A stretch of DNA of 34,203 nt from Chloroflexia bacterium (GCA_034667185.1 JAXDKH010000262.1:1-34203); one strand, 5' to 3'. Positions 1 to 34,203 are shown, counted from the first letter of the stretch. A program made the numbers and translations. The notes: generated by a model not told the origin, from the sequence alone.

Positions 1-1414
1 GGAAGGTACCGATGCTGGTGCGTCGCGGGTCGTTGCGAACAGTCCACCCAGGCAGCCCGTCCTTTAGCTTGGGCGTCCCTTCCTCTTCCACGTTCACCTT
101 CATCGTGCGGAACTTGACCAGTTGGAACGCCTTGCCGTCGAGGCCCACACGCTCCTGTATGAAGAATACCGGGCCGGGGCTGGTCACCTTGATAGCCAGC
201 GCGAGCACCAGCATCAGGGGAGCGGTGAGCACAAGCACAATCAGACTGAACACGATGTCGAAGGCCCGCTTCACTCGGCGATTCCAGCCCCGCAGCGCCA
301 CGTCCTTGACGCTCAACAGCGGCAGACCGCTCAACTCGCCCACGCTCACTTCGTTCTGGGTCATGAGCTGGAAGGCGTCGGGATATATCTTCACCGACAC
401 CGTTTCGTCCTCTAACAGTCCCAGGACGTCGCGCAGCTGCTTGTCGGAAGCCCCGCTGAGAGCCAGTATCACCTCTTCCACGTTGTGCTTGCGGACGAGC
501 ACCGGCAGGCTCCGTAGATTGCCTAAGATGGGCGCTCGCAGCTTCTGTTCGTTGCGGGCCGTCTCAGCCGGGTCCACGTCCACCATACCGACGACTGTGT
601 AGCCCAATGTGCTGTGGTAGCGCAGTCGCTCCTCAACCATTTGGGCAGTAGGCCCCGTGCCGACGATGAGCACCCGCGCCCTGTCGAACCCACGCCGCCG
701 CAACGTGCCCAGTCCGGCACTGTACGCCAGTCTTGTCACGGTCACGAACAGCACGGCCAATACCCAACCTGTTAGCAGCACCTGGCGCGAGTAATTGAAC
801 TCCTCACCCAGGAAGAGGGAGCTTAGGGCCAGCGCACCGAGCGTGCCCATCGACACCGCCAGAGCGATCTTGTAGAACTCGTCTACCCGCGACGCCCCAC
901 GTTTCAGTTTGTACAGCTTGCTCAGGTAGAAACTGACGATGATGCTGGCGATGGTTGCCCCGAGCATAGTCAGGTACACCGGGCTGTTGCTGGGAGCGAG
1001 TTGCTGCCCCTCCTGCGACGACTTGATGGCGTATGCCGCGGTGAAAGCCCCTCCAACCGCCATAATGTCCAGCAGCATCTCCGCGAGCACCAGCACCACC
1101 GGCGTCAGCTTGGCCGGCTGCCGGGGTAAAGGCGGCAACGACGGTATCTGTACCGGCTCTTCAGGGCTGACCCTCCCCTGTCGCACGTCACGCTGGGCGC
1201 GCGCTACCTGTTCGGCTTCCGCAGGCGAGAGGGGTACGGGCACTGCCGAAGGGGCGGGTGCGGTCTCAAGCACTTCAGCAGGCGCGCCACCAGCCGTCTG
1301 CGTGGCCTTCGACGCGCGTGCAGGCTCGGCCACCGGCGAGTGGCTGGCAGCCATCAGCTGTGGTCTGTTTGGGCCGTGGTTGCGCCCGTTTGCGTGTCCG
1401 TTGGATGGTCTCAT
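1..1414 (-). CDS. Polyprenyl glycosylphosphotransferase (bacterial sugar transferase, WbaP/EpsB-like); C-terminus runs off the window
   Basis: Absent from the ORF track because there is no stop in the window. My minus-strand translation from ATG 1414 gives MRPSNGHANG..., then TM segments and a Rossmann-like segment RVLIVGTGPTAQMVEERL. It ends with the Bac_transf signature RAFDIVFSLIVLVLTAPLMLVLALAIKVTSPGPVFFIQERVGLDGKAFQLVKFRTM. It lies directly downstream of the GT2 gene on the same strand. Confidence 0.85.
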   Translation of the reverse strand, partial: MRPSNGHANGRNHGPNRPQLMAASHSPVAEPARASKATQTAGGAPAEVLETAPAPSAVPVPLSPAEAEQVARAQRDVRQGRVSPEEPVQIPSLPPLPRQPAKLTPVVLVLAEMLLDIMAVGGAFTAAYAIKSSQEGQQLAPSNSPVYLTMLGATIASIIVSFYLSKLYKLKRGASRVDEFYKIALAVSMGTLGALALSSLFLGEEFNYSRQVLLTGWVLAVLFVTVTRLAYSAGLGTLRRRGFDRARVLIVGTGPTAQMVEERLRYHSTLGYTVVGMVDVDPAETARNEQKLRAPILGNLRSLPVLVRKHNVEEVILALSGASDKQLRDVLGLLEDETVSVKIYPDAFQLMTQNEVSVGELSGLPLLSVKDVALRGWNRRVKRAFDIVFSLIVLVLTAPLMLVLALAIKVTSPGPVFFIQERVGLDGKAFQLVKFRTMKVNVEEEGTPKLKDGLPGWTVRNDPRRTSIGTF

Positions 1415-1484
1415 CGAGAATTCATGCAGTTCAGCCAGTGATTTTTGACAAGTCAGTTGGCTTATTAACTAATGTATACGCGTG

Positions 1485-2492
1485 CTAAGTCACCCTTTTA
1501 CGCTCGGTTGGCCTCAATGCGTTTTGTAGCAGGGCGATTGTGCCCCTCAAAGCTATCCCAAACGTGATTACAGCATTTATTATTCCAGGTCTGCTCTCGG
1601 CGTAATGCTTCCGGTAGAAGATGTGCATAGCCCGGTAGAACTCGCGGATCGAACGGCCGCTCTGCTTGCGGCTGCTTGCACCCTTGTGGTGTAGCACGTG
1701 CACGGCGGGGTAATAAAACACCTGCCACCCTCGCTCCTTGATCCTGAACGCCAGGTCGAGGTCCTCCCCGTACATGAAGAACCTTTCGTCGAACAGCCCC
1801 GCCTGCTCCAGGACGCGCCCTCGTACCAGCATGTACGCGCCCATCACTGAGTCCACCTCGGCCGTCTCGTCCTCGCCCAAGAAGGTGAGGTTATAGCGCG
1901 ACACCAGCTTGCTTTGGGGGAAGACCTTGCTCAGCCCTGCCAGCTTGAAAAATGAGGACGCAGGCGTGGGAAACGAACGGCGGCAGGCCAGGTCCAGCGT
2001 CCCATCCAGCTTGATCACCTTCGGCCCAACCACGCCCACCTGCGGCCGCTCCTCCAGGAATCTCACGGTCTCTTCAAACGCATCTCTTGGCACCACCGTA
2101 TCGGGGTTGAGGAACAACACGTACTCGCAAGGGAAGCGCAACTGAGAATCGCCCTTTGAAGGCACCTCCGAGCGCGGTTGCGACGTATCCCCAGGTCCGG
2201 CAAGTTGTAGCACTTGGCCGTTGCTACCGGAGTCCGGTAGCGCCTCCAGCCCCGACAGCCAGCGTAAAGCCAGGTTGTTGGCATAGCCAAACCCGCCGTT
2301 GCGGTCGCTGGAAATAAGGGTCGCCTGCGGGTACCTCATGCCAACCAGTTCGAGGCTGCCGTCAGAGGAGCGATTGTCTACGACGAGGACGTGAAAGGGG
2401 AAGGACGTTTGGCTGGCGAACACCGACTCAAGGCAGGTATCCAGCAGATCGCGGGTATTATAGTTGACAATAACAACAGCCAGATTTGGCAT
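1485..2492 (-). CDS. Family 2 glycosyltransferase (GT-A fold, rhamnosyltransferase-like)
   Basis: 335-aa ORF. The N-terminus VVIVNYNTRDLLDTCLESV...VVDNRSSDGS and the later YGEDLDLAFRIKERGW are typical GT2 motifs. It is in an operon position with the sugar transferase. Confidence 0.9.
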   Translation of the reverse strand: MPNLAVVIVNYNTRDLLDTCLESVFASQTSFPFHVLVVDNRSSDGSLELVGMRYPQATLISSDRNGGFGYANNLALRWLSGLEALPDSGSNGQVLQLAGPGDTSQPRSEVPSKGDSQLRFPCEYVLFLNPDTVVPRDAFEETVRFLEERPQVGVVGPKVIKLDGTLDLACRRSFPTPASSFFKLAGLSKVFPQSKLVSRYNLTFLGEDETAEVDSVMGAYMLVRGRVLEQAGLFDERFFMYGEDLDLAFRIKERGWQVFYYPAVHVLHHKGASSRKQSGRSIREFYRAMHIFYRKHYAESRPGIINAVITFGIALRGTIALLQNALRPTERKRVT

Positions 2493-2498
2493 GGCAGT

Positions 2499-2507
2499 AT
2501 TATACCA
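2499..2507 (-). promoter_or_regulatory. Extended -10 (TGgTATAAT) placed 6 nt before the GT2 ATG; leaderless-type geometry
   Basis: The minus strand reads ctagtcTGgTATAATactgccATG. There is no Shine-Dalgarno between the box and the ATG at 2492. Confidence 0.45.
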
Positions 2508-2664
2508 GACTAGCGCAAGGCTCCTTTGAGCGTGGGCGTTGGGGAAAAACCCTCACGAACCTAAAACGTAGAGACCCTGTGGGAGTTGCACGGTATGGAG
2601 GAGAAGGTCACGACCGGTGTGACTGCGCTGTCACGGTATGTAGGGACATCTGAGATGTGCCCTG

Positions 2665-2737
2665 TGCGCCCGGAGGGATTCGAACCCCCGGCCAAGGACT
2701 TAGAAGGTCCCTGCTCTATCCCCTGAGCTACGGGCGC
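2665..2737 (-). tRNA. tRNA-Arg (anticodon TCT, reads AGA)
   Basis: The reverse complement is GCGCCCGTAGCTCAGGGGATAGAGCAGGGACCTTCTAAGTCCTTGGCCGGGGGTTCGAATCCCTCCGGGCGCA. It folds as a cloverleaf with a 7-bp acceptor stem, GCTC/GAGC D stem, GGGAC/GTCCT anticodon stem, loop CTTCTAA, and T arm GGGGG-TTCGAAT-CCCTC. CCA is not encoded. Confidence 0.93.
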
Positions 2738-2754
2738 GAAGTGTACCACCTGTT

Positions 2755-2784
2755 ATAATAAGATATCACTCGCACGAGTGTCAA
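2755..2784 (-). promoter_or_regulatory. Sigma70-type promoter for tRNA-Arg (TTGACA - 18 nt - TATTAT)
   Basis: The minus strand reads TTGACActcgtgcgagtgatatctTATTAT. The tRNA 5' end lies about 17 nt downstream. Confidence 0.5.
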
Positions 2785-2802
2785 TATGGAGGCACATGCC
2801 AG

Positions 2803-3801
2803 GTGACGCCCATCCACGTAGCCCAGCGTTCCCTAGACGACCCGCACGAGCTAACCCTGCGGCCCTTCAAGCATGCCGAGGCCGATTATGAGGCCCTGGC
2901 TGCCATACGTAACGCTACCCTCCAGGCGACTACCCTGCCCGAAGACTACCGCCCCGTGTCCGCCGAAGAGATGCGGCAATACTACTACCGCGCCGACTTC
3001 GACCTGGCATCCAACGCCTGGCTCATGCTCCACCGGGGCGAGCCTGTAGTCGCGGCGGTGGTCTACCCCACCGTCATCTTCACCGACAGGCTGCCCGGCA
3101 ACTTCGACATGTACGTCGTGCCCTCCTACTGGCGGCACGGCCTCGGCTCCCGCCTCCTCGCTCACCTGGAGCAGGCCGCTCTCCAACGCGGCCACCGAGT
3201 GCTCGAAACCACCGTCGCCGCAGAAGATGAGCAGTCGAAAGGCTTCCTCTCCCGCAAGGGCTTCCAGGTCGTCAGCCACGCCCTGCACCTGGTTCGCCCC
3301 AACACCGGCGATTCGCCCCAGGTACAATTGCCGGAAGGCTACTCCATCCGTTCGTTAGCCGACCTCCACGAGTCCCCTGAGCTTTACATGGAGACCTCCA
3401 ACCGCCTCGGCTCCTACGACCCAAATTACACCCTCGTCCGCCCCGAAGAACTGGAACGCACTGCCATGTCGCCCACCTGGGACCCCGCCGGAATACTCTT
3501 TCTGCTAGACCCTCACGAGCGCATAGTGGGCGTCATACGGGCTAGCGGCGCAGGCTCTGACAACCGCCGCGGCTACCTCCACGAAATCCGGTTGGAACCA
3601 TCTTCCAGGGGCAAAGGCCTCGGCACCGCAATGGTAGCCACCGCCCTGAGCTACCTGGCCGAGCGAGGCGTCACACGCGTCGAACTGGACACTGCGGGCG
3701 AGAACACCGCGGCCCAGGCCCTCGCCCTCCGTTCCGGCTTCGTCTTAGCACGACACTGGCTGCACTTCTTGAAGCCGTTAGGGCCTGGGAACGGCGGTTG
3801 A
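2803..3801 (+). CDS. Tandem-GNAT N-acetyltransferase (two acetyltransferase domains)
   Basis: 332 aa with a GTG start. There are two GNAT acetyl-CoA motif regions: YVVPSYWRHGLGSRLLAHLEQAA and IRLEPSSRGKGLGTAMVATALSYLAERG. GGAGG lies 10 nt upstream. Confidence 0.85.
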   Translation: MTPIHVAQRSLDDPHELTLRPFKHAEADYEALAAIRNATLQATTLPEDYRPVSAEEMRQYYYRADFDLASNAWLMLHRGEPVVAAVVYPTVIFTDRLPGNFDMYVVPSYWRHGLGSRLLAHLEQAALQRGHRVLETTVAAEDEQSKGFLSRKGFQVVSHALHLVRPNTGDSPQVQLPEGYSIRSLADLHESPELYMETSNRLGSYDPNYTLVRPEELERTAMSPTWDPAGILFLLDPHERIVGVIRASGAGSDNRRGYLHEIRLEPSSRGKGLGTAMVATALSYLAERGVTRVELDTAGENTAAQALALRSGFVLARHWLHFLKPLGPGNGG

Positions 3802-3900
3802 GGGTGGTAGACATTCGCGGCACTTTGCAGTAAGATTACGACACCTCGGCGCGACTCGCTCTCATGCAAGTCTCTATGCACGGGGCGGTGGACGAGACGC

Positions 3901-4701
3901 ATGCGGAATGGCTTGATAGTCGAGTTTCGCTGGCTCTACGTGGTCAACCTGTTGATCGCGGTAACGTTTGGCGTGCTCCTCTTCGTCCTCCCCGGCGCGG
4001 TTGACATCTATGGTCCGTGGGTAATCCCCAACGCCCACTCGGCTTACCTGGTCGGTGCCGCTTACGTGGGTGCCCCTATCTACTACGCCGCGGCCCTCCG
4101 TCGCAACAGTTGGCCCATCGCGCGCAACGGAGTGGGAGGGCTGATCTTCTTTTCGCTGGCCCTCCTCGTCGCCACTATGTTCCACTGGGACCGCTTCCGC
4201 CCCTACGTTCCCACCACTCTCCTCTGGCTCGTGCTCTACTACTTGCCGCCCGTTGGCTACCCCATCCTGTCCCGAGTGCAGATGGCCCGCAACGGCAATG
4301 ACCGCGCCCCCGGAGTGGACATCTCCACCCCCTGGCGCTACTGGCTCATCGCACGTGGGGGGCTATATGCCGCCCTGGCCGTCCTGGGCCTGCTCTTTGC
4401 ACCTTCCATAGTCCCCGACTGGCCGTGGCCCATCACCCCGTTAGAAGTCCGTGTCTTCATGGGCCAGCTTGCTATCAACGCCTGGGGCGGCGCTATCGTG
4501 TTACTCGGGGACTTGCGCTGGCAGCATAACCGCCTCGGCCTGGCCTTGACTGGCACTGTGGGCGCGGCGCAACTCCTGGGCCTGCTCCTCGGGGGCGGCC
4601 CCTACAACTGGTCATCGCCCCTCGGCATCTTGCTGCCGCTGATGTTCCTCGAATGGGTGGCAACTACCGTGCTTATGTTCTCCGTCTACCGCAACCGCTG
4701 A
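3901..4701 (+). CDS. Polytopic integral membrane protein, unknown function
   Basis: 266 aa with about 8 hydrophobic helices and coding-like composition. No recognisable catalytic motif. Confidence 0.7.
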   Translation: MRNGLIVEFRWLYVVNLLIAVTFGVLLFVLPGAVDIYGPWVIPNAHSAYLVGAAYVGAPIYYAAALRRNSWPIARNGVGGLIFFSLALLVATMFHWDRFRPYVPTTLLWLVLYYLPPVGYPILSRVQMARNGNDRAPGVDISTPWRYWLIARGGLYAALAVLGLLFAPSIVPDWPWPITPLEVRVFMGQLAINAWGGAIVLLGDLRWQHNRLGLALTGTVGAAQLLGLLLGGGPYNWSSPLGILLPLMFLEWVATTVLMFSVYRNR

Positions 4702-4711
4702 GGGTCATATA

Positions 4712-5167
4712 ATGTCGCAAGCGGTATATTCCAGGGTCATACAATTCGGTGCTCTATTGATAGGTGCGGTCTATCTGGTGCTCGGCCTGGCAGGCTTCAT
4801 TCCCTCCGACGCCATCAACCCGCTACACCACGAGCACATAGAGACCCCTTATTTGCTGAACCTTGTCGCCATCAATGCTCTCCACAACGTGATCCACTTA
4901 GCAATCGGAGTCACAGGACTGCTCGCAAGCAGACGCCTTGCCTGGGCGCGGCAGTGGGGCGTAATCACCGGCGTGGTGCTGTTGTTGCTTTTCCTCGCGG
5001 GCATGGTGCAGGCCGCCCTAGAAGGCTTGCCACCCGACCAGTTGTTCCTCGGCGTGCTGCCGTTGAACTCACCCGGCCACATCCTGCACCTCGTGACCGG
5101 CGCGCTCGCCCTTTACCTGGGCCTGGTACGGCTACCTACACCTGACGGTGCAGGGGATACTTCCTGA
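4712..5167 (+). CDS. Small 4-TM membrane protein, DUF4383-like
   Basis: 151 aa. The pattern LGLAGFIP...NALHNVIHLAIGVTGL...HILHLVTGALALYLG resembles DUF4383 proteins, from memory and not searched. GAGGG lies 7 nt upstream, and the gene starts 10 nt after the previous gene. Confidence 0.7.
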   Translation: MSQAVYSRVIQFGALLIGAVYLVLGLAGFIPSDAINPLHHEHIETPYLLNLVAINALHNVIHLAIGVTGLLASRRLAWARQWGVITGVVLLLLFLAGMVQAALEGLPPDQLFLGVLPLNSPGHILHLVTGALALYLGLVRLPTPDGAGDTS

Positions 5168-5230
5168 CGCGTTGGGGCCCCCTAATTTTGCCTCACATCT
5201 CTTATACTCTCTCGAAGAGCATTAGAAGCT

Positions 5231-5445
5231 ATCTCAAAAATGAAAACGTTGAATGTGAGCACATATCAGGTATTGTCATTTCGAACGTAGTGAGAAATCT
5301 CGTCCCTCACCAAGATGGAACTCTTTTCTCACGAGGGTCCGTGTCATAAGCAAAATGCTATGATGTGCTGAGGGACGAGATTTCTCACTCCGTTCGAAAT
5401 GACAAGGTAGGGGCTTGGGTCTTTATGTCCTGCCATTTTTGAGAT
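5231..5445. repeat. Nested palindromic intergenic element (MITE/REP-like), family 2
   Basis: The outer arms are atctcaaaaatg (5231-5242) and catttttgagat (5434-5445). The inner 37-nt arms are ttgtcatttcgaacgtagtgagaaatctcgtccctca (5273-5309) and tgagggacgagatttctcactccgttcgaaatgacaa (5369-5405), complementary except for one base pair of the central dinucleotide (ta vs ga). A related solo copy lies at 33121-33183. Confidence 0.8.
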
Positions 5446-5492
5446 GACTTGTACTATGCGTAAGCAACCGCACTATAAAGAGGGCCTTTGAC

Positions 5493-6650
5493 CTGGACAC
5501 TTATTCCGCTGACGTCATAGTTTCGGGCGCGGGCCCTGCCGGTTCCACGGTAGCTTACCAGTTGGCACGCCGGGGCGTGAGCGTGCTCGTGCTAGAAAAA
5601 GAGCGCCTGCCACGTTACAAGACCTGCGGTGGCGGCATCACCGTAAAGTGCGCCCGCTTGCTCGACTTCGACATCAGCCCTGTCATCGAACGCACCATCA
5701 TGGGCGTCAGCGTCACCAACCGCCTGGCCCCCGGCGTCACCTGGCGCAGCGATGAGCCACTCTGCTACATGGTCATGCGCGACCGCTTCGACTACTTATT
5801 AGCGCAAAAGGCCCAGGAGGCAGGCGCTCGCATCCTGGAGGGCAGCCCGGCCAAGACCGTTGCGGTGAGCGACGAGGGCGTAGTAGTTACCACGCGGGAC
5901 GGATGCCAGTTCCACGGCAAGGTAATAGTGGGGGCAGATGGGGCCAACGGTGTGGTTGCTCGCGGCCTGGGGCTGGGGCATGAAGGCACCATAGGTATTG
6001 GGCTGGAGAGCGAGGTTCGGGTCGCGCCTGGCGACCTCGACACGTGGCGCGACCTGCTCCTGCTCGATATGGCCCTGCTCAAGCACGGTTACGGCTGGAT
6101 ATTCCCCAAGGCCGATCACCTCTCCATCGGGGTAGGCGGCCCGTCCGATCAAGCTCCACTGGTGAAGCAATACTCCGCGCGGTTTACCGGTTATTGCCGG
6201 TCTATCCTCGCTGAATATGAAGTGGTGCACACCCAGGGGCACAGGCTGCCGGTCCGCCCCGCCGGTCTCCCCATCCACGCGCAACGCGGCGTGCTGGTTG
6301 GCGATGCGGCAGGCATGGTCAACCCACTGGATGGCGAGGGCATATACTACGCTATCAGTAGCGGGCAGATAGCCGCTGCTGCTATACTTGAAGTCATGTC
6401 GGGCAGCGCGCCCCTCGACTTCAGCAACTACCAGCGAGGCATCGACGCCCATATTGCGGTCGAGTTGTACCGGGCGGCGCAGTTGGTCAAGATTTATGGC
6501 TACGCACCCCGGCTCTTCGCCTGGCTGCTGGCCCACAACTCCCGGCTGCGCTCGGCCATTTTCGCCCTGGTGCGGGGGGAGATGCATTACAGCGACATTC
6601 CCGCAAGGCTGGGGCCGATCGGTTGGCTTTTGGAGCGCGCTCCCACGTAA
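5493..6650 (+). CDS. Geranylgeranyl reductase family FAD-dependent oxidoreductase (start uncertain; tracked ORF starts at TTG 5562)
   Basis: The motifs VIVGADGANGVVAR and GDAAGMVNPLDGEGIYYAI fit the GGR/FixC-type flavoproteins. In-frame codons upstream of 5562 (frame open from 5448) encode YSADVIVSGAGPAGSTVAYQ, which is the GxGxxG FAD-binding motif. The only plausible initiator is CTG 5493, preceded by AAGAGGG at 5478-5484. Confidence 0.8.
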   Translation: MDTYSADVIVSGAGPAGSTVAYQLARRGVSVLVLEKERLPRYKTCGGGITVKCARLLDFDISPVIERTIMGVSVTNRLAPGVTWRSDEPLCYMVMRDRFDYLLAQKAQEAGARILEGSPAKTVAVSDEGVVVTTRDGCQFHGKVIVGADGANGVVARGLGLGHEGTIGIGLESEVRVAPGDLDTWRDLLLLDMALLKHGYGWIFPKADHLSIGVGGPSDQAPLVKQYSARFTGYCRSILAEYEVVHTQGHRLPVRPAGLPIHAQRGVLVGDAAGMVNPLDGEGIYYAISSGQIAAAAILEVMSGSAPLDFSNYQRGIDAHIAVELYRAAQLVKIYGYAPRLFAWLLAHNSRLRSAIFALVRGEMHYSDIPARLGPIGWLLERAPT

Positions 6651-6676
6651 TTTTCCAACCTGTACAGGAGCACCGC

Positions 6677-8764
6677 ATGACCTCCCGGATTGAAGAGACC
6701 ACCACGCTAGACAACCTCATGTCGAGGCTCAAGGTGCTTGGCATTGACGACCCCGCAGCCGAGGAGGCTTTCCGCGTCGCCCTGGAAGAAGCCAATACCG
6801 AGTCTCTGCTCGACTGGGCCAGGCAGCGCGGCGCGTACCATTCGGAGCAAGCGCACGAACTCCAGGAGGTAATAGCAGAAGCTACCGGCGTAGCCCAGGC
6901 CCTCACTGAGCTACAACAGGGCGAGAACTTGCTGGTGCCCATCGTGAGCGCCGCCACCGAAGGCTACCTGGAAGCGCAAGGCCGCCTCACCGAAAGCCTT
7001 CCCGAACGCGAGCTGCGCGATCGTGTGGCCGAGCTTACCGCCCTCCACCGCATCAACAGCGCCGCCAACTCGTCCCTCAATTTGGGCGACATGCTCCACG
7101 AGACAGTGCAGGCCGTCGTCGCCGTCACCCACGCTGACATCTGCTCCATCTACCTCTACGAGGCCGAGTGGGACCAGCTCGTCCTCACCGCCACCAGCGG
7201 TTTGAGCCGGGAAGCCGTCGGCAGGGTGCGTCTGCGCCTGGGTGAGGGCATCGCGGGCTGGGCGGCCATGGCGGGCAAGCCGATTGCGGTGCGCAACTCC
7301 TGGGACCACCCCCGATTCAAGTACGTGCCCTTCCTCGGTGAGGAGAAGGCGGTCTCCACGCTGGTCGTGCCCGTGGTGCTTTTCACAAAGGAGAAACTGG
7401 TCGGTGTGATCGTGATCAACACCTATGAGGAGCGCAACTTCACCGACAACGAAATCAAGTTCCTCGAAACTGTGGCGGGCGAGATAGCCATCGCCATAGA
7501 AAACGCCCGCCTCTACGAACAGACCGACGCCAAGCTGCGCCAGAAGGTAGCCGAGCTTTCCACGCTACAGGGTGTGTCGGCGCACATCGCGGCGACCCTC
7601 AATCTGTCCGAGGTGCTCACCCTCATCGCCTACCAGGCGGCCCACCTGGTGCTCGCCGATGCCGCCACCATCTACGAGGTCCACCCCGGCACCGATACGC
7701 TCAACCTGGTCGCCCAATACGACTTGCAGGACCCCAAGCACAGCATTCACCAGGCCAAGGTCGTCCCCGCGCTGGCGCTGAACATGCACAACAGCGGCCT
7801 AGCCAAGGCTATCATGACCGGCATACCCGCCCAGCTACCTCCCGACACTGACGCTGACCAGGGGGTGCCTTTCGCCCACGGCGACTACCAATCGATGTTC
7901 TGCGTGCCCCTCGTGGCCCCCCGTGGCATCATGGGCGGCATCTGCCTCTACAATCTCACCTCCAAGGTGTTCACCGAGGACGAGGTGCGCCTGCTCGACG
8001 CCTTCGCCCACGAAGCCGCGATTGCCCTGGAGAACTCTCGCCTCTACGACGCCGCCCTGCGTGGCCTCAAGACCAAGTCCACCATGCTCCAGGAGATGAA
8101 CCACCGGGTGCGCAACAACCTGCAAACGGTGGCGGGCCTCCTCTCCATGCAGTTGCGCCGTATGGCCCCACAGGGCGAGGCCGCGGTTGCCGTCCGCGAG
8201 AGCATATCCCGCATCCAGAGTATGGCCGCCGTGCACGACCTTATGGTCAGCGGCGACACCGACGTGCAGTCCATCACCATATATGAAGTGGCCCGCAAGG
8301 TGATCGAAGCCGCGACCTCTACGCTGGTAAGCCCCCGCTTCAAGCTCGATCTCCAGATCGACCCGGTTGAGGCGGACGCCATCCGCGTAGGCTCTCACGA
8401 AGCCACCCTCCTGGCTCTGCTGTTCAACGAACTGGCCTCAAACGCCATCCTCCACGGCTTCGCGGGCAGGGAGCAGGGCAAGCTTACCATGCGCGCCTGG
8501 ACGAGTACCGGCCTCAAAGACCCCGCGCCAGGGGAGGGCACGAACATAACTCCGCGCACCTGTGAGGTGACAATCGAGGTGGCGAACGACGGCACCGGCC
8601 TGCCGGAGGGCTTCGACCCTGAGAAGAGCGCGAACCTGGGCCTCAACATAGTGCGCACGCTGGTGAACAGCGACCTGAGAGGCAAGTTCAAGATCGCACC
8701 CGGCGAGGACGGCAACGGCGTAGTGGCGACGATTACCTTTACACCCACGCAGCAGGCTATTTAG
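6677..8764 (+). CDS. Cytoplasmic sensor histidine kinase, GAF-GAF-HisKA_2-HATPase_c
   Basis: There are two GAF-like blocks (ICSIYLYEAEWDQLVLTA...GIAGWAA... and ATIYEVHPGTD...). The H-box EMNHRVRNNLQTVAGLLSMQLR is of the HisKA_2 type. The ATPase N and G boxes are NELASNAILHGF and NLGLNIVRTLV. No TM segment is present. I prefer ATG 6677, with AGGAG 6 nt upstream, over the tracked 6623, which overlaps the previous gene. Confidence 0.88.
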   Translation: MTSRIEETTTLDNLMSRLKVLGIDDPAAEEAFRVALEEANTESLLDWARQRGAYHSEQAHELQEVIAEATGVAQALTELQQGENLLVPIVSAATEGYLEAQGRLTESLPERELRDRVAELTALHRINSAANSSLNLGDMLHETVQAVVAVTHADICSIYLYEAEWDQLVLTATSGLSREAVGRVRLRLGEGIAGWAAMAGKPIAVRNSWDHPRFKYVPFLGEEKAVSTLVVPVVLFTKEKLVGVIVINTYEERNFTDNEIKFLETVAGEIAIAIENARLYEQTDAKLRQKVAELSTLQGVSAHIAATLNLSEVLTLIAYQAAHLVLADAATIYEVHPGTDTLNLVAQYDLQDPKHSIHQAKVVPALALNMHNSGLAKAIMTGIPAQLPPDTDADQGVPFAHGDYQSMFCVPLVAPRGIMGGICLYNLTSKVFTEDEVRLLDAFAHEAAIALENSRLYDAALRGLKTKSTMLQEMNHRVRNNLQTVAGLLSMQLRRMAPQGEAAVAVRESISRIQSMAAVHDLMVSGDTDVQSITIYEVARKVIEAATSTLVSPRFKLDLQIDPVEADAIRVGSHEATLLALLFNELASNAILHGFAGREQGKLTMRAWTSTGLKDPAPGEGTNITPRTCEVTIEVANDGTGLPEGFDPEKSANLGLNIVRTLVNSDLRGKFKIAPGEDGNGVVATITFTPTQQAI

Positions 8765-9216
8765 ATCGCCGCTTCTCCACCGTCGCTGTATTCATACTGC
8801 GCACCGCTCCCCGCCACGTCCGAGGCATAGCGCTCCACCACCTCGGCTAGCGAGTCCAGGTCGAACGGCTTGCCGATGTAGTCGTCTGCCCCGTCTTCTA
8901 CCGCGCGCTGCCGGTCCACGGGGCGGCTCAACGCGGTGACCGCCACTATGGGGATGCCCGCTGTGCCCTCTTCCGCCTTCAGCTTGCGGATCGCCTCAAA
9001 CCCGTCGAGCACCGGCATCATCAGGTCCATCAAAATCAGCCTGGGCCTATACTCTCCCGCCAGCCGCAGTGCCTCTTCCCCGTCGGCGGCCAGCAGCGCC
9101 CTGTACCCCAGTATGTCTTCCACCACCGCGCGCATGATCTCGCGATTATCAGGCTCGTCCTCAACAATCAGCACGAGCCTCTCTCCCTCAGACCCTGGGA
9201 CCATCAATCCCCCCAT
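8761..9216 (-). CDS. Stand-alone response regulator receiver (CheY-like)
   Basis: 151 aa with VLIVEDEPDNREIM, ILMDLMMPVLDGFE, PIVAVTA and IGKPF receiver motifs, and no output domain. Its stop overlaps the kinase stop (TTAG at 8761-8764). Confidence 0.88.
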   Translation of the reverse strand: MGGLMVPGSEGERLVLIVEDEPDNREIMRAVVEDILGYRALLAADGEEALRLAGEYRPRLILMDLMMPVLDGFEAIRKLKAEEGTAGIPIVAVTALSRPVDRQRAVEDGADDYIGKPFDLDSLAEVVERYASDVAGSGAQYEYSDGGEAAI

Positions 9217-9389
9217 AGCTTATTCTGTGTGCGTGTTTGTTGCCCGGCCCAGCAAACAACCTACCTGGAAAATAGCAGGACCACGAGATGCAGGCTAAGA
9301 CATGAGAGCCAAGCCGCAATTGCTCACCTGGCTGCAATAATAATGCCATTGAGGTCCGCACTCACGCGACACACAGCCGCCACCTAATG

Positions 9390-9395
9390 TAAAAT
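9390..9395 (+). promoter_or_regulatory. -10 box TAAAAT placed 6 nt before ATG 9402 (leaderless-type geometry)
   Basis: The sequence reads cctaatgTAAAATgacatcATG. There is no SD, and a weak -35 GCGACA lies 18 nt upstream. Confidence 0.35.
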
Positions 9396-9401
9396 GACAT
9401 C

Positions 9402-10136
9402 ATGAGCGCAGTCAGCGACAACAAACCGTCCGCCAGCCGAGACACCGACAAGACCCCTGTAGGCCATCTCTCCAACGTAGTGAAAGCCTACCCGATGGGC
9501 CACCGCGAATATGTTGCCCTGCGCGACGTAGACCTGACCCTCTACGCGGGCCAGTTCGCCGCCATAGTTGGACCATCAGGCTCCGGCAAGTCCACCATCC
9601 TCAACATGATCACCGGCATCGACCGACCCACCCGCGGCGAGGTCATCATGGCCGGCATGCCCCTCCACCGCATGTCGGAGAACGAGCTAGCCCGCTGGCG
9701 TGGGGCTAACATCGGCATCGTCTTCCAGTTCTTCCAGCTTCTCCCCACTCTGACCGCCCTAGAAAACGTCATGCTCCCGATGGACTTCCTCAACTCCTAT
9801 GGCTCCCACCGCCGAGAACGCGCCATGTCCCTCCTGGCCCTGGTCGGCCTCGCCCCACGCGCCGCCCACCTACCCAGCGAACTCTCCGGCGGCGAGCAAC
9901 AACGCGTAGCCATAGCCCGTGCCCTCGCCAACGACCCACCCATCCTCATCGCCGACGAACCAACCGGCAACCTCGATACCGCCAGCGGCGAGAACATCAT
10001 GCAACTCCTCCTGCAACTCAGCTATCAGGGCAAATCGGTAGTCTTCGTCACCCACGACGTAAACCTTGCCTCTCATGCCCAGCGCGTCATCCGCGTGCAG
10101 GACGGCCAGATAGTCTCCGACGAGTTGCAAGGGTGA
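9402..10136 (+). CDS. ABC transporter ATP-binding protein (MacB/LolD/FtsE-like), no adjacent permease
   Basis: Walker A is GPSGSGKST, the signature is [15 protein letters not shown], Walker B is [12 protein letters not shown], and the H-loop is VTHD. Confidence 0.9.
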
Positions 10137-10328
10137 AGCGTAGCTCAGAAGCGTGAAACGTGAAACGTGATGCGGCTTGCTAAACAGGGTTCGTGAAGGC
10201 GAAATTGCTTCTTAGGCGGAAACCCTACTCCTCCTTCCTCCCCCACTTTCCTACAACGACCTGCTATAATAGACCCACTCCTCGACGTCCGTTGGCCGGA
10301 CCTTATCATTACGAAGGGGTGGTTTTCT

Positions 10329-13106
10329 ATGCACAACCTTCCATCTGGCACGGTGACTTTTCTGTTCACCGACATAGAGGGAAGCACCGTCCTCTGGGAG
10401 CAGCACCCTGAGCAGGCGCGAACAGCCCTGGGCCGGCACGACAAGATCGTCGAAGAGGCAGTGGGCCGGCATAATGGCATGCTCGTGCGCCCACGCGGCG
10501 AAGGTGACAGCCGTTTCGCCGTCTTCCCGCGGGCCACTGATGCCACGGCATGTGCTGCCGCTTTGCAGAAGGCTTTTCACGCCGAGCAGTGGGCGACACC
10601 TGCGCCTCTCCGTGTGCGCATTGCTCTGCACACCGGGGAAGCCGATCTGCGTGAAGGCGATTACTACGGCACCGCCGTCAATCGCTGTGCACGGCTTCGC
10701 TCGGCGGCGCATGGCGGACAGACTCTCCTCTCCGGTACCACATACGATCTTGTGTGCGAGGCGCTGCCACCGGGGCTGGAACTGCGGGACCTTGGAGAGC
10801 ACAGCCTGAAGGACCTGCAAAGGCCGGAGCGTATTTTCCAGCTCAGCGTGGTAGGCGTCCCATCTGAGTTCCCTCCGCTCAAGACGCTCAATTCCCTACC
10901 CAACAATCTCCCCTCTCAGCGCAGCCTGCTCGTCGGTCGAGAGAAGGAGCTTGCCGCCATTCGCACGCTCCTTCTGCGCGATGAAGTTGGGCTCCTTACC
11001 CTTACCGGCCCCGGCGGCATCGGAAAGACGCGCCTCTCCTTGCAAGTGGCAGCCGATCTTATCGAGCAGTTCGCCGACGGCGTCTTCTTTGTCCCGCTAG
11101 AGGCTGTGAACGACTCCCACCTCGTCGCGTCTATAATCGCGCAGACTTTTGGGGTGCGTGAAGGCGAAGGGCGCCCATTGATGGCGAGCCTCAAAGACTA
11201 CTTCGCCAACAAACATATGCTCCTGGTGCTGGACAACTTTGAGCAGGCGCTTTCGGCGGCATCGGTCGTTGCGGAGATAGTGTCGGCGTCTCCCGGCGTG
11301 AAAGTGCTTGTCACCAGCAGGTCAAGGTTGCACATAGCAGGTGAACACGAGTTCATGGTGCCTCCCTTGTCACTCCCCGAGCCGGGCCAACCGCCTGATC
11401 TTGCCGGCCTGACCCAATATGGAGCAGTGCGGCTCTTCATTGAGCGTGCGGTGGCGATCAAGCCCGACTTCGAGGTGACGAACGAAAACGCCGCGGCGGT
11501 GGCTGAGATCTGCGCCCGCCTGGATGGACTGCCCCTGGCAATAGAGCTGGCGGCATCTAGAGTTAAGATACTGCCGCCAAAGGCAATGCTTGGGCGGTTG
11601 CAGAACCGGCTGAAACTGTTGACAAGCGGTGAGAGGAATCTGCCATCGCGCCAGCAAACCCTGCGCGGAGCGATAGATTGGAGCTACAACCTCTTGAGCG
11701 AGGATGAGCAAGTACTCTTCCGGCGGCTCTCGGTCTTCGCCGGAGGGTGCTCGCTAGACGCTCTGGAGGTCCTCGGCCAGCGTGGGCTCAACTTGGATGT
11801 GCTTGACGGCCTCGAGTCGCTGGTCGATAAGAGCTTGCTGCGGCAAGAGGAGCAGGAGAACGGCGAACCTCGCTTCAGGATGCTGGAGACGATCAGAGAA
11901 TACGCGCTGGAACGTCTGCAGGAAAGTGGAGAGGCGCAAGAGATAGCCCGGGAGCACGCAAGCATCTACGTGGCGCTGGCCGAAGAATCGGAGCCGCAGT
12001 TGCACCAATCCGAGCAGTTGGAGTGCTTCAAGCGGCTCGAGACAGAGCACGACAACCTGCGCGCGGCGCTTTCATGGTCTCTGAAGAACCAAAAGGTGGA
12101 GACGGCCCTGAGACTCGCCACCTCGCTCTGGCACTTCTGGTGGGTACGAGGCCACCTGACCGAGGGACGTAATTGGCTCGAGGCGACGGTCGAATTAGCT
12201 GCGGCCAAAGGCAACAAGAGTCCTGAGCACGCGAAGGCATTATATGCCCTGGCCGTACTTTGTCGCGGCCTCCGTGAGGTTCCCTCGATAATACGGTACG
12301 CAAAAGAGAGTGCTGCGCTAGCGCTGGAAATCAACGACCGAACAAGCCTGGGATGGGCCTTGGCAGTAGAGGGGATAGGGCTTCTCATCCACGGGGAGCC
12401 GGCCCCGGCTCGCTCCGCAGCTGAGGAGGCGACCAGGGTAGCACGGGAAGCGGGGTATGGAGGCTGGGACATGGCAAACGTACTGATGAGGTACGCAATG
12501 GTACTGGGTGGGCAGCGTGACGTGGCACCTGCGCAGGTAGCGATGGAGGCAGCGCTGGCGCTCTTCCGGCAGGTAGGAGACAGGTGGGGCACCTCGCAGA
12601 CGCTGAACACGATGGGCGACATGGCCCGGATGCAAGGTGACTACGACCGGGCAAGCGCTCTCTACACAGAAAGCCTGCACCTTTACCGCGAACTGGGCGT
12701 GAAGAGGGATGTCCCGGCCTCTCTGCATAATCTTGGGCACGTCGCCCTGGCAAAAGGTGACAATCTCAGAGCGAAGGGGCTCTTTATGGAGGGCCTTACC
12801 CTCCACCAGGAGCTTGGAAACAAATTTGGCACTGCTGAGTGCCTGGTCGGGTTGGCAGGCGTGGCCACCGCGATGCAGGACCCCGTACGAGCCGCACGGC
12901 TCCTTGGCATTTCTACGGGGCTGCGGGAGACGCTGGGAGACGCAATCTGGCTGGCGGAGCGGGCCACTTACGAGCGGTATGTAGCCGAGACCCGCGCCCA
13001 GCTAGACGAAGCGAGTTGGAGAGCAGCCCTGGACGAGGGGCAGGCCATGAGCCTCGTCCACGGCATAGAGTACGCACTGGAGCGCAACGCTGGTAGCCAG
13101 TTCTGA
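10329..13106 (+). CDS. Class III nucleotide cyclase - STAND (NB-ARC-like) ATPase - TPR protein
   Basis: The N-terminus TFLFTDIEGST...RIALHTGEA...YYGTAVNRCARL is a class III cyclase domain. GPGGIGKTRL is the P-loop and LLVLDNFEQ is Walker B. The C-terminal half has TPR-like repeats (for example LNTMGDMARMQGDYDRASALYTESLHLYRELG). No C-terminal HTH is visible. Confidence 0.88.
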   Translation: MHNLPSGTVTFLFTDIEGSTVLWEQHPEQARTALGRHDKIVEEAVGRHNGMLVRPRGEGDSRFAVFPRATDATACAAALQKAFHAEQWATPAPLRVRIALHTGEADLREGDYYGTAVNRCARLRSAAHGGQTLLSGTTYDLVCEALPPGLELRDLGEHSLKDLQRPERIFQLSVVGVPSEFPPLKTLNSLPNNLPSQRSLLVGREKELAAIRTLLLRDEVGLLTLTGPGGIGKTRLSLQVAADLIEQFADGVFFVPLEAVNDSHLVASIIAQTFGVREGEGRPLMASLKDYFANKHMLLVLDNFEQALSAASVVAEIVSASPGVKVLVTSRSRLHIAGEHEFMVPPLSLPEPGQPPDLAGLTQYGAVRLFIERAVAIKPDFEVTNENAAAVAEICARLDGLPLAIELAASRVKILPPKAMLGRLQNRLKLLTSGERNLPSRQQTLRGAIDWSYNLLSEDEQVLFRRLSVFAGGCSLDALEVLGQRGLNLDVLDGLESLVDKSLLRQEEQENGEPRFRMLETIREYALERLQESGEAQEIAREHASIYVALAEESEPQLHQSEQLECFKRLETEHDNLRAALSWSLKNQKVETALRLATSLWHFWWVRGHLTEGRNWLEATVELAAAKGNKSPEHAKALYALAVLCRGLREVPSIIRYAKESAALALEINDRTSLGWALAVEGIGLLIHGEPAPARSAAEEATRVAREAGYGGWDMANVLMRYAMVLGGQRDVAPAQVAMEAALALFRQVGDRWGTSQTLNTMGDMARMQGDYDRASALYTESLHLYRELGVKRDVPASLHNLGHVALAKGDNLRAKGLFMEGLTLHQELGNKFGTAECLVGLAGVATAMQDPVRAARLLGISTGLRETLGDAIWLAERATYERYVAETRAQLDEASWRAALDEGQAMSLVHGIEYALERNAGSQF

Positions 13107-13111
13107 ACTCC

Positions 13112-13285
13112 CTACTTTATCTTCCCCTCGTCCTGCAACTGCTTGGCGGCATCGTGGATATTATCCGCGGCCTGCTCAAGGTCAATCCGTGCCGCCTTAG
13201 CAGCGCGCCTCAAATCGTCTAACGTAATATTGTCCGGGTTCCCATGGTCCTCATTCGGCTCTCCACACCCACACGACATACACAT
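13112..13285 (-). CDS. Small Cys/His-rich protein (57 aa), conserved-hypothetical type
   Basis: The protein begins MCMSCGCGEPNEDHGNPDNITLDDLRRAAKAA... AGGAGG lies 8 nt upstream of ATG 13285. The longer tracked start at 13351 has no SD. Confidence 0.6.
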   Translation of the reverse strand: MCMSCGCGEPNEDHGNPDNITLDDLRRAAKAARIDLEQAADNIHDAAKQLQDEGKIK

Positions 13286-13372
13286 ATCACATACCTCCTG
13301 ACTAATGTAAGCGAAATCACCATATACCCACCCCCGCAAGATACAGGCCAACCGGCACTACCACACCGTCCT

Positions 13373-13414
13373 CAAGACAAAAGGGCCAGAGTACGACATC
13401 ACGTACCCCGGCCC
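13373..13414 (-). terminator. Intrinsic terminator downstream of the NlpC/P60 gene
   Basis: The minus-strand RNA is GGGCC-ggg-GTACG-tgatgt-CGTAC-tct-GGCCC followed by TTTTGTCTTG. Confidence 0.55.
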
Positions 13415-13489
13415 TTCCTGTATTGCCCAACCTATCATCCTAATCTTTGCGCGTCCTTTGCGCCTTTGCGTTTTCGTCTCTTCCCCAGT

Positions 13490-14728
13490 CTACTTCCGGG
13501 GCCGGACCGCCGCTGTGAAGTGCGCGCCCCAGTAGGCGCTCCACAGGTCGCTTACACGCACGCCCGTGCTCTCGTTCTCGGCATGCACGAACCTGCCGCC
13601 GCCGATGTAGATACCCGCGTGAGACAGCCCGCGCTTGTACGTATTCGAGAAGAACACCAGGTCGCCCGGCTGCAACTCCTTAGTGCTCACGCGCGGCCCT
13701 GAGGCGATCTGGCCCTCCATAATGCGGCTCATCTTCACGCCCGACTTGTTGAGCACGTAGTACACAAACCCGCTGCAATCGAAGCCGGAGGGCGTCGTGC
13801 CGCCAAACCGGTACCTGTAGCCCACGTACTTCATGGCCGTGCTCACAATCGTGTCCGCGCTGCCCGACACAGCGACCGGGACCTCTATCTTGGCCACGGG
13901 CTGCGCGGCGGCTTCCAGAACAGGCTTAACTTCGGCGGGGGTCACTTCGACGACAGGAGCGGCAGGAGCAGCCTGTGCCGCAGGAGCCGCGGGGGCAGCC
14001 TTGGCCGCCGGGGCCTCCGTCTTATCGGCTGCCTTAGTCTCGGTCCGCGCGGCGGGTGCTATCTCTGTGACTGCTTGCGACTGCGCCAGGTACTGCGCCA
14101 TCGCCCAACCCGTTACGCCGTTAGCGGAAACCTGGTACCAGGCTATCCCTTCGTCGTCCGTCACCGGCCCTTTCTTCACCGCCACCACGGTATCAGGTGC
14201 CAGCTTTGTGATTACGCTGCCCTGCCTGTTGGAGGCGCTACGCACGCGCAAAGGGTCGCCGTCTGTGTTGGCTACCTTGCCGAAGCCCACGATCTTGGCG
14301 GCGGGCTTTGCAACCTGCGGCGCGGCCTTAGTTGCAGGCTTGCTGGTCGTCGCGCTTTCGCTCGTAGTCACCTTGACCGCCGGGGCTGTGCCCGCCTTAC
14401 CTTCCAGGTACCCAGCGACGATCCAGCCCGTGCCGTTCGGGCCCTTCACCTTGAACCAGCGATAGTTATTCTCATCCCGCTCCGGCCCGGCGAGCACCGA
14501 GAGCACCTGTCCTTCGTAAGCCTCGCCTATCTGCTCGTTGCTCTTGCCCGCGCCGCTACGCATCCGAATAGTGTCGCCGTCCGTGTTCACCACCACGACC
14601 TTACCACCCACCGTGATAGGTTCCGCAGCGAAAGTGGGCCGTGCGCTACCGAAGAACGAGCTGAGGAGAATTACCGCTGATAATACCGTCGCGCCGGTGG
14701 CTGTCTTGAGGCGTTTGTTGAGAGACAA
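13490..14728 (-). CDS. Secreted peptidoglycan endopeptidase, SH3b-SH3b-NlpC/P60
   Basis: There are two SH3b-like units (VVNTDGDTIRMRSGAG...GWIVAGYLE and VANTDGDPLRVRSASN...GWAMAQYLA) and an Ala/Pro linker. The C-terminal NlpC/P60 domain has the catalytic FDCSGFVYY and HAGIYIG motifs. I prefer TTG 14728, with GGAGGA 5 nt upstream, which gives the signal peptide MSLNKRLKTATGATVLSAVILLSSFFGSARPTFA. Confidence 0.88.
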   Translation of the reverse strand: MSLNKRLKTATGATVLSAVILLSSFFGSARPTFAAEPITVGGKVVVVNTDGDTIRMRSGAGKSNEQIGEAYEGQVLSVLAGPERDENNYRWFKVKGPNGTGWIVAGYLEGKAGTAPAVKVTTSESATTSKPATKAAPQVAKPAAKIVGFGKVANTDGDPLRVRSASNRQGSVITKLAPDTVVAVKKGPVTDDEGIAWYQVSANGVTGWAMAQYLAQSQAVTEIAPAARTETKAADKTEAPAAKAAPAAPAAQAAPAAPVVEVTPAEVKPVLEAAAQPVAKIEVPVAVSGSADTIVSTAMKYVGYRYRFGGTTPSGFDCSGFVYYVLNKSGVKMSRIMEGQIASGPRVSTKELQPGDLVFFSNTYKRGLSHAGIYIGGGRFVHAENESTGVRVSDLWSAYWGAHFTAAVRPRK

Positions 14729-14876
14729 TTGGTTCCTCCAGGCTGGGACTTCGTCGCGCACAAAAAAGGGCTGGTATATAGTCGTTAGCTTTTGCGTTGC
14801 CAGTATTGTGTTGCGACGTTTCCGGGTAATGGGTGAGAGAGTACGCGTATGCCGGTTGCTGTATAGGCAGGGCTAC

Positions 14877-15188
14877 CTAAATGCAACAAGGGTAGGGAAG
14901 ACCCTGTTTGTCCTTTAGAATGCTGGAGGGGAAGCCGGGCCTGTCCGCGAAGCCACGAAGCAGCGCGGAGGGCGACAGATGCCGGTCGTCATGAGGGAAA
15001 TTATGAACCTGAGAAGGGGTGCCGCGTAGCAACTCTCGGCCGAGCTTGCCACGGCGCAGGGCGAAGGCCACGATCATATAGAGCGCGCAGCGCACCGAGG
15101 CCGGCAGCATAGAGCCCCGCCTCCCGTACACAATACCACCCGCCGCCAGTAACAGGCACAGGTGTCGCAACTCCACCGGTGTAGCCAT
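14877..15188 (-). CDS. Hypothetical protein (103 aa), no recognisable family
   Basis: It is the only sizeable ORF in a roughly 650-bp gap. Third codon positions are GC-rich and a GGGGGA motif lies upstream of the ATG. No motif was recognised. Confidence 0.3.
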   Translation of the reverse strand: MATPVELRHLCLLLAAGGIVYGRRGSMLPASVRCALYMIVAFALRRGKLGRELLRGTPSQVHNFPHDDRHLSPSALLRGFADRPGFPSSILKDKQGLPYPCCI

Positions 15189-15329
15189 CTTCCCCCTTCA
15201 ATAGAGGGGACTACAATATGTAAGCCCCTCAAGTCAGTGTTGGGAAGATAGCATACTGCGGCTTGGAATTACAATGCTTCGCCTACGTAATTAATCGTAA
15301 TTTTGCACTATACAGACTACGTAAGCTTG

Positions 15330-15359
15330 CAAACAAAAAGGGCCCGCTATGCGAGCCCT
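15330..15359 (-). terminator. Intrinsic terminator of the ferritin-like gene
   Basis: The minus-strand RNA is AGGGCUCGC-aua-GCGGGCCCU (9 bp including one G-U) followed by TTTTTGTTTG, 25 nt after the stop. On the plus strand the same position would be a C-A mismatch, which supports minus-strand use. Confidence 0.7.
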
Positions 15360-15384
15360 CTTCTGGAACGACCGGCAAGCCCTC

Positions 15385-16122
15385 TTACTGGTCGCTGCCG
15401 TGGCTGGTCGAAGGATCGTAGTCGTTGGCGCTCGTCGCCATGTAGCTGCTCGACCCGGAATCGGCGCTGGCGGTGTCGTCACCCTCGTAGCGGAAGGCGT
15501 CTTCACCGTAGTCATCGAAATCGTCATCGTCGTTGCGCTTCAGGAGGAAGTAGGCCGCGCCACCAATGGCACCCACTAGCAAGAGCAACGGCAGCGGCAG
15601 CCCGCCCTTCTTCTTGTGCCCGTTGCTCAGTTCCGATGCCACCTCAACCTTGTCCTTGGAGGTCTCCAGCTTGGTATCCACTGTCTGCTGGCGCTCCTTC
15701 TGGGCCTGGTCGTCGTACCAGCGCATCTCGTCCGACTTGTTCTCCAGGTTCTTCCGGACGATGTTCAGCGCCTTGGCGTCCTCGATCTCGTCGATGTGGT
15801 CGATATAGCGCTTGATGCCACGCTCGGCACCCACGCGCATGCCCTCGACGCTGGAGTCGTCGCGCATGCCTGTAATCCTGCCCCACAGCGTCGCCTGTCC
15901 CTTGCCCGTGCCCACCTCGTAGGTGAGGGGCTCGCCACCCAGTTCCTCCAGCCGTTCGTTGAGTCTCTCGGCCTGCTTGGCGTGCTGGTCCCGGAACTTG
16001 CGGTACTGCTTGCGCAGCTTGCTATCCTCGGCTTCGTCCATCGCGGCATCGAGAGCTGCGATAGCCATGTACTCGGTCTTTACCAGCTCTTCGAGTGCCT
16101 TGAGGGTCTTCTTGTTGCTCAT
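15385..16122 (-). CDS. Ferritin-like four-helix-bundle protein (DUF2383/PA2169-like) with a TM anchor and acidic tail
   Basis: 245 aa. The N-terminal helical region LEELVKTEYMAIAALDAAMDEAED...QHAKQAERLNERLEELGGEP resembles PA2169-family proteins, from memory. It has one TM segment (LPLPLLLLVGAIGGAAYFLL) and a D/E/S-rich tail. AGGAGG lies 8 nt upstream. Confidence 0.75.
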   Translation of the reverse strand: MSNKKTLKALEELVKTEYMAIAALDAAMDEAEDSKLRKQYRKFRDQHAKQAERLNERLEELGGEPLTYEVGTGKGQATLWGRITGMRDDSSVEGMRVGAERGIKRYIDHIDEIEDAKALNIVRKNLENKSDEMRWYDDQAQKERQQTVDTKLETSKDKVEVASELSNGHKKKGGLPLPLLLLVGAIGGAAYFLLKRNDDDDFDDYGEDAFRYEGDDTASADSGSSSYMATSANDYDPSTSHGSDQ

Positions 16123-16181
16123 TTACGTTGCCTCCTAAAGTTTTGCCGGGTAGCAACAACGCCACCCATAGTTACGCCCGT

Positions 16182-16211
16182 ATTATGGCTTGTACAGCAG
16201 CTTAAAGGCAA
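16182..16211 (-). promoter_or_regulatory. Possible promoter of the ferritin-like gene (TTGCCT - 18 nt - CATAAT)
   Basis: Read on the minus strand between repeat copy A and the gene. Confidence 0.3.
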
Positions 16212-16233
16212 GCAAGAAGGGTGCCATGTGGTT

Positions 16234-16318
16234 GGAATTTGGGAATTGGGATTTCGGATTGTGGATTTATTAGGTATGCTAGCAATTCCGAAATCCGAAA
16301 TCCCAATTCCCAAATTCC
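16234..16318. repeat. AT-rich palindromic heptamer-array element, family 1, copy A
   Basis: There are perfect 27-nt arms: GGAATTTGGGAATTGGGATTTCGGATT (16234-16260) and AATCCGAAATCCCAATTCCCAAATTCC (16292-16318). Each arm is a run of GGRATTK-like heptamers. The element abuts the permease stop codon at 16319. Confidence 0.9.
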
Positions 16319-17470
16319 TCATGCACCTTCCCTCCGCACCGTAGTCGCAGCCAGCACCGCCACCACAGCCGCGAACGCCAGCAGCACAGTCAGTGGCAGC
16401 CAGTTGCTCGCCAGCGTCTTCCCCCTGATCATAATGTCCGTCAGCGCATCAATCGCGTACGTCAGCGGCATCAAGCGCGCTATCCCTTGCAGCCAGCCAG
16501 GCATCTCCTGCACCGGCCACAGCAGCCCCGAAAGTAGCACCTGCGGCAGTATCACAATCGGGATGAACTGTATCGCCTGCAACTCGTTTCTCGCGAACGC
16601 CGACAGCAATATCCCCAGGTTCACCGCCCCCAGCACCAGTGCCAGCGTCACCACGAAGATCGAAATCAGGTTGCCGCTGAACTTCACCTGCAGCGCATAC
16701 ACGGTGAACAGCACCAGCACCACCGCCTGCAGCACCGAGAAGAACCCGAAGCCGAGCATATACCCCAGCACCAGTTCCAGCCGCGTCACCGGAGAGGCCG
16801 AAAGTCGCTCCATCGTGCCTTGCGTGCGCTCCCGAAGGAACGACACGCTGGTCAGCAGGAAGATCATAAAGAAGCCGATATAAGCTATGAACATCGGGGC
16901 GAAGAAATCGAGCGTCTTCAGGTCCTCGCTGCCGTACAGCCGCGTAACCTCCAGGCTCAACGGTGGCTCCGTGGGCACCGCCGAAGCGAACGCCGGGGGC
17001 ACAAGCTGCCTGAATACCACCGTCGCCTGACCCATGATCGACTGCGACACTGCCGCCAGCGCGCTACCTGCCTGTCCAGGGTTCGACCCCTCCACCGTCA
17101 CGTCAATAACAGCCTTGCGGTTTGCGGTCAACGCCTTCGAGAAGTCCGGCCCGAAGATGATAGCCACCTTTTGCGAGCCATCCCGCACCGCTTCGACAGC
17201 CGCCGCCCTCGGTAGCTCCGTCACTACCAGGTCGTTGTTGGCTTTGAGGCTGTCAATCAGCGGCGTCGCTGCACTCTCCTTCCCCGCAGCCGGGCTGTCC
17301 TCGTTCACGATCGCTACCCTGGTAATCTCGTTCTCCTGCGACCGGAACACGTACCCAAAGATTGACATGACCAATATGGGCGCGACGAACAGCAAGCCTA
17401 TGCTCCTGTGATCGTGCCTGAACTGCGAAATCACGCGTCCCGTGATCGCAAATATGCGTGCCAGGCTCAT
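16319..17470 (-). CDS. ABC-2 type exporter permease
   Basis: It starts MSLARIFAITGRVISQFRHDHRS, then a first TM, a large extracytoplasmic loop and 5 C-terminal TMs, which is typical ABC-2. ATG 17470 overlaps the ATPase stop as ATGA. The tracked 17632 start is an Arg/Gly-rich extension inside the ATPase gene. Confidence 0.88.
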   Translation of the reverse strand: MSLARIFAITGRVISQFRHDHRSIGLLFVAPILVMSIFGYVFRSQENEITRVAIVNEDSPAAGKESAATPLIDSLKANNDLVVTELPRAAAVEAVRDGSQKVAIIFGPDFSKALTANRKAVIDVTVEGSNPGQAGSALAAVSQSIMGQATVVFRQLVPPAFASAVPTEPPLSLEVTRLYGSEDLKTLDFFAPMFIAYIGFFMIFLLTSVSFLRERTQGTMERLSASPVTRLELVLGYMLGFGFFSVLQAVVLVLFTVYALQVKFSGNLISIFVVTLALVLGAVNLGILLSAFARNELQAIQFIPIVILPQVLLSGLLWPVQEMPGWLQGIARLMPLTYAIDALTDIMIRGKTLASNWLPLTVLLAFAAVVAVLAATTVRREGA

Positions 17471-18276
17471 CTTACCGCCTCCTCTGCCTGCCCTCGGACC
17501 GCCGCCTTGTCCCGGCTCGACAGCGCCAGGAACGCGTCTTCCAGGTTGTCGCTGCCGCCGAGGGCTTTCAACTCCCCAGGCGTGCCTTCCGCCAGTAAAA
17601 CGCCGTACCTTATCAGCCCCAGCCGGTCGCACCTATCCGCCTCGTCCATCACGTGGCTCGACACTACAATCGTCACGCCGCGCTCGTTCAACATCCTGAA
17701 ATAGCCCCAGAACGTCTGCCGCAGCTGCGGGTCCACTCCCACCGTCGGCTCGTCCAGCAGCACCAGCTCCGGGTTGTGCACCAGCGTGCAGGCCAGGGAT
17801 AATCGCTGCTTCATCCCCCCGCTCAGCGTGCCCACGGTAGAGCCCTTGCGCTCCAGCAACTCCACGAGTTCGAGCACCTCGCGCACTCGCCCGTGCCTTG
17901 CTTCCTTCTCCTTCAGGCCGAATATCCGCGCGAAGAACTCCACGTTCTCCCACACCGACAGGTCGTTGTACAGCGCCTGCTGCTGCGTCATATACCCCAG
18001 GTGGGGCAGCACCTTCGACGCCTCTGCGGGCACCCTATGCCCCATGACCACAAGCTCGCCCGACGTGGGCCGCACCAGCCCCGCTATCATCCTGATGAAC
18101 GTGGTCTTCCCCGACCCATTTGGCCCCAGCAGCCCGTAAGTCTCCCCGCGCCTTATCGCCACGCTAAACCCGTCCAGGGCCAGCACATCCCCGAATTTCT
18201 TCACCAGCCGACGCGCCTCCACCATCGTGACGCCCGCCGCCCCCACACCCTGCCGTTCTGCATCTAACGTAGCCAT
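17467..18276 (-). CDS. ABC transporter ATP-binding protein (DrrA/CcmA-like)
   Basis: It has GPNGSGKTT, LSGGMKQRLSLA and LLDEPTVGVD. ATG 18276 has AGGAGG 4 nt upstream. Confidence 0.9.
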   Translation of the reverse strand: MATLDAERQGVGAAGVTMVEARRLVKKFGDVLALDGFSVAIRRGETYGLLGPNGSGKTTFIRMIAGLVRPTSGELVVMGHRVPAEASKVLPHLGYMTQQQALYNDLSVWENVEFFARIFGLKEKEARHGRVREVLELVELLERKGSTVGTLSGGMKQRLSLACTLVHNPELVLLDEPTVGVDPQLRQTFWGYFRMLNERGVTIVVSSHVMDEADRCDRLGLIRYGVLLAEGTPGELKALGGSDNLEDAFLALSSRDKAAVRGQAEEAVR

Positions 18277-18303
18277 ATAACCTCCTTCGCGCCTACCATT
18301 TCC

Positions 18304-18321
18304 TGATTGATTAGTCAATCA
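18304..18321. promoter_or_regulatory. TetR-type operator copy 2 (TGATTGAttagTCAATCA)
   Basis: This inverted repeat lies between the tetR stop (18348) and the ATPase start (18276). It has the same half-site as the operator at 18996-19015. Confidence 0.5.
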
Positions 18322-18347
18322 AAAACCAGCCGAAAAAAAGATCGCTT

Positions 18348-18977
18348 CTACTCATCCGCCTCAGGTACTGCCATGCCCCGCAGGAACACGTCCAAGTGCG
18401 CCTCGATCATCGTGCGTGCGTCCAGCGTTCGAGAGTCGGGCTGCACGAACACCTCCCTGGTAATGGCGTAGGCCAGCATCGGCCCCATGAAGATGCGTAC
18501 CGCCGCGCCCGGTGGTATGCGCCGCAACGTCCCCTTGTCCATCTGGTGTTCCATGTACTGCCGCAGAAACTTGAACCCCCGCCCCGGCCCGATCTGGTTG
18601 AACAGGTCCGCGACCGCCGGGTGCTTGAACGACTCCCCCAGCAGCAGCTTGAACATCGCCACGGACGACCTGTGGCTGAACGCCGACACGAACGCCTCCG
18701 CGAACATGCGCAGCACCTCCTCAGGGGGCCTGTCCATAAATTCCTCGGCATTGGTAAGCAGTTGCAGGGGAGGGGCGCGCTGCTCCAGCACTTGCCTGAA
18801 CAGGTCCGTCTTGTCCTTGAAATAGTGGTAGATCAGCCCAGGCGATCCTATCTTGGCCGCCTCCGCTATGTCCTTGTTGGTTGCTCTCTCGAACCCTTTT
18901 GTAGAAAACACCTGCAACGCCCCATCAATAATCTGCTGGCGGCGCGTCTCAAAGTCCTGCTCATCCCGTGGCGGCAT
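18348..18977 (-). CDS. TetR/AcrR family transcriptional regulator
   Basis: The N-terminal HTH is ALQVFSTKGFERATNKDIAEAAKIGSPGLIYHYFKDK, followed by a helical ligand domain. Confidence 0.9.
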   Translation of the reverse strand: MPPRDEQDFETRRQQIIDGALQVFSTKGFERATNKDIAEAAKIGSPGLIYHYFKDKTDLFRQVLEQRAPPLQLLTNAEEFMDRPPEEVLRMFAEAFVSAFSHRSSVAMFKLLLGESFKHPAVADLFNQIGPGRGFKFLRQYMEHQMDKGTLRRIPPGAAVRIFMGPMLAYAITREVFVQPDSRTLDARTMIEAHLDVFLRGMAVPEADE

Positions 18978-18995
18978 CTAGCTCCCTCGTTCCTT

Positions 18996-19045
18996 TTGAT
19001 TGACTGGTCAATCAAGATGATACATCCGTTGCGACTACTTGTCAA
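18996..19045 (-). promoter_or_regulatory. tetR promoter (TTGACA - 17 nt - TATCAT) with overlapping palindromic operator TTGATTGAC-nn-GTCAATCAA
   Basis: The minus strand reads TTGACAagtagtcgcaacggatgTATCATcTTGATTGACcaGTCAATCAAaaggaacGAGGGAGctagATG. The 9-bp perfect arms sit at 18996-19015, in the region divergent to the ABC operon starting at 19149. Confidence 0.6.
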
Positions 19046-19148
19046 TATCCTAATGCAAACTTCCGATAGGGGAGCAGTGTGGATGGTTATCAGAATTAGA
19101 GTTACTATATAGCGGGTAGAAATATCGCGGGAAGCGTGGAGAAGCGCT

Positions 19149-20066
19149 ATGAATGCTATTGAAACGCGCGGTTTGACGCGCAAGTTTGGGGACCGGCTGG
19201 CGGTAGACCAGTTGGACCTGGCGATCCCGCGTGGACAGGTGTTCGGGTTTCTGGGGCCGAACGGCGCGGGGAAGACTACGACCGTAAGGATGCTGTCGGC
19301 CATTATCGCGCCCACCAGCGGCACCGCGACGGTCAACGGGCACATGCTCGGGGACGGGAACAGCGAGATACGACGCTCGGTGGGCATTCTAACAGAGACG
19401 CCGGGGTTGTACGAGAAGCTGACCGCCATGCAGAACCTGGAGTTCTTCGCCGGATTGTACGAGGTGGAGGAGCAGGCTGCCAAACAGGCGGCGGAGCGCT
19501 ACCTGAAGCTGATGGACCTGTGGGAACGGCGCGACGACAAGGTAGGCGGCTTTTCGAAGGGCATGAGGCAGAAGCTGGCAATAGCTCGCGCGCTACTGCA
19601 CGACCCCGCCATCGTCTTCCTGGACGAGCCAACGGCGGGCCTGGACCCGGAGGCCGCGCGCACGGTGCACGAGTTCATAAAGAACCTGCGCTCCGAGGGC
19701 CGCACTGTTTTCCTGACCACTCATAACTTATCTGAGGCTGACACGCTATGCGATCTGATTGGTGTGTTCAGGACGAGATTGCTGACGCTAGGCTCGCCAC
19801 GGGAATTGCGGAGCCGCTTGTTCGGCACGGGCACGCTAGTAACGGTAGCCGGCGAGGCAGAGAAGTGGGCGGCGCTGGTGAAGGCCCTGCCCTTCGTCAA
19901 GCAGGTGACCGCGGGCGACGGCACGCTCTCGGTGGCCCTGGACGACCCAGACAGTATGAACCCCTTGCTGGTGCAGGCGCTGGTCGGTGCAGGAGCCTTT
20001 GTGCGCTATGTGCAACCCTCGTCGCACTCGCTGGAGGAAGTGTATTTGCAATTGGTGAGTGGATAG
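19149..20066 (+). CDS. ABC transporter ATP-binding protein (ABC-2 exporter type, 305 aa)
   Basis: It has GPNGAGKTTT, FSKGMRQKLAIARAL and VFLDEPTAGLD, plus a C-terminal accessory domain. Confidence 0.9.
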   Translation: MNAIETRGLTRKFGDRLAVDQLDLAIPRGQVFGFLGPNGAGKTTTVRMLSAIIAPTSGTATVNGHMLGDGNSEIRRSVGILTETPGLYEKLTAMQNLEFFAGLYEVEEQAAKQAAERYLKLMDLWERRDDKVGGFSKGMRQKLAIARALLHDPAIVFLDEPTAGLDPEAARTVHEFIKNLRSEGRTVFLTTHNLSEADTLCDLIGVFRTRLLTLGSPRELRSRLFGTGTLVTVAGEAEKWAALVKALPFVKQVTAGDGTLSVALDDPDSMNPLLVQALVGAGAFVRYVQPSSHSLEEVYLQLVSG

Positions 20067-20070
20067 GGAA

Positions 20071-20154
20071 GGAATTTGGAAATTGGAATTTCGAATTGCG
20101 AATTTGTTTGGATGCGTTCTAAATTCGCAATTCGAAATTCCAATTTCCAAATCC
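20071..20154. repeat. AT-rich palindromic heptamer-array element, family 1, copy B (inside an operon)
   Basis: The arms are GGAATTTGGAAATTGGAATTTCGAATTGCGAATTT (20071-20105) and AAATTCGCAATTCGAAATTCCAATTTCCAAATCC (20121-20154). 28 nt pair perfectly, with a 15-nt loop. It sits between the ATPase stop (20066) and the permease start (20168). Confidence 0.9.
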
Positions 20155-20167
20155 GTCAGGGGGTATT

Positions 20168-20968
20168 GTGAACAAAATTAGGGTCATTTTGCGGAAGGAA
20201 TGGCTGGAGCTGCGGCAGGAGAAGGTGTTGCTGCTTACTACAGGGCTGCTGCCGTTGTTCTTCGCGCTTGCACCGCTGGTGTTCGCGTTTGTAATCAAAG
20301 GCGTAGACGTAAGCGACATGCAGGGCGAGATGAAGGACTTCGAGCAGTTGCTGGCGATCAACCCTGCGTTCCAGGGGATGAACATGCTGGAGTTCGGGCA
20401 GGCGGTGATCGGGCAGCAGATTAGCCTCATGTTCTTGCTATTGCCAATGATCCTACCAAGCGTAATCGCATCGTATAGCGTAGTAGGAGAGAAGAACAGC
20501 CGGACGCTGGAGCCGGTGCTGGCTACCCCCGTGACCACGCTTGAGTTCCTGCTGGCGAAGAGCATCACCGCGGTGCTGCCCAGCATGATAATGACATGGG
20601 TAGCAGGGGCGATCTTCGCGCTGGGCATGATACCGGCAGCGGTGTCGGCGCGAGCGTATGCCGCAGTCGTGTCCCCCACGTGGGTGCTGATGCTGCTCTT
20701 GTGGGCCCCGTTGCTGTCACTCATAACAGTGGGATTGACGGTGCTGATATCGTCGAAAGCCAATGATCCACGCAGCGCGCAACAAATATCCGTGGTGCTG
20801 ATACTGCCCATGATCGGCTTGATAGTCGCACAGCTAAGCGGTGTGCTGGTGCTGGGGCCGCTGGTAGTGATAGGGGGAGCAGTCGCGCTTGCGTTGGTAG
20901 CCGCCATCGTAATGAACCTGGCGGTGCAATTCTTCCAAAGGGAGTCGATCCTGACCCGGTGGAGCTAA
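20168..20968 (+). CDS. ABC-2 family transporter permease
   Basis: 266 aa with a GTG start. The N-terminus MNKIRVILRKEWLELRQEK is followed by 6 hydrophobic helices. Confidence 0.85.
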   Translation: MNKIRVILRKEWLELRQEKVLLLTTGLLPLFFALAPLVFAFVIKGVDVSDMQGEMKDFEQLLAINPAFQGMNMLEFGQAVIGQQISLMFLLLPMILPSVIASYSVVGEKNSRTLEPVLATPVTTLEFLLAKSITAVLPSMIMTWVAGAIFALGMIPAAVSARAYAAVVSPTWVLMLLLWAPLLSLITVGLTVLISSKANDPRSAQQISVVLILPMIGLIVAQLSGVLVLGPLVVIGGAVALALVAAIVMNLAVQFFQRESILTRWS

Positions 20969-20969
20969 T

Positions 20970-21012
20970 CGGACGATGGACGATCGCAGGAGGCACTATC
21001 GTCCATCGTCCG
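20970..21012 (+). terminator. Strong hairpin after the ABC operon (15-bp perfect stem); no clear U-tail
   Basis: The arms are CGGACGATGGACGAT (20970-20984) and ATCGTCCATCGTCCG (20998-21012), with a 13-nt loop. Confidence 0.45.
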
Positions 21013-21024
21013 ATTGTGAAAGCT

Positions 21025-21053
21025 TTGACAAGTGGCATGGGGCGTGCTATCAT
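21025..21053 (+). promoter_or_regulatory. Promoter TTGACA - 17 nt - TATCAT
   Basis: It has the same -35 and -10 hexamers as the tetR promoter and lies about 48 nt upstream of ATG 21102. Confidence 0.5.
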
Positions 21054-21101
21054 CCTGGTTGATGTATTGTGGGTGTGACAATTCGGCAGGAGGCGCGAGA
21101 G

Positions 21102-21539
21102 ATGCCGCTGTTTAGAAAGAAAATTGTGAGTGACGGGCAGTGGGTTGAGGTTAAGCCTGGCGACCCGGATACCAAGCACGCAATGAAGAAGGGGAAGAAG
21201 ACCAAGGTCTTCCGCGTTATCACCGTGCGTGGGAGGCAGGAGCAGGAATGGCTCGACTCGGGCATGTGGCAGCCGCTGCAGGAGACGATTATCCCGGCGG
21301 AAGCCAAGGCCCCGCAGACAGTGGTCTACTATGGCACGTACGGCTCGGACGGCATGAGGCATGACGGCGCTCCCGGTGGGGCTTATTCGTCGGTGTTTGA
21401 CCAGTATGCGATGCAGGGGCAAGACGTGTATACTCGCGACGAGGCGAGACGTTTAAAGCAGTGGGACACCCGCAAGCCGTTCCCCGGCTTCGATCCGAAA
21501 CTGGGCAGCAAGACGCTCGATATTTACTCGGAAGACTAG
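21102..21539 (+). CDS. Hypothetical soluble protein (145 aa)
   Basis: It starts MPLFRKKIVSDGQWVEVKPGD... AGGAGG lies 8 nt upstream of ATG 21102. No family was recognised. Confidence 0.6.
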   Translation: MPLFRKKIVSDGQWVEVKPGDPDTKHAMKKGKKTKVFRVITVRGRQEQEWLDSGMWQPLQETIIPAEAKAPQTVVYYGTYGSDGMRHDGAPGGAYSSVFDQYAMQGQDVYTRDEARRLKQWDTRKPFPGFDPKLGSKTLDIYSED

Positions 21540-21567
21540 TCTTGCCGCAAATTGGAAACTCAGTCAT

Positions 21568-21594
21568 GGGCGGGCCGCAAACCCGCCCTATTGT
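21568..21594 (+). terminator. Putative intrinsic terminator GGGCGGG-ccgcaaa-CCCGCCC + tattgt
   Basis: A 7-bp GC stem lies 29 nt after the stop. The tail is weak. Confidence 0.4.
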
Positions 21595-21615
21595 ATAGGT
21601 AAGAGAGGTAACAGA

Positions 21616-22977
21616 TTGACGCAGATGCATATTGGCGTGCTCGGTGGCGGGGCGCTCGGCCTCACTGCAGCGATGCGGCTGGCCCGGCGTGGCGCGAAGG
21701 TGACGCTCATTGAGAAGGAGCACGAGCTTGGCGGCCTGGCGGCGGGCTTCCCGGTGGGCGACAAGGGCACTTACCTTGAGAAGTTCTACCATCACCTGTT
21801 CCGCACCGACAAGGACATCGTCGCGCTCATCGAGGAACTGGGGCTGGGTGACAAGCTGGGATGGCACAACGTCAATACCTCCACCCTCATCAACGGCAAG
21901 AAGTGGAAGGTAACACCGAAGGACCTGCTCCTCACGTACCGCGTGATGTCTTTTCCTTCCAGGTTCCGCATGGCGGCGGCTAGCGCGTACTTGAAGTTCG
22001 AGGGCAACTACAAGCGCCTGCGCAACCAGACGGCGGCGGAGTGGATACGCAAGTGGATGGGCAAAGAGGCGTATGAGGTGCAGTGGAAGCCGCTGCTGTA
22101 CGGCAAGTTCGGCGACTACTACGACAAGATCGCGCTGCCGTGGTTCTGGTCGCGGGTGCACGAGCGAAGTTTCAGCCTCGGCTACCTGCGCGGCGGATTC
22201 CAGCAATTGTACGAACGGCTGGGGGAGGAGGTGCGTAAAGCGGGCGGGGAAATCCTGCTCGGCACGGCGGTCACAAAGATCACCCCCCTAGAAGGCGGCA
22301 AAACGAGCATAGACACTGACAACGGAGGCACGTTCGTCTTCGATGCCGTGGTGTCCACTCTGCCTACCAAGCTGTTCTTGAGGCTGGCTGAGGGCCTGCC
22401 GCAGAGCTACCGCGACAAGTACGACTGGGGCACCGCGCTGGGAGCGCATGTGATGGTGCTGGAGCTAAATCGATCGCTGCTGGGCGATGTTTACTGGCTG
22501 AACATCAATGACCTGGGCTACCCCTTTCTGGTTGCGGTGGAGCACACCAACATGATCCCGAAGGAGGAGTACGGCGGCAACGTGCTGATGTACTTGGGCA
22601 ACTACCTGCCGATGGACCACCGCTACTTCAAGCAGCCGGATGAGCAGACGCTTGCCGAGTTCCTCCCCCACCTGAAGAAGCTCAACCCCGATTTTGACGA
22701 GAGCTGGATAACCAACAGGTGGTTCTTTAAGGCCCCGTTCGCGCAGCCGGTGGTCACGCGGGAGTACGAGGAGCACATCCCGCCCCTGAAGACGCCACTG
22801 CCGAACGTGTACATGGGGAACATGTTCCAGGTGTACCCGCAGGACCGTGGGCAGAACTACAGCGTGCGCCTGGCGAACAAGCTGGCGGGGATGGTGCCCC
22901 TGGAGAAAGGTGACTCGGGTGCCGCTACGTCAGGGCCTCAGGTTGCGCAAACGTCTGCTCAGACTGGCAGCGGTTGA
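21616..22977 (+). CDS. FAD/NAD(P)-binding oxidoreductase, amine-oxidase/phytoene-desaturase superfamily
   Basis: The N-terminal Rossmann motif is IGVLGGGALGLTAAMRLARRGAKVTLIEKEHELGGLA. Length is 453 aa. The start is TTG 21616 (AGAGAGG upstream) or ATG 21625. Confidence 0.85.
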   Translation: MTQMHIGVLGGGALGLTAAMRLARRGAKVTLIEKEHELGGLAAGFPVGDKGTYLEKFYHHLFRTDKDIVALIEELGLGDKLGWHNVNTSTLINGKKWKVTPKDLLLTYRVMSFPSRFRMAAASAYLKFEGNYKRLRNQTAAEWIRKWMGKEAYEVQWKPLLYGKFGDYYDKIALPWFWSRVHERSFSLGYLRGGFQQLYERLGEEVRKAGGEILLGTAVTKITPLEGGKTSIDTDNGGTFVFDAVVSTLPTKLFLRLAEGLPQSYRDKYDWGTALGAHVMVLELNRSLLGDVYWLNINDLGYPFLVAVEHTNMIPKEEYGGNVLMYLGNYLPMDHRYFKQPDEQTLAEFLPHLKKLNPDFDESWITNRWFFKAPFAQPVVTREYEEHIPPLKTPLPNVYMGNMFQVYPQDRGQNYSVRLANKLAGMVPLEKGDSGAATSGPQVAQTSAQTGSG

Positions 22978-23006
22978 TCTTGGCTGATTACATCCTATAG
23001 ATATGC

Positions 23007-23040
23007 GGGGCATGGAATACCATGCCCCAATCTTGTTTGT
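23007..23040 (+). terminator. Intrinsic terminator GGGGCATGG-aata-CCATGCCCC + aatcttgtttgt
   Basis: A perfect 9-bp stem, a 4-nt loop and a T-rich tail lie 30 nt after the stop. Confidence 0.7.
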
Positions 23041-23206
23041 GACGCGAATTAACTGACTATTGGTGCCCAAAGTTAATTTATCTAAGTGATGTGCCATGCC
23101 CCCTCTCATGTCACAATGTAAGCAGGCAGGTGCTATGCAGCTGCCGGTGAGCTATGACTACAGGGTCCAGATGGGCCGAGTTCGCAGAGAGATAGGAGAG
23201 CACGCG

Positions 23207-23974
23207 ATGTTTTTCAAGTTCAACTTCAAGGCAAATATCAAGGCGGCGGTACTGGCTGTGGCGGTGGCTTCGGCGCTGGTGATGGGCGGAGTGGCTTTCG
23301 CGGACGGCGGCAAGGGGAGTGGTCCGGCGAAGCAGGACCAGCCCAAGTTCATGCCGTCGGAATGCAAAGAGTTCCCCGATGTACCGCAGGGCAGCCCTTA
23401 CTACTCTTACATACAATGCCTCGTATGCGCCAACGTGATCAGCGGGTACCCTGACGGCACCTTTGGGCCGAACAACCCCATCACGCGGGGGCAACTGTCG
23501 AAGCTCATTTCGAACGCTATCCCGCTGAACAACAACCCCGGCTCCCGCTTGTTCCAGGATGTACCCCTGGGGCATACTTTCTATGATTATATCCAGCGAT
23601 TGGCGCAGTTGAACATTATCAGTGGGTACGACTGCGGTGGTCCCGGGGAGCCATGCGGGCCGGAGCATTACAAGTACTTCCGTCCGGCGGCGAACGCTAC
23701 ACGCGGGCAAATAGCCAAGATCATCTCAGCTTCGCAGGGCTTCTCGGAGAATCCTAGCTCGCAGACTTTCGAGGACATGCCAGAGGGGTCGCCGTTCTAT
23801 GCGGAGGCTTACAGGCTGGCGATACGCGGCACAATCAGTGGGTATCCCTGTGGTGGGCCGGGTGAACCCTGCGGCGATGGCAACCTGAAGTACTTCCGGC
23901 CCAATGCCAATGCCACGCGTGGGCAGGTGTCTAAGATGGTGGCGCTCACCTACATGAGTTGCGAGACGAACTAG
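23207..23974 (+). CDS. Secreted S-layer-homology (SLH) repeat protein, three SLH units only
   Basis: The signal peptide is MFFKFNFKANIKAAVLAVAVASALVMGGVAFA, and AGGAG lies 8 nt upstream of ATG 23207. The three repeats are FPDVPQGSPYYSYI...ISGYPDGTFGPNNPITRGQ, FQDVPLGHTFYDYI...ISGYDCGGPGEPCGPEHYKYFRPAANATRGQ and FEDMPEGSPFYAEA...ISGYPCGGPGEPCGDGNLKYFRPNANATRGQ. Confidence 0.85.
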   Translation: MFFKFNFKANIKAAVLAVAVASALVMGGVAFADGGKGSGPAKQDQPKFMPSECKEFPDVPQGSPYYSYIQCLVCANVISGYPDGTFGPNNPITRGQLSKLISNAIPLNNNPGSRLFQDVPLGHTFYDYIQRLAQLNIISGYDCGGPGEPCGPEHYKYFRPAANATRGQIAKIISASQGFSENPSSQTFEDMPEGSPFYAEAYRLAIRGTISGYPCGGPGEPCGDGNLKYFRPNANATRGQVSKMVALTYMSCETN

Positions 23975-24011
23975 CTTAGGCGAGACTGACATGAGGGCGA
24001 AGTTGGTGTGT

Positions 24012-24045
24012 AGGGGCACGATGCATCGTGCCCCTGTTGCTTTTG
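24012..24045 (+). terminator. Intrinsic terminator AGGGGCACG-atgcat-CGTGCCCCT + gttgcttttg
   Basis: A 9-bp stem plus a T-rich tail lie 38 nt after the SLH stop. Confidence 0.7.
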
Positions 24046-24211
24046 CCTGCAGTGTACATGGGTCTGGGCTGGTTCTCCACCCTGTTACCCACAACATTGA
24101 CTCTCACCCCAACTACCTTTACCATACCTTCATAGCGGCCTGAAACATGCTAAACAAAACCGATAGCATAATTACACACCGACAACAAATACCAGGAACA
24201 ACAAGCCCACT

Positions 24212-25627
24212 ATGGCATTCGGTCTCATTCTAACGGTAGTACTCGTACTCATCACCGCCTTATTCGTGGCGGCTGAGTTTGCTTTAGTCAGCATCCGCCG
24301 CACCCGCGTGGACCAGCTAGCCAGCGAAGGCAGCGGCCCCGCCAAAGACCTCCAACGCGCCGTCCACAACCTCAACACCTACCTTGCCGCCGCCCAGATA
24401 GGCATCACTATGGCGACGCTCGGCCTCGGTGCCCTGGGCGAGCCTGTCCTGGTCGAACTGATCGCCCCACCCCTGGTAGCTATCCTCCCTCGCGCCTGGG
24501 TCGAGCAGTTCATCTCCATCCACGGCTTCGCTTTCGTCCTGGCGCTGCTGCTCGTCACCGTGGTCGAGCTAATCTTCGGTGAGACGGTGCCCAAGATCAT
24601 CGGTATCCAGCGGTCCGAGAGCGTTGCCCTGTTCGTCATCAGGCCCATGAACCTGATGCTCATCATCTTCAAGCCCCTCATCTGGATCATCAACACGCTT
24701 AGCAACGCCACCCTCCGTCTCCTCGGTCTCCCCCAGGACAAAGGGCACGAGACTGTCTACAGCGTTGAGGAACTGGAGATGCTGGTCGTATCGAGCCGCA
24801 AAGCAGGCGTGCTCGACCGCGAAGAAGAGGTCATACTGCGCCGCGTGTTCGATTTTGGCGACCTCAACGCCCGCCAGGTGATGCTGCCCCGCACCGAGCT
24901 TGTGGGCATACCTACCGACGCCACCTTTCAGGAAGTGCTGCAGACCATGGTGGAGCACCGCTTCAGCCGCTTCCCCGTCTACGAGCACGACCTCGACAGC
25001 ATTGTCGGCGTAGTCCACGTCCGCGACGTGTTCAGCCAGCTAGCCGAAGCCAACGGTCTCGCCGCGCCACCCAACACTGGAGATGGCCCCACCCTGCCCA
25101 CAGAGATCGGCCTCTCCAACAGTAGCCACTTCAGCGTGCGCGACCTCATGCGCCCCATACTGGCAGTGCCCGAAACTATCGACGTTGACGAACTGCTTAC
25201 TTTCATGCAAAAAGAGGGTGTCCAGATCGTTCTGGTGGTGGACGAGTATGGCGGCACCGCGGGCATCGTCACCCTGGAAGACATAGTGGAGGAAATAGTG
25301 GGCGAGGTGCGCGGCGAGTTCGAGACGGCCGAGACGCAGTCTGACTTCACGGTGACCCCCGAAGGCATGCTAATTGGCGGCCTCGTCCCCATAGACGAAG
25401 TGAACGATAACCTCGGCCTCCATATATCCACCGACGCCACTACCCTGGGCGGCTACGTATTCGAGCTACTGGGCCGCAAACCGGAGATAGGCGACCAGGT
25501 CGAAACGCAGGGCACAACCTTCCGCGTGGAAGAGCTTGATGGCCTGCGCATCGCCACCGTGCGCGCGCTCCTCCACAGGCCGCCGAACTCCAACTCTGGC
25601 TCACCCACTCCCGAACATGAGGGGTAA
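24212..25627 (+). CDS. CNNM/CorC-HlyC family protein (DUF21 TM domain - CBS pair - CorC_HlyC)
   Basis: It has 4 N-terminal TMs, CBS-pair sequences (VMLPRTELVGIP..., LVVDEYGGTAGIVTLEDIVEEIVGE) and a C-terminal transporter-associated domain (GYVFELLGRKPEIGDQVE...FRVEELDGLRI). Confidence 0.9.
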   Translation: MAFGLILTVVLVLITALFVAAEFALVSIRRTRVDQLASEGSGPAKDLQRAVHNLNTYLAAAQIGITMATLGLGALGEPVLVELIAPPLVAILPRAWVEQFISIHGFAFVLALLLVTVVELIFGETVPKIIGIQRSESVALFVIRPMNLMLIIFKPLIWIINTLSNATLRLLGLPQDKGHETVYSVEELEMLVVSSRKAGVLDREEEVILRRVFDFGDLNARQVMLPRTELVGIPTDATFQEVLQTMVEHRFSRFPVYEHDLDSIVGVVHVRDVFSQLAEANGLAAPPNTGDGPTLPTEIGLSNSSHFSVRDLMRPILAVPETIDVDELLTFMQKEGVQIVLVVDEYGGTAGIVTLEDIVEEIVGEVRGEFETAETQSDFTVTPEGMLIGGLVPIDEVNDNLGLHISTDATTLGGYVFELLGRKPEIGDQVETQGTTFRVEELDGLRIATVRALLHRPPNSNSGSPTPEHEG

Positions 25628-25630
25628 CCG

Positions 25631-26980
25631 ATGAAGAAAGATAACTGGAAACACAACCCTAACGACCTGCCCCGTTGGAAGCGTCTCTCCCCCGCCGAGC
25701 CTGACGCCACCAACCAGCCCGGCGTGCCCTCCGAGCCACGGGACCGCCACGACCCCACCTCCAGTGAGCGCCTGCAAAAGATACTTGCCCAGGCCGGTAT
25801 CGCCTCCCGCCGCGCCGCCGAAGAGCTAATCGCCGCGGGCCGCGTCACCGTCAACGGAGAGGTCGTCAAAGAGATGGGTGTGCGCGCCGACCCCGCCACC
25901 GATACCATCGCGGTTGATGGCAAGCCCCTGAAGCTCAACACCGGGACGGGGCAGGCCCAGAAGTTCGTCTACATAGCCCTTAACAAGCCTCTTGGCGTCG
26001 TGTCCACGGTCAAGGACCCGGAGGGCAGGCCGACCGTGATGACCTTACTCGCGAGCGCAAAGCTCACTGAGCAGGGGCTGCGCCTCTATCCCGTCGGCAG
26101 GCTCGACACCGACTCCACCGGCCTGCTCCTCCTCACCAACGACGGCGACCTCACCTTCCGACTGACCCATCCCCGCTACGAGGTGGACAAGGAGTACCAC
26201 GTGATCGTGCGTGGTAGGCCGACTGGTGAGGCCCTCAACAAGCTGCGCGAGGGTGTCATGATAGAGGGTGGCCTCACAGCCCCCGCCAAGATAGACGTGC
26301 TCAGTCGCACCGAGGGCAACACCAGCCTGCGCATCACCATCCGCGAAGGCCGCAAGCGCCAGGTGCGCCTCATGTGCGCCGCGGTGGGCCACCCCGTGAT
26401 CGAGCTTACCCGCGTGCGCTTTGGCCCCATCGAGCTAGGCGACCTCCAGCCTGGCAAGTGGCGCAACCTGGCCGTGCATGAGGCCCACGCCCTCCGCAAA
26501 GCCGTCAAGCTCAAATCCGCAGGTTCCAACCAGGTCGCAAGCCCAACGCCACCTGCTCCCGCGCCCGCCAAGGTGAACGCCAGGACGCGCCCCTCCCGCC
26601 GCCCGCAGCCCACAGGCGCACCGCACCAGGCGGGAGCGTCTCGCACGCGGCCCACCTCTACGCCTGCCCGCAGGCCTTCAACTGCCTTCCGTCCGGACCG
26701 CCCAAAGCAGGAGAGTAGGGGCACAGGCTCCCCACAGGGTACTGAAACAAGGCCAAGGCCCACGAACACGAGAACAAGGACCGAAGCGGGCAGGGGCGCA
26801 GGAACGAGGCCCCCGACCTCAAGCCCAAGATCGGAAACAGGTGCTGCACCCAGGAGGGGCACAGGCACACGCAGCACCAACGCGCGCTCCGCCCAACCGC
26901 CACGCCGCAAGGACTCCAGCCCTCGCCCATCACGCGGCCAGGGAGCACCGCCACGCCGCACCCGAGGCCCTAGGTCATAA
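25631..26980 (+). CDS. rluB: 23S rRNA pseudouridine synthase, RsuA/RluB family, with a very long basic low-complexity C-terminal tail
   Basis: The S4 domain is RLQKILAQAGIASRRAAEELIAAGRVTVNG and the catalytic motif is YPVGRLDTDSTGLLLLTNDG. About 150 C-terminal residues are rich in Arg, Pro, Thr, Ser and Gly. GAGGGG lies upstream, 3 nt after the previous stop. Confidence 0.88.
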   Translation: MKKDNWKHNPNDLPRWKRLSPAEPDATNQPGVPSEPRDRHDPTSSERLQKILAQAGIASRRAAEELIAAGRVTVNGEVVKEMGVRADPATDTIAVDGKPLKLNTGTGQAQKFVYIALNKPLGVVSTVKDPEGRPTVMTLLASAKLTEQGLRLYPVGRLDTDSTGLLLLTNDGDLTFRLTHPRYEVDKEYHVIVRGRPTGEALNKLREGVMIEGGLTAPAKIDVLSRTEGNTSLRITIREGRKRQVRLMCAAVGHPVIELTRVRFGPIELGDLQPGKWRNLAVHEAHALRKAVKLKSAGSNQVASPTPPAPAPAKVNARTRPSRRPQPTGAPHQAGASRTRPTSTPARRPSTAFRPDRPKQESRGTGSPQGTETRPRPTNTRTRTEAGRGAGTRPPTSSPRSETGAAPRRGTGTRSTNARSAQPPRRKDSSPRPSRGQGAPPRRTRGPRS

Positions 26981-27043
26981 CCACACCTGCATCGAGCCTG
27001 CACGACGCGACGTAGGCCGGATGGCGCCAACTGCGTGTCTACA

Positions 27044-27052
27044 TGGTATACT
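27044..27052 (+). promoter_or_regulatory. Extended -10 promoter TGgTATACT at the left edge of the low-GC block
   Basis: The sequence reads acaTGgTATACTttaag, about 43 nt upstream of ATG 27095. No good -35 is present, as is usual for extended -10 promoters. Confidence 0.45.
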
Positions 27053-27094
27053 TTAAGATATGTCAATGATTTGGCAACATGCCTAGGGATTCAC

Positions 27095-28390
27095 ATGCCC
27101 AACTTCCAATTTCCTGATTTCCAAGAAAAAGTAACCGTAGAACAAATAAGCAGGGCTTGTAACCTTTCTGCAGATACAATCGTGCAGAACTTCGTTATAA
27201 ATTCATCAGGCGCGGGCTGGCATCAGTATTTGGGGCAAAACCGAAGCGGTCCGTCGGCTACAGCAATTGGCCTGTCTATCCTCAGTATGTTAGATCGCCC
27301 GTTCCAGTATGCTAATTTAGCCAAAGAGGAATTGTACAAGAGCCAGTTCAGAAGTAAGAGCAATCTCGCAGTCGAGGGTGGTTGGACTTTCCCTTCCATT
27401 GGCGCCTATCCAATTACAGAAGCAACATCTTATGTAATCTATGGTCTCATCATATCCGGTGAGTCACTACTTTCGAATCGCGCGGTTCAGAAAGGAGTCG
27501 AGTGGCTGAAGAACAATCAAAATGCTGATGGTGGTTGGGGATCAGTTCATGACAGCGCAAGTCGGACTTATTCAACATATTGGGCTACATGTGCCGTGTC
27601 TCTAAGTCGTATTCATTATGACATACTCGATATGGCGCGAACCTGGGTGAAACTCCACCAGAATAGTGACGGGGGTTGGGGCGAAATACCTACCAAGTTG
27701 AGCACACCCGTGCACACTGCCTTGGGCGTCCTTACACTTCTTAACTGTGGTGAAGACCCGGTATCGAGCCCAATACAGAGCGCCATAGGTTGGTTGTACA
27801 GGAACTGGAATCAAGATACTATGTGGGAATCGCAAGACATGCATGAGGAATGGGACATTGCGAGAGGGTCAAATCAATGGGACCGAGTACGTATTCGTCA
27901 CTTTCAGACCCAGTGGGTAGTACTTGCGCTCCTGAACGGAGGCATTGGTATTTATCGGCGGGAAGTGTTTCGAGCAATTAACTGGATAATTCGCACTCAA
28001 CAGCCAGAAGGTTATTGGCATCATCCTTCTGTTGGTAATGCGAAGTCCATCTGGGGTGTTCATGATTCGACCTTAGTGTTGACGACATTCTTGCGTAGCT
28101 TCGGCTCGGTCTCGCATACTGGTGTCATTGAATGGCTCGGCACAAGTGTCGTTTTTCATAAAGAGGGAGCCACCTCCTCATTCGGGATCCTCCTCGCACG
28201 CCAGTTGTTTGGCACCAGTAAACGACTTGTGCTAAAATATCTGAGTTTCCTGTTAGCGGTCGTTTCCTTATTAGCGATCCTTCTCATTATGCCTGCTATG
28301 GGTTTCTCATGGCGAGACGTATTGGTTGCCTTCTTCATACCGCTAGTTTTTTTCTTGATCCAGTTGATAATTTATCGGCCACGCGCGTAA
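27095..28390 (+). CDS. Prenyltransferase/squalene-cyclase-like (QW-repeat) alpha/alpha-barrel protein with a C-terminal 2-TM anchor
   Basis: The repeats VEWLKNNQNADGGWGS, TWVKLHQNSDGGWGE, IGWLYRNWNQDTMW, INWIIRTQQPEGYWHH and LAVEGGWTF match the W-L-x3-Q-x2-DGGW terpenoid-cyclase/prenyltransferase repeat. No DxDD or DDxxD is present. The C-terminal helices are LSFLLAVVSLLAILLIMPAMGF and VLVAFFIPLVFFLIQLIIY. The tracked start GTG 27035 lies upstream of the -10 box, so I prefer ATG 27095. Confidence 0.8.
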   Translation: MPNFQFPDFQEKVTVEQISRACNLSADTIVQNFVINSSGAGWHQYLGQNRSGPSATAIGLSILSMLDRPFQYANLAKEELYKSQFRSKSNLAVEGGWTFPSIGAYPITEATSYVIYGLIISGESLLSNRAVQKGVEWLKNNQNADGGWGSVHDSASRTYSTYWATCAVSLSRIHYDILDMARTWVKLHQNSDGGWGEIPTKLSTPVHTALGVLTLLNCGEDPVSSPIQSAIGWLYRNWNQDTMWESQDMHEEWDIARGSNQWDRVRIRHFQTQWVVLALLNGGIGIYRREVFRAINWIIRTQQPEGYWHHPSVGNAKSIWGVHDSTLVLTTFLRSFGSVSHTGVIEWLGTSVVFHKEGATSSFGILLARQLFGTSKRLVLKYLSFLLAVVSLLAILLIMPAMGFSWRDVLVAFFIPLVFFLIQLIIYRPRA

Positions 28391-28445
28391 TACAGCTCGG
28401 CGAATAGCATGTTGAAGAGGTAAGGGGTTCCGGAGGGGCGTATTA

Positions 28446-29114
28446 GTGTTACAAGCAGCGTGCGATTTTTGTGTTGAACTTTCCTTTGGCAAAGGGAGCG
28501 ATCTTACCCGGAATCTGCTTGCACCAGAATACGGGTCGCGTTTGCTGTACCAGAGCCCTAATTTTGTAGTCATGCCTTCCCTTGGGCAAATTGTTGAGGG
28601 TTATCTATTGATTGTCCCAAAAGCGCATTTCATATCAATGGCGCACTTACCGGACACGTTGTTTTCTGAACTTATAGAGGTAAAAGAGCACATTCGTACG
28701 CTCCTAACTGATGCTTACGCAACTCCGCTAACTTTTGAGCATGGTCCGATGTCTGAAACTGAGCGTGGTGGTTGTTGTGTTGATCACGCCCATTTTCACG
28801 TCGTTCCTACGAACGTAGATTTATTAGCTTCTTTGCAGTCTCGCTTTCAAGGGCATCATATTCTAGAACTTACTGATGTCAAACAGCAACTGAACAAGAG
28901 AGTTCCCTATTTGTACTATGAAACTCAAGCGGGTGTCGCCTACATCTTTGACGCACCAGTAGTTGAATCTCAGTTCTTGCGACGCCAGTTAGCGAAGGAA
29001 GTAGGCGTTCCCGACGAATGGGATTGGGCGGTTTATCCTGGAGTAGATAGGATAAAGTCCACGTTAGCCCTTCTGCAACACGAACCTCATAAGGACCCGG
29101 TACTATGGTTGTGA
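28446..29114 (+). CDS. HIT (histidine triad) family nucleotide hydrolase/transferase, Hint-like with a C-terminal extension
   Basis: The N-terminal CDFC corresponds to the CIFC of Hint proteins. LLIVPKAH and the triad DHAHFHVVP (H-phi-H-phi-H-phi-phi) are present. The start is GTG with GGAGGGG 8 nt upstream. There are about 80 extra C-terminal residues. Confidence 0.85.
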   Translation: MLQAACDFCVELSFGKGSDLTRNLLAPEYGSRLLYQSPNFVVMPSLGQIVEGYLLIVPKAHFISMAHLPDTLFSELIEVKEHIRTLLTDAYATPLTFEHGPMSETERGGCCVDHAHFHVVPTNVDLLASLQSRFQGHHILELTDVKQQLNKRVPYLYYETQAGVAYIFDAPVVESQFLRRQLAKEVGVPDEWDWAVYPGVDRIKSTLALLQHEPHKDPVLWL

Positions 29115-29815
29115 AAAAGGGTCTAGTTATAGCAATTGATGGACCCGCAAGTTCAGGCAAGGGTACTATCGGATCTCTCGTCGCTTCACGATTGAACTAT
29201 AAATTCATCGACACGGGCGCGATGTATAGGTCTGTTGCTTTGCTGGCGCTTGATCAGGGTATAGATTTACAAAATAGTAACGCAGTCGGGCAACTGGCCG
29301 AAGCCTCAGAAATTAAATTTGTGTACGAAAGTATACGTGGAGTGCCAGGATATCGTGTTCTCATAGATGGAATGGACGTGAGTATTGCCATTAGGTCACC
29401 GACAATTGATAGCGCAGCATCCCAAATAGCTCAATATGTAGCAGTTAGGCACGCACTGCAAGCAAAGCAGCGTGTTTTGGCACAAAACGGATCTGTCGTG
29501 ATGGAAGGGAGAGATATTACTACTGTTGTTTTCCCCAATGCCGACCTTAAGCTGTACATAACAGCTTCGATTCATCAACGTGCGCGCCGTCGTTATGAAC
29601 AAAATGCTAAGCGCAATATACATGTGAGTGTCAAAGATATCGAAGAAGAGCTTGCTAAACGTGATCGGATGGACACCCAGCGCCACGCTAGTCCCCTTCA
29701 GCTAGCAAGGGATGCTATTGTGGTAGATACAACTCACATGACAGTAGCAGAGGCAGTGGATAAGATACTTTCCCTAATCCGTGAGCGTTTCCCTCAATAT
29801 GTTGATGTTAGCTGA
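29105..29815 (+). CDS. cmk: Cytidylate (CMP/dCMP) kinase, canonical bacterial type
   Basis: It has IAIDGPASSGKGT (P-loop), DTGAMYRSVA, EGRDITTVVFPNADLKLYITASIHQRARRR and RDRMDTQRHASPLQLARDAIVVDTT. The start overlaps the HIT gene by 10 nt. Confidence 0.9.
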   Translation: MVVKKGLVIAIDGPASSGKGTIGSLVASRLNYKFIDTGAMYRSVALLALDQGIDLQNSNAVGQLAEASEIKFVYESIRGVPGYRVLIDGMDVSIAIRSPTIDSAASQIAQYVAVRHALQAKQRVLAQNGSVVMEGRDITTVVFPNADLKLYITASIHQRARRRYEQNAKRNIHVSVKDIEEELAKRDRMDTQRHASPLQLARDAIVVDTTHMTVAEAVDKILSLIRERFPQYVDVS

Positions 29816-30057
29816 TACCATATCAAAGCTTTACTTCAGATTCTCTTGAGTGTTAGTGCTCTGTCCCCTGGATCAGGAGTAAATTGAATTGGGGAGTATA
29901 TGAGGCATGAGAGATCCATTCACTAAGGACTCGAAGGAATTGGACCTACACTTCTGACAGGTTCCCTCATAATCCCGGATTGCTCTCCGTGTGCCGTTCC
30001 TTATGCATCAATGTTTCCGGTCTAAAGACTTCCTGAAATATAGAGCCAGAGAATAAT

Positions 30058-31428
30058 TCAGTCCGCCGACCTGTACTCCCTCAATGATGGCACCAAAAAC
30101 GCCGTCAGCGCCGTCACCGCAATCACCGCCACACCACCGAGCGCGATAGACGGCCCAATCCCGATCACCGTCGCGGCTACCCCTGCCTCTACCTCGCCAA
30201 GCTGCGGCCCTCCGATGTAGAACAGCATATTCACCGAGGTCATCCGCCCCCGCAGCTCGTCCGGCGTGTTCAACTGCCGTATGGTCTGCCGCATCACCAT
30301 GCTCACCGTGTCAGCAGCCCCGGTACCCGCCAGCCCCAGCACGGCCAGCCAGAACGTCCCCGACAGCCCGAACACCACCGTCGCCGCCCCATACGCAATC
30401 ACCGAGACTATCACCAGCAGGCCCTGCCGCTTAACGTTGCCTACCCACGACATCACCAGCCCAGCAATCAGGGCACCCACGGCGGGCGCGGCGTACAGCA
30501 CTCCCCAGAACAGCCGGTCTACCTGCAACACCCTCTCTGCGAATGGAGGCAGCAGCACCATCGCCGCCCCGAAGAATGTCGCGAAGAAGTCCAGCGACAT
30601 AGTTGACATAATTATCGGCATCTTGCGCAGGAACCGCAGCCCGTCCAGCGCCGCCCCCATGCTGACGTTGCGTTGCAGCCCCTTCTCCGACCGCGCCCGC
30701 ATCAGCCACAGCGCCAGCATCACCGCCCCGAACGAAATAGCGTCGATCCAGTAGATGATCACGAACCCGCCCGAACCGAGGAACAGGAAAACCCCGCCCA
30801 GGGTAGGGCCGATGATGGTGGCAATCTGCCACACGATGATGTTCAGCGATAGCGCGTTAGGGAGGTGCTTGCGCTCCACCAGGCTGGGCACGAACGCCGA
30901 GCGCGCCGGGTTGTCAAACGCTGTGGTCGCCGCGCTCAACGCGCTAACGCCGTAGATGATGCCTGGAGAGATCCACCCGAACTGCGTGCTCGCCGCCAGC
31001 AGCACCGATGTGAGGGCAAACACCCCCTGCGTCATCAGCAGCAGCCTGCGCCTGTCGAACGAGTCGGCTATCACCCCACCGAACAACGACAGCAGCAACA
31101 GAGGCACCAACTTGAACACGCCCAGCAGCCCCAGCGCCGCGGGGTTATGCGTCAGGTCCCACATCTGCACCCCAATAGCCACGATGCGCATCTGGCTGCC
31201 GGTCTGCGACACAAAGCCGCCCATCCACAGCAGCCGGAAGTCCCTGTACCTCAGCGCGATGAAGGGGGATGACTTTCTGGGGGCCTCCTCAACGACCGGC
31301 GGCGTCTCAGCAGTAGCCACAGCCGCGTTAGGCGCATTGACGCCCATCGAAGGCGCGATGGGGCCTGGCTCAACGGTGTATCTCTTCGGGGTCGTATCCT
31401 GGGCGCTCACCCGAAAATTGTACCGCAA
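30058..31428 (-). CDS. MFS transporter (EntS/MFS_3-like), 12 TM
   Basis: It has FRLLWMGGFVSQTGSQM, multiple hydrophobic helices and an Ala/Pro-rich N-terminal extension. The start is TTG 31428 (GGAGG 4 nt upstream) or ATG 31347. Confidence 0.85.
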   Translation of the reverse strand: MRYNFRVSAQDTTPKRYTVEPGPIAPSMGVNAPNAAVATAETPPVVEEAPRKSSPFIALRYRDFRLLWMGGFVSQTGSQMRIVAIGVQMWDLTHNPAALGLLGVFKLVPLLLLSLFGGVIADSFDRRRLLLMTQGVFALTSVLLAASTQFGWISPGIIYGVSALSAATTAFDNPARSAFVPSLVERKHLPNALSLNIIVWQIATIIGPTLGGVFLFLGSGGFVIIYWIDAISFGAVMLALWLMRARSEKGLQRNVSMGAALDGLRFLRKMPIIMSTMSLDFFATFFGAAMVLLPPFAERVLQVDRLFWGVLYAAPAVGALIAGLVMSWVGNVKRQGLLVIVSVIAYGAATVVFGLSGTFWLAVLGLAGTGAADTVSMVMRQTIRQLNTPDELRGRMTSVNMLFYIGGPQLGEVEAGVAATVIGIGPSIALGGVAVIAVTALTAFLVPSLREYRSAD

Positions 31429-31563
31429 AGAACCTCCACAGGTCCAGCTATACCACGCTCAATCTGAGCATAAAATGAGCACCGCATGGCCTTGCACCTG
31501 AGCACCCAATCGTGACATCATTACGCTACGAAGCCAACAACCCCAGGCCCAGGAGCCACCACA

Positions 31564-32361
31564 ATGCAAACCCAAACCCTGCCGACCCAAACCAAAGCCC
31601 GCCCGGCCCTCGTGCACCTTCCCGACGTACTACCCGCCGAGCCAGACCCCCTACACGCCACCCAATCCGACGTAGCGCGCTACGTTAGCCGTCTACAAGA
31701 AGCAGACCGTGCCCTCGCCCTGCAAGTCGCCAGCCGCAGCCTCTCTCCCGCCGAGGCCATTCTGCTACAACGACGCCGCGACTCCATCCACGCCGGTATG
31801 GCCCGACAAGCTACTCTAGCAGCCCGCCGCTTCGGCTCTGACCGGGAAGGCTCAATTGCCACCCTAAACGCTATCTTCAACCTCGGCACTGCACCCGACC
31901 CTGCCATGTCCGGCTCCTACCGAGGCGACCTGCTCAGTACCACCCTCTTCTCTCCACTCGACAGCTTCGGACGATTCATGGCCCGCATCTGGCTCCCCTG
32001 GAAGGGCAAGCGCCTCGACTCAGCCACCTCTACCGGCTACAACTATCTCACCCCTGGTGGTCGTCGCGTAGCCCGCATCGTATGGTCGCTGTATAAGCAT
32101 GCCACTCGCACCGAAAACGGCCTTTACCCATACTTCACCTTCAAAACCTCCTATGCTCCCGCCGTGGATGCCGCAGGCGTAACCACCCTCAACCTCGACT
32201 ACAACCTCCCGCAGAACCCCGCCTTCCTGGTCCGTGCCGTGCTTGACGAGGTGGTGCAAATCTCCGGGGGTTACTACCTCGGCAAGGCATACTTGCGCAG
32301 CCGACGCGGTAACTACCACCTGGCCGCCTACTTCGCCCTCCGCCCCGACCCAATCGCCTGA
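31564..32361 (+). CDS. Hypothetical protein, possibly GXWXG/DUF4334-like
   Basis: 265 aa. IWLPWKGKRLD and the C-terminal LDEVVQISGGYYLGKAY...YFALRP resemble the GXWXG + DUF4334 pattern, from memory only. AGGAG lies 8 nt upstream. Confidence 0.6.
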   Translation: MQTQTLPTQTKARPALVHLPDVLPAEPDPLHATQSDVARYVSRLQEADRALALQVASRSLSPAEAILLQRRRDSIHAGMARQATLAARRFGSDREGSIATLNAIFNLGTAPDPAMSGSYRGDLLSTTLFSPLDSFGRFMARIWLPWKGKRLDSATSTGYNYLTPGGRRVARIVWSLYKHATRTENGLYPYFTFKTSYAPAVDAAGVTTLNLDYNLPQNPAFLVRAVLDEVVQISGGYYLGKAYLRSRRGNYHLAAYFALRPDPIA

Positions 32362-32376
32362 TAAATAGAGGAACCA

Positions 32377-33096
32377 ATGCCCGACATACTCAGCCTGCTC
32401 GATACGTACGGTGTGCTACTCCTCTTCGCCGTCATCCTCTTCAAGGAGATAGGTGTGCCCGTGCCGGTCCCCGGCGACCTGCTCATGCTCCTTGCGGGTG
32501 CTCGCGCCGCCACGGGCAACCTCGACCTCTGGCAGGTGCTCCTCGCTGCCACAATCGCAGGGTTCGTTGGCGCCTTCGTCCAGTACTTCCTCGCTCGCGG
32601 CCCTGGTCGTGGCATCATCTACCGCTTCGGCAAATACGTCGGCCTCACCCCGACCCGCCTCGACAAGGCGTCCGCCAGCATAAAGACCCGCGGCTGGGTA
32701 GCCATAGCCCTCGCACGCGCCCTCCCTGGTCTGCGCATAGGTGCCGTAGCCGCCTGTGGCCTCGCCTCCGTCCCACTCGGCACATTCTCAATTGGCCTCC
32801 TGGCAGGCACCATCCTGTTCGTTGGCTTCCACACGCTGCTGGGCTTCTTTGCCGGTCCCGGCGTGGGTGCCGTCCTCTCGAACTTCAACATCCCACTCCT
32901 ACCTGTTCTGCTCATTCTTGCGATCGCCGGACTAATCGCCTGGTTCTTCATAAAACGTCGCCAGCGCGCAACATCAACAGATGACGCAGTACCCGCGCTC
33001 CTCGACTGGGCCGATGCCTGTTGCCCGGTATGTCTAGCCGCAGCAGCCCTGGAAAGGCGGATCATGCCAACCGAATTGCAGGCGGCAAGCAGTTGA
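32377..33096 (+). CDS. DedA/SNARE-associated family membrane protein
   Basis: It has LLLFAVILFKEIGVPVPVPGDLLMLLAG (the DedA G-x-P-x-PGD/E motif) and 5-6 TMs. The C-terminus carries CCPVC. Confidence 0.8.
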   Translation: MPDILSLLDTYGVLLLFAVILFKEIGVPVPVPGDLLMLLAGARAATGNLDLWQVLLAATIAGFVGAFVQYFLARGPGRGIIYRFGKYVGLTPTRLDKASASIKTRGWVAIALARALPGLRIGAVAACGLASVPLGTFSIGLLAGTILFVGFHTLLGFFAGPGVGAVLSNFNIPLLPVLLILAIAGLIAWFFIKRRQRATSTDDAVPALLDWADACCPVCLAAAALERRIMPTELQAASS

Positions 33097-33120
33097 CCGG
33101 CATCTGATCCAGGCCACGTC

Positions 33121-33183
33121 TGTCATTTCGAACATACGGCTGTGCACAGGGTAACTCCGCGAGAAATCTCGTCCCTTAGCACA
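33121..33183. repeat. Solo, rearranged copy of palindromic element family 2
   Basis: tgtcatttcgaac (33121-33133) and gagaaatctcgtcccttagcaca (33161-33183) match the arm of the 5273-5405 element (ttgtcatttcgaacggagtgagaaatctcgtccctcagcaca), with a 27-nt insertion between them. Confidence 0.65.
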
Positions 33184-33210
33184 CAAACATTACCCCAAAG
33201 GAGAGGATAC

Positions 33211-33834
33211 ATGGCAACCAAACTGGCAGCCACAGAAACAACCCCCGCCTCAACCCCAAAACCCACCTTCGACCCCGACCGCCTCGCCCAACTCGAAGTA
33301 GCAGGCTTCCGCGCCTACTACGACCGCAAATGGCTGCTCTGCTTCCGCCTCCTGGCCCAGCTAGCCCACGAACAATTCCACCTGTCTGTCCCGCGTGCGA
33401 TCCAGGCCGCCTACTACATCACGCGCGCCTCCATCGCCTGGGCACCCGTAGACCACGACACCCGTAAGGTCCGCCTCTACATCCGCAAGTTCTACCGCCT
33501 CGCCGTCAAGCATGGCAAGACCTTCCACTTCGACCCCGACACCGTAGCCCGCCTCGAATACGTCTACTGGGACGAGCACCGCAAGCTCTCCGGTCGCCCC
33601 CAGCCCGAAAAGGCCCCGCTAGTCCAGTCCCTTACCGACCTCCACGCCGCAATCTTCAACCTCACCCCCGAAGCCGCCATGCCCTCCGCCATCGACCGCG
33701 CCCACTGCACCGACACCGTAGACGAAATCACCGGCCACCGCTCCACCAACGTCGAAGCCGATTGGCAGCTTGCCGAAGACTACCTCCGCACCGCCTACCG
33801 CGACGTAGCGGGGAATTTGGGAATTCGGAATTAG
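33211..33834 (+). CDS. Hypothetical helical protein (207 aa)
   Basis: It starts MATKLAATETTP... AGGAGAGG lies upstream of ATG 33211. The tracked 33142 start reads through the family-2 repeat. The last 7 codons and the stop lie inside repeat copy C. Confidence 0.6.
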   Translation: MATKLAATETTPASTPKPTFDPDRLAQLEVAGFRAYYDRKWLLCFRLLAQLAHEQFHLSVPRAIQAAYYITRASIAWAPVDHDTRKVRLYIRKFYRLAVKHGKTFHFDPDTVARLEYVYWDEHRKLSGRPQPEKAPLVQSLTDLHAAIFNLTPEAAMPSAIDRAHCTDTVDEITGHRSTNVEADWQLAEDYLRTAYRDVAGNLGIRN

Positions 33835-33908
33835 GATTTCGGATTTAGAAGAGGGGAGGTGGGGACACCCCACAAATCCGCAATCCGAAATCCCAATTCC
33901 CAAATTCC
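33812..33908. repeat. AT-rich palindromic heptamer-array element, family 1, copy C
   Basis: The arms are GGAATTTGGGAATTCGGAATTAGGATTTCGGATTT (33812-33846) and AAATCCGCAATCCGAAATCCCAATTCCCAAATTCC (33874-33908), with 31 of 35 positions complementary. The last 29 nt of the right side are identical to copy A. Confidence 0.88.
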
Positions 33909-33970
33909 TCCCCACTTTGGTATAATTCTAAGCTGGTGACCATTTCTCACCGCCTTGGAAACATGCCAAA

Positions 33971-34203
33971 TTGCGCGACACTCTCATCAAAGTAGATATG
34001 CACTGCCATACACGCCTGAGCGCGGACTCCCTTAACGACCCACGAAGGCTGGTGGATGCCGCCTATGCCAGGGGCCTGGGTGCTCTATGCGTCACCGACC
34101 ACAACGGCCTGGCCAACTCCCTCGCCCTCTCCCAGATGACCGACCTCCCCATCAAGGTGGTCGCCTCCGAAGAGGTCAAGAGCAATCAGGGCGAGATCAT
34201 TGG
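33971..34203 (+). CDS. PHP-domain metal-dependent phosphoesterase, N-terminal fragment (runs off the window)
   Basis: My translation is (L/M)RDTLIKVDMHCHTRLSADSLNDPRRLVDAAYARGLGALCVTDHNGLANS... The HxH and DHN motifs are typical of the PHP fold. The start is TTG 33971 or ATG 33998. Confidence 0.7.
   Translation, partial: MRDTLIKVDMHCHTRLSADSLNDPRRLVDAAYARGLGALCVTDHNGLANSLALSQMTDLPIKVVASEEVKSNQGEII

Follow-up and report, generated by a model that had tools for sequence, protein, structure and literature searches.

A compositionally foreign three-gene block in a Chloroflexia contig joins a membrane-anchored alpha/alpha-toroid protein and a two-lobed HIT protein: a candidate nucleotide-centred conflict module

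Introduction

The pairing of prokaryotic viperin (pVip) with a nucleotide kinase has its human counterpart in RSAD2-CMPK2, and phage T4 combines a dCTPase, a dCMP-modifying enzyme and a dNMP kinase. Histidine-triad (HIT) enzymes with an intact triad work through a covalent NMP-histidine intermediate, from which the NMP is passed to water, phosphate or a phosphoester. Validated defence systems include some composed of thymidylate synthase, dNMP kinase and NMAD domains (DefensePredictor, PMC13092281), and a HIT protein, ThsC, is an accessory of Thoeris type II (PADLOC, PMC8565338). EADs are adaptor domains in NTPase-based conflict systems (PMC7159879).

Here, we analyze a stretch of 34,203 nucleotides from a Chloroflexia bacterium (GCA_034667185.1, JAXDKH010000262.1; called the window below). 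It contains a block of three co-oriented genes, coding for a toroid protein with QW-type repeats and a transmembrane hairpin (QW-TM), a HIT protein and a cytidylate kinase (cmk). We consider it moderately probable that the block is an operon gained by horizontal transfer, one of a hitherto undescribed family of conflict modules that are centred on nucleotides and most likely act against phages. Two of its genes, QW-TM and HIT, form a rare pair that recurs in both bacteria and archaea in the neighbourhood of nucleotide-handling and antiviral genes, which makes the block a good candidate for an immune-type module not described so far.

Results and Discussion

The block differs strongly in composition from its surroundings (Table 1), with a GC content of 0.465 versus 0.609 for the remainder of the window. 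In 500-nt segments the GC is 0.45-0.49 across 27001-30000 and 0.60-0.69 on both flanks. The 303 such segments outside the block have a mean of 0.608, a standard deviation of 0.033 and a minimum of 0.502, and the highest value inside the block is likewise 0.502. The GC3 values are 0.48 for the QW-TM gene, 0.42 for HIT and 0.38 for cmk, while the upstream CNNM and rluB genes have 0.78 and 0.77. The tetranucleotide distance of 27001-30000 from the remaining contig lies at z=19 above 51 background windows. At a resolution of 60 nt, the GC falls at ~27000-27060, roughly 20-80 nt past the rluB stop at 26980, and recovers at ~30060-30100, where the convergent MFS gene has its stop. These results confirm the abrupt fall between the rluB and MFS stops claimed in a preliminary description of this DNA, which had also allowed for a composition within the normal range; in GC, GC3 and tetranucleotides the block is far outside the range of the contig. 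It is foreign in composition and was probably acquired horizontally.

Table 1. Features of the block, with positions counted from the first nucleotide of the window.
Feature	Position	Strand	Basis
Compositionally foreign block	27035..30057	+	GC, GC3, tetranucleotide deviation
Extended -10-like motif TGgTATACT	27044..27052	+	Read from sequence; 43 nt upstream of ATG 27095
QW-TM, 431 aa from ATG 27095	27095..28390	+	Pfam, AlphaFold, Foldseek, hydropathy
Two-lobed CwfJ/CWF19-like HIT, 222 aa, GTG start	28446..29114	+	Pfam, profile vs PDB, AlphaFold/Foldseek
(d)CMP kinase (cmk), 236 aa, 10-nt overlap with HIT	29105..29815	+	TIGR00017, Pfam
AT-rich non-coding tail, 242 nt, GC 0.434	29816..30057	.	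Ends at convergent MFS stop

The three genes are packed as described before, with a gap of 55 nt between QW-TM and HIT, an overlap of 10 nt between HIT and cmk, and the non-coding tail of 242 nt, and they probably form one operon. The block had also been credited with an extended -10 promoter of its own. The motif is indeed present, but it is a consensus match only, with no -35 hexamer, and it does not appear in the sigma-70 scan, which requires one. An AGGGA Shine-Dalgarno-like motif precedes the QW-TM ATG, and an alternative in-frame GTG start at 27035 is less likely. No terminator-like site was found 3' of cmk, and the tail contains no such site, tRNA, Rfam match, cmk remnant or NUDIX remnant. 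ORF, tRNA, Rfam and repeat checks of the whole block detected neither integrase nor transposase ORFs, neither tRNAs nor Rfam families, and no direct or inverted repeats at its flanks, in agreement with integrase, transposase and tRNA having been reported as missing. The block was therefore rejected as a classical genomic island or integrative element, which it resembles in composition alone, lacking integrase, transposase, tRNA target and direct repeats. Its neighbours are rluB, CNNM, MFS and DedA-like genes, with no recognizable defence island among them.

QW-TM is predicted to form one alpha/alpha-toroid barrel, similar in type to squalene cyclases and prenyltransferases (residues ~15-335, plus two beta hairpins; AlphaFold pLDDT 81.6), followed by a two-helix membrane hairpin at ~377-429 with both ends predicted from hydropathy to be cytoplasmic. 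Pfam SQHop_cyclase_C matches at 1.5e-19 and Pfam Prenyltrans partially. Pfam, the structural models and hydropathy are thus consistent with the earlier assignment as an alpha/alpha-barrel protein with two C-terminal transmembrane helices. The family comprises 435 representative clusters at E<=1e-30, and 118 of its 150 best matches have the C-terminal hydrophobic hairpin. Foldseek aligns the model with squalene-hopene cyclase (SHC), drimenyl-PP synthase, MstE and FTase-beta at TM about 0.45-0.5, matches so generic (TM about 0.5) that the fold says nothing about the chemistry.

We rejected an assignment as an SHC-type class II terpene cyclase. The DxDD motif is missing, there is one barrel instead of the beta-gamma didomain, and the NCBIfam scores lie far below the cut-offs (50.6 bits vs 431 for TIGR01507 hopene_cyclase, 61 vs 323 for TIGR01787). 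The SHC segment D374-V-D376-D377-T-A is aligned to I-T-E109-A-T111-S, which in the family reads T-E-(A/S)-T. E109 thus falls on the proton-donor Asp376 of SHC; it is 87% conserved, with Gly or Leu in some members. The pocket is lined with polar residues (E109, H269, T111, T161 and T208). A protein prenyltransferase beta subunit was also rejected, for want of a Cys for the Asp/Cys/His zinc site; among 132 family members, no Cys is conserved at 80% or more.

The product of the second gene belongs to the HIT superfamily, as judged from its HxHxH triad, the HIT fold of its model and a Pfam HIT score above the cut-off (29.7 bits vs 21.5, E 1e-6). The gene start carries a GGAGGGG Shine-Dalgarno motif. 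The sequence has an N-terminal CxxC (C6, C9), FEHG (H99) and the intact triad H114-x-H116-x-H118 ('DHAHFHVVP'). H114 and H116 are present in every one of the 32-36 family members aligned, and H118 in at least 90% of them. The public gene call (P0072) has only 180 aa and leaves out the conserved CxxC. The protein had been labelled Hint-type, a label that has to be withdrawn. With 222 aa it has a second lobe at ~125-215, and the family profile matches CWF19L1 best (residues 350-522, both lobes, E 5e-14). The single-domain Hint branch (about 110-150 aa) was rejected, as Hint-like entries cover the first lobe only, at E 1e-7 or worse. The model (pLDDT 91) has CWF19L1/L2/Cwf19 as its top six Foldseek matches. 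In Pfam, CwfJ_C_1 scores 16.8 bits, short of its cut-off of 21, and CwfJ_C_2 is absent from the results. The label 'ATP adenylyltransferase' is attached to family members in some sources. For the proposed parallel with HIT phosphoramidases and microcin immunity we found no support.

The preliminary description had left it to be seen whether the gene families co-occur elsewhere, and they do. In 11/11 distinct QW loci that hold a HIT gene, the two are no more than two genes apart, and in nine of these they are directly adjacent or overlapping (the window, L001, L002/L003, L007, L018, L027, L028, L029 and L030). The loci come from Methanoperedens, Bacteroidia and several uncultured lineages; those with names are Methanoperedens BLZ2 (L018), Mariniflexile (L027), Paludibacteraceae (L028) and Aquimarina (L029). 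Either gene can come first, and overlaps measure 4-11 nt. At L008 a NUDIX gene stands between the two, and at L004/L005 they belong to divergent operons separated by a single methyltransferase gene. On a short contig with a QW homologue (L100), no HIT gene was seen. Complete trios are found again in L001 and L002, with QW identities of 53% and 44%, and there a NUDIX domain is either encoded downstream of cmk or fused to it. The fusion, found in L002 and P0130, also carries an NTP-pyrophosphatase-like domain at its C-terminus, which resembles a Caulobacter NTP-pyrophosphohydrolase (phmmer E 3.5e-7). The conserved core is QW-HIT, not the trio; cmk is found in only three of the 11 loci.

The third gene passes the TIGR00017 cmk equivalog cut-off (238 bits vs 135.55, residues 7-223 of 236), matches Pfam Cytidylate_kin at 2e-73 and has the P-loop 'GPASSGKGT', which bears out its identification as a CMP kinase. 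Judged by sequence, it is an ordinary (d)CMP kinase, accessory to the core and located in the usual slot after rluB. This leads to an alternative that we regard as possible but not probable, in which QW and HIT alone are the functional unit, and cmk is a housekeeping copy at its ancestral post-rluB site, with no part in the role of the pair, carried along when DNA of a lower-GC relative replaced the region. In addition to the equivalog score, several results point in this direction. The nearest relatives (54-56% identity) are ordinary stand-alone housekeeping cmk genes of native GC, one of them (L093) immediately 3' of rluB, and the order rluB then cmk is found in the closest rluB loci (L033, L034, L040, L042). 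The cassette cmk genes form no clean clade in an NJ tree, and 8/11 QW-HIT loci have no cmk. Finally, a truncated second cmk is located just past the L001 cassette (hmmsearch E 6e-7), which suggests that the cassettes sit at resident cmk loci. On the other hand, the cmk of the block is itself foreign in composition, its GC3 of 0.376 being below those of QW-TM and HIT, and it overlaps HIT. It is fused to NUDIX, a recurrent HIT partner, and to the NTP-pyrophosphatase-like domain in L002 and P0130, and a nucleotide kinase also accompanies a QW homologue in a viperin-type operon. As a corollary of the speculative proposal given below, cassettes with cmk might displace the essential cmk of the host at the site where they insert, which would leave the host dependent on the island.

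This viperin-type operon (L099) consists of a QW homologue (P0008), an IMPase-like gene, pVip (PADLOC E 3e-84) and a kinase, adjoined by a HerA-like ATPase. It supports the analogy with viperin and its kinase that had been drawn for the block, as a single locus whose QW homologue is more distant (30% identity). Among 98 QW family members scanned, fusions were found to NUDIX (6), EAD11 (3), PNP_UDP_1 (2) and ADP-ribosylglycohydrolase (1). On the HIT side, NUDIX is near the gene in at least 12 of 28 loci of the family, Nmad1/DUF1599 in L007 and L018, and a long ThyX in Parabacteroides and L015, while MazG, methyltransferase and cysteine-desulfurase genes accompany HIT relatives on plasmids of Caulobacter, Streptomyces and Lactococcus. 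Further partners of the family are DHFR, class V aminotransferase, GNAT and an EamA-type exporter. One QW-HIT locus has AIR-synthase-family and pyruvate-kinase-barrel proteins, for which a kinase role is only a guess.

Signs of mobility accompany several loci. Transposases flank the pair at L008, a resolvase and a C5 methylase are near that at L029, the HIT relative on the Lactococcus plasmid is flanked by IS elements, and the operons at L099, L004 and L002 have a GC below that of their own contigs.

The preliminary description had called the gene combination undescribed and had asked whether its first two genes might belong to a characterized pathway. No such pathway emerged. The QW and HIT proteins of the window match 0 families of PADLOC-DB v2.0.0 at E<=0.1, as does P0008 in PADLOC (0 families), neither QW nor HIT reaches an NCBIfam cut-off, and the literature searched holds no description of the pair. 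PADLOC gives the cmk of the window a weak VakA match (E 3.9e-5) and a pVip-kinase match over the P-loop only.

The same partners are open to a second alternative, which we judge unlikely, namely that the module has no part in immunity and makes or salvages a modified pyrimidine nucleotide, to be used by the cell itself in modifying DNA, RNA or a cofactor, or in a nucleoside-type antimetabolite or natural product. ThyX, DHFR, SAM methyltransferases, cysteine desulfurase or class V aminotransferase, MazG, GNAT and the EamA-type exporter are typical of modification and antimetabolite pathways, L018 lies among housekeeping genes that include those for tRNA modification and SAM synthesis, and no relative was found in phage collections. 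The QW fusions to EAD11, PNP_UDP_1 and ADP-ribosylglycohydrolase, the pVip link, the patchy distribution and the association with mobile elements speak against it, and the cassette of the window contains no biosynthetic scaffold genes.

The preferred reading, a conflict module, is favoured by the foreign composition, the QW-HIT linkage, the nucleotide enzymes among the partners, the pVip link and the fusions, the signs of mobility and the precedent of the validated nucleotide-modifying systems. Against it count that QW and HIT have no PADLOC match, that the block is outside any recognizable defence island, that L018 has housekeeping neighbours, that the pVip link is a single locus, that the QW fold gives no clue to its chemistry, that cmk is missing at 8/11 loci and cannot be told from housekeeping copies, and that L100 shows no HIT gene. 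For this reading we infer a substrate, a direction of chemistry and an immune role as follows. The core would consist of the QW-TM toroid, anchored by its C-terminal hairpin on the inner side of the membrane, and the CwfJ/GalT-like two-lobed HIT enzyme. One set of accessory proteins (cmk, NUDIX, MazG-like, Nmad1) would shift pyrimidine nucleotides between phosphorylation states, and another (ThyX, methyltransferases, cysteine desulfurases) would modify them, the choice being lineage-specific. In the first step, a (modified) (d)CMP would be supplied or re-phosphorylated by cmk. Next, HIT would make or break an NMP-X linkage, such that a non-canonical pyrimidine nucleotide is produced or consumed. 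QW-TM would be the membrane-anchored partner, either a second enzyme or a binding/effector subunit, with conserved Glu109 and His269 in the pocket where class II cyclases carry the catalytic Asp. That QW-TM and the CwfJ-like HIT represent a new class of immune system in bacteria and archaea, with a terpene-cyclase fold recruited to membrane nucleotide chemistry, is a speculative proposal with a rather low likelihood. Under this proposal, HIT might transfer CMP supplied by cmk onto, or cleave it off, a membrane-bound phosphoester held by the toroid. A lipid- or membrane-linked pyrimidine nucleotide would then be created or destroyed, leading to a block of phage replication or to abortive infection.

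It is very improbable that QW-TM is instead a membrane class II terpene cyclase or polyprenyl binder, with a CDP-activated lipid or alcohol as the substrate of HIT (as for CDP-diacylglycerol pyrophosphatase) and the freed CMP recycled by cmk: the likeness to SHC, drimenyl-PP synthase and MstE in sequence and fold, the membrane anchor, the presence of Cdh (2pof) among the HIT fold matches (rank 25) and the role of cytidine nucleotides as carriers of lipid head groups would fit, but T-E-(A/S)-T, with its Glu lost in some members, replaces the DxDD acid motif, the barrel is single, not a beta-gamma didomain, a conserved Cys for a prenyltransferase-type zinc site is missing, and no locus has a prenyl-diphosphate synthase or lipid gene, the recurrent partners all being soluble nucleotide enzymes.

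Comparison with Known Systems

ThsC of Thoeris type II is likewise a HIT-domain protein, and one that accompanies a defence system; the HIT protein of the window differs in matching no PADLOC model (E<=0.1) and in having no ThsA, ThsB or TIR gene beside it. QW-TM shares the alpha/alpha-toroid and QW-type repeats with SHC, MstE, the Archangium/Cystobacter 'SHC' (8paj/8pak) and drimenyl-diphosphate synthase. It differs from SHC and the single-domain class II cyclases in lacking DxDD, in its single barrel, transmembrane hairpin and polar pocket, and in having nucleotide enzymes, not isoprenoid enzymes, as partners and fusions.

With the GalT/Ap4A-phosphorylase branch, HIT has in common two half-barrel lobes on a single chain as well as the N-terminal CxxC and His motif, which we take to resemble the GalT zinc site. 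However, the Ap4A phosphorylases 3ano and 3wo5 are weak PDB matches (E about 0.05), and no sugar-phosphate or sulfate-pathway genes are nearby. The best profile and structure matches are the eukaryotic CWF19L1, CWF19L2 and Drn1 of the intron-lariat spliceosome, which are likewise two-lobed HIT-like single chains. In contrast to these, the protein of the window is prokaryotic and stand-alone, has the full HxHxH triad and the N-terminal CxxC, and is tied to nucleotide enzymes, not to RNA debranching.

The operon of pVip and its kinase is similar in being a small operon that joins a nucleotide-transforming enzyme and an NMP kinase. The block was nevertheless rejected as a prokaryotic viperin system, since it has no radical-SAM ORF and the PADLOC matches for cmk are weak; the CwfJ-like HIT, with a different chemistry, takes the place of viperin, and no ddh-nucleotide product can be deduced for the cassette. 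The systems validated with DefensePredictor contain neither the QW toroid nor the CwfJ-like HIT, and the paper on them mentions neither. What they and the T4 logic share with the QW-HIT loci is the accessory set of NTP pyrophosphatase (NUDIX, MazG, Nmad1), ThyX and NMP kinase.

Composition and layout of the block

The abrupt low-GC block singled out in the preliminary description is borne out by GC content, GC3 and tetranucleotide composition alike. In 500-nt windows, GC is 0.45-0.49 over 27001-30000 and 0.60-0.69 on both flanks. The block as a whole (27035-30057) has a GC of 0.465, compared to 0.609 for the remaining window, and none of the 303 outside 500-nt windows lies under 0.502, the highest value inside the block. 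GC3 is 0.48 for QW, the gene of the toroid protein, 0.42 for HIT and 0.38 for cmk, against 0.77-0.78 for the two upstream genes, and the stretch 27001-30000 differs from the rest of the contig in tetranucleotide usage by a distance that lies 19 sd above background. The composition break is real and sharp, and the three-gene block is foreign in composition. Two milder GC dips are seen in the window, at 5001-5500 (0.518) and at 20001-20500 (0.502), the latter at the junction between ORFs 19149-20066 and 20168-20968.

The block ORFs are co-oriented, with a 55-nt gap followed by a 10-nt overlap, and a 242-nt non-coding tail reaches the stop of the convergent MFS gene. These values and the positions in the table agree with the layout first described. 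The block was also said to carry no integrase, transposase or tRNA, and we find none there, nor any Rfam family or flanking repeat. No terminator-like site was found 3' of cmk, and the search of the island boundaries likewise gave no repeats, tRNA or RNA family.

Candidate promoter and genes of the block
Feature	Position	Strand	Remark
TGgTATACT	27044-27052	+	promoter candidate; consensus match only
QW gene	27095-28390	+	Shine-Dalgarno-like motif before ATG 27095
HIT gene	28446-29114	+	Shine-Dalgarno-like motif before GTG 28446
cmk gene	29105-29815	+	Shine-Dalgarno-like motif before ATG 29105

The RluB-type pseudouridine synthase upstream (26130-26980) has a low-complexity, Pro/Arg/Thr/Ser-rich C-terminal tail (ca 170-280 aa, GC up to 0.75) that terminates immediately ahead of the block. 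The sole RNA gene detected in the window, a tRNA-Arg(TCT) at 2664-2737 on the minus strand, is distant from it. An independent assembly of the locus (L006, a JGI 3300044737 contig) stops 71 nt past the QW gene (window 28390-28461) and has the HIT gene on a separate 5.75-kb contig. The assembly thus breaks within the island, possibly as a result of strain heterogeneity.

QW and HIT as the conserved pair

A word-indexed search retrieved few QW homologues, but each of these whose context could be read proved informative. The families do co-occur elsewhere, a point on which the preliminary description had made its proposal depend: QW and HIT lie at most two genes apart in 11 distinct loci, in nine of which they are directly adjacent, and the full trio recurs in L001 and L002. 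The gene order is QW-HIT-cmk-NUDIX in L001, QW-HIT followed by a cmk::NUDIX fusion in L002 and L003, and Nmad1-HIT-QW in L007. In L008, ThyX and a transposase precede QW-NUDIX-HIT, after which another transposase-related gene follows, and in L004 and L005 an operon of methyltransferase and QW genes diverges from one that holds PK-like, AIRS-like and HIT genes. Scanning genomes with the HIT profile yielded 22 loci, distributed over DPANN archaea, CPR bacteria, Elusimicrobia, Methanoperedens, Acidobacteria and Bacteroidia; HIT and QW overlap or abut in Methanoperedens BLZ2, there with tandem Nmad1, and in four Bacteroidia. This closeness in 11 loci, with both gene orders seen, argues for functional coupling of QW and HIT and not for inherited synteny.

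Elsewhere in the HIT family the sets of partners differ. The Acidobacteria HIT loci have the order NUDIX, 'C3', HIT, 'C4'. Six of them (L020-L025, e.g. L020:6433-9648) are operons of NUDIX, a membrane protein that matches DUF5919 weakly, HIT and C4. The latter protein (ca 320 aa) is also encoded 3' of HIT on a Streptomyces plasmid (L098:4992-6577), beside a cysteine desulfurase, and has no relatives in Pfam or PDB. We have also considered whether C4, in both the Acidobacteria and the Streptomyces loci, is a QW toroid that has diverged, and reject this, as the hhalign probability is 0.3 and there is no PDB relative.

Remote HIT relatives are plasmid-borne in Parabacteroides (with a long ThyX, an AAA ATPase and DHFR), Caulobacter (with a methyltransferase and an 815-aa NTP pyrophosphohydrolase), Streptomyces (with MazG, a methyltransferase and a cysteine desulfurase) and Lactococcus (with a class V aminotransferase and an EamA-like protein, between IS elements). 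The Lactococcus group is on the L. lactis dairy plasmid pUC06C (L095:4748-7455), flanked by IS1216, IS1675 and ISS1; a PemK/MazF toxin is also encoded on this plasmid. Pyrimidine or (d)NMP/NTP metabolism is the theme common to the HIT-family partners, and NMP kinases and NTP/NDP-X pyrophosphatases dominate the accessory repertoire.

The two core proteins

The gene 2 product was first described as a Hint-type histidine-triad enzyme. It is indeed a HIT protein, but not of the Hint type. It has 222 aa with an N-terminal CxxC, an FEHG motif and an intact H114-x-H116-x-H118 triad; the family profile matches residues 350-522 of human CWF19L1 (E 5e-14), and the structures nearest to the model (pLDDT 91) are CWF19L1, CWF19L2 and Cwf19 from intron-lariat spliceosomes. 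The public gene call of 180 aa omits the conserved CxxC. In L001, the HIT gene (1561-2207) is broken into two overlapping ORFs, either by a frameshift or by an assembly error, and the remaining cassette genes are intact.

The QW protein matches SQHop_cyclase_C and Prenyltrans in Pfam. Its AlphaFold model (pLDDT 81.6) is a single alpha/alpha toroid with two beta hairpins and three C-terminal helices, and hydropathy predicts two transmembrane segments at ca 377-429. An exhaustive profile search shows the family to be larger than the word-indexed search had indicated, with 435 representative clusters at E<=1e-30. The C-terminal hydrophobic hairpin is present in 118 of the 150 best matches. Polar positions conserved among 132 members are Q84, E109 (87%), T111, T161, T208 and H269 (86%), and no Cys is conserved. 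Some 25 longer members, a class to which the pVip-linked protein P0008 (see below) belongs, have in common a non-canonical N-terminal domain of ca 140 aa, which jackhmmer ties to the NUDIX-fused member P0286.

The role of cmk

Gene 3 had been named a cytidylate kinase, and its product is a genuine (d)CMP kinase (TIGR00017, 238 bits, cut-off 135.55). Of the proposed three-gene unit, the QW-HIT core is conserved, but cmk is not a constant member, being found in just three of the 11 QW-HIT loci. A rival reading is that cmk is a bystander. Its nearest relatives (54-56% identity) are ordinary cmk genes of native composition, one of them immediately 3' of rluB, and in the closest rluB loci retrieved cmk follows rluB with 0-2 genes between, which places the window cmk in the ancestral housekeeping slot. 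The closest match in the metagenome scan with rluB has 51% identity, so the comparison serves for general rluB-to-cmk synteny only, and no empty site in close host relatives was retrieved by it. On the other hand, GC3 within the block is lowest in cmk, the gene overlaps HIT, and in L002 and P0130 it forms a fusion with NUDIX and an NTP-pyrophosphatase-like domain. With these features cmk is treated as an accessory component and not as purely accidental, and we find the bystander explanation less likely.

A truncated second cmk (C-terminal part; L001:3341-3532, hmmsearch E 6e-7) is located 3' of the L001 cassette, which suggests that cassettes of that type sit at resident cmk loci. Together with the window position after rluB, this truncated copy is a hint that cassettes with a cmk integrate at the resident cmk or take its place; the cassette cmk may have replaced the host's own copy. 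No displaced native cmk or decayed NUDIX remnants were found in the window flanks. Resolution in the cmk NJ tree is poor, and the tree speaks neither for nor against a dedicated cassette clade. The P-loop-like 'PSTIAIDGPAAS' before QW in L002 (L002:2-37) is not significant as a cmk remnant (E 0.9) and is not relied on.

Links to immunity

The QW family is linked to the prokaryotic viperin pVip and to immunity-type fusions. P0008, a QW homologue of 30% identity with an N-terminal extension, keeps the toroid-plus-hairpin architecture and is encoded in a tight four-gene operon (L099:6887-10757) with an IMPase-like protein, a radical-SAM enzyme matching PADLOC pVip (E 3e-84) and a thymidylate-kinase-like protein (PDC-M51B). 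Upstream of it are FHA and HerA/DUF87-like ATPase genes. The operon has a GC of 0.598 against 0.664 for its contig, and it appears to be a variant of the viperin system that has not been described. Among 98 members scanned with Pfam, there were fusions to NUDIX (six), Effector-associated domain 11 (three), PNP_UDP_1 (two) and ADP-ribosylglycohydrolase (one). The multidomain proteins P0338, P0323, P0345 and P0352 have the architectures NUDIX+QW+EAD11, NUDIX+QW+TM and QW+PNP_UDP_1. EADs serve as adaptors between effectors and NTPase-based conflict systems (PMC7159879), and recent work has validated defence systems made up of thymidylate synthase, dNMP kinase and NMAD domains (PMC13092281).

No PADLOC v2 model matched QW or this HIT, and most neighbours in L018 (Methanoperedens BLZ2), L029 and L030 had no PADLOC match either. 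A pVip match in L018 is a TYW1 wyosine radical-SAM enzyme and was rejected as a viperin. In the literature on HIT, CwfJ, squalene-cyclase-like and Nudix proteins and defence, we found no description of the QW-HIT pair.

Proposed mechanism and significance

The candidate nucleotide-centred system put forward at the outset is supported, with three corrections, on the HIT subtype, on which genes form the conserved core and on cmk, which has a dual nature. On balance we lean towards a nucleotide-centred conflict or defence role, a weighting to be read with the overlap of the rival readings with this one and with each other in mind. The HIT enzyme, with nucleotidyl-histidine chemistry retained, would form or cleave an NMP-X bond on a pyrimidine nucleotide, and cmk would supply or re-phosphorylate a (d)CMP species. 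Pyrophosphatases, where present, could turn NTP into NMP or protect the host, and QW-TM at the inner membrane face may be a second enzyme, with a Glu109/His269 pocket, or a binding or effector subunit.

We consider it unlikely that the module modifies nucleotides for the cell's own use or makes an antimetabolite. A lipid or terpenoid role seems less probable still. The fold matches of the QW model are generic (TM ca 0.45-0.5 to squalene-hopene cyclase, drimenyl-PP synthase, MstE, farnesyltransferase beta and TED domains), and the class II cyclase DxDD acid is missing (SHC D374-V-D376-D377-T aligned to I-T-E109-A-T111). A phage origin of the cassette is dismissed, as phage relatives were found neither for HIT in an IMG/VR profile scan nor for HIT or QW in INPHARED (tblastn), and a BFVD fold search gave generic HIT proteins only.

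Nucleotide-based immunity, through viperins, nucleotide depletion and signalling nucleotides, is a theme common to bacterial and animal innate immunity, and to our knowledge every new enzyme family met there has brought new chemistry. The present analysis brings up two families without an assigned prokaryotic role: a squalene-cyclase-fold toroid, anchored in the membrane and represented by several hundred clusters, and a prokaryotic relative of the eukaryotic spliceosome-associated CWF19 proteins, predicted to be catalytically intact. They are linked to one another, to a viperin, to nucleotide kinases and to pyrophosphatases, and the toroid is fused to an immunity adaptor domain. If this is a defence or antimetabolite system, it would offer a novel product or activity derived from nucleotides, a biochemical route to the function of the CwfJ-type HIT fold, and a terpene-cyclase fold at work outside isoprenoid chemistry. 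Being just 3 kb, the cassette is directly testable.

The module belongs to no described system. In logic it is similar to the viperin-kinase and nucleotide-modification defence systems, but it is built on two protein families new to this setting.
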